Position numbers and translations under genes: made by a program. From an uncultured delta proteobacterium (lineage in GTDB: Bacteria > Desulfobacterota > Desulfuromonadia > Geobacterales > DSM-12255): a DNA stretch of 64,000 bases. The DNA lies in the NCBI GenBank assembly GCA_963787125.1, contig CAWBBV010000002.1, positions 1 to 64,000 of the forward strand. Reading direction: 5' to 3'. Position 1 is the stretch's first letter. Each line of letters begins with the position of its first letter. Under the pieces are notes generated by a model that was given only the letters and a program-made list of their open reading frames with translations, had not been told where the DNA came from and made no database searches. Shown here piece after piece: positions 1 through 64,000 of the stretch.

Positions 1-131
1 ACGTTATATATGACTGAGAGCTACAGATTTTTCCCCGGAAATTATAGATAAAATAATAAGTTACCAGTCTTGTAGTTCTATTGTCAGCCTGTTATTGAAT
101 AGCCATTTATTCAACATACCAGGAGGACAGA

Positions 132-1421
132 ATGGAAGCTGTAACGGATAGTCTGGCGTTGTTCAGACAGATGAAGGCATCAGTCAGGGGCTCGGAAAAA
201 CATCTGCTAGTCGGCATCGATGTTGCCAAGAACAAGCACCATGCTTTCTTTGGAACACCCAATGGCAGAACGCTACGCAAGAACATGATCTTTGACAACA
301 GCTTACAAGGATTCGAGAATCTGCGCAGTTTAGCCGGAGATCTCAAGAATCAACATGGCCTGGTCGAGGTTGTGTATGGACTTGAGCCTACAGCCTCCTA
401 CCACAAGCCCTTAGCCGAATATCTGCTGCGACAGAAGGAGCAGGTTGTCTATGTATCCAATGTGGCCGTGGCAAAGAATCGAGCGCTACTGGATGGCCGT
501 TGGGACAAGAACGACAAGAAGGATGCCGCCAATGTTGCCGATCTGGTGGGCCAGAGCCGCTGCCTCTTCTATGAGCTACCGCAAGAGAACCTGCGTGAAT
601 TACGCAGCCTGATTGGTTTCAGGATCAGGCTGAAGAAGGAAGAGCACGCACTGAAAATGCGGCTGAGAAATAATGTTCTTGCCCAGTTCTTTCCCGAATT
701 GGACCAGCTCTACATCAAAGCAGGGCAACCGGACGACCTGATTCTTTCAATTGCCGAACATTGTCTGGACCCGAGGGAAATTGCCGGGATGGAGTTCGAC
801 GCCTTCCTGAAGCTCATTACAAAACGCAAGATCAGGATAGAACAGGAAAGACGTCTGCGCGAGCTTTGGGAGACTGCCGGAGAGTCCGTTGGTTGCCTTG
901 TTCATGACGCCGCCAGATGGGAGGCCAAGAGTCTCGTCTGCCAGCTGAAGTCGATTCGTGAAACGGTCAAGGGTAATGAGCAGTTGATGGCAAAAGCAGC
1001 AAAGCAGTTTTCTGAATATGAGTGCCTTCTGTCTATTCCCGGATTCGGTCCGATTATTTCGGCCATGGTTCTTGCCGCCATCGGCAATCCTGTCCGGTTT
1101 CAGAATCAGGGACAGGTAGTGCGTCTGGCCGGACTGGACTTAAGTGCCGAGCGGAGCGGCAAGAACAGCAACAGTGCCAAGCCGGTGATCTCCAAGCAAG
1201 GGAAAGCGGCACTGCGTTACGCCCTGGTGCAAGCGGCAATGGTTGCCTCCACAGCGAATCCGGTTATCAGGACTTACTTTAGCAAATTAATCAGAGGTCG
1301 CGAGCTTGAGCGCGGCATCAACCTGAAGATGAAAGTCAAGCTGGCGGCAAAGCTTTTGGTTGTGGCCTGGACACTTATGAAGAAGAGAGAACCATTTAAT
1401 CCTTCCTGCTTCACGGGATAA
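132..1421 (+). CDS. IS110-family transposase/recombinase
   Basis: 429 aa; DEDD motifs GIDVAK, LEPT, KNDKKDA; C-terminal SIPGFG and AGL...SG motifs; AGGAGG RBS upstream. Confidence 0.95.
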   Translation: MEAVTDSLALFRQMKASVRGSEKHLLVGIDVAKNKHHAFFGTPNGRTLRKNMIFDNSLQGFENLRSLAGDLKNQHGLVEVVYGLEPTASYHKPLAEYLLRQKEQVVYVSNVAVAKNRALLDGRWDKNDKKDAANVADLVGQSRCLFYELPQENLRELRSLIGFRIRLKKEEHALKMRLRNNVLAQFFPELDQLYIKAGQPDDLILSIAEHCLDPREIAGMEFDAFLKLITKRKIRIEQERRLRELWETAGESVGCLVHDAARWEAKSLVCQLKSIRETVKGNEQLMAKAAKQFSEYECLLSIPGFGPIISAMVLAAIGNPVRFQNQGQVVRLAGLDLSAERSGKNSNSAKPVISKQGKAALRYALVQAAMVASTANPVIRTYFSKLIRGRELERGINLKMKVKLAAKLLVVAWTLMKKREPFNPSCFTG

Positions 1422-1737
1422 CCACCCTAGAGGCAGGCAGTAGGCGAGATAAGCCCGTTTAACAACGTAGAGGCAGCAATGACCTCGGGAGGGACAATAC
1501 CGGGCATCTCACTAAAATCTTGGAGCTTTGATAAGGAATGATAGACAACCCAGTTCCCGATGCGGGCGGGGGATGTCGGATACAAGTAACGATTAAGCTC
1601 AAGGTTTGCCGTAAGTGAGAGACTCGCCATTTCACCAAAGCAAGGGATAGCTGCGCCCGCAATCCGCAAGGATGACTAACTATTTGATTTTAAAAGAGCG
1701 ATATTTTCAGTTGACAGGTGGACTATAGAATGTCCCC
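1422..1737 (+). ncRNA. Putative bridge/seek RNA-encoding 3' non-coding region of IS110
   Basis: ~316-bp tail kept in both copies; a long 3' non-coding region is the IS1111-type arrangement; short matches to element flank and ends (see findings). RNA boundaries unknown. Confidence 0.55.
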
Positions 1738-2883
1738 CAAGGGTCCACCCAAAACCGGCGGTTACTCGATCCTTTTCATCCAGCCCGGAACCGTCGGCTA
1801 TTACAGCCTCGTCTTTGGCCAGACCCAGTTCATCAAAAAAATCATAAACCGCTTTCAGCCCTTTTTCCCTGGTCCCCGGTTCTCCTGATGCCTCTCGTCC
1901 CAACACCAGCAGCAGGTTGTCAGCCATAACATTCAGGCTGTTAACGTTTGTCTCGCGCAAGAGTTGGTTGAGGTCGGGGCTGGCCATCTCTGTCAGGATC
2001 AACGCACCTGGCGGCGTTATCCCAAGCTTTACGTCACCTTCCACCGTTACCGCTGCCTGCAGCAATTCAGTTTTCAATGAACCGGCTGCATACAGAGCCG
2101 GTTCATTGAGAGCAAACCTCTGTCTGTATGGTGCAGCATTTTGCGGAATATCGCCTGTGACCTTATAAGCGGTGTCGTCGATCCGCACTATCTGTATGGA
2201 GCTGCTTGACGCGGATATTGTCCTCGCCGTCAATGCCACTCTTACGGCGTCATTTGCCGGTTCGAACTTTACCAATGGAGTTTTGCCCGGTTCAGTGGGG
2301 GTGACGGTCACGCTTACCGTATGGAGATTCAGCCCCAGCGACCCGGCAGGGGCGTATCCCGGGCCGGTGCGGGTTCGCTCCAGCCCTTTCGGATCGAATC
2401 GTGTATCATCAGCAATCATGTCTCCGGTTACTTTGCTTATTCCCATCCGGGAAAGCCTCCGGGCGGCATTTTTGATATCTTCATCGGATAGCAGCGCGTT
2501 ACCTTTTCCCACAAGATAGATGTTACCTGCTATCGTGCCGTTTTTTTTGCCCCGTCGTGATAAATGGCGGTTCGCAGGTCGAATGCGCCATGCTTTGCCG
2601 CATGTTCTAATATTGCACCGCCAGTAAAAAGCTTCACCAGCGAACCGGGCATGAGACGCTCTTTCATTCCACTTCCGATGGCAAAAAGCTCTTTTCCGCT
2701 AGGGGCATCAAGTAAAACCAACGACCATTTGGCATCAACGGGGAGGAGTGATACTATCTTTTCCCTGAACAAGCTGCTCTCATTGGCATATATTTCGGCC
2801 GGAGATAACAGACAAAACATCCAGATTAGGAAAAAGACGCATGGCATCTTTGTATAATTTGTCAACAGTTGTAACCTAACCAC
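1738..2883 (-). pseudogene. dacB: D-alanyl-D-alanine carboxypeptidase/endopeptidase (PBP4, S13), frameshifted and 3'-truncated by IS110
   Basis: ORFs 2530-2883 (PGSLVK, SxxK) and 1676-2512 (NSLN, DGSGL) join if one base is added in the T8 run at 2541-2548; the KTG region is replaced by IS110. Confidence 0.85.
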
Positions 2884-2935
2884 TTTGGTTTACCATCGAT
2901 CCTAAAAAATGTATTATGAACCATAATGCACTGGC

Positions 2936-3133
2936 TTAACTTAATTTTTTTCTCGCAACAAAATAACAAATAACAACTAGTACTGGTCCGAGTATTTTTG
3001 AAGTGAAAAAATCAGTGAAAGATAGTAGCGTGAATATTTTTGTATTTGTGACATAATGAGTTGCTTTTATTATAATGTAGATAACTGACACTATTGCACA
3101 CAGTAAAAACCATGTTATAGCTTTCATATGCAT
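2936..3133 (-). CDS. Small two-TM membrane protein, putative immunity protein
   Basis: 65 aa, two hydrophobic segments, AT-rich, directly downstream of the RHS tip. Confidence 0.55.
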   Translation of the reverse strand: MHMKAITWFLLCAIVSVIYIIIKATHYVTNTKIFTLLSFTDFFTSKILGPVLVVICYFVARKKLS

Positions 3134-3137
3134 CTCC

Positions 3138-3607
3138 TCACATACAAGATTTAAGATAGCTGGCTAATGAATCTTTAACTGAACTTGTAACATCATACGA
3201 CCAATAGTATCCTTCAAGTGTAGTAGCTGGTGCAGATATCCTCATACCAGCTACAGATAAAAATACATTATATGCATTATATGCAGAGTTGGCTAAATTA
3301 TTATCTTTAGTAGCGATATATACAGCATTATATATTATATCTGGATTTGGTACCGATATCTTATTGTCTTGAATAAGTCCTATTATACCCTTAACAATGG
3401 CTGTAGAAAGTTTTTCAACCCCAATTAAAGTGGTTGGAACTCCTACTATTGCCCCTGGGAGGCCAAGAAGCGCTGTACTAGCAATGCCAGTACCAATTAC
3501 TACAAACGACATACCTCCTTCATCTAAAGCCTCGCTAAAAACATCTTCATTATATAAACCTAATTGATCCGTTGACATTATTGAGTTATTTTTTACATAC
3601 CTATAAA
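3138..3607 (-). pseudogene. Orphan RHS C-terminal toxin fragment
   Basis: YRYVKNNSIMSTDQLGL resembles the RHS core terminus (YxYxxNNPxxxxDPxGL), followed by ~140 AT-rich codons; cut upstream by IS1380 at 3608. Confidence 0.7.
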
Positions 3608-5280
3608 CCCGAATCCGCAAACCTTTGCCGGACACATTCATACAGGGTGATTTCGGAGGTATTTTTTTGAGTGAGACCCCATTGAGGGGAGTCGAAATCA
3701 CAGTTTTCAGCAAATTTCAAAAAGTGACGAGCTATTTTCCTCTTCAGGCGGTGTTTTTGCCGAATTAGGGACGAACTGCCACCTTGATCTTGTTTTTTGC
3801 TCTTTGACAATCTTGTTTTCAGTGTTTCCTTTAGCCGGTTACCGGCTGGAGCCTGCTGATTCTCGCCTGTATTCTGTCAGGGCGAAGCTTCTCCAGCCAC
3901 CAGCCGTTGACTTTTAGCAGGTTCTTGCGAGCATGATTGACCACGATTGCCGCACTACGCAGCAGATAATCCTGAATGGTCTTGATCCGCCGCCGCACTG
4001 GTGTTGCCTGACTGTCCGTCTCTATATCACCAGTTTCATCCCGCCACTGCTGGCCCAGCAAAATTAGCAGATTGTAGGCCATGGTTCCCAATGTAAGGAA
4101 TACTTCGTTGACACTGAAGGTCTGGGAGGGAAACCGTTCCAGGTCCAGATCGTGCTTAAGCTCTTTGTTTGCCTCCTCTGCCGCTCCACGTCCCCGATAG
4201 AGTTCGAATGCTCGCTGCGGGGTAACATCTTTGGGCAGGTTGGTGGCCAGTACGTGATAGCGGACATCATTGATCAGCAGTGGCTCCCCTTTTTCGTCTA
4301 CAGACTTGATCTGAACGCAGAAGACGAAGCGGCGTGGAATCTTCCAGCCGCTTGGGGTGTACTCGAATTCTCCGTAGAACTCACCACCGAAGTCCGTGAC
4401 TTTGAGGCTCATAACGTCTACATCGAGATTCTCGTTTACCACCCGGTCCAAAGCGCCACTGGTTCGGGCCTTGACCAGATAGTACGCCCCGGCATCTTCG
4501 CTGGCCTGGACAGTTTTGATGCTATAGAGCCCGGCATCGTAGCGAAAGAGGAGCTTGTTTCGATCTATCTTCTCAGGGAGCAGCTCTGCCGTTTCCCTGA
4601 TAAAATCGTCAATCCGTTCGACAGCTTTCTCTCGTCCTGGCAACAGCCAGTGATTGATGCAGAACCGTTCGCGACCTACAACAGCAAATACGGGGGTATA
4701 GCAGAGTTTGCCGTTGTATGTGGTTTGAGCACCTTCTCGTTTGGGCGCAAACTGCTCAAAAATACTTGGATCAATATCGCAAGGGATGTAACCTTCAGCT
4801 CCCGGTTCAGCAGTGATGGTTGCCTGGGAAACAATCTTTGCTCCGACCCGCTTGAGACCAGTGATCTGCTCTTTGCCATATTTTTCAAGATGCGTGGCAA
4901 CAGCCCGTTCTTTTGGGAGTTTGTTAAAGCCAAGCGACTTCTTGAGCAGTTTTTCTTCCCGAGCGAGCCAGGCAAGATCAGTGTAACTAGTCCGGCGTAG
5001 GGAAATGTTTAGTAACAGCGGGATCAGATGTTCCTCTTCCCGGAAGCCGTAGTCGATCTTCTTGACCCGCACCTCGCTTCTGATTGCTCGAATCAAATCG
5101 AGACGGCGTATGAGGGTGGTGAGCAACTCCAATCCTGCTACGGAAGTTAGTGTCTGTCGGGCTGCTACATACTGGAAACCAAGATTGTCTTTCACCATTC
5201 GGGTGAACTCCTTCACTGCAATTATGTGAAGGATTATAGCATGTTACGTTACATTAGCCCAATAGTTTTGCGGATTGGGG
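3608..5280 (-). mobile_element. IS1380-like insertion sequence, copy A
   Basis: 14-bp terminal inverted repeats CCCGAATCCGCAAA (3608) and TTTGCGGATTGGGG (ends 5280); flanks ATAAA/TTAAA are not a perfect target duplication. Confidence 0.88.
3831..5216 (-). CDS. IS1380-family DDE transposase
   Basis: 461 aa; CDID, RYDAG and YRGRGAAEEANKELK motifs; close paralogue of 39787-41172. Confidence 0.85.
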   Translation of the reverse strand: MKEFTRMVKDNLGFQYVAARQTLTSVAGLELLTTLIRRLDLIRAIRSEVRVKKIDYGFREEEHLIPLLLNISLRRTSYTDLAWLAREEKLLKKSLGFNKLPKERAVATHLEKYGKEQITGLKRVGAKIVSQATITAEPGAEGYIPCDIDPSIFEQFAPKREGAQTTYNGKLCYTPVFAVVGRERFCINHWLLPGREKAVERIDDFIRETAELLPEKIDRNKLLFRYDAGLYSIKTVQASEDAGAYYLVKARTSGALDRVVNENLDVDVMSLKVTDFGGEFYGEFEYTPSGWKIPRRFVFCVQIKSVDEKGEPLLINDVRYHVLATNLPKDVTPQRAFELYRGRGAAEEANKELKHDLDLERFPSQTFSVNEVFLTLGTMAYNLLILLGQQWRDETGDIETDSQATPVRRRIKTIQDYLLRSAAIVVNHARKNLLKVNGWWLEKLRPDRIQARISRLQPVTG

Positions 5281-6164
5281 TTAAATCAAACTGACTAAAT
5301 TTATCAACATCAGCAACTGCACCCAAAGCGAAAAATCGCGACTGTATAATTCTCGAAAATATTTCATATCTGTCTTTAGTGTCTTCAGGGTCTTTAGTAA
5401 ATCGCTTAACCCCGCTAAGCAGATCAAAAAACAGGTCTTCGCCTTGCACATATTTGTCTGCGTTACCACTGTAACTGTAAGGCGTATCAGGTTTCAAATT
5501 ATTACCAAGTCGCCAAATACGTAATGCATAATCATCAACATTAAAGTAGTTAAGGAATACCGTTTTATCAAAACTCTCTGCAAGGTATGGCTTATCTCCT
5601 GAGTTTGGATCTCCTGAAGCGTAATAACCGGATACATTTGGAATGGTAAAGGTACGATCCGTCCAGACTTTTTTGTTGTCATAAAAGTTTGTCGAGATTG
5701 CCCCTTGTGTAGCTATATAGCGCTGAACGATACCATTTCCCGACAGCTTGTTTATTGCTTCTCCCGCAACAACTGTTCCCATGCTATGGGCAAGAAGCCT
5801 GATCTGCCCTTTGTGTTTGGATAAACCCTGTTCCAGCAGATTCTTCAGAGCCTCAGCAGAATTCCAGGCGATGTTTTCACTCCGTGGATAGTTGGTAGAC
5901 CACATGAAATGGTAACCCAATATCCCTGTTTCTGCTTCAGTTAACGTCGGCCAGCTGAAGCTGCCGACACGGCCTGCGTACCACTGCCACCAGAGCCTTT
6001 TGAAGGTTGTTTCTGTCCACCGTTTTTTCTCATACTCCTTCATGTTCCAGCCATGAACATACAAGAGATATGCTTTATCATCGACAGGCTCATAGGCACC
6101 TTTCTGTATTTGATAAGGGGCAAGAGAAATATTTGGCGCTGTATTACTGCCTGGAGGGGCAGTA
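5281..6164 (-). pseudogene. Alpha/beta hydrolase domain fragment cut by IS elements at both ends
   Basis: VHGWN and AHSMG nucleophile motif; the start and end of ORF 5249-6184 are supplied by IS110 and IS1380 sequence. Confidence 0.75.
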
Positions 6165-7945
6165 GGGGACATTCTATAGTCCACCTGTCAACTGAAAATA
6201 TCGCTCTTTTAAAATCAAATAGTTAGTCATCCTTGCGGATTGCGGGCGCAGCTATCCCTTGCTTTGGTGAAATGGCGAGTCTCTCACTTACGGCAAACCT
6301 TGAGCTTAATCGTTACTTGTATCCGACATCCCCCGCCCGCATCGGGAACTGGGTTGTCTATCATTCCTTATCAAAGCTCCAAGATTTTAGTGAGATGCCC
6401 GGTATTGTCCCTCCCGAGGTCATTGCTGCCTCTACGTTGTTAAACGGGCTTATCTCGCCTACTGCCTGCCTCTAGGGTGGTTATCCCGTGAAGCAGGAAG
6501 GATTAAATGGTTCTCTCTTCTTCATAAGTGTCCAGGCCACAACCAAAAGCTTTGCCGCCAGCTTGACTTTCATCTTCAGGTTGATGCCGCGCTCAAGCTC
6601 GCGACCTCTGATTAATTTGCTAAAGTAAGTCCTGATAACCGGATTCGCTGTGGAGGCAACCATTGCCGCTTGCACCAGGGCGTAACGCAGTGCCGCTTTC
6701 CCCTGCTTGGAGATCACCGGCTTGGCACTGTTGCTGTTCTTGCCGCTCCGCTCGGCACTTAAGTCCAGTCCGGCCAGACGCACTACCTGTCCCTGATTCT
6801 GAAACCGGACAGGATTGCCGATGGCGGCAAGAACCATGGCCGAAATAATCGGACCGAATCCGGGAATAGACAGAAGGCACTCATATTCAGAAAACTGCTT
6901 TGCTGCTTTTGCCATCAACTGCTCATTACCCTTGACCGTTTCACGAACCGACTTCAGCTGGCAGACGAGACTCTTGGCCTCCCATCTGGCGGCGTCATGA
7001 ACAAGGCAACCAACGGACTCTCCGGCAGTCTCCCAAAGCTCGCGCAGACGTCTTTCCTGTTCTATCCTGATCTTGCGTTTTGTAATGAGCTTCAGGAAGG
7101 CGTCGAACTCCATCCCGGCAATTTCCCTCGGGTCCAGACAATGTTCGGCAATTGAAAGAATCAGGTCGTCCGGTTGCCCTGCTTTGATGTAGAGCTGGTC
7201 CAGTTCGGGAAAGAACTGGGCAAGAACATTATTTCTCAGCCGCATTTTCAGTGCGTGCTCTTCCTTCTTCAGCCTGATCCTGAAACCAATCAGGCTGCGT
7301 AATTCACGCAGGTTCTCTTGCGGTAGCTCATAGAAGAGGCAGCGGCTCTGGCCCACCAGATCGGCAACATTGGCGGCATCCTTCTTGTCGTTCTTGTCCC
7401 AACGGCCATCCAGTAGCGCTCGATTCTTTGCCACGGCCACATTGGATACATAGACAACCTGCTCCTTCTGTCGCAGCAGATATTCGGCTAAGGGCTTGTG
7501 GTAGGAGGCTGTAGGCTCAAGTCCATACACAACCTCGACCAGGCCATGTTGATTCTTGAGATCTCCGGCTAAACTGCGCAGATTCTCGAATCCTTGTAAG
7601 CTGTTGTCAAAGATCATGTTCTTGCGTAGCGTTCTGCCATTGGGTGTTCCAAAGAAAGCATGGTGCTTGTTCTTGGCAACATCGATGCCGACTAGCAGAT
7701 GTTTTTCCGAGCCCCTGACTGATGCCTTCATCTGTCTGAACAACGCCAGACTATCCGTTACAGCTTCCATTCTGTCCTCCTGGTATGTTGAATAAATGGC
7801 TATTCAATAACAGGCTGACAATAGAACTACAAGACTGGTAACTTATTATTTTATCTATAATTTCCGGGGAAAAATCTGTAGCTCTCAGTCATATATAACG
7901 TTGTTGATCAATCAACTAACTTGCCTCTAAGAGCCGGATTACCCC
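6165..7945 (-). mobile_element. IS110-family element, copy 2 (inverted; left end approximate)
   Basis: Reverse complement of copy 1 up to 7901 with a few SNPs (e.g. KSIRE vs KSVRE); outer boundary beyond 7901 cannot be fixed. Confidence 0.9.
6481..7770 (-). CDS. IS110-family transposase/recombinase
   Basis: 429 aa, one residue different from 132-1421. Confidence 0.95.
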   Translation of the reverse strand: MEAVTDSLALFRQMKASVRGSEKHLLVGIDVAKNKHHAFFGTPNGRTLRKNMIFDNSLQGFENLRSLAGDLKNQHGLVEVVYGLEPTASYHKPLAEYLLRQKEQVVYVSNVAVAKNRALLDGRWDKNDKKDAANVADLVGQSRCLFYELPQENLRELRSLIGFRIRLKKEEHALKMRLRNNVLAQFFPELDQLYIKAGQPDDLILSIAEHCLDPREIAGMEFDAFLKLITKRKIRIEQERRLRELWETAGESVGCLVHDAARWEAKSLVCQLKSVRETVKGNEQLMAKAAKQFSEYECLLSIPGFGPIISAMVLAAIGNPVRFQNQGQVVRLAGLDLSAERSGKNSNSAKPVISKQGKAALRYALVQAAMVASTANPVIRTYFSKLIRGRELERGINLKMKVKLAAKLLVVAWTLMKKREPFNPSCFTG

Positions 7946-8206
7946 TGACTATCTCCGCGCCCCGCTTTACCGCCACACTCACTCCAGATCGAGTCATGGT
8001 AAGCGCTCTGGCAACTGCAACTCCGCTAAATTAAGGCACCTTCAACGATGTTTGCTGGTTTGCTAACTACCCAGAACCGACTCTCTAACACCCTTATTTG
8101 CAGCACAAACACCTCGCCACGCCTTGGGGCAAGACATACTCACGATCTCTCTTAACCAACTCTTGCAGTATGTCGTTGTAGCACAACGGCCATCATTAAA
8201 GACCAC

Positions 8207-8283
8207 AAAACTTCGGGCGTCCGAAGTTTCGACTTAAGTAACTTATTTACAACAATTCACCCCTAAAAACAGGCCAAATATTT
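8207..8283. repeat. ~77-bp intergenic element with hairpin, copy 1
   Basis: Aligns without gaps to 18072-18148 (56/77 identities by hand count). Confidence 0.7.
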
Positions 8284-8379
8284 CGGCGATTTTGGACCGA
8301 ATTTCACCCGTTTTCTCATTATTTCAGCAATTTCATCTGGCCGATCTCTTTGCACCTGGTATGAAGGAGCGGTCCGGGG

Positions 8380-9786
8380 CTATTTCCGCAACATCTTGAG
8401 CCGCTTGTTCAACGCCGGGGGGGAGATCCCCAGCAGCCTTGCGGCAATGGCCTGAACGCCGTTTGCCCGGGAGATGGCTTCATCCACCAGCAGTTCGGCT
8501 GCTTCAGTAAAGGTGGGGAGCCGTTCGAAAGCGGTAAACGGGTTCTGATCGGGAGTAGGGAGCGGTTGGCCTTTGCGGGCCGGGCCGATTGCTTTAAGAA
8601 AGGTATCCATGGAGAGAATTCTCTCTTTATGGAGACTGACCGCATTATAAACCATGCCGCGCAGTTCCCGGACATTGCCGGGGAAATGATAGGTGGCAAG
8701 CAGCTGGGCAAGCTCTTTTGGCGGGGTGGGCTTTCGTTTGCCGCACGACCGGGCAGCTTCCCCGAGGAAATAGTCCAACAGCAGCGGCAGGTCACCGGTC
8801 CGCTCGCGCAAAGCCGGAATATGAACGTGGTGGGTGCGGAGCCGGTAATACAGGTCGCGGCGAAAGGTCCCGGCCGATTCCCTGGCAGTCAGGTCACAAT
8901 GGGTGGCGACGACGATGCGGGCTTTCAGCCGCTTGGGACGATCACTCCCCAGAGGGAAATACTCCCCCTCCTGGAGGAGCCGTAGCAGCTTGACCTGGGA
9001 GGCAATACTGAGGTCACCGATTTCGTCGAGGAAGAGGGTGCCGTCAACCGCCTGTTCGATCATGCCGGGTCGGGCCTGATCAGCGCCGGTATAGGCGCCG
9101 CGCACATGGCCGAAGAGGGTGTCGGCAAAAACCGTGTCGTCAAGGCCGGCAACATTAACGGCGATGAGCGGCCCGGAGCAGCCACTCAGCTTGTGGGCCG
9201 CCCGGGCAAAAAGCTCCTTGCCGGTACCGCTTTCGCCGGTGATCAACAGCGGCTGATTGCTGGGGGCGACCGCTTCGATATAGGTGAAAATGTCGTGCAT
9301 GCCGCGATCAGCGGTGACAATGTCGAGAAACGCTTCCGGGTGCTGCAGCTCCCGGGAGAGCATCCGGTTAGACATGGTGCGAAACTCATGTTGCAGCTCC
9401 AGGATACGGATTGCCCGCAGCACCCCTCCCACCAGACGGTCTTCTTCGTCAGTTTTGACAAAATAGTCGAAGGCACCAAGCTTCATGCAGCTGACCGCGG
9501 TCTCCAGCTGGTTCATGCCACTGACAATGATCGTCATTATTTCAGGATGAGTCTCGGCGATCTTTGCCAGGAGCGCTTCTCCTGACAGATGCGGCATGGT
9601 GAGATCCAGCAGCACCAGGCCGATATCACCCTGATCAAGCAGCGCCAGGGCTTCCCGGCTGTCCTGGCAGGTATGGAGGTTGTTGATACCGGCACAGCTT
9701 TTCAGGGTCAGGGAGAAGGACTTCAGCCAGGCAGGCTCGTCGTCAACCAGCAGGATACCGAAACCGGGATATGGAGTAGTCTTCAT
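8380..9786 (-). CDS. Sigma54-dependent response regulator (REC-AAA+-HTH, NtrC family)
   Basis: LLVDDE/LDLTMP receiver, GESGTGKE, GAYTGA, LFLDEIG, FPGNVREL. Confidence 0.93.
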   Translation of the reverse strand: MKTTPYPGFGILLVDDEPAWLKSFSLTLKSCAGINNLHTCQDSREALALLDQGDIGLVLLDLTMPHLSGEALLAKIAETHPEIMTIIVSGMNQLETAVSCMKLGAFDYFVKTDEEDRLVGGVLRAIRILELQHEFRTMSNRMLSRELQHPEAFLDIVTADRGMHDIFTYIEAVAPSNQPLLITGESGTGKELFARAAHKLSGCSGPLIAVNVAGLDDTVFADTLFGHVRGAYTGADQARPGMIEQAVDGTLFLDEIGDLSIASQVKLLRLLQEGEYFPLGSDRPKRLKARIVVATHCDLTARESAGTFRRDLYYRLRTHHVHIPALRERTGDLPLLLDYFLGEAARSCGKRKPTPPKELAQLLATYHFPGNVRELRGMVYNAVSLHKERILSMDTFLKAIGPARKGQPLPTPDQNPFTAFERLPTFTEAAELLVDEAISRANGVQAIAARLLGISPPALNKRLKMLRK

Positions 9787-9787
9787 G

Positions 9788-11563
9788 TCATGTCAGCCTT
9801 TGGGTCACAGGGAGGGAGAGAATCGCTGTTGTGCCTGTTTCCGGGGTAGATTCAAAACGGAGTGTGCCGCCATGCTCCTTGACAATCCCAGCCGATACTG
9901 ACAGGCCGAGGCCGGTGCCGCCGGTATCACGCTTGGTGGTAAAAAACGGGTCAAAGAGGTACTGGAGATGCTCTTCCGCAATGCCAACCCCCTCGTCCCT
10001 GACCGTGACAACAACCTGCTGCTGCTTATGATCGAACCCGGTATTTAATAATACCGCCTTGTCCATATCCGGTAGTGCCTGGCAGGCGTTCAGCACCAGA
10101 TTGACAATGACCTGTTCGATGCGTTGACCGTTCGCGAAGATTTTCGGCAGCTCCTCGTCATAACTGGCAGAAAAGCGCCGGGTAGCCGAGCGAATCGTCG
10201 GGTCGACCAACCGCAGGGCAGTGCGGACCGCGTCATTGATGTCAATAAACTCCTTGTTGCCGACATCATCACGGCGGGCAAAATCCTTGAGATCGTTGAC
10301 GATGCGCTTGATCCGCTTGGCGCTGTCCTGCATCTCTTCGAGAATCCGGGGAATCTCAGCCCGCATTTCCGAGTAAGGGATACCTCCCAGAATGAAGTCG
10401 CCCTCCGCCTGATATCTGTCTTCAAGGATCTCGGCAGCATCATCGTGAACGCGTTTCAGGATCGGAATATCCAGCAGCAGCAGCCCGTTGGGATTGTTAA
10501 TTTCATGGGCAACGCCGGAGACAAGGGTGCCAAGGGACGCCATTTTGTCCGCCTGGATCAGTTTATTCTGGTGACGTCTGAGCTCTTCCAGCGCCTTGTT
10601 CCGCTCAATCACTTCCTGGCCGAGCTCAGCAGTCCGGCTGGCCACCTGACTCTGCAGCGTTCTTGACCAGAAAACCGTAATGGTCAGGATGACTAGCAAA
10701 GGGATCAGGACCATTGCCCCGTATTTTATGGCCAGATCCTTCGTAACCCGCGGCGGCTCGTTTATGCCGAGCCACTTGTCATAGATAACCTTATACTGGC
10801 CGGTTTTTGTCAAGATTGCCAACCCTTCGCTGAAGCGGGTCAAGAGTTCACTGTTCCCTTTGGCAACGCCGTAACCGTACTGCTGGTTGAAGACCGAACG
10901 GGCAACCGGCACAAGGTTGGAAAGGTGCAGCTCCCGGATCAGGTACATGCCGGGGAGCATGGCAACGACGGCATAGTCGTGCTGGCCGGAAGCCAGCAGC
11001 CGCAGCGCTTCCGACGGCGTTGGCGTCAGAATCAGGTCAGGACCGAAACCCATTTTCACCAAGGTTTCATGCATGATACCATCGCGAAAGACTATGACTT
11101 TTTTGCCGCGCAGCTCTTCCAGGGTTTTCACCGGGGGAGTCTCCTTGCGGGCGAAAATTGCGTGGTGAATAATGGTGTGCGGCGGGGAGAAGTCTACTGA
11201 TCTGGCCCTAACGTCGGAAAAGGAGATTCCCTGAAGGATGTCGATTTTTTGCTTCAGCAGTCCGCTGCGCATGTCGGACCAGTCGCCGAAGCGGAATTCG
11301 ACTTTCATCCCCATGACTTCGGCAATGGCTCTGGTCAGATCCACATTGTAGCCGGCCGGGTGGCCGTCCTTGTCGATGAATTCGTAGGGCGGGTAGGCGC
11401 GGTCGCCACCGACGATGATAGCCGGCCCACTGACGGCGGTATCGGCATAGTCCGGTGTGGGGAGTTCGGCATGGGCAGCAGCTGTTGCACAGCAAGAAAA
11501 GAAGAGCATAAATGCAAATACATCAAGCTTGAAACAGCGCAGTAATTTAAGATGAGTAGACAT
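9788..11563 (-). CDS. Sensor histidine kinase with periplasmic solute-binding domain
   Basis: GGDRAYPPYEF binding-protein domain, one TM, HEINNP H-box, FFTTK/GTGLGL HATPase. Confidence 0.92.
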   Translation of the reverse strand: MSTHLKLLRCFKLDVFAFMLFFSCCATAAAHAELPTPDYADTAVSGPAIIVGGDRAYPPYEFIDKDGHPAGYNVDLTRAIAEVMGMKVEFRFGDWSDMRSGLLKQKIDILQGISFSDVRARSVDFSPPHTIIHHAIFARKETPPVKTLEELRGKKVIVFRDGIMHETLVKMGFGPDLILTPTPSEALRLLASGQHDYAVVAMLPGMYLIRELHLSNLVPVARSVFNQQYGYGVAKGNSELLTRFSEGLAILTKTGQYKVIYDKWLGINEPPRVTKDLAIKYGAMVLIPLLVILTITVFWSRTLQSQVASRTAELGQEVIERNKALEELRRHQNKLIQADKMASLGTLVSGVAHEINNPNGLLLLDIPILKRVHDDAAEILEDRYQAEGDFILGGIPYSEMRAEIPRILEEMQDSAKRIKRIVNDLKDFARRDDVGNKEFIDINDAVRTALRLVDPTIRSATRRFSASYDEELPKIFANGQRIEQVIVNLVLNACQALPDMDKAVLLNTGFDHKQQQVVVTVRDEGVGIAEEHLQYLFDPFFTTKRDTGGTGLGLSVSAGIVKEHGGTLRFESTPETGTTAILSLPVTQRLT

Positions 11564-11606
11564 GCAATCCTCCGGACGGGCAAGGTTCCCCTTGGAGATC
11601 CTGCTT

Positions 11607-12044
11607 TCAATACCCTATCGCCGTGTAGTAGACTTTCTGGCTGCTCGACCAGCTGTATACCCCGGCAGTGAAGTTTGTATTTGTCAGAGCTCGCAAGTAG
11701 ATCACATATGATTGAACATACATCTGCGGAAATAAAGGTGTGAATGTGACGGATGTTACGGTATTTGGAAACGGTATAGAAAAGGTTTCATCTGCCACCT
11801 GCCCTGTTCCGACACCTATGATAAAAGTGCCCCACTGCATAATCAGACCGTTTGGAAGCTTTGTCCAGCCTTTGGCGTCAAGCACCCCTGTTACTCCGCC
11901 ATGCAGTGTTGTGCCGTTCAGAAACCTGATCCCGCCTACTCCGGCATTGATTGTGCCGTTTACCTTCAGATCTCCGTTGCCTGCATTGGCGGTGACGGCT
12001 GTTGTGATTATAGCGGCGAAGATCAGCAGTTTCAGCTTTCTCAT
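11607..12044 (-). CDS. Secreted protein with phage tail-fibre C-terminal (gp53-like) domain
   Basis: Signal peptide MRKLKLLIFAAIITTAVTANA; GWTKLPNGLIMQWG...FSIPFPN motif. Confidence 0.7.
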   Translation of the reverse strand: MRKLKLLIFAAIITTAVTANAGNGDLKVNGTINAGVGGIRFLNGTTLHGGVTGVLDAKGWTKLPNGLIMQWGTFIIGVGTGQVADETFSIPFPNTVTSVTFTPLFPQMYVQSYVIYLRALTNTNFTAGVYSWSSSQKVYYTAIGY

Positions 12045-12111
12045 TTCTATACCCCTTTAGTATCTGAATTCTGTCAGTTAATTCTCTTACGACTGCCACC
12101 AATCTGCTGCC

Positions 12112-15100
12112 TTATTCAACTACGCTGATGTTCTCCAGTACGACTGTGCCCGTCCGGATATCCGGCTCACCATGAAGCGCGGTTTCGTATGCATTTGACG
12201 TGAAACTGCATTTATAGCCGCCATCAATAGTTACATCTATCCCTCTGTTGGCGACAAAATTCTCATAGATATCCGTTGCCAGAAGTTTGATGCTGCTGCC
12301 ATCCGGCGCGGCATTATAGGCGGCTTGAATTGACGGATAGACGCTGCCATTTACAAAGGTCGGGTTGGCGCTACAGGCAGCAATCGGAATTTCAATAAAA
12401 GTGGCGGTTACAGAATAATCACTACTCATGATCAGATTGCAGCTGCCTGTACCGCTGCATGCGCCTGACCAGCCGCTGAAGCTATAGCCGAAGTCAGGAT
12501 TTGCTGTGAGGGCGACGGTTGAATTCAGCGTATAAGCAGCTGTACAGCTGTTGCCGCAGTTGATCCCGGCGGGTGAACTCGTAACTGTTCCAAAGCCATT
12601 TCCGGTCTTGGCAATTGAGATAGTCGGCAACGTGCCGATGCCGTTCAGCGAAACGCTAAAAACCGGTGTTTGCGGATCATTGGAGGAGAAGAGAATACTT
12701 GCGGTTTTGGCTCCGGTTGAGGCGGGGCTAAAAACAACCTGAACGGTGCAGGTCGCTGTGGGTGCGAGGGTGCGGCCTGAACAGGTATCACCTGAAGCGA
12801 TGAACTCGGCTGTGTCTGTTCCGGTCAGAGACAGAGTTCCAAGTATCAGGTCATGAGACCCTGAACTTGACACGGTAATTGTCTGCGGAGAGGTAGCAGT
12901 CCCGGCATAAACACTCCCCAGGCTTTCTGAAGATGGCACTACGTATATCTTTGCTGCGCTAAACAGCGCCGTTACGGCCATGTCGCCTGTCATAGTGACT
13001 GTACAGCTGCCAGTGCCGCTGCATCCGCCGCCGGACCAGCCGATGAATGTGGCGTCGCCAGCAGGGGAAGCGGTGAGAGTGACCTGATCGCCATTAATAA
13101 AAGAAGAACTACAGTTACTTGAACAGTTGATGCCTGAAGGAGTGCTGCTGACTGTGCCTGAAGCTGGGGTGTTGACGGCAACTGAGAGAGCGGACTGATA
13201 ACTTGAGCCGCCAATCTGCAGTCCATCGACAATCACGGTGCCGCTGCTGATCGTCAAAGCCCCTTGCAGAACGGATTTACCGGCAGTGTCGATAAAGTTG
13301 CCGTTGTAGCCGCCGCGCAGGGTTGTGTTGACCGAGCGGTTAAAATTCAGCGATTCATTGAAGTTGGTCGCCATGAGCTTTAGTTCGTTGCCGTTGGTGA
13401 CGGAATTATAGGCGCTCTGGATGGAGGCGAAACCAATACCTTCAAGGCTGCTGGCAGCGCTTGTCATTACCGACATGCCTGCCTGACCGGAAAGGGGAAT
13501 TACATATGTTGGTGAAGTCGATCCGGTTGACGGGATGATAAGGCTTGCAGTCTTGTTTCCTGCTGTTGCAGGGGAAAATCTCGCTTTGATCATGCACGAA
13601 GCTGCCGGAGCAAGCTGCCCGCTGCAACCGTTGGCGGTGATGCTGAAATCGGCGAGATTGGCTCCGGCAAGCTGCACAGGAGTAAACGTTATTGATTGTG
13701 CTCCGCTGTTGAAGACAATAAAGGTATGTTCCGGTGAAGATGAGCTGGTGGCAACGGATTGAAAGTCGCCGGAATACGATGCAGCAACTGTCGGCGCGAT
13801 GCTGGTGAAGTTGGCAACAAGGGTGCTGTCACCGGTGACGTTGAAGGTGTAGGCCGGGGATGAACTGATGATGTCGCCGTTTGCTGTCCAATTATTAAAG
13901 TAGTAGCCAGGATTTGGGGTAGCCTTCACAGCCACTCTTGTATCCCATGGAGAATGATATTCTTCATAACTGCAGCAGGTGGATTGATAGCGTTTGTCGA
14001 GTATGCAGACGTCGTTTGCCGGTGTGCAGGCAGGGAGACGGTCGTTTTCCCGGTAAGCAGCCGTTATTCCGGATTGGGGGTCCGGCGTGCTGGTGGCGAT
14101 CTTTGGCAAGTCGCCAACTCCTACCGCAGCCCAGGCAAGATTGATCTGGTTGATTTCGCTGGGGGTGGCGGAGAGCTCTTTGACAGCGTCAACCATTTCA
14201 TCTCTTGCTTTACCAAAGGTCACAGTATCTTTTAGGGACCATTTCTCTGTGTTCGACTTAAACGCAATCTGCATAGCCCTGGCAATACCGACCCCTTGCA
14301 CTTCCACCTCATAATTTCTCCCCCCCGAGGCCAGCAGTGAGAACATCCTGTTCGGCACGCCGCTGTTATAATGAACCCAGCAATAATCGTTAATTATCGG
14401 ATCGGGAGTGCAACTGTCGGTTTCTCCCCAGTTGGGGGTATCTTTGTAATCGTTCGTCCAGGTATCTTTTTTCTGATAAATTACCGGCTGCGCGGGGTTT
14501 GAAAGAGTGGGATCGGCAAGGTCGCGCAGCAGACTGCCGTCTCCCCTGATGATTCTCCAGCTATTGTCGCCACGGGCCTGCTTGTGGGCAATTGCCATCC
14601 AGTCGGAAAAAGCCTCATGCAGCGCTCCGGTCTCTTTGCTATAAGCCAGCTTCGATGTAGAACCGGTTATTCCATGCGCCCATTCATGGGTGACAATATC
14701 TTGCGCACTGGCGCTGGTGCCGCCAATGACAAAGTTGACCGACTTGTCGGGCGGGTTGAAACATGCTGTAGCGGAGCCACATATACCGCTGCTTATTTCT
14801 ACAATATTCACCATGCTACTGCCGCTGTCGTCAAAGGAGTTGCGGCTAAAGCGCCTGGGTGTGGTGACCCGATCAAGTAGCGGATTCAGCAACGGATCGT
14901 AGAAATAGTCATACACCTTGGCCGTGTTGTCATGTGCGTCGATAGCCTTTTTCTGGCTCCCCGCTGTAGTCCAGCTGTCGCTGCTGTTGGTCAATGCTCC
15001 GGCAGTTGCCGAGCTGACCTGGGTGATAATGGCATTAGCTGAGCCCATGTCGCCTTTATGGCCGTCGATGTCCATGTTGGTTCGCCTGCTGATGTCCTTG

Positions 15101-16083
15101 AGGCGGTAAACTTCTGGATTTGAATTCAGGTCGTAACAGGTGTCAATATGGCTTTGACCGGTGCCGGTGCCGACTTCGGGCCAACAGTCAGCCGCACCGA
15201 CAATAAACTGCTTTGCTGTGGCTGGCGTCCCCCAACCAAGATCGTTCGCCGCAGTTACCGTCCAAGAATATTTGTGGGCTCTTTGCAGACTGATACTGCT
15301 GTCCGAACCTGTATTGAAACTTGTTGCGCCGGTTTCGATGGTTTTGTTCAGGCTGCCGCCGTCCGTCAGATTGAGAGTGTATTTTGTGGCATTAGTTACT
15401 GCTGACCAGACAAGATTCACGCTGTCGGAGCCGACCCAGCTTGGGGCAACAAAGGTGCGATGAGCAGGAGAAGTCAGGGTGGGAGCCCCGGCGATGGGCG
15501 ACATGACCCGGAAACCAAGTGCCGCTTGTGCAAACGCTGCCCCTTCTTTCCGTACCCATGGGCTGGTTGCATAAGTGTTTCCGTGACAGACCGAGCAATA
15601 GGGTTCAGGGTAGGCGCAACGCTCCGCATAGACTCCGTACATATTGAACGTGGCGTTGTGAGAGTTGTCAGTAAGTGACATCACGTTGATAGCAGCTATT
15701 TTGTCCTGGTTGTCGCCGATACGTACGTCCGCAACGTTACTGCTACTGCCGTTGTCGATACTGTATTTGAGGCTGGCGATGATGGAGCCTGGATAGGCGT
15801 CATTCAAATAGTCAGTCTGCTCTATTAAGCCGTACCATCTGGGATCGGGGTTATCGACAGGGTAACCGGGACCACAATAGATACCGGTCTGGATTATTCC
15901 TGAAGACGGAAGGTTAACAGTAAAGCCGATCCCGGCGTCGAAAGAACCGCTCTGCTTGTTAATTAATGTGTTGTTCGCCGGATAGTCCACCCAGATGCTG
16001 CCGGTGCGGCCCCAGACGTATTCTGCACTAACAGAGCAGAGCGCCAATAGCACAAAAACAATCCGTATAGTTCGTAAGCTCAT
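12112..16083 (-). CDS. Secreted M4 (thermolysin-like) metallopeptidase with Ig-like/B-repeat modules
   Basis: Signal peptide; HEWAH (14674-14688), GALHEAFSD, VHYNSG; repeated GTVSSxPxGINC...F.GWSG modules; CSVCH motif near the N-terminus. Confidence 0.9.
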   Translation of the reverse strand: MSLRTIRIVFVLLALCSVSAEYVWGRTGSIWVDYPANNTLINKQSGSFDAGIGFTVNLPSSGIIQTGIYCGPGYPVDNPDPRWYGLIEQTDYLNDAYPGSIIASLKYSIDNGSSSNVADVRIGDNQDKIAAINVMSLTDNSHNATFNMYGVYAERCAYPEPYCSVCHGNTYATSPWVRKEGAAFAQAALGFRVMSPIAGAPTLTSPAHRTFVAPSWVGSDSVNLVWSAVTNATKYTLNLTDGGSLNKTIETGATSFNTGSDSSISLQRAHKYSWTVTAANDLGWGTPATAKQFIVGAADCWPEVGTGTGQSHIDTCYDLNSNPEVYRLKDISRRTNMDIDGHKGDMGSANAIITQVSSATAGALTNSSDSWTTAGSQKKAIDAHDNTAKVYDYFYDPLLNPLLDRVTTPRRFSRNSFDDSGSSMVNIVEISSGICGSATACFNPPDKSVNFVIGGTSASAQDIVTHEWAHGITGSTSKLAYSKETGALHEAFSDWMAIAHKQARGDNSWRIIRGDGSLLRDLADPTLSNPAQPVIYQKKDTWTNDYKDTPNWGETDSCTPDPIINDYCWVHYNSGVPNRMFSLLASGGRNYEVEVQGVGIARAMQIAFKSNTEKWSLKDTVTFGKARDEMVDAVKELSATPSEINQINLAWAAVGVGDLPKIATSTPDPQSGITAAYRENDRLPACTPANDVCILDKRYQSTCCSYEEYHSPWDTRVAVKATPNPGYYFNNWTANGDIISSSPAYTFNVTGDSTLVANFTSIAPTVAASYSGDFQSVATSSSSPEHTFIVFNSGAQSITFTPVQLAGANLADFSITANGCSGQLAPAASCMIKARFSPATAGNKTASLIIPSTGSTSPTYVIPLSGQAGMSVMTSAASSLEGIGFASIQSAYNSVTNGNELKLMATNFNESLNFNRSVNTTLRGGYNGNFIDTAGKSVLQGALTISSGTVIVDGLQIGGSSYQSALSVAVNTPASGTVSSTPSGINCSSNCSSSFINGDQVTLTASPAGDATFIGWSGGGCSGTGSCTVTMTGDMAVTALFSAAKIYVVPSSESLGSVYAGTATSPQTITVSSSGSHDLILGTLSLTGTDTAEFIASGDTCSGRTLAPTATCTVQVVFSPASTGAKTASILFSSNDPQTPVFSVSLNGIGTLPTISIAKTGNGFGTVTSSPAGINCGNSCTAAYTLNSTVALTANPDFGYSFSGWSGACSGTGSCNLIMSSDYSVTATFIEIPIAACSANPTFVNGSVYPSIQAAYNAAPDGSSIKLLATDIYENFVANRGIDVTIDGGYKCSFTSNAYETALHGEPDIRTGTVVLENISVVE

Positions 16084-16118
16084 GCCTTTCAGATAACACT
16101 CCAGCTAACAGATTAGAC

Positions 16119-17033
16119 TCAATTTATAATAATAAGGTCACGTTTTTCCAGCACATCTCCAGTGAATGCGTCGAACAGAATTTGCCAACGGCTCTCCACC
16201 TTCCAGAGAATGTAAGGGGGGGTGGGGATGGCAATCTTCTGAACTGTCATTGACTTTTTGATGTTGGTCAGATCCGAATAGTGATCCACTTCTTTAAACA
16301 CTTTTACGGCGATTTCACGGATTTGCTCTTCTGGCAGGGTGTCTTGTTTAGCCATTGCGTAGAGTTGAGGCGGGGCAAGTTCCAGCGTAGCAGAAACTGA
16401 GCTTATAAATAGTTCCGGACTGACAGTTACACGTATTGCTGTATCGTCTAGAGAAATGCCATTTATATGCCGACCGAAAAAAATATTTGTATAACCTTCA
16501 GCGCTTACAACAATTCTATGTGATATATATTCATTCAAATCCGTTATTCCAAGCAAATCAGCTTCCTCTTCTAAAAAAGCCAACGCAATTGCTTCAGCAT
16601 TGGAGTCTTTATTTAACTTTAAAACAAGTGAATTGTTTTTTTTCGGAATATTTGTCGGCGACATTTTTCCACTTATATGCAAATGACCTTTCGGCCCATG
16701 CGGAGTATGCTCAAGCCTTATTGTTAACGCTTCCTTATCAAGATCATATTTTTTCAGAAGCATCTTTTTCAGCTCCTTGTTTTTTTGCTTGTTCTCAGGG
16801 GATTCCTCCGGTTTTGGCTTGGCTGGATAAGTGGTTCCTGCCGATTTTGGAGGTACGGGGTATGAGTCCGTAGGAATGGCAGTCGGCGCTGCGCCGCTGG
16901 TGGTGTAGTAGATGGTTTGCGGCTCTGACGCGGGCAATGACAGGGCATTAGCGGCTGTTGCTGCGCCAGCGGGGTTAAGCAGCGTGATGATGGTGAGGTG
17001 AAGCAGCAGCATGATAGTTGTTCTTGATAACAT
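16119..17033 (-). CDS. Exported FTP/PepSY-like propeptide protein
   Basis: Start at ATG 17033 with AGGAG RBS; signal peptide; ALAFLEE...LLG, FGRHINGI and WQILFDAFTGDVL resemble FTP and PepSY motifs. Confidence 0.7.
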   Translation of the reverse strand: MLSRTTIMLLLHLTIITLLNPAGAATAANALSLPASEPQTIYYTTSGAAPTAIPTDSYPVPPKSAGTTYPAKPKPEESPENKQKNKELKKMLLKKYDLDKEALTIRLEHTPHGPKGHLHISGKMSPTNIPKKNNSLVLKLNKDSNAEAIALAFLEEEADLLGITDLNEYISHRIVVSAEGYTNIFFGRHINGISLDDTAIRVTVSPELFISSVSATLELAPPQLYAMAKQDTLPEEQIREIAVKVFKEVDHYSDLTNIKKSMTVQKIAIPTPPYILWKVESRWQILFDAFTGDVLEKRDLIIIN

Positions 17034-17101
17034 TGCCAGACTCCTGTGCCCATTCTTGAATAATAATATCCTTACTCCAACATTATATCTGTTCGTTTTA
17101 C

Positions 17102-17302
17102 TCATGGCATTGTTCTCCCTCCGAACATAGAGAACAACAACCATCCGGTCACTCCCGCACCAACAAGGATGAGCAGCGCCCATTTGACCGCAAGCACGCC
17201 TAAAAACAGCTTCACTCCGCTCCAGGGCCGATCCAGCCAGCGTGAAAGTAAATACGCCAGAAGGACGCCGACAACCGCGCTGATGGCAAAAGCAGGTGAC
17301 AT
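17102..17302 (-). CDS. Small membrane protein, hypothetical
   Basis: 66 aa, hydrophobic; start overlaps the upstream stop (TGATG). Confidence 0.45.
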   Translation of the reverse strand: MSPAFAISAVVGVLLAYLLSRWLDRPWSGVKLFLGVLAVKWALLILVGAGVTGWLLFSMFGGRTMP

Positions 17303-17883
17303 CAGCCTTTCCCCTCCACCAGGGCAATCTCCTGATAGAACCAGTCGGTGTTGCTGCTGACCAGCAGGCCGTCATGCCACTCTTTGTAGCTTTTGACGAG
17401 TTTCTGATTGCCGAAGAAGAACCGTTCGAAATCGGCGGCATCGAAGATGTACCACTCGAAGATATTGCAGACGATCAGGCGCTTGATCTCCTGATTACCC
17501 TTGATGTAACGCTCCTGCATGTAGTAGTGCAGCAGTTCGTGCAGCGCCTTGGTATTGGGGCGTTCAGGGGTGATCATCTCGTTTTTGTTGGAAGGTTTTT
17601 TCGTCTCGATAATGACGGCAACGGTATCGGCAGAGCTTGTGCCGTTGTGAATGACCAGATCGGTCCGACCGCTGGTGTTGATCTCGTTGGTCTGCTTGTA
17701 CCAGGTATCCTTGAGGAAGTCAGAGACGATATTTTTCAGGTGTTCTTCGTGCTCGTCAGTGCGGATACGCTCGAAAAGCCGGGACAGATTGGTTTTGAAC
17801 AGTTCAAGCTGTTCACGTTTGAGGCTCTGTTTGAGATAGGCCTTGTTGAGGGACCTGGCAGGGTATATCAACAGCAGCTTCAT
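17302..17883 (-). pseudogene. N-terminal stub of a type IIG restriction-modification enzyme
   Basis: EEHLKN...DLVIH...IIETKKP PD-(D/E)xK nuclease region; ends at 193 aa with no methyltransferase domain. Confidence 0.72.
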
Positions 17884-18071
17884 GGCAACACCTCATAAAG
17901 TAGCGATTACGGGACGATCATAATCGACATAAAAGCCCGCTCACACTACAACGCCAACGCCATGCTGTCAACGCTCTAAAGTGGCCAGAATTGCACTGTT
18001 TTTATCGGTTCTCGCCGTACGGGCCACAAACGCTGTTCAACGTTAATCAACACAAAACAGATTTAAAAACC

Positions 18072-18148
18072 AAAATTCCGGCCGGCCGGAATTCCGCTCT
18101 AACCATCGGTTTTATAACAGTTCACCTCTAAAAAAGGGCCAAATATTT
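18072..18148. repeat. ~77-bp intergenic element with hairpin, copy 2
   Basis: Direct-orientation homologue of 8207-8283. Confidence 0.7.
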
Positions 18149-18260
18149 TCGGGGCAAGGTACTTGTCACCTCCGCTGGACCCTGGCCGGTCGCGAGCCAG
18201 GCTGATGCCGATAAGTAAGTCTACATATCGAGTGCGGTCATATTTCTGAAAGACCACCTG

Positions 18261-20342
18261 CTACATGATGTAGCCAACCCTGAAGCCGCCAAAATGACGA
18301 CCGTTGACAAAAACCGGTGCAGAAATATCCCACAGTTTTTCGCCGGTGTCACGGGTATAAACCTGAACCAGCACCCCTTCAGTGTTGCGCGCAGCGGTCA
18401 GCTCGACTGTACCGTTGAACATCCGTTTGGTCCGGTTGCCGACCCGGTCTTTTTCCCGGTCACCGGTCAGCGGCAGGGAGTTCTTGCGGTGGTGAGTCGG
18501 CACATAACCGTTGCGATCAGCCAGCACGGCAAAAATCACCTGACTGTCCTTAAGATGATCATCTTCCAGATCCTGAATCCACTGGTCGCAGTAAGCATCA
18601 AAGCGGGTATGAAATTTAGGTGGATCAGTGCCCGGAATCGGCTGGTAGTTGTCATCGAAAATATCTTCCAGAGTCAGCCGGCCGGCAGTGAGAGCTTCAG
18701 TCAATACTCGCTCCATGGCCTTGGCGCCAGCCAGGGCGGTGCTCTTCCCCTTGCTCTCGATCTCTTCTTCCATCAGCGCTTTGAGCTGATCGGCGAGATT
18801 GGCCAGTTCCACTATGGCGGCCTCGGTCTCCCGGGCGCCGCCGGCAGCCTGCATGGCAACATCCCTGACTTCGTTCATGGTTTCGGCCATCTGTTCACAA
18901 GCGGAAGTCTGCTGCCGGGTTGAGAATGAAATTTCCCGTGATGCCCGGAGTGTCTCGTCAACCATGGAAAGAATGCAGCCAAAAGACTGATGGACGTTTT
19001 CCACCAGATTTGCGGCATGATCAACGGCCTTCAGTCCATCTTCAGTGACCATGACGGTACTGTTGGTAGACTTCTGGATCGCCTCTACCAGCCCCTTGAT
19101 CTGCCGTGTGGCAACAACCGTCCGCTCTGCCAGGCGGCGAACCTCCTGGGCAACAATGGCAAAACGCTTGCCTGATTCACCGGCGCCGGCAGCCTCTATA
19201 GCCGCGTTAAGCGCCAGCAGGTTTGTCTGGTCGCTGATCTCGTCAATTATTTCGACGATACCGCCGATCATCTGGCTCTGCTCGCCAAGGGTCAGCATAC
19301 TTTCGGCAATATTCTGCACCTGCCCGCGCAACACCACCATACCATCAATCGCCTTGATCACCGCATCGGTACCTGTCAGGCAGTTACTACTAGTCGCCTC
19401 AGCAGTGGACTCAACGGTCTGGGCATTGTCCGTTATCTGCCGGGCAGTGACGGCGATCTCCTCACTGGTGGTGGTGACCTCCTGCACAGCGGCAGCCTGT
19501 TGGCTCGCCCCTGACACCTGATTAACGATGATGGCATTCATCTCTCTGGCCGAGCTGGACAGGGAGAAAATAGCCTCGCGAATGGAGACGAACAGTCGGC
19601 CGCTTTTGTCAATCTCTTCCTTGAGGTTTTTGACGATCACCGTGGTCATGACATTGATGGCCCCGGCCAGCTTGCCGATTTCATCGTCCCGGTTGATTTC
19701 CACCTGTTCGTCCAGTTGACCTTCACTGATGCGCCGGGCCGCTCCGGTCAGTTTCTCCAGCGGCAGGGAGATACTTCTGACAATGCGCAACCCGGCAACT
19801 GCCATCAACAGGAGAATGACCAGGGAACAACCCAGGTTGTATTTGAGGAAATTGATTCGCAATTGGCCGAAATAATCATCCTTGCTCACCCCCGGCACAA
19901 TCCAGAGTCCCCACGGCTTGATATAGCGATAGGCAACAATTTTTTCCTGGCCGGTGGTAGTGGCCCGGTACTCGCTCATGCCGCTCCCACGGTGGGCGCG
20001 GATCTGGTCGATATGAGCCTGGCCGGCGAGGCTTCTCCCCTCGTCCTTGGGGTGAATGACCAGAACACCCTGGGCATCAAGGAGGAACAGATACCCGCTT
20101 TTGCCGATTTTAGTGTTGTAGACCGTCTGTTTGAAATCCTGCTCTTTGTACGCATCAGGCCTCACCGTGGCAATATAGGTAATGTTCCTTTCGAGGGCGT
20201 CGGCAATAGTGGTGATATCGGTCTTCATGATGGCAACTATCTGGCGCTTGGCAACTAAATAGGAGACGGCAATGCTGCTGGCTACTGCCAGGCCGCCGAG
20301 CAACAGCAGAAGGATAAGTCGTGATTTGATTGATCTGAACAT
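18261..20342 (-). CDS. Methyl-accepting chemotaxis protein (Cache-HAMP-MA plus extra C-terminal domain)
   Basis: IGKSGY Cache motif, DEIGKL HAMP, QTNLLALNAAIEAA hairpin; ATG 20342 has a GGAGG RBS. Confidence 0.92.
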   Translation of the reverse strand: MFRSIKSRLILLLLLGGLAVASSIAVSYLVAKRQIVAIMKTDITTIADALERNITYIATVRPDAYKEQDFKQTVYNTKIGKSGYLFLLDAQGVLVIHPKDEGRSLAGQAHIDQIRAHRGSGMSEYRATTTGQEKIVAYRYIKPWGLWIVPGVSKDDYFGQLRINFLKYNLGCSLVILLLMAVAGLRIVRSISLPLEKLTGAARRISEGQLDEQVEINRDDEIGKLAGAINVMTTVIVKNLKEEIDKSGRLFVSIREAIFSLSSSAREMNAIIVNQVSGASQQAAAVQEVTTTSEEIAVTARQITDNAQTVESTAEATSSNCLTGTDAVIKAIDGMVVLRGQVQNIAESMLTLGEQSQMIGGIVEIIDEISDQTNLLALNAAIEAAGAGESGKRFAIVAQEVRRLAERTVVATRQIKGLVEAIQKSTNSTVMVTEDGLKAVDHAANLVENVHQSFGCILSMVDETLRASREISFSTRQQTSACEQMAETMNEVRDVAMQAAGGARETEAAIVELANLADQLKALMEEEIESKGKSTALAGAKAMERVLTEALTAGRLTLEDIFDDNYQPIPGTDPPKFHTRFDAYCDQWIQDLEDDHLKDSQVIFAVLADRNGYVPTHHRKNSLPLTGDREKDRVGNRTKRMFNGTVELTAARNTEGVLVQVYTRDTGEKLWDISAPVFVNGRHFGGFRVGYIM

Positions 20343-20416
20343 AATTGGTCCTCCCCGATGAATCAGGTGCAACACAGAAGGCGCTGCGGCCGTCGGTCTG
20401 TTTTCAGCTGTTACTG

Positions 20417-21376
20417 TTAATTATTAACCAGATTGATCGGCACGCCGGCCTGGAATGAGGCAATATTGTCGGCCACGATTTTCACCAGCCTTTTCCGCGC
20501 CGCCAGGGAAGCCCAGGCGATGTGGGGCGTAAAAACAGAGTTGGCTGCTGTCAAAAGTGGATTGTCGGCCAGCATCGGCTCATAGGCAACCACATCAAGA
20601 CCGGCACCGGCGATGACACCATTGTTGAGGGCAGCGGCTAAATCGGCTTCGTTCACCAGACCGCCACGAGCAACGTTGAGAAAAAAAGCGCTCGGTTTCA
20701 TCAGGGAGAGAAGATCCGCATTGACAAAACCGCTGTTCTCAGGGGTCTGCGGACAGTTGAGGGAAACCACGTCAGCAGTCGTGAACAGTTCTTTCAGAGG
20801 GAGGAAACGGACCGGTGTCGGGCCGGGATCAACGGGGATGCGCGGCGCATAGACAACCACCTGCATGCCGAAGGCAGCCGCAACCCGGGCCATGGCCCGG
20901 CCAATAGTGCCGTAGCCCACAATCCCGAAAGTGAGACCGTCCAGTTCGATTATCGGGCTTTTCCAGAAAGCATGATCCGGACAGCGGACCCATTCGCCGG
21001 CTTTGACCGCCGCATCGTGCAGCCCGACCCTCGTGGTCAGCTCCAGCAGCAGAGCAAAAGCGGTCTGGACGACCGATTCGGTGGAGTAGGCCGGCACGTT
21101 GGCAACCGGAATCCCCTGCCGGGCCGCTGCGGCCACATCAACGTTGTTGTAGCCGGTAGCGAGCATGGAGATATAGCGCAGCTGTGGCAATGCGGCAATG
21201 ACTGTCTCGGTCAGCTTGACTTTGCTTACCAGCAGAATATCAGCCTCTTGTGCCCTCTCCAACACCAGCTCCGGTGGGGTCCGGTCATAAACGATGCACT
21301 CACCCAAAGCTTCCACCGGACTCCAGGGGTTGTCGCCGGGATTTATGGTATAACCGTCCAGGATGACTATTTTCAT
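20417..21376 (-). CDS. hprA: D-2-hydroxyacid dehydrogenase (glycerate dehydrogenase/hydroxypyruvate reductase type)
   Basis: MKIVILDG..NPGD, GYGTIG, NVARG, TPHIAW. Confidence 0.82.
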   Translation of the reverse strand: MKIVILDGYTINPGDNPWSPVEALGECIVYDRTPPELVLERAQEADILLVSKVKLTETVIAALPQLRYISMLATGYNNVDVAAAARQGIPVANVPAYSTESVVQTAFALLLELTTRVGLHDAAVKAGEWVRCPDHAFWKSPIIELDGLTFGIVGYGTIGRAMARVAAAFGMQVVVYAPRIPVDPGPTPVRFLPLKELFTTADVVSLNCPQTPENSGFVNADLLSLMKPSAFFLNVARGGLVNEADLAAALNNGVIAGAGLDVVAYEPMLADNPLLTAANSVFTPHIAWASLAARKRLVKIVADNIASFQAGVPINLVNN

Positions 21377-21534
21377 GCTTTCTCCTCTAGAACCGGTAGC
21401 TGGCGATCGTCAGCTAGCGGAGCTGACGACGCTAAAGTTAGTGGCAACAGCACTTTTTTGCAAGTGTAACATTAGTTATCGACACAAAACCAACAGGGCA
21501 GACGATCTAAAACCAATGCCGACTGCAATTGATT

Positions 21535-21564
21535 AAAAAAAGCCGGGAAACGTCTCTCCCGGCT
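21535..21564 (-). terminator. Intrinsic terminator
   Basis: AGCCGGGA/TCCCGGCT stem with an A7 run (U-tract on the minus strand) downstream of the hgtR-like gene. Confidence 0.75.
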
Positions 21565-21621
21565 GCGATAGGAGTACCCATGGCTGGATGTACTCGTTTA
21601 GATAGGTCAATCAAGGGTTCA

Positions 21622-21819
21622 TCACCCGGTTGCAATTGACGGACGAACCGGGGCGGCCAGGCGCTGCAATTGCGGCCGGTACAGCAGCATCGCTTCCCTT
21701 AGCAGCATGGAAACGCTTTTGCGGGTGCTCTTTTTCATTTTGTCCATGAACGCTTTTTCTTCATCTGTAACCCTGATGGAGAGGACGTTGTATTTCGGAT
21801 TTTTCTTACATTTTCTCAT
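21622..21819 (-). CDS. hgtR: HgtR-family ribbon-helix-helix transcriptional regulator
   Basis: KNPKYNVLSIRVTDEEK...KSVSMLLREAM resembles the Geobacter HgtR family (from recall). Confidence 0.7.
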   Translation of the reverse strand: MRKCKKNPKYNVLSIRVTDEEKAFMDKMKKSTRKSVSMLLREAMLLYRPQLQRLAAPVRPSIATG

Positions 21820-21844
21820 GTCACTGGTCTCCGTTTGAATCAGT

Positions 21845-23083
21845 TCAGTTCGCCATGCTTTCTGCCAGAATTTCGGTCAGATGCATGAGCCTAACCCCCG
21901 GTAATTGTTCCGCCAGCCCTTTTTTCAGCTGCAGCAGGCAGCCGGGGTTGCTGGTAACAAGGATGTCGGCACCGCTTTGCCGCACCGTATCCAGTTTGCG
22001 CTGCAGGATCCGGTCGGACATCTCCGGCTTGGTAATGTTGTAGGTCCCGGCGCTGCCGCAGCAGGCGTCGGCTGTTTCCAGCTCGTGGTACGTGAGCCCC
22101 GGCACCAGTTTCAGCAACTCACGAGGCTGCTTGCGGATCCCCTGGCAATGGGCGATGTGGCAGGGGTCGTGATAGGTCACTTTGAGCGGCAGCGGTTTAA
22201 GTAGCTCTTGCAGTTCTTCGGCATGCATTGCCAGCACTTCTGAGATATCACGGACAATGGCGCTGAAGGCCGCAGCAGCCTGACCCTCGACATGGTGGCT
22301 GTATTTCTTCAGTTCAGCCCCGCAACCGCCGCAGTCGGTAACGATAAAATCCACATCATAGCCGCCGAATATCGCCACATTAGTCCGGGCCGCTTCTTCC
22401 AGGCCAGCCAGATCGCCCCCCAGCATGTTTGGCGCGCCGCAGCAGACCTGGTTTTTAGGGGTGATGACCTTGTAGCCAAGGGAGGAGAGCAGCTTGATTG
22501 TCGCCCGACTGGCATCGGAGAAGATCAGGCTCATAACGCAGCCGAGAAAGAAGCCGACTGTGCCACGCTCCGGACCAATTGCCGGAGTGATTTCATTGAT
22601 CTCCTGCCGCAGCGGCCTGGCGGGCAGATCTGGCAACAGCCCTTCCATCCGCTCCAGGGGCCTCGGGAACATCTTCAAAATTCCCAGCTTCCTGACCAGT
22701 TTCTGCAGTCCGGCCCGCTGGTAAAGGCGCATGGGAACCATGGAACTCTCCAGCCGGTCAGGATGGGGCACCAGCTTGCGCAGAATCAGATCCTCCATAA
22801 AGCCAAGTCCGCTTTCCGTTTTCCGCTCGCAGCTGAATTCCGCCACCAGTTCACCGGCATTGACCCCGCAGGGGCAGGCCGAGGCGCAGGCCTGGCAGTC
22901 GAGGCAGAGGGAAAGAAACTCCAACAGCCGCTCCGACTGATCAAGTTCCCCTTCCTGCAGCTTGCGAATCAGCGCCACCCTTCCGCGTGGCGAAGCAGTT
23001 TCCAGAAAGGTCTCCTTGTAAGTCGGACAGGCAGGCAGACACATGCCGCAGCGCATACAGTTGATCAGTTTGACGTAGTCCAT
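21845..23083 (-). CDS. glcF: Glycolate/D-lactate dehydrogenase Fe-S subunit
   Basis: Two CxxCxxCxxxCP motifs, two CCG domains, YHDPCH. Confidence 0.88.
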   Translation of the reverse strand: MDYVKLINCMRCGMCLPACPTYKETFLETASPRGRVALIRKLQEGELDQSERLLEFLSLCLDCQACASACPCGVNAGELVAEFSCERKTESGLGFMEDLILRKLVPHPDRLESSMVPMRLYQRAGLQKLVRKLGILKMFPRPLERMEGLLPDLPARPLRQEINEITPAIGPERGTVGFFLGCVMSLIFSDASRATIKLLSSLGYKVITPKNQVCCGAPNMLGGDLAGLEEAARTNVAIFGGYDVDFIVTDCGGCGAELKKYSHHVEGQAAAAFSAIVRDISEVLAMHAEELQELLKPLPLKVTYHDPCHIAHCQGIRKQPRELLKLVPGLTYHELETADACCGSAGTYNITKPEMSDRILQRKLDTVRQSGADILVTSNPGCLLQLKKGLAEQLPGVRLMHLTEILAESMAN

Positions 23084-23131
23084 TCGATGAATTCCTTATT
23101 CATTTCGCTAAAAAAACACAACCTAAACCTT

Positions 23132-23258
23132 AATAGAACGCGGATGACGCGGATGTAACGGATTTACACAGATTTTTAACCCAAATATTTTTTCAGTTTC
23201 TACCCCGTCTTTTTTTATCCGCGATAATCCGCTCAATCCGCGTCATCCGCGTTCTATT
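23132..23258 (-). repeat. Long palindromic intergenic repeat, copy 1
   Basis: 23-bp perfect arms AATAGAACGCGGATGACGCGGAT / ATCCGCGTCATCCGCGTTCTATT. Confidence 0.9.
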
Positions 23259-23268
23259 GCCTTTGCAG

Positions 23269-24639
23269 TTAAAAGATTTTCCCGGGGTTCAGAATCCCCT
23301 TGGGGTCAAAAGCCTGCTTGATCCCCCGCATGACACGGATCCCCGATTCACCAACCAGCTTGGGCAGGTACTTCTTCTTGGCCAGGCCAACGCCATGCTC
23401 ACCGGTAATGGTCCCTCCCATGGCAATGGCGGCATCGAAGATCTCACTGAAAGCGGCGTGAGCCCGTTTTATTTCATCCTGGTCCCGTTCGTCGGTCAGA
23501 CAAGTCGGGTGGAGATTGCCGTCACCGGCGTGACCGAAAGTACCGATGACCACATTATATTTTTTGGCCGATGCCTGAATAATCTGCAGCATGGCGGCAA
23601 TACAGCTGCGCGGCACCGTGGCATCTTCCAGAATGGTGGTCGGCTTCAGGCGTGCCAGGGCCGAGAGAGCGGTCCGACGGGCCTCGGTCAGCTTGAGTGC
23701 TTCGGCAGGGTTCTGAGCGGTCTGAAAGAATGAGCAACGGTGTTTCCTGCAGATCTCAGCTACCGCGGCGGCCTCCTCGGCAATGACGACCGGATGACCG
23801 TCCACTTCGATCAGCAGCACGGCATCAACATCCAGCGGCAAACCGACATGGGCGTAGTCCTCAACACATTTGATGGTTACCTTGTCGAGAAATTCGAGCG
23901 TGGCGGGGATGACCTTGGCGGCAATGATGGCCGACACTGCCAGGGCCGCATCCTGCAGCACCGGGAAATGGGCCAGCATGGTTATCTTCCCTTGGGGTTT
24001 GGGGATCAGTTTGACGGTTATGCCGGTAAAGAACCCGAGCGTCCCCTCCGATGAAACCAGCAGCGGGTTGAGGCTGTAGCCGGCCACATCCTTGACCACT
24101 TTGCCGCCTGTTTTGAGAAGGCCGCCATCTGCCAGGACCGTTTCCAGGCCCATGACATAGTCGGCGGTAACGCCGTACTTGAGACCACGCAGACCGCCTG
24201 AGTTTTCAGCGACATTCCCCCCCATGGTGGAGATATTCATACTGCCTGGATCTGGCGGATAAAAAAGCCCGCGGGACTCAACCTCGCGGTGCAAAGCACT
24301 GGTTATCAGCCCCGGTTCCACCGTGGCGGTAAGGTTTTCCTCGTCAATTTCCAGGAGCCGGTTAAGGCGACTGGTCTGCACCACGACACCACCGGCAGAG
24401 AGAGAGCCACCCGACAGATTGGTGCCGGAACCGCGCGGTGTGACAGTTATTCCGGCACCGCAGCAGAGTCGCATGATGCGCGCAACCTCTTCAGGTGAAC
24501 CCGGCAGCAGAACCGCTCCGGGAAGACTCTCGATCTCCGGAGTGGAGTCATAGCCGTACACAGCAAGGGATTCCCTGTCAGAAAGGGTGTACTGCTCACC
24601 GACGATGTTTTTCAGCTCGTTTACGAATGATGATTCCAT
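23269..24639 (-). CDS. glcD: FAD-linked glycolate/D-lactate dehydrogenase subunit
   Basis: PRGSGTNLSGG, YPPDPGS, GHAGDGNLH, GEHGVG. Confidence 0.9.
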   Translation of the reverse strand: MESSFVNELKNIVGEQYTLSDRESLAVYGYDSTPEIESLPGAVLLPGSPEEVARIMRLCCGAGITVTPRGSGTNLSGGSLSAGGVVVQTSRLNRLLEIDEENLTATVEPGLITSALHREVESRGLFYPPDPGSMNISTMGGNVAENSGGLRGLKYGVTADYVMGLETVLADGGLLKTGGKVVKDVAGYSLNPLLVSSEGTLGFFTGITVKLIPKPQGKITMLAHFPVLQDAALAVSAIIAAKVIPATLEFLDKVTIKCVEDYAHVGLPLDVDAVLLIEVDGHPVVIAEEAAAVAEICRKHRCSFFQTAQNPAEALKLTEARRTALSALARLKPTTILEDATVPRSCIAAMLQIIQASAKKYNVVIGTFGHAGDGNLHPTCLTDERDQDEIKRAHAAFSEIFDAAIAMGGTITGEHGVGLAKKKYLPKLVGESGIRVMRGIKQAFDPKGILNPGKIF

Positions 24640-24686
24640 GATATGCACCTCTCAAGTAACTGCAGAACTGAATTCAAAACCAAACT

Positions 24687-24799
24687 GCAATAGAACGCGG
24701 ATGACGCGGATTGAACGGATAAAGACGGATTACAGTCAAAATTTGTTTGTTATAATCTGCGAAAATCCGTCCAATCAGATTTGATCCGCGTTCTATTGC
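24687..24799 (-). repeat. Long palindromic intergenic repeat, copy 2
   Basis: Arms GCAATAGAACGCGGAT / ATCCGCGTTCTATTGC. Confidence 0.9.
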
Positions 24800-24825
24800 C
24801 TTTGCTTGACTCATCTTTAACCGGC

Positions 24826-26778
24826 TTAGGGTATCATCCATTGGAGGAAATACGCCTGCAGATAAACGATTACACCCACGACAACCGTCAAAAAGATGGA
24901 ATGCTTGAGGGTGAAGCGAAACAGGGTCCCTTCCTCGCCCACCATGCCGCAGGCTGCGGTGGCCACGGCCAGTGACTGGGGAGAAATCATCTTGCCCATG
25001 ACGCCGCCGCTGGTATTGGCCGCACCCATCAGGATCGGGTTGAGACCGAGCTGTTCTGCGGTTGCTTTCTGCAGGCCGCCGAAGAGGACGTTGGATGAGG
25101 TGTCGGAACCGGTCAGGAATACTCCCAGCCAGCCGAGGAACGGAGCAATGAACGGGAACCAGTGCCCGGTTTTGGTGAAGACCAGGCCAAGACAGTTGGT
25201 CATACCGGAAGCGTTCATAACATAAGCAAGGCCGAGTACCGAGGCGACGGTGACTGCCGGAAAACGCATGTCATAAAGGGTCTTCCCTGCCAGCTTGAAC
25301 ACATCGCCGAAGCCGACGCCGCAGAGCAGTGCCGAAAGGAAGGCGGCAATCAGGATGGCCGTTCCGGCGGCTGACATGAAGTTGAAGTTATACTTTGCCG
25401 GCAGCTTGATAGGAAGCTGGTCACCCAGAGCTTTAACCAGCGGCTTGAATTGATCCTTGGCTGTCACCTTGTTTTTCTCAAGGTCATCCTTGACCAGTTT
25501 TTGGATATCGGCACTTTTCTTGGCAATGGCGTTGAACCCGGCGCTGCGCTCATCGGTTAATACTGCTCCCTGGCCGGCCATCCCCTGCTCCAGCGGCAGA
25601 AACTTTTCTTCCAGCCCTTTCAGTTCATTCAGCATGACTATGGCACCGGCAAGCTTCGGTTCGGTTACCGGCAGCGCAGCCAGCAGTTTGTCGGCTTCTG
25701 CGGTTACGGCAGCAATTTTCTTCACGCCATCTTCGGGCTTGGAGACCTTCTTGACAATCATGCTGTCAAGTCCTGCTACCGTAATGACGGTTTTGCTTTT
25801 GTCCAGCTCAGCCTTGATCGAAGGAATTCCCCACAACAGCACCATAATGGTCAGGGCCAGATAGGGGGACCAGGCACGGAGCACTTCGCCAAAAGTATAA
25901 TGATGCTGCTCTTTTACGCCTGAATGTGTTTCATGGTCAAAAACATAGTTCTCTTTTGGCTGCCAGACCTGTAACAGGGCTACCAGGGCGACCATTGATG
26001 CCAGTGATGCGGTGATGTCCGGGAGGTATGGGCCGAGGTAGCTGGCGGTAGCCCACTGGGAAACAGCAAAGGTGACACCGCAGACAATGATGGCAGGGAG
26101 AACTTCGATAGTCTTTTTCCAGCCGACCATGATCAAGATTACGTAAAAAGGGATAACGACCGAGATGAACGGCAGCTGACGACCAACCATTGTGGAGAGT
26201 TTCATCAAGCCATCATCGCCGTAGCCCATGACCCCGGCCAGAGCGACAACCGGGATCCCGATGGCACCGAAGGCGACCGGGGCGGTGTTGGCAATCAGGC
26301 AGACTCCGGCGGCATACAGCGGCCGGAAACCAAGACCTACCAGGGTGGCGCCGGCAATTGCCACCGGGGTGCCGAAGCCTGCGGCACCTTCAATAAAGGC
26401 ACCAAAACAGAAGGCTATCAATAACGCCTGGATGCGGCGGTCACCGGTTACGCCGGCCAGCGATGCCCGGATGATTTCGAACTGGCCACCCTTGACCGTG
26501 ATATTATAAAGAAAAAGGGTGGTGATAACTATGTAGAAGACCGGAAAGAGACCGAATGCCGCCCCCTGCATGAAAGCAAGGCCGGCAAGCTTGGCAGGCA
26601 TCCCCCAGACGGCGATGGCAATACCGATTGCCGAGGCTACCGCCAAAGGGGCTGCCTTGTGAGCTTTCATCTTCAGAACAGCAAGACAGACAAAGATGAT
26701 GATGAGGGGAATGGCGGCGACCAGCGCCGACAGACCGAGACTTCCTGCTGCGGGGGTGTACGTTTGAATCCAGGGCAT
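24826..26778 (-). CDS. lctP: Lactate permease (LctP family) with soluble insertion
   Basis: EGAAGFGTP, ANTAPVAFGA, GSDTSSN, GKMISPQS. Confidence 0.93.
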   Translation of the reverse strand: MPWIQTYTPAAGSLGLSALVAAIPLIIIFVCLAVLKMKAHKAAPLAVASAIGIAIAVWGMPAKLAGLAFMQGAAFGLFPVFYIVITTLFLYNITVKGGQFEIIRASLAGVTGDRRIQALLIAFCFGAFIEGAAGFGTPVAIAGATLVGLGFRPLYAAGVCLIANTAPVAFGAIGIPVVALAGVMGYGDDGLMKLSTMVGRQLPFISVVIPFYVILIMVGWKKTIEVLPAIIVCGVTFAVSQWATASYLGPYLPDITASLASMVALVALLQVWQPKENYVFDHETHSGVKEQHHYTFGEVLRAWSPYLALTIMVLLWGIPSIKAELDKSKTVITVAGLDSMIVKKVSKPEDGVKKIAAVTAEADKLLAALPVTEPKLAGAIVMLNELKGLEEKFLPLEQGMAGQGAVLTDERSAGFNAIAKKSADIQKLVKDDLEKNKVTAKDQFKPLVKALGDQLPIKLPAKYNFNFMSAAGTAILIAAFLSALLCGVGFGDVFKLAGKTLYDMRFPAVTVASVLGLAYVMNASGMTNCLGLVFTKTGHWFPFIAPFLGWLGVFLTGSDTSSNVLFGGLQKATAEQLGLNPILMGAANTSGGVMGKMISPQSLAVATAACGMVGEEGTLFRFTLKHSIFLTVVVGVIVYLQAYFLQWMIP

Positions 26779-26886
26779 AACGTTTCTCCTTTCGTGGTAA
26801 AGTTACTGTAATGGGATTCCTGCACGCTACGGCTATTAAAACAATAAGAACTGCTTCAATCAGTAAAATAAAATCAGGTTTTGAAA

Positions 26887-26984
26887 ACTTGTAATACCAA
26901 TTACTATTTTTCTGTTATTTTTGTCAACAGTTTTTTTATACTTGATAAAACACTGTTGACAAGAGGAGTTAAGATGATTATGGT
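26887..26984. promoter_or_regulatory. Divergent lctP/lutC promoter region with a GntR(FadR)-like box
   Basis: TTGACA (26956) -17 bp- TATGGT (26979) on plus; TTGACA on minus at 26922-26927; AATTGGTATTACAAGT (minus, 26887-26902) resembles LldR/PdhR boxes. Confidence 0.55.
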
Positions 26985-27153
26985 AATATGTAATGTGGTT
27001 ATATGAATTAAATCATGGCGGCTTAACGGAGCTGCATAAAGCATTTTTACCAAATTTGCCAACCTCTGTTTAAAACGCTTTTCCGCCAGGCTTCAGCAGC
27101 AGACCGTTAAGAACTCTTGTCTCGCACCGCATCACGAAAAGGGGGCAACTTAC

Positions 27154-27708
27154 ATGTACGAACAGTTTAAGCTCAGAGCAGAAGGGGTCGGGGCAGAGGT
27201 GCACCGTTTCAACACCAGGGAAGAGGCGCTTGATTTTATCAGCCTGTTTCTGCGGCAGACAGATATGCTCCCGGCACGGAAACCCTTTGCCGTCTGGGCA
27301 CCCGGTCCTTTTCTGGCCGCCATTGACACTGCCCGACTGTGCGAAGAAAACCCCGGCCTCAGCTTTGACGTCAGCCGCCAGACAGCTGCTGATGCTCAGG
27401 TAGGCATTACGGAGATGGGCTGGGCCTTAGCTGACACCGGCTCGCTGGTAGCAGATCAGACCGCGGTTGAACAGCGGTTGGCATCGACTCTGCCGGCCAT
27501 CCATGTAGCACTGATCGGCACAAACCGGATCCTGCCCGACAAGGTTGCGGTTTTCAGCCGGATCACCCCGTTGACAAGCAGGTACATCGCCTTTATTACC
27601 GGACCGAGCCGGACTGCCGATATTGAGCGCGTCCTCACCATCGGGGTACATGGCCCGAAGCGACTGGTCATTGTTTTTATTGATGAGATGGAAGGAGCCG
27701 GAGCATGA
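27154..27708 (+). CDS. lutC: Lactate utilisation protein C (LUD domain)
   Basis: ADTGSL and ITGPSRTADIE...GVHGP. Confidence 0.88.
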   Translation: MYEQFKLRAEGVGAEVHRFNTREEALDFISLFLRQTDMLPARKPFAVWAPGPFLAAIDTARLCEENPGLSFDVSRQTAADAQVGITEMGWALADTGSLVADQTAVEQRLASTLPAIHVALIGTNRILPDKVAVFSRITPLTSRYIAFITGPSRTADIERVLTIGVHGPKRLVIVFIDEMEGAGA

Positions 27709-29840
27709 AAAGTGAATTCAAGGATTCCATAGAAAAGGCTGTTAATAACGCCAACTTGACCGGCGCGCTGGGCAAATTTTCCGAAGTCTACAAGGTCAAT
27801 CGCGCCAAGGCGTATGAGGGGATAGACTTCGAGGCGCTCCGGACCGTCATTGCCGAGCGCAAAGGCTACGCTGCAGGACACCTGGAGCAGTTGGCAGCCC
27901 AATTTACCAGGAACGCCGAGGCACTTGGCGCCCGGGTTTTCCAGACCTGTGATCCGGAAAAGGTTAAGGAGTACATCCTCAAAGTTGCCCTGGACAACAA
28001 CGTCAAAACCATTGTTAAATCCAAGTCAATGGCCACAGAAGAGATCCATCTCAACAGCTATCTGGAAAAAGCCGGTATCTCAGTGGGAGAAACAGATCTT
28101 GGGGAGTGGATTATCCAGCTGGCAGGACAGACCCCGTCACACATGGTCATGCCTGCCATCCACATGACCAAGGAAGAGGTTTCCGAGCTCTTCAGCAAGG
28201 AGATTGATGAACGCCTGAGCACTGACATTCCGCAACTGGTTGAAGTCGCCCGCAAGGAGCTCCGCTCCAAGTTTCTGGCTGCCGACATGGGAATATCGGG
28301 AGGGAATCTGGCAGTAGCTGAAACCGGCAGCATCGTCCTTGTCACCAACGAGGGGAACGCCCGCATGGTCACTACGCTGCCGAAGATCCACATCGCCCTG
28401 ATCGGCATCGAAAAGTTTGTGGAGAAGTTCAGCGACGTTGCCCCTATTTTAAACGCCCTGCCTCGCAGTGCTACGGCTCAGCTCCTGACCAGCTACGTCT
28501 CCATAATCACCGGTCCGTCACCCAACACCGATGGCTCGACCAAAGAGCTGCACATAATTCTCATGGATAACCGCCGCAGCGAAATGGCAAACGATCCGAA
28601 ATTCAGGCAGGCACTGCAGTGCATTCGCTGCGGCTCGTGCCTCAATGTCTGCCCGGTCTTCCGTCTTGTGGGAGGCCATGTCTTCGGTAAAATCTACACC
28701 GGCGGCATCGGCACCATCCTCACTGCCTGGTTCGATGAGTTGAAGAAATCCGAGGAGATTCAGGGCCTCTGCATCCAGTGCGGCAACTGCAAGGAGGTCT
28801 GTCCCGGGAAGATCGATATCCCCGAACTGATCATGGAGATCCGGCGCAGGCTGGTGCAGAAGGACGGGCTGCCGCTCCTGCAAAAGGCGATCTACGGAGT
28901 GGTCAACAATCGCCGTCTCTTTCACGGCATGCTGCGGGCTGCCTCCATTGCCGGCAAGCCGTTCACCTCGGGCAAGTTCCTCCGCCACCTGCCGCTTTTC
29001 CTGGCAGATCTCACCGACGGTCGCAGTCTACCGGCAATTGCTGCGGAACCTTTCCGGGACCGTTTCAAAAAGATAGTACAGCCGCAGTGCTCAGAAAAAG
29101 CCGCGTTCTATGCCGGCTGCCTCATCGATTTTGCCTATCCTGAGATGGGCGAGGCGCTGGTCAAAATCCTCAACCGTGCCGGTGTCGAGGTGATTTTCCC
29201 TGAAGATCAGACCTGCTGCGGCGCACCGGCCCGTTATAGCGGCGCCTATGAAGTCGCAGCCAAAAATGCCGTTGACAACATTGACGCTCTCTTGAATGAG
29301 AAGGTGAACTATGTCATTTCGGCCTGTCCGACCTGCACGGTGGCGCTGGCCCATGAGTTCATCAGCACTTTTGAAAGCCTTGGTCAGAGCGAACACCTCC
29401 CCCGGGCAAAGGAGCTGGCAGGAAAAACGATCGACTTTTCCACCCTGGTAAAAAAACTGGTGGATGAAGGCCGCCTGTCGCTGAAGGAGGGACAGACCCT
29501 GGGCAAAATTACCTATCACGACTCCTGCCATCTAAAGAGAACTCTGCAGGTGGCGGCGGAGCCGCGGGAACTACTGACCAAAGCAGGCTATGAGCTGAGC
29601 GAGATGTTCGAATGTGACACCTGTTGCGGCATGGGCGGCTCCTACTCCATCAAATTGCCCGAAATATCTGCCCCGATTCTGCAGCGCAAACTGCAGAATA
29701 TCAAAAACAGCAATGCAAAAGTTGTCGCCATGGACTGCCCCGGCTGTGTCATGCAGATCAGGGGTGGCATGGATAAGGACGGCGCTGGTATCAGCGTTTG
29801 CCACACGGTGGAGCTGCTGGCTGCGCAGTTGAAGGATTGA
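27705..29840 (+). CDS. ldhH: L-lactate dehydrogenase large subunit (LutB-LutA-type fusion)
   Basis: KSKSMATEE, ETDLGEWI, CIRCGSCLNVCP, then two CCG domains. Confidence 0.85.
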   Translation: MKSEFKDSIEKAVNNANLTGALGKFSEVYKVNRAKAYEGIDFEALRTVIAERKGYAAGHLEQLAAQFTRNAEALGARVFQTCDPEKVKEYILKVALDNNVKTIVKSKSMATEEIHLNSYLEKAGISVGETDLGEWIIQLAGQTPSHMVMPAIHMTKEEVSELFSKEIDERLSTDIPQLVEVARKELRSKFLAADMGISGGNLAVAETGSIVLVTNEGNARMVTTLPKIHIALIGIEKFVEKFSDVAPILNALPRSATAQLLTSYVSIITGPSPNTDGSTKELHIILMDNRRSEMANDPKFRQALQCIRCGSCLNVCPVFRLVGGHVFGKIYTGGIGTILTAWFDELKKSEEIQGLCIQCGNCKEVCPGKIDIPELIMEIRRRLVQKDGLPLLQKAIYGVVNNRRLFHGMLRAASIAGKPFTSGKFLRHLPLFLADLTDGRSLPAIAAEPFRDRFKKIVQPQCSEKAAFYAGCLIDFAYPEMGEALVKILNRAGVEVIFPEDQTCCGAPARYSGAYEVAAKNAVDNIDALLNEKVNYVISACPTCTVALAHEFISTFESLGQSEHLPRAKELAGKTIDFSTLVKKLVDEGRLSLKEGQTLGKITYHDSCHLKRTLQVAAEPRELLTKAGYELSEMFECDTCCGMGGSYSIKLPEISAPILQRKLQNIKNSNAKVVAMDCPGCVMQIRGGMDKDGAGISVCHTVELLAAQLKD

Positions 29841-29910
29841 ACCCGCGACAGCAGCTGTATCCGAGCTGTCTTTAGTAGAACCATATTTCCGCTGAACAGA
29901 AAAGCAGATG

Positions 29911-29928
29911 TATATTGTTGACAATATA
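29911..29928. promoter_or_regulatory. Palindromic operator-like site overlapping a TTGACA upstream of hdrC
   Basis: TATATTGT-TG-ACAATATA. Confidence 0.45.
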
Positions 29929-30104
29929 TGTCGTGATATGGTATCGATTTTTTAGTTTCATTAAAAGAATAGATTAAAAGCGGTTAAATGTCCGCTGTAA
30001 TCGCAACAATAATTTACTCTCAATAAAAAAACTCTCCTCTTCTGAGATAAGAAATTGTCAGGGCTGTTATCTGCTTCTGACCGCGAAGAGGACAAGGAGT
30101 TGCA

Positions 30105-30689
30105 ATGAAAAACTCCAAAATGACACTTTCAGCAGAGACGATGAACATCGACTTTGTGAAGAAAGTGGAAAATCTGTCCGGCAGCTCGGTGCGGCGCTGT
30201 TTCCAGTGCGGCAAATGTTCCGCCGGCTGTCCCATGCGCTCGTTCATGGAGCACCCGCCCAACCGGATCGTCCGCCTCCTCCAGCTCGGCCAGTACGAGC
30301 GGGTTCTGGCCGGTCGCTCCATCTGGTACTGTGCCTCCTGCGAAACCTGCTCCACCCGCTGCCCCAACAAAGTTGATTTGGCCTCCATCATGGATGCCCT
30401 GCGCAAATGTTCCTGGGACGCCAACGGCGCTTCCAAGGAGTCGCTGGTGCAGCTGGCCAACCGGTTGTTTCTGGAGAACATCCGCACCTATGGCCGCCAG
30501 TACGAAATGCGCCTCGCTGCGGCCTTCAACCTCCACAGCGGCAAACTGTTGAAAGACTTCATGCTCGGACCGAAGCTGTTCTCCAAAGGGAAACTGAAGA
30601 TGTTCCACCAGAAGAACAAGAACCTTGGCGAGATAGAGAAGATATTCAGCAGAATTGAAGAGCTACGCAAAAAAGGTGAAGCCCCATGA
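30105..30689 (+). CDS. hdrC: Heterodisulfide reductase-like subunit C
   Basis: CFQCGKCSAGCP and CASCETCSTRCP. Confidence 0.9.
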   Translation: MKNSKMTLSAETMNIDFVKKVENLSGSSVRRCFQCGKCSAGCPMRSFMEHPPNRIVRLLQLGQYERVLAGRSIWYCASCETCSTRCPNKVDLASIMDALRKCSWDANGASKESLVQLANRLFLENIRTYGRQYEMRLAAAFNLHSGKLLKDFMLGPKLFSKGKLKMFHQKNKNLGEIEKIFSRIEELRKKGEAP

Positions 30690-31576
30690 GCCCGACCAAA
30701 AATGTACTCGAATACTCCTACTACCCCGGCTGCTCTCTCCATGCCTCTGCCAAAGAGTATGACGAGTCGACCCAGGGGCTGTTTAAAGCCTTGAAGATAG
30801 GGCTGAAAGAGGTGCCGGACTGGCTTTGCTGCGGCGCCACCCCGGCCCACAACGTTGACGAACTTTTGTCACTCTCTCTTTGCGCCAAGAACCTGGAGCT
30901 TTCCGAAAAAGTTGAAGGGGATCTGGCTGTCGCCTGTGCCGCCTGTTTCTCAAGGCTCAAGACCGCCCAGCACAAATTGGAAGGGAATCAGGAGAAGCGC
31001 CGCCAGGTTGAGTATGCCCTGGATGCCCCCCTGGCCATCGACAAACCGGTCAAGCACCTCCTGGAGATCCTGGCCAAGGACTTCGGCCTTGAACGGTTGG
31101 CAGAGTCGGTACAAAAACCCCTTGCCGGCCTCAAAGTCGCCTGCTACTACGGCTGCCTTCTCACCCGTCCGGCCGACGTCCCCCAGCTTGACTGCGCCGA
31201 AGCGCCGACCATCATGGAGCGGGTCATCACCGCTGTTGGCGCCGAGACGGTAAAATGGAGTCACCGCCTGGAGTGCTGCGGGGCCAACTTCACCCTCTCC
31301 CGCCCGGGCGTCGTCATCAATCTATCCGGCGAGATCCTCGCTTCGGCAGCGCGCGCCGGTGCCGACTGCATCATGGTCGCCTGCCCCCTGTGCCACGCCA
31401 ACCTGGATATCCGCCAGAAAGAGATCGAGGATACCAGCGGCGTGCGCTACAACATGCCGGTCCTCTACATGACCCAGCTCCTGGCCCTGGCTGCCGGTGT
31501 TAACCCGACCAAGCTCGGCTTTGACAGTATGATGGTTTCCCCTTTGCCGTTGTTGAAAGAGAAGGAGTTGCTGTAA
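30686..31576 (+). CDS. hdrB: Heterodisulfide reductase-like subunit B
   Basis: YYPGCS, two CCG motifs, YYGCLL, ACPLCH. Confidence 0.9.
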   Translation: MSPTKNVLEYSYYPGCSLHASAKEYDESTQGLFKALKIGLKEVPDWLCCGATPAHNVDELLSLSLCAKNLELSEKVEGDLAVACAACFSRLKTAQHKLEGNQEKRRQVEYALDAPLAIDKPVKHLLEILAKDFGLERLAESVQKPLAGLKVACYYGCLLTRPADVPQLDCAEAPTIMERVITAVGAETVKWSHRLECCGANFTLSRPGVVINLSGEILASAARAGADCIMVACPLCHANLDIRQKEIEDTSGVRYNMPVLYMTQLLALAAGVNPTKLGFDSMMVSPLPLLKEKELL

Positions 31577-33576
31577 ATGTCCAGAATAGGCGTTTTTGTC
31601 TGTCACTGCGGCGAGAATATCTCCCGCACCGTTGATGTTGAAAGAGTGGCACGGGCGGCGGAGAAGATCTCCGGAGTAGCTTATGCCTGCGACTACAAGT
31701 ACATGTGCTCCGACCCGGGGCAGAACCTCTTGAAAAAAGCGGTGACCGAGCACAACCTGGACGGCGTCGTCGTAGCCGCCTGCTCCCCCCGCATGCACGA
31801 AAAGACCTTCAGAAAGGCGGCCGATGCTGCGGGATTAAACCCGTATCTCTGCGAGATGGCCAACATCCGCGAGCACTGCTCCTGGGTCCACGAAGACAAG
31901 GAAGAGGCGACAGTCAAGGCGACCGAGATCGTCACCATGCTGGTCGAGCGGGTAAAGATGAACAAAAAGCTCCAGCCGATCACCGTTCCGGTCACCAAGC
32001 GAGCCCTGGTCATCGGCGGCGGCATTGCCGGCATCCAGGCAGCCCTGGATATTGCCGACTGCGGCCACCAGGTCGTACTGGTCGAGCGGGACCCCTCCAT
32101 CGGCGGCCATATGGCCCAGCTCTCCGAGACCTTCCCGACCCTGGACTGCTCCCAGTGCATCATGACCCCGAAGATGGTCGATGCGGCCAATCACCCCAAC
32201 ATCACCCTCCACACCTACTAGTGAAGTGGAGAATGTCGACGGCTATATCGGCAACTTCCAGGTGACCATCAAAAAGAAGGCCCGCTCGGTCGACATGGAC
32301 AAATGCACCGGCTGCGGCGTCTGCATGGCCAAATGCCCTCAGAAGAAAGATCCCCAACGCCTTTGACAAGAACCTCGGGATGCGTACGGCGATCTACGTC
32401 CCCTTCCCCCAGGCAGTCCCCAACACCCCGGTCATCGACCGGGAGAACTGCACCTACTTTAAGATCGGCAAGTGCGGCGTCTGCCAGAAGGTCTGCGGTC
32501 CCGGCGCAGTTGACTTCACCCAGGAAGACCAGCTGATCGTCGAGAACATCGGCGCCATCGTCGTTGCCACCGGCTTCGAGCTTTACTCCATCAGTGAAAA
32601 GCCGAAAGGCTCCCCCATCAAGGGCTACGGCGAATTCGGCCACGGCAAGATTCCCGACGTCATCGACGGCATGACCTTCGAGCGGCTCGCCTCAGCATCC
32701 GGCCCGACCGGTGGCAAGATCGTCCGCCCCTCCGACGGCAAGGAGCCGAAACAGATTGTCTTTGTCCAGTGCGTCGGCTCCAGAGCGCGAGAGAAAGGGA
32801 TCTCCTACTGCTCCAAGATCTGCTGCATGTACACCGCCAAACATACCATGCTCTACCACCACAAGGTCCACGACGGTCAGGCCTACGTCTTCTTCATGGA
32901 CGCCAGAACTCCGGGCAAGGGGTATGACGAATTCTGGCGCCGCTCCATCGAAGAAGAGAATGCCGTCTACATCCGCGGCGCCGTCTCCCGCCTTTACGAG
33001 AAAGGTGACAAGATCGTCGTCATGGGGAGTGATATCTCGCTGGGCATCCAGGTGGAGATCGAAGCCGACATGGTTGTCCTGGCTACCGCCGTTCAGCCCA
33101 GATCCGGAGCAGAACTCCTCGCCCAGAAGCTCGGCATCTCCTACGACGGCTACAACTTCTACTCCGAAGCCCACGCCAAGCTGCGGCCGGTTGAGTGCGC
33201 CACCGCCGGTGTCTATCTGGCCGGCGCCTGCCAGGGCCCCAAAGACATCCCCGACACGGTCAGCCAGGCATCAGCCGCCGCAGCCAAGGTGATGACCCTT
33301 TTCTCCAAGGATGAACTGCAGCGGGAGCCGATCGTGGCCAAGGTGCGCGAAGCCGGCTGTGTCGCCTGCTTCTACTGCAAGAAGGTCTGCCCCTACGGCG
33401 CAGTTGAAGAGAAAGAGATCCGTGATCGCCAGGGTAACCTTGTCAAGGTGGTCGCCTACGTCAACCCCGGCGTCTGCGGCGGCTGCGGCACCTGCCAGGC
33501 CACCTGCCCGTCCAAGTCGGTGGAGCTGGATGGTTATACGGATGAGCAGATTATTGCCCAGATAGAAGCTTTATAA
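31577..33576 (+). pseudogene. hdrA: Heterodisulfide reductase subunit A, split by two +1 frameshifts (real or sequencing error)
   Basis: RIGVFVCHCG, GGGIAG, TFPTLDCS, CSKICC; removing one T at ~32219 and one A at ~32347 restores a continuous frame. Confidence 0.88.
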
Positions 33577-33590
33577 ACAAGATCAAAGGC

Positions 33591-33704
33591 AATAGAACGC
33601 GGATCAAATCTGATTTAAGCGGATTTACACGGATTTTATAAAATCGAATTTTTTGTTATGTCATCTGCGAAAATCCGCTCAATCCGCGTCATCCGCGTTC
33701 TATT
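33591..33704 (+). repeat. Long palindromic intergenic repeat, copy 3
   Basis: AATAGAACGCGGAT ... ATCCGCGTTCTATT. Confidence 0.9.
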
Positions 33705-33716
33705 AAAAGGTTTATT

Positions 33717-34217
33717 ATGCATCCTGAAAAACAGAAACACGACTTCGAACCGAAAATCATCGCCTTTGTCTGCACCTGGTGCACCTACGCCGGGGCGGAT
33801 CTGGCCGGCACCAGCCGGATGCAGTATCCGAGCAATGTGCGGGTGCTGAAGTTCCCCTGTACCGGCAGGATTGATCCGGTCTTTATCCTCAAAGCCTTTC
33901 AGCAGGGGGCTGACGGCGTGCTGGTTTCCGGTTGCCACCCCGGCGACTGCCACTACATTGCCGGTAACTTCCATGCCAGACGCCGCTTTGCTACCTTCCG
34001 CAAGCTGCTGGAGTTTGTCGGCGTGGATCTGAACCGTCTCCAGTTCTCCTGGGTTTCGGCCGCCGAAGGGGGCAAATGGGTGGAGATGGTGACCGGTCTG
34101 ACCGAGCGGGTCAGGGACATGGGACCGATGGTGGAGTTCAAGGAACTGGCCATGGAAGAGCAGTGGTCAGGAGCTATCAATACAGCGGAGCTGCAAGAAG
34201 CTTACAAGCAGATATAA
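33717..34217 (+). CDS. mvhD: MvhD/FlxD-type [2Fe-2S] subunit
   Basis: FVCTWCTYAGAD, PCTGRID, GCHPGDCHY. Confidence 0.9.
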   Translation: MHPEKQKHDFEPKIIAFVCTWCTYAGADLAGTSRMQYPSNVRVLKFPCTGRIDPVFILKAFQQGADGVLVSGCHPGDCHYIAGNFHARRRFATFRKLLEFVGVDLNRLQFSWVSAAEGGKWVEMVTGLTERVRDMGPMVEFKELAMEEQWSGAINTAELQEAYKQI

Positions 34218-34221
34218 AGGC

Positions 34222-34347
34222 AATAGAACGCGGATCGGGCGGATTACCGCGGATCAGAGTCAAAAACAAAAGCCAAAAAGTTTAGGTTTAAAACCGATCT
34301 AAAAAATCCGCGCGAATCCGCTAAATCCGCGTCATCCGCGTTCCATT
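34222..34347 (+). repeat. Long palindromic intergenic repeat, copy 4
   Basis: AATAGAACGCGGAT ... ATCCGCGTTCCATT. Confidence 0.88.
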
Positions 34348-34367
34348 AAAGGTTTAAAGGTTTCTAC

Positions 34368-35288
34368 ATGACCAAAGCAATCGATACATCCATCTACACC
34401 GCCGTAAGCGCCGCTATCCGCAGCGAGGCAAAACGGATTCTCAACGAAGGGCTCGTCACTGCGGTGGTCGGCTATACCGCTGCCCGCCGCAAGGGCTCCG
34501 TCCAGCCGATCGTCATCACCAGCCCTGAAGATGCGGACAAGCTCCTCTTCAGCAAGGGTGCGGTCAACAATCTGGCGGTCTATCTGACCAAGGCAAAGAA
34601 AGAGATCCCCAAGACAGGCCGCATCGGTATTGTCGTCAAGGGGTGCGACTTGAAAGCCCTCGTCGGTCTGATGGGCGAATCCCAGCTGAAGCGGGAGAAT
34701 CTCTACCTGATCGGTGTCCCCTGCGCCGGGGTGCTCGGCTCTGTCATCCAGCCGGACAGTGAGCTGACCGCAGCGACTATCGCCCCCAAATGCCTGGAGT
34801 GCGATGCCCATCTGCCAAAGGGGTGCGACTTTGTCCCCCAGGGCGAGCCGGTAACTCCTGTTCTTGAGAAGCAGTACGCCGCCGAGATTGCCCGTCTGGA
34901 GTCGCTGACTCCGGCCGAGCGCTGGAGCTTCTGGAAAGAGCAGTTCTCCAAATGCATCAAGTGCTACGCCTGCCGCCAGGTCTGCCCGTTCTGCTTTTGC
35001 GAGCAGTGCCTCTGCGACCGCAACAAGCCGCAGATGGTGGAGACCACGCCAAGGCCTGCCGGCAATTTTGCCTGGCATGTGGTGCGGGCGATGCATCTGG
35101 CCGGCCGCTGCGCCGGCTGTGCCGAGTGCGAACGGGTCTGCCCGATGGATATTCCACTCAACCTCTTAAACCGCAAGATGGCCAAAGAGCTGAAAGAGCT
35201 CTATGACCATGAAGCCGGCTTTGAGGTGAATGACAAGGGGCCGCTGGCCATGTATAACGAGAAAGATGATCAGAGCTTTATAAAATAA
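34368..35288 (+). CDS. 4Fe-4S subunit of Flx-Hdr complex (FlxC/FdhB-like)
   Basis: CIKCYACRQVCP, HLAGRCAGCAECERVCP. Confidence 0.8.
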   Translation: MTKAIDTSIYTAVSAAIRSEAKRILNEGLVTAVVGYTAARRKGSVQPIVITSPEDADKLLFSKGAVNNLAVYLTKAKKEIPKTGRIGIVVKGCDLKALVGLMGESQLKRENLYLIGVPCAGVLGSVIQPDSELTAATIAPKCLECDAHLPKGCDFVPQGEPVTPVLEKQYAAEIARLESLTPAERWSFWKEQFSKCIKCYACRQVCPFCFCEQCLCDRNKPQMVETTPRPAGNFAWHVVRAMHLAGRCAGCAECERVCPMDIPLNLLNRKMAKELKELYDHEAGFEVNDKGPLAMYNEKDDQSFIK

Positions 35289-35291
35289 AAC

Positions 35292-35364
35292 AGGCTAAAG
35301 GTTGAAGGCTGGAGACTGAAGGAAAATCAAAACCTTCAGTCTTCAGTCTTCAGCCTATTAACCT
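35292..35364 (+). repeat. Heptamer-based intergenic hairpin
   Basis: AGGCTGGAGACTGAAGG ... CCTTCAGTCTTCAGTCTTCAGCCT (CTTCAGT units). Confidence 0.75.
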
Positions 35365-35374
35365 CGAGATCCAG

Positions 35375-36379
35375 ATGCAAAAATTTATCTCCGAAATTAA
35401 TTTCAACACCCTCATCGACCGGTTGATAGGCGCAGGCAAGCGGGTGGTCGCGCCGAAGCTGAATGCCGGGACGCTTCTTTATGAACCGCTTACAACTGCC
35501 GCCGAGATGGTCATGAATCAGTTGCCGCGCCGCTCGGGCAAGGAGGCGTTCTTTCCGCTCTGCGAAGATATTGTCTCTTACAAAAAAGAGGGGCAGAAGG
35601 TTACGCTGACGGATGTTGATCCGGCTAACTTCCCGGAGACGTTCCTGGTGGGGGTGCGGCCGTGCGATGCTGCGGCCATTCCGGTGCTGGATGCGGTCTT
35701 CTCCTGGGACTACAAGGATCAGTTCTTCTTAGAGCGGCGCAAGAAGACTACGGTGATCGGTCTGGCCTGTACAACGGCCGATGACGCCTGTTTCTGCACA
35801 GCTGTCGGCATTTCACCCGATGAAAGGCGTGGTTCGGATCTCTTTATGACTCAACTGGAGGGTGGCGGCTATCTCTGCGAGACCCATTCCGAAAAGGGTG
35901 AAGCTCTGCTGACTGACTATGCCGAGCTGTTTGCCGCGCCAAACAGCCAGCAGCCAGTGCCTTTGGCAAGGCCGGAAGTGGAGAAGGTTGACCTGCAGAA
36001 GGTGAAAGCCTGGCTGGAAAGCAATTTTGAAGATCCGGCCTGGGACTCCATCGCCACCCGCTGCGTCGGCTGCGGCGCCTGCGCCTTTGTCTGCCCGGCC
36101 TGCCACTGTTTCGATATAGTGGATGAAGGGACAGAGAAGGGTGGCAAGCGGCGCAAGAACTGGGATGCCTGCGGTTTCTGGAAGTTCACCCACCACGCTT
36201 CCGGACATAATCCCCGGGACGGCCAGCCGAAACGCTACCGCAACCGGATCATGCACAAGTTCAAGTATTACGATGACAAGTTCGGCCAGACCCTCTGCAC
36301 CGGCTGCGGCAGATGTATCAGGCTCTGCCCGGTGGGGATCGATATTGCGGCAATCGTTGAAGACATCAGCAAAAAATAA
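35375..36379 (+). CDS. 4Fe-4S subunit of Flx-Hdr complex (FlxB/AsrA-like)
   Basis: GVRPCD, CVGCGACAFVCPACHC, CTGCGRCIRLCP. Confidence 0.82.
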   Translation: MQKFISEINFNTLIDRLIGAGKRVVAPKLNAGTLLYEPLTTAAEMVMNQLPRRSGKEAFFPLCEDIVSYKKEGQKVTLTDVDPANFPETFLVGVRPCDAAAIPVLDAVFSWDYKDQFFLERRKKTTVIGLACTTADDACFCTAVGISPDERRGSDLFMTQLEGGGYLCETHSEKGEALLTDYAELFAAPNSQQPVPLARPEVEKVDLQKVKAWLESNFEDPAWDSIATRCVGCGACAFVCPACHCFDIVDEGTEKGGKRRKNWDACGFWKFTHHASGHNPRDGQPKRYRNRIMHKFKYYDDKFGQTLCTGCGRCIRLCPVGIDIAAIVEDISKK

Positions 36380-36386
36380 AGACGGG

Positions 36387-36504
36387 CAATAGAACACGGA
36401 TCAAATCTGATTCCAGCGGATTTACACGGATTAAACAATAAAAAAGTTCAAATCCGCGAAAATCCGCGAAAATCCGCTCAATCCGCGTTATCCGCGTTCT
36501 ATTG
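36387..36504 (+). repeat. Long palindromic intergenic repeat, copy 5
   Basis: CAATAGAACACGGAT ... ATCCGCGTTCTATTG. Confidence 0.88.
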
Positions 36505-36521
36505 AATTGGACTTAAAAATC

Positions 36522-37370
36522 ATGTGTGATAATAACAAAAACAACATTTATCTCCCCTACCTGGCAACAGTCGAGCAGGTCATCGACGAAACTCCGGATG
36601 TGCGGACACTACGGCTGGTGTTCCAGGATGAGGCGGTCCGGGAGAGTTTCACTTTCCGTTCCGGTCAGTTTGCCGAGTACTCGGCCTTCGGTGCCGGCGA
36701 GTCAACTTTCTGCATCGCTTCTTCGCCGACGAGAAAAGGGTATATCGAGTGCTGCTTCCGTTCAGTCGGCCGGGTGACGGAGTCGCTCAGGCGGCTGGAG
36801 GTCGGTGACAGCATCGGTGTGCGCGGGCCCTACGGCAATTCGTTTCCGATTGAGGATTTTTACGGCAAAAACCTGGTGTTTGTAGCAGGCGGTATCGCCC
36901 TCCCCCCGCTGCGCACCATGATCTGCAATGCTCTTGATCAGCGGGATAAGTTTGGTGACATCACTATTGTCTACGGTGCCCGGACTGAGAGCGATCTGGT
37001 CTACAAGCGGGAGATAAAGGAGTGGCAGGAGCGCAGCGATGTGCGCCTGGTGAAGACGGTCGATCCGGGGGGCAATGGTCCTGAATGGGATGGCCAGGTC
37101 GGTTTCGTGCCGACGATTCTGGGGGAAGCGGCGCCAAGTGCGGAGAACACCATTGCTCTGGTCTGCGGACCGCCGATCATGATCAAGTTCACTCTGCCGG
37201 TGCTGGAGAAACTCGGCTTCAGTGACGAGCAGGTTTACACTACGCTGGAGAACCGGATGAAGTGCGGCCTGGGGAAATGCGGCCGCTGCAATGTGGGCAA
37301 TATCTACGTCTGCAAGGACGGGCCGGTCTTTACCGCCGGGCAGGTCAAGGCTATGCCTCAGGAGTTCTAG
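36522..37370 (+). CDS. FAD/NAD-binding oxidoreductase subunit (FlxA/AsrB-like)
   Basis: RGPYGN, AGGIAL, CGPPIM, MKCGLGKCGRC...C. Confidence 0.88.
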   Translation: MCDNNKNNIYLPYLATVEQVIDETPDVRTLRLVFQDEAVRESFTFRSGQFAEYSAFGAGESTFCIASSPTRKGYIECCFRSVGRVTESLRRLEVGDSIGVRGPYGNSFPIEDFYGKNLVFVAGGIALPPLRTMICNALDQRDKFGDITIVYGARTESDLVYKREIKEWQERSDVRLVKTVDPGGNGPEWDGQVGFVPTILGEAAPSAENTIALVCGPPIMIKFTLPVLEKLGFSDEQVYTTLENRMKCGLGKCGRCNVGNIYVCKDGPVFTAGQVKAMPQEF

Positions 37371-37406
37371 AAAAGCCGTCATGACATTATATAGCAATCT
37401 TCAAGC

Positions 37407-37436
37407 AAAAAGCCCGGTCCTGACCGGGCTTTTTTT
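37407..37436 (+). terminator. Intrinsic terminator, probably bidirectional
   Basis: AAAAAGCCCGGTC-CT-GACCGGGCTTTTTTT. Confidence 0.85.
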
Positions 37437-37441
37437 GTTAC

Positions 37442-37561
37442 TCCGTTTCTAAATCAAAGATGAAATCAAGGCGGCGAGGATTGAGGCAACGAAGCAGTTC
37501 ATCAGTTCGCTGATGTGTCGAAGACGAGCCAACGAAGATAGCGCTTTGATTTAGAATCGGA
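37442..37561. repeat. MITE/REP-like element with terminal inverted repeats
   Basis: TCCGTTTCTAAATCAAAG ... CTTTGATTTAGAATCGGA (17/18 complementary). Confidence 0.65.
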
Positions 37562-37600
37562 AGTAGTTATTTCCCTGCTGCATTCATCTATCAAGCATCT

Positions 37601-39592
37601 CTATTTGCGCAGGGATGTGTAAACACCATCCCAGTCTTTTGGGGGCGGTTTGGCGATGAAGTCGGCGCAACGCTGGTGAAAAAGGCGCGATGGTGGATCG
37701 TTATAGCGCTCCACCAGTTCCGCGAAGATCGCATCGGCCTCTACGAACCGGCACTGGCGGAAATGATCGAGAGCTTCTTCGTAAGGGGCGAAGACCGGGC
37801 TCTCCTGCACTGAAACCTCGTAGAGTTCAGTAGGTAGTTCCTTCCCCTTGAGGCGCACCGCATCGACGCGGCGCAGATAATACTTCCCCCGGGGGAGGAG
37901 CGAACGGGTCCCTTCGCTGATCAACAGCCGGGTACCGTAGAGTTTATTGATACTCTCCAGGCGCGAGGCGAGATTAACATTGTCGCCGATGGCGGTGTAC
38001 TCCATCTTTTTGCCGGTGACGCCGATGTTGCCGACAATCACCTCGCCTGTATTGATGCCGATGCGCAGCGACAGGGGGGCCTGCCCTGAAGCCTGCCAAC
38101 GGCTGCGCAACTCCTCCATTTTGACTCTCATGCGCAAGGCGCAATCGACCGCCAGCTCGGCGTGGTTGTCCTGCGGCAACGGCGCTCCCCAGAAAACCAT
38201 GATGCCGTCGCCAATGAACTTGTCCAGGGTCCCTTCGTGCTCCATGACCAGATTGGTCATCTCCGCCAGGTATTCGTTGAGAATACGCAAAACTTCCTGG
38301 GGCGGGAGTTTTTCACTGAAACCGGTATAGTTTTCCACATCGGAGAAAAGGATGGTGAGAACCCGGCTGTCACCGCCTACCCGTGCCTGGCTGGGATCCT
38401 TTATGAGCCGGTCGACGACATGCTTGGAAACGTAGCTGGAGAACATCTCCTTGACCTCTCGCGCCTTGCGATCGAGGAGGGCAAAGCGAAGATAGACGGT
38501 AGTAAAAAAGGAGAGTGCCAGCGACATTTCCGGATAGACGACGCTTATCCACATCCCCTGCAGGAAGAGGAAGTAAGCACCGCCGAAGTAGCCGAAAAAG
38601 AGTGCCGCGATCAGCGTCAGGGAGAGCGAATAGCTCAAGTAAAGGGTGATGATTGCCGCCAGGGCGCCGAGGACGACAATGGCTGTCAGGTCGATCAGCG
38701 ACTCGACGCCGCTGCGCTTCATGTAGGCGCCGCGGGACATGGCGTCAATGGCATTGGCGTGGACTTCCACCCCCGGTGAATTGTTGGAAAAGGGGGTAAC
38801 TCGCATGTCATAGATGCCGAGGGAGGTCGCCCCTACGAGAACTATCTTCCCTTTCAACTCGGCGGCGCCAACCCGCCCGGCAACGACATCGCTGAAGGAG
38901 AAGCGCTGGTAGGTTCCCGGCGGACCGATATAATTAATGTAGTGGTAAAACTCACTGTCAGTCGGGATGTCATGGTCGCCAAGGGAGATGTGAAGATTGC
39001 CGGGTTGAATGCCCGTGGCGCCAAGCAGCGCCTTGGTGGCACTTAAGGACATTGATGCGACCTGACCCTGTTCGTCGTTCAGAAGAAGGCGGATCGAACG
39101 GACCACGCCGTCGTTGTCGGGGAACATGTTGATGTGCGGCTCGGAACGCGCCGCCTGGGAGAGCAGGGGGATGCTGCGCGTTACGCCGGCGACCGTGCCG
39201 TCGCGGTTGAACTCAAAGGCTACCGCCAGAGACGTTATTCCTGAACGTTTAAGGGCGTCGGCAAAAGCCTGATCGGCGACTTCACTCTCTTTCTCCGGGA
39301 AGAAGGCATCCAGGTAGATCGCTTTCGCTCCGGCAGCGGTCGCCCGGTCAATGAATTCGGCAAAACGGGTTCGGGTCCAGGGAAAACGCCCCAGCTCCTT
39401 GACGCTCTTGTCGTCGATGGCGACGATGACGATGGCGGGGTTGGGCTTTAGCGGACCGCGGAGGTGGTAACGAAAGTCATAGCTTTTGGCTTCGAAGCTT
39501 TCGACAAGCGGGTTTTGCCCATAATAGAGAAGGACGCAGACCACCGTGACCATAAAGGTGAGAGTCAGAATAATCAGTTTTTGCCGTTTCAT
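37601..39592 (-). CDS. CHASE2-domain class III adenylate/guanylate cyclase
   Basis: IVAIDD...GRFPW, DNDGVVR, GVEVHA; LFSDV, DKFIGDG, GDNVNLASRLE. Confidence 0.93.
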   Translation of the reverse strand: MKRQKLIILTLTFMVTVVCVLLYYGQNPLVESFEAKSYDFRYHLRGPLKPNPAIVIVAIDDKSVKELGRFPWTRTRFAEFIDRATAAGAKAIYLDAFFPEKESEVADQAFADALKRSGITSLAVAFEFNRDGTVAGVTRSIPLLSQAARSEPHINMFPDNDGVVRSIRLLLNDEQGQVASMSLSATKALLGATGIQPGNLHISLGDHDIPTDSEFYHYINYIGPPGTYQRFSFSDVVAGRVGAAELKGKIVLVGATSLGIYDMRVTPFSNNSPGVEVHANAIDAMSRGAYMKRSGVESLIDLTAIVVLGALAAIITLYLSYSLSLTLIAALFFGYFGGAYFLFLQGMWISVVYPEMSLALSFFTTVYLRFALLDRKAREVKEMFSSYVSKHVVDRLIKDPSQARVGGDSRVLTILFSDVENYTGFSEKLPPQEVLRILNEYLAEMTNLVMEHEGTLDKFIGDGIMVFWGAPLPQDNHAELAVDCALRMRVKMEELRSRWQASGQAPLSLRIGINTGEVIVGNIGVTGKKMEYTAIGDNVNLASRLESINKLYGTRLLISEGTRSLLPRGKYYLRRVDAVRLKGKELPTELYEVSVQESPVFAPYEEALDHFRQCRFVEADAIFAELVERYNDPPSRLFHQRCADFIAKPPPKDWDGVYTSLRK

Positions 39593-39722
39593 GGAAGACT
39601 CCGCCGCATTTAGTGGGGATTGATGGCAGCCATTTTAGTGGAGGGGATGGCGAATGTAAATAAATGTGATCAGTAATTTGCAAACAGGTCCTCAAACGGA
39701 CCTGTACAATCGTTTGTGTAAA

Positions 39723-41396
39723 CCCCAATCCGCAAAACTATTGGGTTAATATAGTGTAACATGCTATAATCCTTCACATAATTGTAGTGAAGGAGCTCAC
39801 CCGAATGGTGAAAGACAATCTCGGTTTTCAGTATGTAGCAGCCCGACAGACGCTAACTTCCGTAGCAGGATTGGAGCTGCTCACCACCCTCATACGCCGT
39901 CTCGATCTGATTCGAGCCATCAGAAACGAAGTGCGGGTCAAGAAGATCGACTACGGCTTCCGGGAAGAGGAACATCTAATCCCGCTGTTACTAAACATTT
40001 CCTTACGCCGGACCAGCTACACTGATCTTGCCTGGCTGGCACGGGAAGAGAAACTGCTCAAGAAATCGCTCGGCTTTGGCAAACTCCCCAAAGAGCGAGC
40101 TGTTGCCATGCATCTGGAGAAATATGGCAAAGAGGAAATAACCGGTCTCAAGCGGGTCGGCGCAAAGATTGTTTCCCAAGCAAGCATCACAGCTGAACCG
40201 GGGGCTGAAGGCTATATTCCCTGCGACATTGACCCGAGTATCTTCGAGCAATTTGCTCCCAAACGGGAAGGGGTTCAAACCACTTACAACGGTAAACTTT
40301 GCTACACCCCTGTATTTGCAGTTCTCGGGCGCGAACGGTTCTGCATCAATCACTGGCTGTTGCCAGGCAGAGAGAAAGCTGTTGAACGGATTGACGAATT
40401 CATCAGGGAAACGGCAGAGCTGCTCCCCGAGAAAATAGATCGGAACAAGCTCCTGTTTCGCTACGATGCCGGGCTTTACAGCATCAAAACTGTTCAAGCC
40501 AGCGAAGATGCTAAAGCATACTATCTGGTCAAGGCCCGAGCCAGCGGCGCATTGGATCGAGTGGTAAACGAGAATCTCGATGTCGATGTTATGAGCCTCA
40601 AAGTCACTGACTTCGGCGGCGAGTTTTACGGAGAATTCGAGTACACCCCAAGCGGCTGGAAAACTCCCCGCCGTTTCGTCTTCTGTGTTCAGATCAAGTC
40701 CGTAGACGAGAAAGGACAGCCACTGCTGCTCAATGACGTCCGCTACCACATACTGGCCACCAATCTACCCAAAGAAGTCACCCCGCAGCGGGCATTCGAA
40801 CTCTATCGGGGGCGTGGAGCTGCAGAAGAAGCGAACAAGGAACTCAAGCACGACCTGGATCTGGAGCGACTCCCCTCCCAGACCTTCAGTGTCAACGAAG
40901 TATTCCTTACCTTGGGGACCATGGCCTACAACCTGCTTATCCTGCTGGGTCAGCAGTGGCGGGATGAAGCTGGTGACGGAGAGATGGACAGTCACTTAAC
41001 ACCGGTACGGCGGCGGATCAAGACCATTCAGGATTATCTGCTGCGTAGTGCGGCAATCGTGGTCAATCATGCCCGCAAGAGCCTGCTGAAAGTCAACGGC
41101 TGGTGGCTGGAGAAACTTCGCCCTGACAGGATTCAGGCAAGAATCGGCAGGCTTCAGCCGGTAACCTGCTAAAGAAAAGCTGAAAACGAGATTGTCAAAG
41201 AACAAAAAAGCAAGAACAAGGGGGCAGTTCGTCTTCAGTCCGGCAAAAAACATCGTCTGAAGAGGCAAATAGCGCGTCACTTTTTGAATTTTAGAGAAAA
41301 TATGTGTTTTCGACTCCCATCAAAGGGAGCTCACTGAAAAAATACCCCCGAACTCACGCTGCCTGAATGTGTCCGGCAGAGATTTGCGGATTCGGG
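39723..41396 (+). mobile_element. IS1380-like insertion sequence, copy B
   Basis: Inverted repeats CCCCAATCCGCAAA / TTTGCGGATTCGGG; perfect 5-bp target duplication GTAAA (39718-39722, 41397-41401). Confidence 0.92.
39787..41172 (+). CDS. IS1380-family DDE transposase
   Basis: 461 aa, diverged paralogue of 3831-5216. Confidence 0.85.
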   Translation: MKELTRMVKDNLGFQYVAARQTLTSVAGLELLTTLIRRLDLIRAIRNEVRVKKIDYGFREEEHLIPLLLNISLRRTSYTDLAWLAREEKLLKKSLGFGKLPKERAVAMHLEKYGKEEITGLKRVGAKIVSQASITAEPGAEGYIPCDIDPSIFEQFAPKREGVQTTYNGKLCYTPVFAVLGRERFCINHWLLPGREKAVERIDEFIRETAELLPEKIDRNKLLFRYDAGLYSIKTVQASEDAKAYYLVKARASGALDRVVNENLDVDVMSLKVTDFGGEFYGEFEYTPSGWKTPRRFVFCVQIKSVDEKGQPLLLNDVRYHILATNLPKEVTPQRAFELYRGRGAAEEANKELKHDLDLERLPSQTFSVNEVFLTLGTMAYNLLILLGQQWRDEAGDGEMDSHLTPVRRRIKTIQDYLLRSAAIVVNHARKSLLKVNGWWLEKLRPDRIQARIGRLQPVTC

Positions 41397-41441
41397 GTAA
41401 ATGCTGAAATTCGGTAAAACAACCCACAGGAGGGATATACC

Positions 41442-42656
41442 GATGGCAACCACAGACGAACTGCTCGACATTTTGATGAAGAACTACAAGAAGCCCGAAG
41501 ATTTGATTGGAGAGAACGGGCTTCTGAAGCAACTAACCAAAAGGTTGTTAGAACGGGCAATGCAAGCCGAGCTGACTGAGCACCTTAGTTATGAGAAACA
41601 TGCTCCCAGCGGCAAGAACAGTGGCAATTCCCGTAACGGTGGTTATAATAAAACCATCACTGGTGATTTTGGCAACCTCGATATTACTACACCTCGTGAC
41701 CGCAATTCAACGTTTGAACCGGTCATCCTACCCAAAGGTGAAACCCGCTTTACTGGCTTTGATGACAAGATCATTTCCATGTACGCCCGAGGCATGACCA
41801 CTCGTGACATTCAAGGGCATCTGCAAGAGATTTACGGGATAGATGTATCACCCGCCCTGATTTCCCAAGTTACCGACGCAATCAGTGAGGAAGTAATCCT
41901 TTGGCAGAACCGACCACTGGACGATGTCTACCCTATCGTCTATCTTGATGCTGTCCGGATCAAGGTGCGCCACGATAGCAGGGTCATCAACAAGGCGGTA
42001 TATCTTGCTATCGGTGTCAACATGGACGGCATCAAAGAAGTTCTCGGCATGTGGACAGCCGAAAACGAGGGGGCCAAGTTCTGGCTTCAGGTTGTTACCG
42101 AACTGAAGAACCGTGGAGTCAAAGACATCTTCATCGCCTGCGTGGATGGCCTCAAGGGATTCCCTGAGGCAATAGAGGCAATCTTTTCCAAAACCCAGAT
42201 TCAGCTTTGCATCGTTCATATGGTGCGCCACAGCCTGAACTACGTCTCTTGGAAACAACGCAAAGAAGTGGCAGATGACCTCAAGACGATTTACCAAGCC
42301 TCAACAGTCGAACTGGCAGAGAGAAATCTTGAAGCTATTACCGCCAAATGGGATGTCAGCCATCCGTCAATTTCAAAATCATGGCGGAACAACTGGGAGC
42401 GGATCATACCGCTGTTTGCATATCCAGCAGATATTCGCAAGGCGATTTATACGACCAACGCCATCGAATCCATGAACATGTCACTCCGCAAGGTTACCAA
42501 AAACCGAGGTCACTTTCCAGTGACGAAGCCATGTTCAAGCTGTTGTACCTGGCTCTGAGGAACATTGCCAAAAAATGGACAATGCCTATCAAGGACTGGA
42601 AATCAGCATTGAACCAATTCAGCATTCTGTTTGAAGATAGAATGCCACACCATTAG
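41442..42656 (+). pseudogene. IS256-family transposase, frameshifted near 42517
   Basis: NSRNG, PRDRN, VYLDA, DGLKGF, TTNAIES; the C-terminus SDEAMFKLLYLAL is in another frame (one base missing). Confidence 0.88.
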
Positions 42657-42773
42657 AGTTTTTGGCGTTCAACAGATTATTTAGGGATTTTTGGTTGTAA
42701 TTTACCGGAATAACGATATTGTTTTCTTCAACAGTACTGTTTCAGGAGAGGTCCCAAGTGGCAATACTATTGC

Positions 42774-42842
<69 letters not shown>

Positions 42843-43035
42843 AAAAATCTCTTCCTGACAAATACTGCTGTCAACAATTATTCTGATTGATGCCAATATA
42901 AACCGGCGTTGCGGTCTTTTCCGTGCGCCGGTTTTCGTTTAAATGTAGTGACTCTGGTTTTAAAAAGGACTGCCATGAATAAAGGTACGCTGATAAAAAT
43001 CCTGGCGGTTATACGCGGGGTAGTGTGATTAGGGG

Positions 43036-46000
43036 GTGACCATGTTTTCCACACTTGAAAGGAGTTGCTCATCTACTCCAATTATTTGGCGGGGGTTCAG
43101 TAGAGCCTTGCCGGTATTCTTTATTGCCCTTTTTCTTTCGCTATTTGCAAGCATGGCTACACAAACTTCGGCATCTGCCAATCAATCTCCTCCCAACAGT
43201 ACAAAACCTGTTACCTCCAATCAAGAACAAAAAGACACGCTGATCGTCGGAAGTGAACAGGACTATCCCCCTTTTGCTTCAGGTATGACCGATGACACCG
43301 CAGGTGGTTTTACCGTTGATCTGTGGAAGGCCGTTGCCGCTGAAGCAGGCTTGAACTATTCAATCCGTGTACACCCTTTTAATCAGGTACTGCAGGGATT
43401 CAAAGAGGGCACAATCAATGTCCTGATCAATCTCGCAATTTCTGATGCGCGCCGTCAATTCGCCGATTTCAGCGTTCCCCATGTCACCGTCCATGGTGCG
43501 ATCTTTGTACGCAAAGGCGAGTCAGGCATCCACACAGAAGAAGACCTTGCCGGGAAATCCATTATCGTACTCAAAGCCGATCTGGCACACGACTACGCTG
43601 TATCCAAAGGGTGGGAGAAACAACTGGTTCTGGTGGACACTGCCGCTGAAGGCTTGCGGCTCTTGGCGTCGGGCAAGCACGACGCTATGCTGCTGGCTAA
43701 ACTGGCCGGAATACTGACGTTGAATGAAACGAAACTGACCAATATTAAAGCGCTGAAAACCAAGGCAGGGTTCTCACAAAAGTTTGCCTTTGCTGTACCG
43801 CATGGACAGGCTGAGTTGTTGGGCAAGCTCAACGAGGGATTGGCGCTCACCAAGTCCAATGGAACGTATGACGCACTGTACGAAAAATGGTTCGGTATTT
43901 ATGAGGTAAAAGAAGTCGGTCTGCGCGATATACTGAAGTACATCATTCCTTTAGTCGTGCTCTTCCTCGGTTTCGCGGGGTATTTCCTCTATCGACGATA
44001 CGTTGAACGCAAAGAGGCAGAAAGGAAATATCGCGATCTTTATGACAATGCGCCAGACATGTTTTTGTCGATCGAAGCGAGGGGTGCCGCTATCACCGAT
44101 TGCAATCAGACTTTGCTGAACGTCACGGGTTTGTCCAGGGAAGAAGTAGTAGGTAGTTCTATGTACGAACTTTTCCACTCAGATTGTGCCGACCAGGCCA
44201 GGGATGCGTTTCAGGCTTTCATAGTCAGCAAAGAAACACTTGATGTGGAGCTCACATTGCGGTGCAAGAACGGTAATAAAATCTATGTGAGCATGAATGC
44301 TTCGGCAGTATGCGATGAACGCGGCATCACACTACACAGTCGCACGACATTGCGCGATATCACCGAGCGCAAGCTGGCGGAAGAGGAGCTCCACCGGATA
44401 AGCAAGCTCTTGGAAATGATTTTCGAGAATATCCCGAACATGATCTTCCTCAAGGAGGCCAGAGAACTCCGGTTCGTTCGCTTCAACCAAGCTGGAGAGG
44501 AACTGTTGGGCTATTCCAGAGAAAACCTGATGGGGAAGAACGACTACGACTTCTTCCCGGAGGAGCAGGCCGACTTCTTTACAAAGAAGGACCGGGAGGT
44601 ACTGCATCTGGGGGGGATTCTGGATATCCCTGAAGAAGCACTGCAGACCCTCAACAGGGGAACCCGAACTCTTCACACCAAAAAAGTACCGATCTTGGAT
44701 TTCGATGGAAAACCGGAGTTCCTGCTTGGTATCTCTGAAGACATCACTGAGCGAAAGTTAAGGGAATCATATCGAGAAATGGGACGGGAAATCCTACTGA
44801 TACTTAACGAGCCTGGAGATATCCAGGATTCAGTCAAGCGCGTTCTTACCGTATTGAAGACATATACAGGGTTTGATGCGATCGGCATTCGTCTTCAAGA
44901 GGGGGATGACTTTCCGTATGTTACCCAAGAAGGTTTTTCCAAAGAGTTTCTGCGGACGGAAAACAAATTAGTCGAATGTGACGCTGATGGCAAAGTGTGT
45001 CGAGACAATGACTGTAACGTCAGGCTAGAATGTACCTGCGGTCTGGTTATTTCTGGTAAGACAGACTCGACTAATCCGCTATTCACTGATGGTGGAAGCT
45101 TCTGGACGAACAATTCCATAGCATTGCTCGACCTGCCGACTGAGCGGGATCCTCGGTATCATCCACGTAACAAGTGTATGCACGACGGCTATACCTCCTT
45201 AGCTCTGATACCAATTCGGGATAACGACAGGATCGTAGGCCTTATCCACCTCAATGATCGGCGCACAGGATGTTTCACTCTCGAAACGATTGAATTCGTG
45301 GAAGGAATAGCATCGCAAATCGGAGTAGCACTGATGCGCAAGCGCGTAGAAGAAGAAAATTTGGCACTTGAACAGCAACTCCAGCGGTCACGGAAGCTAG
45401 AGAGCCTCGGTGTCCTGGCCGGCGGCATCGCCCATAACTTCAATAACCTTCTGCAGGTCATAATTGGAAATTGTGCTCTGGCAAAGATGACACCGGAAAC
45501 CTCAAAAAAATGTATCCCGAATATAGAACTGGCCGCAGAGAGTGCTGCTGAACTATGTCGGCAGATGATGGACTACGCTAAAAATGGCGAAGCTATCCAG
45601 ACACAGGTCAATATGCGTGCTCTGGTGGATGATCAAATCAATATATTGAACTCTTCCCAACGCCAGAATCTGGTGATCAGAGCAACTCTTCCTGCAGAAA
45701 TTACATTCATCAAGGGCGATGCCAGCCAGTTAAAACAGATCGTCATGAATCTAATCATCAATGCATGCGAAGCCATCGGTGAAGAGCAGGGTTTGATTAC
45801 AGTATCGCTTGTCGAGTTGGAGGTAAAAGCCGGTAAAACTGAGAGGGACTATCTGGGTCAAGTCATACCACCTGGATGGTATGTTTATCTGGAAGTAACC
45901 GACAGTGGTTGCGGCATGGACGAGGAGACAAAACGTCACATATTCGAACCATTCTACACTACCAAATTCACAGGACGCGGTCTGGGGATGTCGGCAACCC

Positions 46001-46533
46001 TCGGCATCATCACCGCGCATAAGGGGGCATTGCAACTGACCAGTCAACAGGGACAGGGAACAACCGTCAAAGTTTATCTACCTGTTGCGGCACGTGACGC
46101 CAGCGGAGACGAAGTTTGTGAGCAGACAGCCTCTGGTCCGTGGCAGGGAAGCGGCACGATACTGTTGGTAGAAGATGAAGAGCAGGTCAAAGCTGTTGCA
46201 AAAGAGATGTTGGAGGCACTTGGTTTCACGGTTCTTGAAGCAACAAACGGCAAGGAAGCGTTGGAGTTGTACAAGAAAGCTGCTGAAGAAATCACCCTTG
46301 TTGTAACAGACATTGGCATGCCGGTCATGGACGGCTATGCGTTATTCAGGGATCTGAAAAAGCTTGACCCATCACTGCCGATCATCATTTCCAGCGGTTT
46401 TGGGGATGACGAAGTTACCTCCAGGATCCCTCGCAAGGCTATAGCCGGCCTGATCAGCAAGCCGTACCGGTTTGACCAGTTGCGTGATGTGCTGAAGGTG
46501 GGTTGTGGAGGGAGTACAGTAAGCCCGGTTTAA
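43036..46533 (+). CDS. Hybrid sensor histidine kinase (solute-binding-TM-PAS-PAS-GAF-HisKA-HATPase-REC)
   Basis: GSEQDYPPF, two DITERK, AHNFNN, FYTTKFTGRGLG, LVEDE/TDIGMP; exact start uncertain. Confidence 0.92.
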   Translation: MTMFSTLERSCSSTPIIWRGFSRALPVFFIALFLSLFASMATQTSASANQSPPNSTKPVTSNQEQKDTLIVGSEQDYPPFASGMTDDTAGGFTVDLWKAVAAEAGLNYSIRVHPFNQVLQGFKEGTINVLINLAISDARRQFADFSVPHVTVHGAIFVRKGESGIHTEEDLAGKSIIVLKADLAHDYAVSKGWEKQLVLVDTAAEGLRLLASGKHDAMLLAKLAGILTLNETKLTNIKALKTKAGFSQKFAFAVPHGQAELLGKLNEGLALTKSNGTYDALYEKWFGIYEVKEVGLRDILKYIIPLVVLFLGFAGYFLYRRYVERKEAERKYRDLYDNAPDMFLSIEARGAAITDCNQTLLNVTGLSREEVVGSSMYELFHSDCADQARDAFQAFIVSKETLDVELTLRCKNGNKIYVSMNASAVCDERGITLHSRTTLRDITERKLAEEELHRISKLLEMIFENIPNMIFLKEARELRFVRFNQAGEELLGYSRENLMGKNDYDFFPEEQADFFTKKDREVLHLGGILDIPEEALQTLNRGTRTLHTKKVPILDFDGKPEFLLGISEDITERKLRESYREMGREILLILNEPGDIQDSVKRVLTVLKTYTGFDAIGIRLQEGDDFPYVTQEGFSKEFLRTENKLVECDADGKVCRDNDCNVRLECTCGLVISGKTDSTNPLFTDGGSFWTNNSIALLDLPTERDPRYHPRNKCMHDGYTSLALIPIRDNDRIVGLIHLNDRRTGCFTLETIEFVEGIASQIGVALMRKRVEEENLALEQQLQRSRKLESLGVLAGGIAHNFNNLLQVIIGNCALAKMTPETSKKCIPNIELAAESAAELCRQMMDYAKNGEAIQTQVNMRALVDDQINILNSSQRQNLVIRATLPAEITFIKGDASQLKQIVMNLIINACEAIGEEQGLITVSLVELEVKAGKTERDYLGQVIPPGWYVYLEVTDSGCGMDEETKRHIFEPFYTTKFTGRGLGMSATLGIITAHKGALQLTSQQGQGTTVKVYLPVAARDASGDEVCEQTASGPWQGSGTILLVEDEEQVKAVAKEMLEALGFTVLEATNGKEALELYKKAAEEITLVVTDIGMPVMDGYALFRDLKKLDPSLPIIISSGFGDDEVTSRIPRKAIAGLISKPYRFDQLRDVLKVGCGGSTVSPV

Positions 46534-46651
46534 GGGGAAAATTTACTAATTTGCAGGATAAAAACCAGCTTCAACTATTACCGAAAAGTTGTTTACACAA
46601 ATAGATTGACAGGTCCATTCAAACGCCCGATTGGCTGACAATGCCGGTATC

Positions 46652-47068
46652 TCAAAGGTCTCCAGTCAATCGCTGCAATTCATACAACTTGGGATTGACA
46701 CTCCTGACGCATTCGATCATCTCCTTGAGCTGCTCTTCATCCAGCCCGAGTTCTTCATCTTTCTCCTGAAAATACGGATACCCTTTTGGTAGCGGCGAAT
46801 AAGTTCCGTCTTTGAGTAAAGATGCATCCACATGGTCATTAACCCTACCGATTGCTTCCCACGGATCACGATAGGTAAACTGGCGGGCGACAATGTGAAG
46901 CTCAAGGCCGTTGGGGAAGACGCTGCGGACTTCAAAAGAAAACTCCCGGGGAGCGCTGTAATGTTCGCTCCGCCCGGAACGGGCCATGACACTTGCCCCG
47001 GCAACCTCCAGCAGTTCCCGCACCGAATCTACTGTCATCGTTTTCCTGTCTTCCATCCTTAACTCCAC
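46652..47068 (-). CDS. Hypothetical protein
   Basis: 138-aa ORF co-oriented at the end of the ars operon; start uncertain. Confidence 0.6.
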   Translation of the reverse strand: MELRMEDRKTMTVDSVRELLEVAGASVMARSGRSEHYSAPREFSFEVRSVFPNGLELHIVARQFTYRDPWEAIGRVNDHVDASLLKDGTYSPLPKGYPYFQEKDEELGLDEEQLKEMIECVRSVNPKLYELQRLTGDL

Positions 47069-47071
47069 AAA

Positions 47072-47860
47072 CTACTTTTTTTTGAATGGCAACACCAGCA
47101 ATGCAACAAAGGAAAGTGCTGTTGTTGCCCTGAACTCCCTGAGTCCAATGGTCATTCCGGGATGACCATCCTGAGGCTGCGCCCTGTAGGTGCCAAAAAG
47201 CCGGTCCCAAACCGGGATATTAAACCCGAAATTACTGTTGGTTTCACGCACAATGACAGAATGATGCACCCGGTGCATGTCAGGAGTCACTATGACAAGG
47301 CGCAACCACCGATCAATCTGCGGCTGAATCCTTATGTTACCATGATTGAACTGGGCCGCAGCATTGAGAATTGTCTCAAAAATGATGACTGCAGTAGCAG
47401 GTGCTCCGCATATCGCAACAGCAGCCAGCTTTATCAACAGGGAGATGATGATTTCCAGCGGGTGGAAACGATTGCCGGTGGTAACATCGATATCAAGGTC
47501 AGTATGGTGAACCCGGTGCAGCCGCCAGAGGAGGGGCTGATAATGAAAAACCAGATGCTGCAGATAGATAATCAGATCGAGAAAAATCAGGGCGGCTGCA
47601 ACCTTCACCCAACCGGGAAGTGACATGTTGTTCAGAAGCCCCCAACCGTTCACGTGCGCCATAACGGCCATACTGGCCGGAAGTATCGGCACAAGGAATC
47701 TTGGAACTACGGCATTGATTGCCACCAGGGAGAGATTTATCCGCCAACGTCTGCCTTTGCTGTCGCATAACTGACGGCACGGCGCCAGCCGCTCCCAAAG
47801 CGCAACCAGCAGAAAAGTTCCGCAAAAAAATGAGAGTCTGATGCTTTCCTCCGCGTGCAT
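47072..47860 (-). CDS. Sterol desaturase/fatty acid hydroxylase family membrane protein
   Basis: His boxes HLVFH, HRVHH, FNH, HRVHH. Confidence 0.88.
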   Translation of the reverse strand: MHAEESIRLSFFCGTFLLVALWERLAPCRQLCDSKGRRWRINLSLVAINAVVPRFLVPILPASMAVMAHVNGWGLLNNMSLPGWVKVAAALIFLDLIIYLQHLVFHYQPLLWRLHRVHHTDLDIDVTTGNRFHPLEIIISLLIKLAAVAICGAPATAVIIFETILNAAAQFNHGNIRIQPQIDRWLRLVIVTPDMHRVHHSVIVRETNSNFGFNIPVWDRLFGTYRAQPQDGHPGMTIGLREFRATTALSFVALLVLPFKKK

Positions 47861-47891
47861 ATACTCACCAGTCTCCACAAAATTGAACGTT

Positions 47892-48929
47892 TCACCATCT
47901 ACGCTGAAACCGTAAAGCCACATTTACCAGGCCTATCATCACCGGAACCTCCACCAGCGGGCCGATGACCGCGGCAAAGGCTGCTCCGGAGTTAAGACCG
48001 AAAACCGCAACTGACACTGCTATTGCCAGCTCGAAATTGTTGCTTGCCGCCGTAAAGGCAAGGGTCGTGGTCTTGCTGTAGTCAGCACCGAGCCGTTTAC
48101 CCATCCAGAACGATACCAGAAACATAACTACAAAGTAAATCAGCATCGGGATGGCGATCCGCAGGACATCCAACGGCAGTTGCACAATCAGATTCCCTTT
48201 AAGACTAAACATGACAACAATCGTAAAGAGCAGGGCTATCAGGGTCAACGGACTGATCTTCGGCACCACTTCCCTGTGATAACGCTCTTTACCCATGATC
48301 TTCACACCGATGAAGCGGGTCAAGGCACCGGCCATGCACGGTACCCCCAGGTAGATGAAAACACTTTCGGCAATCTGCCGTATGCTGACATCAACAGCCA
48401 TCCCTTTGAGACCGACCATGGGCGGCAGAATTGTTATGAAAAACCAGGCGTAGATGCTGTAAAACAGCACCTGAAAAACGCTGTTAAAAGCTACCAGTCC
48501 GGCAGCGTACTCGGTGTTCCCTTCAGCCAACTCGTTCCAGACAATAACCATGGCTATGCAGCGCGCCAGTCCGATCATGATCAACCCGACCATGTACTCA
48601 GGCTTGTCCGGCAGCAGCAGCGCAGCCAGCACAAACATGAGCACCGGCCCGATCAGCCAGTTCTGCACCAAAGAGATACCAAGTATCCGCTTGTTCTTGA
48701 AGACCTCCGGCATATCCTCGTACTTCACCTTGGCAAAGGGTGGATACATCATCACAATCAGACCGGCAGCAATCGGAATATTGGTTGTCCCGACCTGAAA
48801 TCGGTTAATGAACTGCTCTACACCCGGCATAAAATATCCCAGACCGATTCCGGCTGCCATGGCGGCGAAGATCCAGAGCGTCAGCCAGCGATCAAGGAAA
48901 GACAATTTTCGGGAAAGATGTTCACTCAC
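47892..48929 (-). CDS. acr3: ACR3-family arsenite efflux pump
   Basis: [27 protein letters not shown]. Confidence 0.95.
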
Positions 48930-49345
48930 GATTGTTCTCCTGTCAGATATTTGGTCAATTTCTGGCGCAAGTCATCCCGGACCCGCCGGAACTCAGGCAA
49001 CAGCTCCTCGGCTTCCCCTGATATCTGTGAAGGGTCATCGAAGCCGATGTGCACTCGCTTGACCCCTCCGAAGAACAGGGGGCACTGTTCGTTGGCAGCG
49101 CCGCAGAGAGTGATAACATGGTCAAACTTTAGACCTTCAAACTCAGCGATAGTTTTGGAGTAGTGGTGCGAAATATCTATACCCAGTTCAAGCATCACCC
49201 GACTGGCCAGAGGGTTGACCCGCGTAGCCTCGGTTCCTGCGGATAAAGCCTGAAAACCGTCGCTCAGGAAATGGTTCACCAGACCTTCAGCCATCTGGGA
49301 ACGGCAGGAATTGTGAGTACAAAGAAAAAGTATGCGCTGTTTCAT
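48926..49345 (-). CDS. arsC: Arsenate reductase (thioredoxin-coupled, LMW-PTP fold)
   Basis: [16 protein letters not shown]...CP, FDDP. Confidence 0.93.
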
Positions 49346-49383
49346 TGGGTCAATGACCTCCTTGCACGGGATGCGTCAAGAGT

Positions 49384-49435
49384 ATATCTGCTCATACGGA
49401 TTTATCAAGAGCTTTATATCCGGCTATGCAGATAC
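49384..49435. promoter_or_regulatory. Two putative ArsR operators in the divergent arsC/arsR spacer
   Basis: ATATCTG-N6-CGGAT and ATATCCG-N6-CAGAT imperfect palindromes. Confidence 0.55.
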
Positions 49436-49482
49436 AAGCGACTTCTTGACCATAGCCGCCATCTGCATTATAAATATCTGCC

Positions 49483-49830
49483 ATGAAACATCTTGCCCAA
49501 ACCATCAAAGCCCTGTCTGATCCGATCCGCCTGCGGATCGTCCTCCTGCTGCAAGCCGAAGGGGAGCTTTGTGTCTGCGACCTGATGGCAGTGCTCAAAC
49601 TGCCCCAGTCCACGGTATCGCGCCACCTTGCCTACCTGAAACGGAGCTGTTGGGTCGATACCCGTCGCCAGGGGCTCTGGATGTACTACACGCTCAGCAG
49701 GGAGAGCTGCTCAATCTGCACGGAAATATTGACGACACTCAGGCAGCATGCCGGCGACCTCCCTGAAGCAAGCGCCGATCGCAAGGCTCTTGCCGATTTT
49801 CTGAATATCAAACCCACGCTCTGCACTTGA
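49483..49830 (+). CDS. arsR: ArsR transcriptional repressor
   Basis: ELCVCDL As(III) site, QSTVSRHL. Confidence 0.93.
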   Translation: MKHLAQTIKALSDPIRLRIVLLLQAEGELCVCDLMAVLKLPQSTVSRHLAYLKRSCWVDTRRQGLWMYYTLSRESCSICTEILTTLRQHAGDLPEASADRKALADFLNIKPTLCT

Positions 49831-49833
49831 ACA

Positions 49834-49867
49834 AAGAAAGGCCGGTCAAAAATGACCGGCCTTTCTT
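49834..49867. terminator. Bidirectional intrinsic terminator
   Basis: AAGAAAGGCCGGTCA-AAAA-TGACCGGCCTTTCTT between convergent genes. Confidence 0.8.
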
Positions 49868-49916
49868 AACGTCAAACCTGTTGTGCATGAACGCATAATG
49901 CTCAAAACGAGGAGAA

Positions 49917-50609
49917 TTACTGCGGCTGCAGCTTCAGGATAACGGCAACCTCCTGCTGCATGTTTTTAGGGTCAATCATGGCCATCTGGAGTAATGAGCC
50001 CCAGCTCTTCAGCCCTTTTTTCACCTCAAAATAGATCTGTCTGGCCGACTGTTTCATCTTGACGGCAATCACAGTGGCAATAATCAGTTCCTGATTGGAA
50101 GCCCCCGCTTTTCGTAATGCTACCAGCTCGGCGTCAGTCAGCAAGCGCTGCTGGAGGAACAGTTCATCAACCACGGCGTCGGCCAGACGGGAAGTTGACG
50201 ACCTGGTGTTCAGGGCGCTTGCGAAGCGGCCGCCAACGGTTTTTGGGGGAATCCGCAGTGGGGCAAGGACATCCGGCCACGCTTCCTGAGTCTTTTTTGC
50301 CTGAAGCAGAGACTCCGCAGAAGTATTCCCTTTAGACGCGACCCAATAGGCAATCCAGAGATCATCAGAAGATGTTCCTTGCTGCTTTTTCATGACGATG
50401 GTTTTCTTGTCAACATTGAACATATTCGCAAAAAAGGAGTTCTGGGTTGTGGCCAGAAAGTATGGGTCGGCCAGCGCCGGCTGGGCCGGATTGAAGGAGC
50501 GATCGGTAAAGCAGTGACAGGTAATGGCAGGGATGGCCAGCACCGGCAGCGGCAGGGCGAGGAGAGCGGCAAGGCTGAGCAGACAGATTGTAGTGCTGAT
50601 ATGGCGCAT
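49917..50609 (-). CDS. Exported hypothetical protein
   Basis: Signal peptide followed by AITCHCF; 230 aa. Confidence 0.7.
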   Translation of the reverse strand: MRHISTTICLLSLAALLALPLPVLAIPAITCHCFTDRSFNPAQPALADPYFLATTQNSFFANMFNVDKKTIVMKKQQGTSSDDLWIAYWVASKGNTSAESLLQAKKTQEAWPDVLAPLRIPPKTVGGRFASALNTRSSTSRLADAVVDELFLQQRLLTDAELVALRKAGASNQELIIATVIAVKMKQSARQIYFEVKKGLKSWGSLLQMAMIDPKNMQQEVAVILKLQPQ

Positions 50610-50704
50610 AAGGCGGCCTCCGGGCAGACAGGTCTCTACAGGAAGTAATTTCCCATAGACTCGAGGCGGCAGCCTTGATGCAAATCAAAGTATTAAAAAT
50701 AGTA

Positions 50705-51415
50705 CTACTGTAGCCAGCGTCCCACGCTCCCCACCCCCTGCCATACAAACCAACCACCCACCAGGGCCACCACCAGTCCGCTGATCCGTTTGGCCCAGAG
50801 GGAGAAGTTGGCAACCCCGCGGGCCTTGACAAAGCCTTCAACAAAACCGGTGAAAGTCCCGGCCAGCAGCATCAGCAGGCAGTGACCGATGGCATAGGTG
50901 AAGAGCAGGGCAATACTGTACAGGACCTGCCCCTTACCGGCAACGACGGTCAGCAGCACCACCAGTACCGGAGTGGCACAGGGAGAGGAGACAACCCCGA
51001 AGAAAAGCCCCAAAAGAAATGAACCAAAGAGACCGCCACGCTTCGGCTTGAAATCCCGCTTTATGGGGATGTGGATCTCGTAGAGCCCCATTAACTGGCC
51101 ACCCATGAGCAGTGCTACACCTCCGGCAAACAGATACCACTTGCCGCCAAGGGTGCCGAACATGGTCCCCAGGAGGCCGGCAGCTGCACCGAAACCGGTA
51201 AAGGTCAGCGACAGACCGGTAATAAACGTCAGGGAATAACGAAAAGCTTTCCAGCGGTCACCATCGCTGTAGCCGCCGACAAAGCCGACCACCAGCGGGA
51301 TGGTCGCCAGCACACAGGGGGAGGCAGACGAAAGTACTCCGGCCAGGAAAACTGCGCCAAAGGCCAACAGCGGGTAGGCAGCAACGAGTTGCTCGAAGTT
51401 GTCGAGAAAGGTCAT
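50705..51415 (-). CDS. ccdA: CcdA/DsbD-type transmembrane disulfide electron transporter
   Basis: SPCVL and SPCATP motifs, multiple TMs. Confidence 0.85.
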   Translation of the reverse strand: MTFLDNFEQLVAAYPLLAFGAVFLAGVLSSASPCVLATIPLVVGFVGGYSDGDRWKAFRYSLTFITGLSLTFTGFGAAAGLLGTMFGTLGGKWYLFAGGVALLMGGQLMGLYEIHIPIKRDFKPKRGGLFGSFLLGLFFGVVSSPCATPVLVVLLTVVAGKGQVLYSIALLFTYAIGHCLLMLLAGTFTGFVEGFVKARGVANFSLWAKRISGLVVALVGGWFVWQGVGSVGRWLQ

Positions 51416-51789
51416 TGCAGCCCCGCCGCCTTTAACTCCTTGAGGATGTCGGTTTTATCCATGAAGCCGATATGGCGCTTGACCTCTTTCCCTTTAGCGT
51501 CAAAGAATACCTGGGTCGGGATCATCCGGATCTTGAATCTATCGGCAGCGGCGTTGTCTTCATGCACGTCGATGAACAGGACGTTGGCTTTACCCCTGTA
51601 TTCCCGGGAGAGTTTTTCCAGAATCGGTGCCATTTTCTTGCAGGGTATACAGGTTCGCGCTCCCAGGTCGATAACCGTCGGCTTGCCGGAAACCATGGCC
51701 TGATTGATCATTGCGGTTGCCGCTGAGGGGAGTTCGGCATGAGCTGTGGTCGAAGTCAGAAGCAGCAGGAAAATGATCACCGTTTTCAT
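51412..51789 (-). CDS. Exported thioredoxin
   Basis: Signal peptide, CIPC, IPT. Confidence 0.88.
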   Translation of the reverse strand: MKTVIIFLLLLTSTTAHAELPSAATAMINQAMVSGKPTVIDLGARTCIPCKKMAPILEKLSREYRGKANVLFIDVHEDNAAADRFKIRMIPTQVFFDAKGKEVKRHIGFMDKTDILKELKAAGLQ

Positions 51790-52016
51790 GGCAGCAATCC
51801 CTTGATTTCTGCTGCCGAAGCGACCTTGCCGGAGAATTTCACCTGACCATCGATCACCAGGGCCGGGGTGCTCATAACACCATATTTCATGATGGAGGGG
51901 ATGTCCTCCACTTTGATAACCTCTGCTGACTTGCCGCTCTCTGCCAGGGCCTTTTTGGTGTTTTCATAAAGCGTCTTACATTTTGCACAACCGCTGCCGA
52001 GGACTTCGATCTTCAT
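51786..52016 (-). CDS. Small redox-active disulfide protein (thioredoxin-like)
   Basis: MKIEVLGSGCAKC, GVMSTPAL. Confidence 0.9.
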   Translation of the reverse strand: MKIEVLGSGCAKCKTLYENTKKALAESGKSAEVIKVEDIPSIMKYGVMSTPALVIDGQVKFSGKVASAAEIKGLLP

Positions 52017-52035
52017 GGCTACGTCTCCTTATCTG

Positions 52036-52686
52036 TTAGTTTTCATTGCTACAGTTGCAAGAACAGCTGAGTCCTTGTGCTTTCAGGAAAGCTTCACGCC
52101 CCTCCCTGAAACTCAGCCATGAGATCAGAATAGCACCAAGAGCATCCAAGCTGCCGATGCCGGTTAATTCATAGCCGATACTGGTGCTCATAAGCACGAC
52201 AGAGAGATAGACGCACGCTCTGGAACATGCGGCGTCAGCAAGTATCGCCTGAGAATTGAGCGCTGTCCCGACGACTGTCTTCTGCCGTATCAGAAACCAC
52301 ATGAAGGCAATGGATATGGTAGAGATGACTAAACCCCACAGGGTCGTCTCCGGCTTGTGATGCTGATAGAGATTCATTCCCGCCATCAGCAACAGTCCGG
52401 CAGTCAGAAGATAAAAGGCTCCACCGGTAATCCGCAGTGCCCGTTGTTCAAAGTCGTCGCGGGTTTCGCCTTCGTTCGACCTGATCCTGCGGAGCATATG
52501 CCAGACGCCGACTGCCGAAATCACCTCGATGAAGGAATCCACGCCGAAACCGAACAGAGCCAAAGTCTCATCAGCGGCGCCCAGCCAGACGGAGACAAGA
52601 CCTTCCAGCAGGTTATAGACGATGGTGAACAGCGCCAGATAATTGGCACGGGCGTAGAGATTCTCTTTCACGATAATTTTCTCCAT
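52036..52686 (-). CDS. Cation efflux (CDF-like) membrane protein
   Basis: YNLLEG, FGVDSFIE, multiple TMs, Cys-rich C-terminus CSCNC. Confidence 0.75.
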   Translation of the reverse strand: MEKIIVKENLYARANYLALFTIVYNLLEGLVSVWLGAADETLALFGFGVDSFIEVISAVGVWHMLRRIRSNEGETRDDFEQRALRITGGAFYLLTAGLLLMAGMNLYQHHKPETTLWGLVISTISIAFMWFLIRQKTVVGTALNSQAILADAACSRACVYLSVVLMSTSIGYELTGIGSLDALGAILISWLSFREGREAFLKAQGLSCSCNCSNEN

Positions 52687-52743
52687 TTAGCGTCCAACAT
52701 CGCTACAGCAGCGTTTTTTAGTGGACAAATCAGGTGAATCACG

Positions 52744-52789
52744 CTTCGGCTCCGCTCAGCGCGCGCCTGTTCCCTGAGCGGAGCCGAAG
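52744..52789. repeat. REP-like palindrome
   Basis: CTTCGGCTCCGCTCAG ... CTGAGCGGAGCCGAAG, 16-bp perfect arms. Confidence 0.85.
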
Positions 52790-52798
52790 GAAACTACC

Positions 52799-53746
52799 TC
52801 ACAAAATGGCGTTGAACAGATAGCCGACAATGACAATCGCCGTGGCAACAATGCCAAAAAAAGTCGCCAGCAGCGGTCTCTTCAGCACGTTGCTGAGGAT
52901 GATCGCCTCCGGAAAAGAGAGCGCGGTGACCGCCATCATGAAAGCCAGCACCGTGCCGATTGCCATCCCCTTTTCCATCAGGGCGTGCACAATGGGGATC
53001 ACCCCGGCGGCGTTACTGTAAAGCGGCACGCCCAGAGCCACTGCCAATGGCACGGCAAAGAAATTGTCCCGCCCGGCCCAGCGTGCCAGAAAGTCTGTCG
53101 GCACGTAGCCATGGATGAAGGCGCCCAGGCCGACACCGACGACCACATAGGGCCAGATCTTTTTCAAAAGACCCAGAGTGTATTCACGGGCATAATCCAG
53201 TTTCTCCCGCCAGGTCATGGTCTTGATCTCACTGCTGCCGACCTGCATCTCCCAGACATAGTCCTGAACATATTTTTCCATTTTCAGCTTGCCGATGATA
53301 ATGCCGGCAATAATCGCCACCAAGAGGCCGGAGCCAATGTAGATCAGGGCAATCTTCCAGCCGAACAGCCCCCAGAGCATGATCAGCGCCACCTCGTTCA
53401 CCATTGGCGAGGAGATCAGGAAGGAGAAGGTGACCCCAAGAGGAACGCCGGACTCGACAAAGCCGATGAACAGCGGCACCGCCGAACAGGAGCAAAAAGG
53501 GGTAACAATGCCGAGCAGGGCGGCCAGGACGTTGCCAACATATTCCCGCTTGCGTGAAAGCAAGCGCTTGGTCTTTTCGGGAGGAAAGGACGACCGGATG
53601 ATTGCCACTGCGAAGATAATGGTAGTGAGCAATAGGAAAATCTTGAGCGTATCGTAGATGAAGAAATTAAGCGCTTCACCGCCGCGACTGCCGGGGGCAA
53701 GTCCCCCAAGAGTGAAGACAAGATAATCTGCCAGTGACTTCAGCAT
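52799..53746 (-). CDS. ArsP/DUF318-family permease
   Basis: PFCSCSAVP, GVPLYSN, ALSFPE. Confidence 0.88.
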   Translation of the reverse strand: MLKSLADYLVFTLGGLAPGSRGGEALNFFIYDTLKIFLLLTTIIFAVAIIRSSFPPEKTKRLLSRKREYVGNVLAALLGIVTPFCSCSAVPLFIGFVESGVPLGVTFSFLISSPMVNEVALIMLWGLFGWKIALIYIGSGLLVAIIAGIIIGKLKMEKYVQDYVWEMQVGSSEIKTMTWREKLDYAREYTLGLLKKIWPYVVVGVGLGAFIHGYVPTDFLARWAGRDNFFAVPLAVALGVPLYSNAAGVIPIVHALMEKGMAIGTVLAFMMAVTALSFPEAIILSNVLKRPLLATFFGIVATAIVIVGYLFNAIL

Positions 53747-53747
53747 G

Positions 53748-54071
53748 TCAGACCCTCTTCGCCGAATTGATTATGCCGGTTCTAACCGTTAGCTCGCACT
53801 TAACGATCTCTTCAGCCCGATCAATAATTTCAAACACTTCAGAATGCTTGACCTCATAATAGATTTTTACCCCCTCCTTGCGCCGGGCAAGGATGCCGTG
53901 GGTCTGCATGTAGGAAAGATGGCGGGAAGTATTGGACTGTTCCTCGTCAATAGCGGGAAAAATCTCGCAGACGCAGCGCTCGCCGTTGCGGAGGAAATCG
54001 ATTATTTTAAGGCGGGTTGGCTGGGCCAGGGATTTCAGAACATCGGCAAGAAAATTGGCTGCTGAACTCAT
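53748..54071 (-). CDS. ArsR/SmtB-family repressor
   Basis: ERCVCEI, QSNTSRHL; ATG 54071 has a GGAG RBS. Confidence 0.9.
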   Translation of the reverse strand: MSSAANFLADVLKSLAQPTRLKIIDFLRNGERCVCEIFPAIDEEQSNTSRHLSYMQTHGILARRKEGVKIYYEVKHSEVFEIIDRAEEIVKCELTVRTGIINSAKRV

Positions 54072-54077
54072 GGGACA

Positions 54078-54117
54078 CTCCATTGATATATGACTATATA
54101 ATCATATATCAATGGAG
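54078..54117. promoter_or_regulatory. Perfect 16-bp inverted repeat, putative ArsR/SmtB operator
   Basis: CTCCATTGATATATGA-N8-TCATATATCAATGGAG. Confidence 0.75.
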
Positions 54118-54145
54118 ACGGGGATTGTCAATGGGTAGATGGTTT

Positions 54146-55036
54146 TTAGTCTGAGATCGGCAGCAGGAAGCGACCGATATAGTTCTTGGCAAACTGGTAA
54201 GCAGTCCGGCCACAGCGTTTGCTTTTGTCGTGGGACCACTTGATTGCCTCACTCTCCAGCTCACTGGTGATAGGAATCTCCACCCCGCGCTCACGCGCTT
54301 CCCTGGTTATGGAGAGGCGCACCGCGTCCATATAGCGGTCCTGGGAAAAGGCGTAAAAGGCTACCCAGAGACCAAAACGGTCGGAGAGGGAAACCTTCTC
54401 TTCCATGGCTTCGCTCTGCTGCATTTCGCCGTTGACGAATTTCCCCCCCAAATGGTCAGTTTCATACTCGGGGAGCAGATGGCGGCGGTTGGAGGTGACG
54501 TATATCAGCACGTTTTCCGGTGGTGAGTAGACCGAACCGTCCAGGGCGCTCTTCAGCATCTTGTAGGATAGTTCCCCGACTTCAAAAGTCAGATCGTCGC
54601 AGAGAAGGATAAAGCGGTAGGGCTGGTCTTCGACGGAGTTGAAGATCTCCGACAGATAGATCAGATCCTCTTTCTCAATCTGGATAATCCTCAAGCCTTT
54701 TTTGGCATAGGTGTTCAGGAGAGCTTTTACTATAGAAGACTTGCCGGAACCACGGGAGCCCCAGAGAAGAGCATTGTTTGCCGGCAGTCCGGCCAGGAAC
54801 TGGCGGGTGTTATGAATCATCACCTTTTTTTGTTCTTCCACTCCCAGAAGCTCATCCATGGTGGTGGTATCGGTCACCTTGACCGGCTCCAGATAACCGG
54901 AGAAGGAGTGACGCCGCCAGTTGGCAGCGTAACAGCTGGACCAGTCAACCGGTTTGACAAGTTTGGGGAGGAGCATCTCTACGGAACTTAAGACACGCTC
55001 CAGACGAGCAACAACATCGGGCTTCAGGTTGAACAT
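54146..55036 (-). CDS. DUF815-type AAA+ ATPase
   Basis: NNALLWGSRGSGKSS, CDDLTFE, TSNRRHL, SLSDRFGL. Confidence 0.9.
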   Translation of the reverse strand: MFNLKPDVVARLERVLSSVEMLLPKLVKPVDWSSCYAANWRRHSFSGYLEPVKVTDTTTMDELLGVEEQKKVMIHNTRQFLAGLPANNALLWGSRGSGKSSIVKALLNTYAKKGLRIIQIEKEDLIYLSEIFNSVEDQPYRFILLCDDLTFEVGELSYKMLKSALDGSVYSPPENVLIYVTSNRRHLLPEYETDHLGGKFVNGEMQQSEAMEEKVSLSDRFGLWVAFYAFSQDRYMDAVRLSITREARERGVEIPITSELESEAIKWSHDKSKRCGRTAYQFAKNYIGRFLLPISD

Positions 55037-55247
55037 TGAATTTTCTCTCTTTAATTTAGAATTATGGCTTGGGAAAGGGAGGTCGCGAGGGTATTCCGGA
55101 TGAGCCGCTACAAGTTTGCAGAAGTGAATATATACGCTATTCGGCAACAGCTTGTCAAACTGGAAAGCGTTTGAATCCGGCAGGTTAAACAATCATCATC
55201 TTGTGATGGCCTGGATGCTGGCTGGCTGCTTGCCCGAAAAATCCTTC

Positions 55248-55277
55248 ATAATGACGTAATGTATTGCATGTCATTAT
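55248..55277. promoter_or_regulatory. Putative toxin-antitoxin autoregulatory operator
   Basis: ATAATGAC ... GTCATTAT inverted repeat just upstream of the antitoxin gene. Confidence 0.55.
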
Positions 55278-55311
55278 AGTCTGGCATAAAATATATGGCA
55301 GGAGGTGTGCC

Positions 55312-55581
55312 ATGAAAACTGCTGTAGCGCATAATTTCCACGTCCCCTTGCCCGCCGGTGTATACAGTCGCCTGAGGTCAGAGGCAGAACGTCAACACAA
55401 ACCTGCCACGCAAATAGTGAAGCAGGTCGTTGAAGACTGGCTTGATGAGCAGGAAAAACTGATCCTGCATGAAGAGATTGCACGTTATGCCGCGGAAGAG
55501 GCTGGAACCGGCGATGATCTGGACGAACAGCTGGAAGCTACAGGCCTGGAACATGTTAATATCAGCGAGAAGCAGCCATGA
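55312..55581 (+). CDS. Putative RHH-type antitoxin
   Basis: AGGAGG RBS, acidic C-terminus, ATGA overlap with the toxin gene. Confidence 0.75.
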   Translation: MKTAVAHNFHVPLPAGVYSRLRSEAERQHKPATQIVKQVVEDWLDEQEKLILHEEIARYAAEEAGTGDDLDEQLEATGLEHVNISEKQP

Positions 55582-55934
55582 AGCGGGGTGACATCTATTG
55601 GGCCATGCTTTCACCCCGTTCCGGTTCAGAGCAGAGTGGCCGCAGACCTGTCATAATCCTTTCCCACGATGCATTCAATCAGGCACCTGCCTGGCGTTCC
55701 ATTATAGTTGTGCCTCTTTCGACCTCGGCTACACAGGCGCGGCGCGGTCCGACCGTGGTTGCACTAGCTGCCGGTACGGGCGGACTGCCCGGCGAAAGCA
55801 GTGCGCTCTGCCACCAGATCACTACCGTTGACAGGGCAAAGTTGACAGAGAAAATAGGCGCACTTTCAGCGGACATAATGGCCATGGTAGAGCAGGCGCT
55901 ACTTGCAGCAGTGGATATTAGAAAAGGTGGCTGA
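55578..55934 (+). CDS. PemK/MazF-family toxin
   Basis: MKRGDIYW...GSEQSGRRPVIILS. Confidence 0.92.
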   Translation: MKRGDIYWAMLSPRSGSEQSGRRPVIILSHDAFNQAPAWRSIIVVPLSTSATQARRGPTVVALAAGTGGLPGESSALCHQITTVDRAKLTEKIGALSADIMAMVEQALLAAVDIRKGG

Positions 55935-55984
55935 AGATATCTGGAGTCAGCCGTAATACCCGATAATATGTACCCGATTAAATG

Positions 55985-56021
55985 AAAAGCCCTGTCAGAT
56001 AAGTTCTGGCGGGGCTTTTTT
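55985..56021. terminator. Intrinsic terminator between convergent genes
   Basis: AAAAGCCCTGTCAG...CTGGCGGGGCTTTTTT. Confidence 0.7.
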
Positions 56022-56039
56022 GTTCTATTTATTCGATTT

Positions 56040-56381
56040 TCAATCGTTATGCCGGGTGGCATTGGTGGTTATCTTTAGGATGCTTTCCTGAATTTCCTTG
56101 TTGGGGATGGCACGGTAGGAGTCGAGGAGTAGTTTTTCGGAAGTATTCAGTGGCAACACTTCTTCACCAGTCATAAAGAATTCCTGGACTGGCACGGAGA
56201 GGGCGTTTGCCAGCAGTTGCAGTTTTTCCGTGTCTATTCCATCTATCCCGTATTCGTACTTCTGCAGCTGATTTCTTGATACTCCGATGACTTCAGCAAG
56301 GCTTTCTTGCGTGAAACCTGCCTGTTTTCGCAGGTTCTTAAGCTTTTCACCAATTTCAATATTTGAAAGGATCTTTACCAT
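56040..56381 (-). CDS. XRE-family HTH regulator
   Basis: IGEKLKNLRK...TQESLAE...QKYE. Confidence 0.88.
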   Translation of the reverse strand: MVKILSNIEIGEKLKNLRKQAGFTQESLAEVIGVSRNQLQKYEYGIDGIDTEKLQLLANALSVPVQEFFMTGEEVLPLNTSEKLLLDSYRAIPNKEIQESILKITTNATRHND

Positions 56382-56529
56382 GTGCGCCTCTTTTCGGGTG
56401 GAGCATACCCCGAGGCGCTTGCGGGCTAAACACACTAGTAAATGGCAGTATAAGCAAACTTGTAGTGTGCAATAATGGCATATCTGTGGTATCTGTTAGC
56501 GACTTACAATCCGCTGGAGATACCTCTTT

Positions 56530-59070
56530 ATGTCTGCCAAAGAAGCCACAGCCAGGATCAAGATAAACAAACTGCTGGAAGCGGCCGGCTGGCGGTTCTT
56601 TGCCGAGGGCACAGCACCGGCAAACATCCGCCTTGAGCCCGGCGTCACCCTAAAAAAGACCGATATTGACGCCCTCGGCGAGAATTTCGAGAAAGCGGCG
56701 AAGGGATTTATCGACTTCCTGCTGCTCAACGAAAAAGGCTTCCCCTTTATCGTTCTCGAAGCCAAGGCCGAAGACAAGAGCCCGCTGGTGGGCAAGGAAC
56801 AGGCGCGCAAATACGCCCGTTCCCAGAACTGCCGCTTCGTCATCCTTTCCAATGGCAACCTCCATTACTTCTGGGATCTGGAGCGGGGCAATCCCTACAT
56901 CATCACCTCCTTCCCGACACCGGAGTCCGTCACGGGGTATCAGAAAACCGTTCCCGATGCCAAGCGCCTTGTAGCTGAACTCGTTGCCGACGACTACGTC
57001 GTGCTCACCCAGCGCCCCGGTTATGCCGCCGAAGCCGCCTGGAAGAGCGAGGCCGAGCGCCCCGGCTTCATCGACGCTAACGGCCTCCGTTTCCTCCGCC
57101 CCTATCAGCTGAAAGCCATCTTCGCCCTGCAAACCGCTGTCAAGGAAGGCAAGGACCGTTTTCTCTTCGAGATGGCCACCGGCACCGGCAAGACGCTCAC
57201 TGCGGCGGCGGTTATCAAACTCTTTCTGCGCACCGGCAATTCCCGGCGGGTGCTCTTCCTTGTAGACCGGCTGGAGCTGGAAGACCAGGCCAAGAAAGCG
57301 TTCGTCAAGGTCCTTGCCAACGATTACCAGGCCGTCATCTACAAGGAAAACCGCGATGAGTGGCACCGGGCGGAAATTGTCGTCACCACCGTGCAGTCGC
57401 TCCTGTTCAACAACAAGTACCGACAGCTCTTCTCCCCCACCGACTTCGATCTGGTGATCTCCGATGAAGCGCACCGCTCCATCGGCGGCAATGCCCGCGC
57501 AGTGTTCGACTACTTCATCGGCTACAAACTGGGGCTGACCGCCACACCGCGGGATTACCTGAAGAAGTTCGACAAGGCTAAAACTACCAGTAGAGACCCG
57601 CGCGAGCTGGAACGCCGGTTGCTGCTCGACACCTACCGCACCTTCGGCTGCGATGACGGCCAGCCCACCTACCGTTACTCCCTGCTGGACGGGGTGAGGG
57701 ACGGTTTTCTCGTCAATCCAACGGTGGTGGACGCCCGCAGCGATATCACCACCCAGCTGCTGTCGGAAAATGGTTTCATCGTCGAATTCACCGACGATCA
57801 GGGAGACGATCAAAAAGAAACCTTCAAGCAGCGGGAGTTCGAGAAACGGTTCTTTGCCGAAGCAACCAACCAGCTCTTCTGCAAGACCTTTCTGGAAAAC
57901 GCCCTGCGCGATCCGGTCAGCGGTGAAATCGGCAAATCAATCGTCTTTGCAGTCAGTCAGCATCATGCCGCCAAGCTGGCGCAGATTCTCAATCAGATGG
58001 CCGACCGGATGTTTCCCGGCAGATACCAGTCCGATTTTGCCGTGCAGGTCACCTCCCAGGTGGACGGGGCGCAGCAGCACACCATCAACTTCACCAACAA
58101 CAAGCTGCTCGGCTCGGCCAACTTCCTCACTGCCTACCGGACCAGCAAGGCCCGCGTCTGCGTCACCGTCGGTATGATGACAACCGGCTACGACTGCCCC
58201 GACCTGCTCAACCTGGGGCTGTTCCGGCCGATCTTTTCCCCCACCGACTTCATCCAGATCAAGGGACGCGGCACCCGCAAACACAACTTTCTCGAAGAAC
58301 TCTTTGACGACGATGTGAAAGAGACCGTCAGGGAGCCGCGCAAAACCTCATTTAAACTGTTCGATTTCTTCGCCAACTGTGAATACTTCGAAGAAGAGTA
58401 CAACTACGACGAAGTGCTCAAGCTGCCAAAGCCGCAAGGAAAGTGGGCTGACACGGGTGGCGGCACCGGTCCGGGCGTTTCGGCCGGAACCTACGAGCAC
58501 CTCGGCGCGGATATTCTCGCCACCATCAAGGAAGCGGCCATCGGCTACGAGGGGATGAAGATCGACCGGATGTTCTACGAGAAATTCGAGGAAACCGTGC
58601 GCGAGAACCCTGTCATCGTCGAGGCTGTCGAGGCGGGCCAGTGGGACCGGGTCATCGACTATGTCAACCGGGAGGTGTTCGACAAGCCGCAGGAATATTA
58701 CACCCTGGACAAGCTCCGCCGGGCCGCTGCCGTGGACCGTCGCCTCGGCCTGCGGGAAATTCTCGAAAAGATCTTCGGGCTCATTCCCCGTTTCAAGTCC
58801 AAGGATGAACTGCTGGAAGAGGAGTTTGCCAAGTTCATCGCCGACTACAAACCGGCGGAAGCAGAGGCGATTCCGGCGCTGAAGAACTACTTCAAAGCCT
58901 ACGTCACCAATGGCAGGATCCGCTACATCATCGACAGCGGTGAGCTGACCGACCTTGCCACCAACGCCTTCTTCTCCACCCGCGATCTGCGGGCCGTGCC
59001 GCCGAAATACCGCACGCTGATCCCCGATTACATCAAGGACTATGTGCCTCTGAACCAATTCACTGCCTAA
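56530..59070 (+). CDS. hsdR: Type I restriction endonuclease subunit R
   Basis: D...LEAK nuclease motif, MATGTGKT, DEAH, LTATP, QIKGRGTR. Confidence 0.88.
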   Translation: MSAKEATARIKINKLLEAAGWRFFAEGTAPANIRLEPGVTLKKTDIDALGENFEKAAKGFIDFLLLNEKGFPFIVLEAKAEDKSPLVGKEQARKYARSQNCRFVILSNGNLHYFWDLERGNPYIITSFPTPESVTGYQKTVPDAKRLVAELVADDYVVLTQRPGYAAEAAWKSEAERPGFIDANGLRFLRPYQLKAIFALQTAVKEGKDRFLFEMATGTGKTLTAAAVIKLFLRTGNSRRVLFLVDRLELEDQAKKAFVKVLANDYQAVIYKENRDEWHRAEIVVTTVQSLLFNNKYRQLFSPTDFDLVISDEAHRSIGGNARAVFDYFIGYKLGLTATPRDYLKKFDKAKTTSRDPRELERRLLLDTYRTFGCDDGQPTYRYSLLDGVRDGFLVNPTVVDARSDITTQLLSENGFIVEFTDDQGDDQKETFKQREFEKRFFAEATNQLFCKTFLENALRDPVSGEIGKSIVFAVSQHHAAKLAQILNQMADRMFPGRYQSDFAVQVTSQVDGAQQHTINFTNNKLLGSANFLTAYRTSKARVCVTVGMMTTGYDCPDLLNLGLFRPIFSPTDFIQIKGRGTRKHNFLEELFDDDVKETVREPRKTSFKLFDFFANCEYFEEEYNYDEVLKLPKPQGKWADTGGGTGPGVSAGTYEHLGADILATIKEAAIGYEGMKIDRMFYEKFEETVRENPVIVEAVEAGQWDRVIDYVNREVFDKPQEYYTLDKLRRAAAVDRRLGLREILEKIFGLIPRFKSKDELLEEEFAKFIADYKPAEAEAIPALKNYFKAYVTNGRIRYIIDSGELTDLATNAFFSTRDLRAVPPKYRTLIPDYIKDYVPLNQFTA

Positions 59071-59079
59071 AGGAACCAG

Positions 59080-61596
59080 ATGCTCGACACCGCAACCAAA
59101 CGCCGCATCGATACCGCCCGCGACATCCTGGTCGGTAAAGTGCCCGACCCGAAATCACAAGTGGAACAGATCACCATCGCCCTCATTTACAAGTTCATGG
59201 ACGACATGGACGCCGAAGCCGAAGAGCTGGGGGGGAAGCGTAAATTCTTCACCGGCGACTTTGCCCGCTTCGGCTGGGCCAAGCTGATGAGCCCCGGCAT
59301 CGGCGGCCATGAACTGATCGGTCTCTACGGCGAGGGTATCGCCACCATGCCGCAGAATCCTGGCATCCCCGCCCTGTTTCGCGACATCTTCAAGAACGCC
59401 TATCTCCCCTATCGCGACCCGGAGACCCTGAAGAGCTTTCTCAAGATCATCAACGAATTCGAGTATGACCACTCCGAGCGCCTCGGCGACGCCTTCGAAT
59501 ACCTGCTCTCCGTCCTCGGCTCCCAGGGTGATGCCGGCCAGTTCCGCACCCCGCGCCACATCATCGACTTCATGGTGGAGATCATCGCCCCACAGAAAGG
59601 CGAGGTGATTCTCGACCCTGCCTGTGGCACCGCCGGGTTTCTCATCTCTGCCTACAAGCACATCCTCCGGACTAACAGCGATGCCAAGGGGCACAGCACC
59701 TTGACGCCTGACGAAAAGGGGCGCCTTGCCACCAGTTTCAAGGGGTATGACATCTCGCCGGACATGGTGCGCCTCTCCCTGGTGAACCTCTATCTGCATG
59801 GCTTCACCGAACCGCACATCTACGAATACGACACCCTCACCAGCCAGGATCGCTGGAACGAATACGCCGACGTCATCCTCGCCAATCCGCCCTTCATGTC
59901 GCCGAAAGGGGGGATCAAACCGCATAAGCGCTTCTCTATCCAGGCCAAGCGGAGCGAAGTGCTCTTCGTGGACTACATGGCCGAGCACCTCACCCCCACT
60001 GGCCGCGCCGCCATCATCGTGCCTGAGGGGATTATCTTCCAGAGCCAGTCCTCCTATACCGAGCTGCGCAGGATGCTGGTGGAGAATAGTCTGGTGGCCG
60101 TGGTCTCCCTGCCCGCCGGGGTGTTTCAGCCCTACTCCGGCGTAAAGACCTCCATCCTCATACTCGACAGATTCCTCGCCAGGCAGGCGCAGACTGTCGC
60201 TTTCTTCAAGGTGGAGAACGACGGTTTTGGTCTTGGCGCGCAGCGGCGGGCCTTCGACAAGAACGACCTGCCGCAAGTGCAGATCGAGCTAAACGCTTAC
60301 CTACTGGCTCTGCGCAACTGGCAGCCCGTTGATGAACTGCAACTGAACTGCGGCCTGATCGTGGCGAAAGAGAAGGTTGCGGCGAATGGGGATTATAACC
60401 TGAGTGGGGAGCGGTATCGGGAGGTGAAATCTCAAACTTCGAATTATGCGACAGTTCCAATTGGCGACATTTGCGAACTCTTCAATGGTCGTGCGTTCAA
60501 GCCAGAAAATTGGGAAGACTCAGGTAGCGGAGGAGTTCCGATTGTCCGAATCCAGAACCTTAACAATCCTGATAGTACCTTCAATTACTACACTGGCGAA
60601 GTAAGCGAGAGAAACACGATTAATAACGGGGAACTTCTTTTCTCGTGGTCAGGATCGCGTGGTACTTCTTTTGGCGCGCATATTTGGCGAGGTGCTAAGG
60701 CGGTTCTGAACCAGCACATCTTCAAAGTAGGTTTCGATGATAGCCGGGCAACCAAGATGTATTTGCTTCACGCTCTCAACAAGGCTGTGACCGAGGTTGA
60801 AGAGAATTTGCATGGCGGAGTGGGCCTCGTTCACATTACGAAGGGGAACCTTGAAAAGATTGAAATTCCCCTGCCGCCGCTGGATGTGCAGAAGGAGATC
60901 GTGGCGGAGATCGAGGGCTACCAGAAAGTCATTGACGGCGCCCGCTCCGTCCTCGACAACTACCGCCCTCACATCCCCATTCATTCTGATTGGCCGGTGG
61001 TGGAGTTGAGACAAGTCATTGAGGACAAGCCGAAGAACGGATACTCTGGCAAGCCAGTTGATCGTATCACGGGTTTAAAGGTTCTGTCTCTCAGTGCAAC
61101 AACATCAGGAACGCTTGACCTCACCAAGTTCAAATACCTAGACGAGGATATTGCGCTGAACTCTCCTTGCCGATGCCGAAAAGGAGATATCTATCTGCAA
61201 CGCGGGAATACTGCTGAATTGGTGGGCACAGCTGCTTTGTTCGATGTGGACGAGACAAACTTTATTTACCCCGATCTCATGATTCGGGTACGTGCTAACG
61301 AGTCTAAGCTACTGAGCAGATATCTACTGCATGTTCTTCAGAGTGATACAATCAGAGGTTTTTTGACTCGAAACGCTGTCGGTGCTGCCGGGAGTATGCC
61401 CAAGATCAATCAGGGCATTGTTGAACGTGTTCCAATCCCCCTCCCACCCCTCGCCACCCAGCAACGGATCGTCGCCGAGATTGAAGCCGAGCAGGCGCTT
61501 GTACGGGCTAACCGGGAGTTGATCGCCCGCTTCGAGAAGAAGATTCAAACCACCCTGGCGCGCGTTTGGGGCGAAGAAGAACCTGCCACAAAATGA
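59080..61596 (+). CDS. hsdM: Type I R-M fused methyltransferase-specificity subunit (HsdM-HsdS)
   Basis: GQFRTP, DPACGTAGFL, NPPF, then two target recognition domains each ending IPLPPL..Q..IV. Confidence 0.9.
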   Translation: MLDTATKRRIDTARDILVGKVPDPKSQVEQITIALIYKFMDDMDAEAEELGGKRKFFTGDFARFGWAKLMSPGIGGHELIGLYGEGIATMPQNPGIPALFRDIFKNAYLPYRDPETLKSFLKIINEFEYDHSERLGDAFEYLLSVLGSQGDAGQFRTPRHIIDFMVEIIAPQKGEVILDPACGTAGFLISAYKHILRTNSDAKGHSTLTPDEKGRLATSFKGYDISPDMVRLSLVNLYLHGFTEPHIYEYDTLTSQDRWNEYADVILANPPFMSPKGGIKPHKRFSIQAKRSEVLFVDYMAEHLTPTGRAAIIVPEGIIFQSQSSYTELRRMLVENSLVAVVSLPAGVFQPYSGVKTSILILDRFLARQAQTVAFFKVENDGFGLGAQRRAFDKNDLPQVQIELNAYLLALRNWQPVDELQLNCGLIVAKEKVAANGDYNLSGERYREVKSQTSNYATVPIGDICELFNGRAFKPENWEDSGSGGVPIVRIQNLNNPDSTFNYYTGEVSERNTINNGELLFSWSGSRGTSFGAHIWRGAKAVLNQHIFKVGFDDSRATKMYLLHALNKAVTEVEENLHGGVGLVHITKGNLEKIEIPLPPLDVQKEIVAEIEGYQKVIDGARSVLDNYRPHIPIHSDWPVVELRQVIEDKPKNGYSGKPVDRITGLKVLSLSATTSGTLDLTKFKYLDEDIALNSPCRCRKGDIYLQRGNTAELVGTAALFDVDETNFIYPDLMIRVRANESKLLSRYLLHVLQSDTIRGFLTRNAVGAAGSMPKINQGIVERVPIPLPPLATQQRIVAEIEAEQALVRANRELIARFEKKIQTTLARVWGEEEPATK

Positions 61597-61597
61597 T

Positions 61598-61623
61598 AAG
61601 GGGGACGATCATCGTCCCCCTTT
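61598..61623. terminator. Hairpin/terminator between convergent genes
   Basis: AAGGGGGACGAT-C-ATCGTCCCCCTTT. Confidence 0.7.
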
Positions 61624-61661
61624 AGTTACCGCCCGTTAATTTCACTGAACTTCGCCCCTTT

Positions 61662-61829
61662 CTAGTCCTTCTTGCGCACGCCCTTGAACGGCGTTCCGTC
61701 CTGCTTCACATCCATGAAGAGGTTAGTGTTGTCATTGATCTTTACCCATTGCTCAGTTTTGGGATTAAAGACCTGATGACGGTCTATCACGGCTCCTTGA
61801 CGGAAACCTTCACCGGTGTTCTTGGCCAT
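61662..61829 (-). CDS. 55-aa small basic protein (absent from the ORF track)
   Basis: MAKNTGEGFRQGAVIDRHQVFNPKTEQWVKINDNTNLFMDVKQDGTPFKGVRKKD; RBS AAGGAGGTGA. Confidence 0.82.
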   Translation of the reverse strand: MAKNTGEGFRQGAVIDRHQVFNPKTEQWVKINDNTNLFMDVKQDGTPFKGVRKKD

Positions 61830-61867
61830 TTTTTATCACCTCCTTGTGTAAAAAAAATGTTATCCTC

Positions 61868-61906
61868 AGTTGACAAATATAATTATTATTGTATTGTTTG
61901 TCAACT
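61868..61906. promoter_or_regulatory. Overlapping divergent sigma70 promoters forming an inverted repeat
   Basis: AGTTGACAAA ... TTTGTCAACT; plus TTGACA-16-TATTGT, minus TTGACA-17-TATATT. Confidence 0.7.
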
Positions 61907-61940
61907 TTGATGACTCATAGAAACAAGAAAGGAAAAAACA

Positions 61941-63107
61941 ATGCTGGCACAGAGACTGAAACAGTTACGTCTTGCCCGTGGCTGGTCGCTCGATGAACTT
62001 TCGGATTTTCTCGGCGGACTGGTAACGAAACAGGCGCTGTCTAAATACGAAAAAGGGCTTTCCCAGCCTTCCATGAAAGTGGTGGTAAAGATCGCCGAAA
62101 TCTTCAGCGTCAAGACGGCGCATCTGTTTGCCGAACCGGAGGTTCAGGTGCAGCTGCTGGCCTACCGCAAGTGTGCCACCCTGCCGAAGCGTGATGAAAA
62201 CATGGTCGAGGGGTTGGTGTCGCAGGCACTTGAGGAGCGGATTGCCTTGCAGGAAAAGGTCGGCGAACCATTCCCGCTGAATCTGCCTGCTCAAAAATAC
62301 TCGGTAGCATCTCTGGATGATGCCGAAAAGGCAGCTGAAGAGCTGCGCAAATTCTGGAACATCGGCAGTAGCCCTGTTGCCAGTGTTGTCGGTTTACTGG
62401 AAAGCCAGTTCATCCATGTGTTCAGCATTGCGACGGCGAGCGAGAAATTTGACGGAATTTCTGCTCTGGCTACTAATGACAATGGCAAAGTGATAGCCGC
62501 TGCCGTTGTAACGCGCGAGGGAGTTCCCGGTGAGCGGCAGCGCTTCAGTCTGCTGCATGAGGTCGGGCATCTGGTGCTTGAAGTTAGCGACGGCGTTGAC
62601 GAAGAAAAGGCTGCCCACCGGTTTGCCGGCGCTTTCCTTGCTCCTGCCGAGCTGTTGAGGCTGGAAATAGGCGCCCACCGTACTACGGTGCAGCTAAAAG
62701 AGCTTTTCATGCTAAAACGCAGCTTCGGGGTCAGCGCTCAGGCTCTGGCCTTCCGCCTGCGCGATCTCGGCATAATCAACGATTCAAGCTACAAGTGGCT
62801 TTGCATCCAGTTCAACCATAACCGGATGCGCAAGAACGAACCGGAACCGCTCCCGCAGGAAGAACCACAATGGCTGAGAAGAACAGTACTAAGGGCCTTC
62901 TCCGAAGGATTTATTACTGCTGATGAAGCGAATCGCCTGACCGGAGAATCGTATGATTCAGCACATAAAGAGATCATCGACCGGCGCGCTTTCATGAAGC
63001 TTTCAGCAGTAGAGCGGAGCAAAGTGCTGCAAGATCAGGCGGAACATTTGCAAGAGCACTATGGCAAGATGAAAGGGCTCGGCGGAGGTGACTTTCTTGA
63101 CTACTAA
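61941..63107 (+). CDS. XRE HTH-ImmA/IrrE metallopeptidase fusion with C-terminal extension
   Basis: N-terminal HTH; RQRFSLLHEVGH, EKAAHRFAGAFL. Confidence 0.9.
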   Translation: MLAQRLKQLRLARGWSLDELSDFLGGLVTKQALSKYEKGLSQPSMKVVVKIAEIFSVKTAHLFAEPEVQVQLLAYRKCATLPKRDENMVEGLVSQALEERIALQEKVGEPFPLNLPAQKYSVASLDDAEKAAEELRKFWNIGSSPVASVVGLLESQFIHVFSIATASEKFDGISALATNDNGKVIAAAVVTREGVPGERQRFSLLHEVGHLVLEVSDGVDEEKAAHRFAGAFLAPAELLRLEIGAHRTTVQLKELFMLKRSFGVSAQALAFRLRDLGIINDSSYKWLCIQFNHNRMRKNEPEPLPQEEPQWLRRTVLRAFSEGFITADEANRLTGESYDSAHKEIIDRRAFMKLSAVERSKVLQDQAEHLQEHYGKMKGLGGGDFLDY

Positions 63108-63456
63108 ACCAAGCCCGAAACGTGGTGAAATCTGGCAGATTGACCTTGATCCTACGGTTGGCGTCGAGATACAGAAGGTACGCCCCGTGGTGGTCATAAG
63201 CAGCGATGCAGCCGGAAGACTACCAATCAAGCTGATTGCACCTATAACTGGTTGGGACAACCGCTATAGTGGTAACTTTTGGCACGTAAAGATCAGTCCC
63301 AATGCTGCGAATGGATTATCTAAAGCATCTGCTGTAGATGTACTGCAGTCAAGGGGTGTTGATCTCTCTCGTTTTGTTAAAAGACTCGGCAGACTTGATG
63401 CGGCTCTAATGGAAGAGATAGCTGCTGCGATGGCTGCATTGGTCGAGCATGTTTAG
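63088..63456 (+). CDS. PemK/MazF-family toxin
   Basis: RGEIWQIDLDPTVGVEIQKVRPVVVIS. Confidence 0.92.
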   Translation: MTFLTTKPSPKRGEIWQIDLDPTVGVEIQKVRPVVVISSDAAGRLPIKLIAPITGWDNRYSGNFWHVKISPNAANGLSKASAVDVLQSRGVDLSRFVKRLGRLDAALMEEIAAAMAALVEHV

Positions 63457-63507
63457 CGACAACTAGCGGAGATGTATGCCTGTCATAAAAGACAAAAGCT
63501 CCATGCC

Positions 63508-63555
63508 ATGAACGCGTGGCAGGTTGAAGAGGCTATCAAGGAGTCAAAGGGATGA
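63508..63555 (+). pseudogene. Possible hicA 3' remnant
   Basis: ...QVEEAIKESKG* overlaps the hicB start (ATGA); no full hicA ORF. Confidence 0.35.
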
Positions 63556-63893
63556 AACCTACCGATCGTTATCTCAAAATAGTCGAATGGTCTGAAGAAG
63601 ATAGCTGCTACATTGGAACCTGCCCCGGAGTTATTTACGGCGGGGTGCATGGAGATGATGAGGCGAAGGTTTATGTAGCACTTTGCAGTGCGGTTGCCGA
63701 GGCGGTAGAGTTGTACAGTGCCGACAACAGGCCGCTGCCGCCGGAGACAGCTAACAAGCAGTTTTCAGGTCGCTTTATTCTGCGGATAGGAAAAGATCTG
63801 CATCGCCAGATTGCCATAAAAGCACTCCGCTCCGGCGAGAGCCTGAACAACTACTGCCAGAAGATTCTCCAGCAAGCGGTTACGGTGAAATGA
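63552..63893 (+). CDS. hicB: HicB-family antitoxin
   Basis: WSEEDSCYIGTCP...HG and FSGRFILRI...LH...SLN. Confidence 0.85.
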   Translation: MKPTDRYLKIVEWSEEDSCYIGTCPGVIYGGVHGDDEAKVYVALCSAVAEAVELYSADNRPLPPETANKQFSGRFILRIGKDLHRQIAIKALRSGESLNNYCQKILQQAVTVK

Positions 63894-64000
63894 TTTGGAG
63901 TTATCAGCCACGAAGATCTGCTGAAAAGGTTTGCCGCTGAGGATGAAGCGTTACCTGGAGGGTGTTTTAGTTACTGACTGCTAAACTGCTGGCTTTTGGC

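Follow-up and report, generated by a model that had tools for sequence, protein, structure and literature searches.

An IS110-family insertion sequence with a predicted two-loop bridge RNA encoded downstream of its recombinase gene

Background

The first bases of the window (the whole 64,000-nt stretch of DNA analysed here) are occupied by an insertion sequence (IS) with a long non-coding region 3′ of its recombinase gene, which raises the question whether this region encodes an RNA that guides the element to its target and, if so, which of its bases would do the guiding. A first-pass annotation had proposed such an RNA for the tail shared by two copies of the element, and had picked the short words GGCAGTAGG, TAGAGGCA and AACAACGT as its guide segments in an IS1111-type system; all seven pairs of coordinates on which the proposal was built hold the words assigned to them. 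In the descriptions given in PMC11187229 and PMC11208160, a long non-coding region downstream of the gene is noted as an exception, found in a minority of IS110-type elements. Our literature search returned no paper combining bridge RNA and Geobacter.

In this work we have delimited the element from its genomic copies, compared its non-coding region with those of related elements and matched the candidate guide segments to the DNA with which they would pair. Window 5-1733 is very probably an IS110-family IS whose 3′ end encodes a canonical two-loop bridge RNA, with its core at 1443-1628, guiding insertion.

Methods

The structure alignment comprised positions 1423-1640 of the window and 20 relatives from genome contigs, at 93-48% protein identity (21 sequences). 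The larger sample was formed by adding 80 metagenome loci; in 73 of the 101 elements the RNA could be recognised over 200 nt or more, and 28 were dropped, 22 being unmatched by the anchor pattern and 6 having too little sequence remaining. In an unbiased scan for guide segments each 7-column window was compared with all four junction halves in both senses. A single-column co-variation map of 18 sequences was too noisy, with shared ancestry dominant, and diagonal sums together with the larger sample were used instead. The left target guide was scored over eight variable positions per guide-flank pair. The expectation for chance matches was obtained from 5000 shuffles of three flanks, in which at least one match to the non-coding region was counted.

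Results

The recombinase and the limits of the element

The open reading frame at 132..1421 (+) encodes an IS110-family DEDD/serine recombinase of 429 aa, as judged by Pfam, NCBIfam and a structural match to IS621. Both recombinase domains were recognized by Pfam (PF01548, E 1.1e-27; PF02371, E 2.3e-20), the NCBIfam model NF033542 "IS110 family RNA-guided transposase" gave 180.7 bits against a cut-off of 140, and structure comparison matched the protein to IS621 (8wt6, E 1.9e-17) and ISCro4 (E 4.3e-15). Residues D30, E85, D128, D131 and S342-G343 align with D11, E60, D102, D105 and S241-G242, the catalytic residues of IS621 as described in PMC11208158; among 11 relatives they are invariant, D131 nearly so. 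The protein cluster to which the recombinase belongs carries no element names.

A search of the genome found eight full copies of the IS in total. The two in the window, copy 1 (1-1737) and copy 2 (7901-6165), are identical throughout, and positions of copy 1 convert to those of copy 2 as p -> 7902-p; on the minus strand, copy 2 accordingly occupies 6169..7897, with the recombinase gene at 7770-6481, the predicted bridge RNA core at 6459-6274 and the left target guide at 6444-6434. Comparison of the flanks of the eight copies with one another and with empty sites gives the element a length of 1729 bp. GT is present at both junctions and the junctions are identical in all eight copies; in copy 1 the left GT lies at 3..4 (+) and the right GT, with which the IS terminates, at 1732..1733 (+). 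The flanks of all eight read ...(A/G)CAAC-GT on the left and CCCC on the right, copy 1 being without a left flank because the contig begins at the start of the window, of which bases 1-2 are the final two of the left target half. Uninterrupted sites in the genome read ...AACAAC-GT-CCCC.... From the copy flanks and the empty sites, GT is therefore the core common to the target and the joined ends. At copy 2 the left target half and core, GATTGATCAACAACGT with adjoining bases, are found at 7898..7912 (minus).

These boundaries alter several details of the first-pass annotation. The tail of about 316 bp that it described is indeed alike (identical) in both copies, but its last four bases, CCCC (1734..1737, +), lie outside the IS and open the right half of the target, so that the element stops at 1733. 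"ACGT" and "CCCC", which had been taken for the ends of the IS, both proved to be target bases when compared with copy flanks and empty sites. With CCCC assigned to the target, the reservation that the right flank of copy 1 fails to match disappears; this flank reads GT-CCCC-CAAGGG, and its conserved part is as in all other copies. The genomic copies and empty sites, whose collection had been recommended as a check, define the target, AACAAC-GT-CCCC, and its core.

The left end of the IS (5..131, +), delimited by copy comparison, opens with TATATA, and the left ends of relatives start with TATAT or a near variant. The non-coding DNA measures 312 nt downstream of the recombinase gene vs 127 nt upstream. 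No circle junction was seen in assembled contigs from four DNA runs; one contig of a related element has its right and left ends in the order RE-38 nt-LE, i.e. tandem copies.

Some neighbours of the copies deserve mention. Copy 1 adjoins an open reading frame at 1676-2512 (-), matching the profile of S13 D-Ala-D-Ala carboxypeptidases only at 88-344 of 444 positions, and copy 2 adjoins a DUF900 hydrolase-like one at 5249-6184 (-). The starts of both run into the right ends of the IS, and they may have been truncated or fused by the insertion. Elsewhere, at C4:195382-195416, there is a lone 31-nt remnant of an IS right end, TTGACA and core included, which sits between two near-identical copies of a right flank, directly after a REP-like site.

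A conserved two-loop fold

RNAalifold, applied to the 21 aligned sequences, returned 46 pairs, 25 of which show compensatory changes. In a cleaned structure of 42 pairs, 94.4% of 874 cells are paired and 25 of the pairs have changed on both sides; when partners were slid by 1-3 columns as a control, 34-49% were paired. None of 500 shuffles reached the observed value on any of five measures. The predicted bridge RNA core, 1443..1628 (+), is defined by RNAalifold and pair counts and closed by the stem 1443-1446 / 1625-1628. It would contain a target-binding loop at 1454..1504 (+), with outer stem 1454-1457 / 1501-1504 and inner hairpin 1470-1486, and a donor-binding loop at 1521..1601 (+), with outer stem 1521-1528 / 1595-1601 and inner hairpin 1544-1577. 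Compensatory changes were found in 8 of the 12 pairs of the helix enclosing the donor loop (alignment columns 101-114 with 184-196). This structure of about 185 nt is kept in 73 related elements among the 101 examined.

The fold of the window RNA as a single sequence is unexceptional (z = -1.63; 12 of 200 shuffles fold as well), and a search of window 1-9000 against Rfam 15 at E <= 1 gave only a chance lncRNA match elsewhere and none in the RNA region.

Predicted guide segments and their DNA partners

The left target guide, TTTAACAACGT at 1458..1468 (+), reads in the same sense as the left flank followed by the core GT and would pair with the bottom strand. Its diagonal came out on top of the unbiased scan by excess over cross-pairings. 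Where the left junction is known (18 elements), the guide matches its own flank at 90 of 144 positions, vs 67 +/- 5 when guides and flanks are permuted (3 of 100000 permutations reach this value), and in 55 distinct guide-flank pairs at 274 of 440 vs 209 +/- 9 (z = 7.2; 0 of 100000), although these permutation values overstate independence because the relatives share ancestry. In 10 of the 55 pairs the match is weak, extending to just 1-3 of the 8 variable positions. A co-variation of guide and target, which the first-pass annotation had named as a check of its proposal, is hence found for TTTAACAACGT against the left flank. The word AACAACGT was rightly seen there as a guide, but it matches the left half of the target and not the left end of the IS: it equals left flank plus core in four of the six copies with a full left flank and agrees at 7 of 8 positions in the other two, and it co-varies with the flank in relatives.

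The right target guide has the core GGGAC at 1491..1495 (+), which is complementary to the GT core and the adjoining CCC of the right flank. GGGAC is found with GTCCC in 53 of 56 elements and faces GT-TCC, with a G-T wobble, in two; in the relative L062 the guide AGAAC stands opposite GT-TCT, a natural retargeting. The core of this guide is 5 nt only, the next position being mostly mismatched (A opposite C in 21 of 55). An extended right target guide was considered and rejected, as the base at 1490 does not vary with that at flank position +4. L062, a metagenome contig, has the right flank GT-TCTTA and a left guide ending in CAT instead of CGT; its target, and perhaps its core as well, may differ.

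In the donor loop the left guide GGAATG (1535..1540, +) has the sense of AGAATG at the right end of the IS (1727-1732). Position 1537 and right-end position -5 are concordant in 53 of 56 elements (A/A 27, G/G 25, T/T 1), L027 and L033 being among the three exceptions, and A1541 is mismatched with T, the second base of the core. The right donor guide, GTAAC (1586..1590, +), is complementary to the GT core and the TAT that opens the left end, with one G-T wobble; GTAAC or ATAAC accompanies GTTAT in 55 of 59 elements, and compensatory variants are found in L028 (GCAAC/GTTGT) and L047 (GTAAC/GTTAC). Co-variation with the DNA partner across relatives is seen for each of the four guides.

Two further bases follow the right guides, one each. 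G1591 is complementary to the target base preceding the core in 71 of 73 elements (68 G/C, 2 A/T, 1 T/A), the exceptions L084 and L123 having a misaligned or degenerate donor loop, and A1496 is matched by the T preceding the donor core in 54 of 56. By analogy with the handshake guides described for IS621 in PMC11208158, both are candidate handshake bases.

Conserved fold and co-variation together bear out the central proposal of the first-pass annotation, namely that the 3′ non-coding region would carry a structured guide RNA, some segments of which match the target and others the donor.

Alternative readings of the 3′ region

The region lies within the end of the element, where protein-binding sites are to be expected, and it might consist of DNA sites for recombinase binding or end recognition, or form plain 3′ structure or a terminator of the mRNA, with no guide role. 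We regard this as improbable: compensatory changes in 25 of 42 pairs point to selection on a folded single strand, the loop bases track flanks and ends in the strand-specific pattern of a bridge RNA, and no terminator-like site was found in 1422-1737.

The IS1111-type seekRNA of the first-pass annotation is less probable still. It places GGCAGTAGG, a top-strand match, 5′ of AACAACGT, a bottom-strand match, and treats TAGAGGCA as the guide for the donor or left end. The words do occur where they were reported, and the order of a top-strand match 5′ of a bottom-strand match is that given for IS1111-type seekRNAs in PMC11187229. However, GGCAGTAGG (1436..1444, +) lies 5′ of the RNA core, overlapping its first two bases, and cannot be upheld as a guide: its complement is found in full (9/9) at copy 2, one of the eight insertion sites, and at the other seven copies it matches at 4-6 of 9 positions, two of which are the common CC. 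Close relatives whose flanks are unrelated share the stretch GAAGCAGGCAGTnGG, of which the word is part; in distant relatives the RNA core is retained and A+T-rich sequence stands in place of the word. GGCAGTAGG also has no core overlap with the other match, which the published model requires. The conserved GGGAC 3′ of the left guide fits all sites. A GGCAGTA-like consensus, whose absence from other insertion sites had been stated in advance as evidence against GGCAGTAGG, is absent from them. TAGAGGCA lies outside the guide loops and is found in the flank of one copy only. Its occurrence at 1468-1475 arises where the left guide ends and passes into the hairpin stem, the one at 1428-1435 is specific to the present element, and that at 7922-7929 belongs to the flank of a single insertion site; it is not a guide either. 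The warning, given with the original proposal, that such words arise by chance was well placed, as 17.6% of shuffles contain a 9-mer match and 55% an 8-mer match. The six 8-mer matches have overlapping words and reduce to three independent ones, of which two come from one hairpin in the flank of copy 2 (TACTGCC...GGCAGTA), by which the apparent matches were doubled.

A small protein encoded on the opposite strand (open frame 1427-1669 (-), 80 aa) can practically be dismissed: all 21 aligned relatives have an open frame of 46-73 codons on the minus strand, but there is no excess of changes at third codon positions (0.144 / 0.090 / 0.150 in close and 0.348 / 0.360 / 0.393 in distant relatives) and the translated frames switch between relatives.

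Target sites at the ends of Y1 transposase genes

Four paralogous genes encoding proteins of 320-327 aa have target sites 15-50 nt beyond their 3′ ends, and one of these sites holds an IS copy. The paralogues (C23:102033-103013, C3:47335-48291, C16:125950-126885 and C4:124790-125749; 44-56% identity) combine a Y1 (IS200-like) transposase domain, recognized by PF01797, with a DnaA-C-like helix-turn-helix. The target motif or the IS is found 3′ of all four and an inverted copy 5′ of three of them. The RAYT model NF047646 gives 63.9 bits against a cut-off of 80, and the Y1 gene has several paralogues, unlike typical single-copy RAYTs. Just upstream of the copy 2 target, at 7908..7997 (minus), a 29-aa frame is similar to the 327-aa Y1 protein at its C-terminus and is taken for the remnant of a Y1 (RAYT-like) transposase gene; the C3 paralogue has the same arrangement as at copy 2, but its site is empty. 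Palindromes of about 60 nt left of three IS copies are two target sites placed head to head, and AACAACGTCC sites are few, 17 in the genome of 4.2 Mb. The targets appear to be REP-like ends of Y1 (RAYT-like) transposase genes. In this the element would resemble some IS1111-family members, which target repeats, REP in the case of ISPa11.

The Y1 paralogues are bracketed by inverted GGGGACGTTGTT-type repeats, an arrangement that is RAYT-like but multi-copy. On C11, near 311840-311925, AACAACGT is followed by TAATTCTCCC, with neither IS nor CCCC; the site follows immediately on the 3′ side of a partial Y1 gene at the contig end, and TAATTCTCCC may mark the terminus of some other inserted element. 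At many target sites the sequence from GT-CCCC onward is tandemly duplicated in units of 10-27 nt (C12:36385-36495, where a 19-nt unit is present seven times; C16:125228-125280; C16:131336-131375; C3 near 47270-47300; C1 near 2200-2240). These duplications could be scars of repeated recombination, or of Y1 transposase activity.

The palindromes, together with two intI genes scoring above the TIGR02249 cut-off, one of them 3.6-4.7 kb from two target sites, suggested integron attC as the target. This is unsupported because the sites flank Y1 transposase genes, and the integron integrases are regarded as unrelated to targeting. Their genes are at C4:161732-162667 and C23:106715-107650; the C23 open reading frame is unusually long (470 aa), and six repeats of about 20 nt, of the GTTTCTATATCTATAAAC type, are clustered upstream of it.

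Predicted expression

TTGACA at 1711..1716 (+) was read from the sequence as the -35 half of a predicted circle-junction promoter. Across the join it is separated from TATATA of the left end by 17 nt (1717-1733), and TATATA would be the -10 half once the element is circular; the circle should therefore carry a promoter into the recombinase gene and then the RNA. TTGAC[AG] is found at the right end in 19 of 21 elements (the window and 18 of 20 relatives), and in 18 of these 19 a recognisable right-end junction follows it. No sigma-70-like site was detected upstream of 1443 in the present element, and the RNA, being located downstream of the gene, is probably transcribed together with the recombinase mRNA. 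The distant relative L028 has a TTTAGA-16-TATAAT site that ends 3 nt before the RNA core; nothing comparable was seen in L025.

Discussion

On the observed copies, boundaries, target, conserved structure and guide-DNA co-variation we build a model in which we infer production of the RNA, its binding by the protein and the chemistry of strand exchange. In the target loop, TTTAACAACGT would recognize the left flank and core by pairing with the bottom strand, and GGGAC would pair with GT-CCC. In the donor loop the joined ends of the excised circle would be read by GGAATG, corresponding to the right end, and GTAAC, corresponding to core plus left end. The 429-aa DEDD/serine recombinase together with the RNA would carry out strand exchange at GT, inserting the circle into ...AACAAC-GT-CCCC... 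sites, here presumably the REP-like ends of Y1 (RAYT-like) genes, and the joining of the ends would create TTGACA-17 nt-TATATA upstream of the recombinase gene.

Our current understanding of how IS110 elements work is unchanged by these results, which add a well-resolved member to a known group and no new mechanism: a further natural bridge recombinase whose four predicted guides, GT core, donor and target could be mapped from sequence alone. As an IS110-type element whose predicted bridge RNA is encoded 3′ of the gene, it is a clear case. Guides vary naturally among its more than 70 relatives, and it is a ready candidate for ortholog screens. A relative named in ISfinder, with a bridge RNA predicted at its 3′ end, may already be catalogued. 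We suggest only tentatively, and think it rather doubtful, that the clade represents an IS110-type lineage, marked by a long recombinase, a lack of subterminal repeats and a loop order like that of IS621, with the entire bridge-RNA module in the 3′ UTR of the recombinase, a position reached independently of the IS1111 lineage. If true, both guide and enzyme would be under a promoter existing only in the excised circle, and the GT-CCCC duplications and the 31-nt remnant would be scars of repeated recombinase action.

The IS1111-family elements ISEc11, ISPa11, ISKpn4 and ISPst6, as presented in PMC11187229, resemble the present element in encoding their seekRNA downstream of the transposase gene. 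The IS1111-type assignment made in the first-pass annotation has nevertheless to be abandoned. The proteins of that family are given as 330-350 aa (429 aa here) and its subterminal inverted repeats as 7-17 bp, whereas here none of at least 7 nt was found, exact inverted matches of the first 60 with the last 80 nt reaching 6 nt at most, in an internal position. The top-strand match is 5′ of the bottom-strand match in the IS1111 guides described in PMC11187229, the reverse of the order here. By guide order and protein size the element is IS110-type, not IS1111-type.

ISPpu9 and ISPpu10 of Pseudomonas putida, in the account of PMC12288879, are likewise IS110-family elements; they are located in REP sequences, and the sites of the present element are REP-like. 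In ISPpu9 a gene for a small RNA follows the transposase gene, and ISPpu10 forms a hybrid junction promoter; both features are predicted here. Ssr9 of ISPpu9 is reported there as dispensable for transposition and as a separate mobile module, whereas the downstream RNA predicted here has all four guide segments. ISEc21, an IS110-family element treated in PMC11187229, has a bottom-strand match 5′ of the top-strand match, as in the present case, and a specific insertion site; it differs in that its non-coding region is upstream of the transposase gene and it inserts into conserved sequence within IS3-family transposase genes.

Comparison with IS621 of E. coli, as far as it is described in PMC11208160 and PMC11208158 and in structure 8wt6, reveals both differences and likenesses. 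The RNA of IS621 is encoded in the left end, whereas here it is 3′ of the gene, in the right end; the core is CT there and GT here; and the protein has 326 aa (PMC11208158) as compared with 429 aa, the match between the two being distant (E 1.9e-17). In contrast to IS621, the right target guide is short here (5 nt) and the left donor guide mismatches the second base of the core. The systems are alike in having a DEDD and serine recombinase, two internal loops of which the target loop comes first, left guides in the sense of the top strand and right guides complementary to it, a core contained within the pairings, and handshake-like bases 3′ of the right guides (PMC11208158). IS621 also has REP-type targets, to which the targets here appear similar, and a sigma-70-like promoter formed from the joined ends, as is predicted here.
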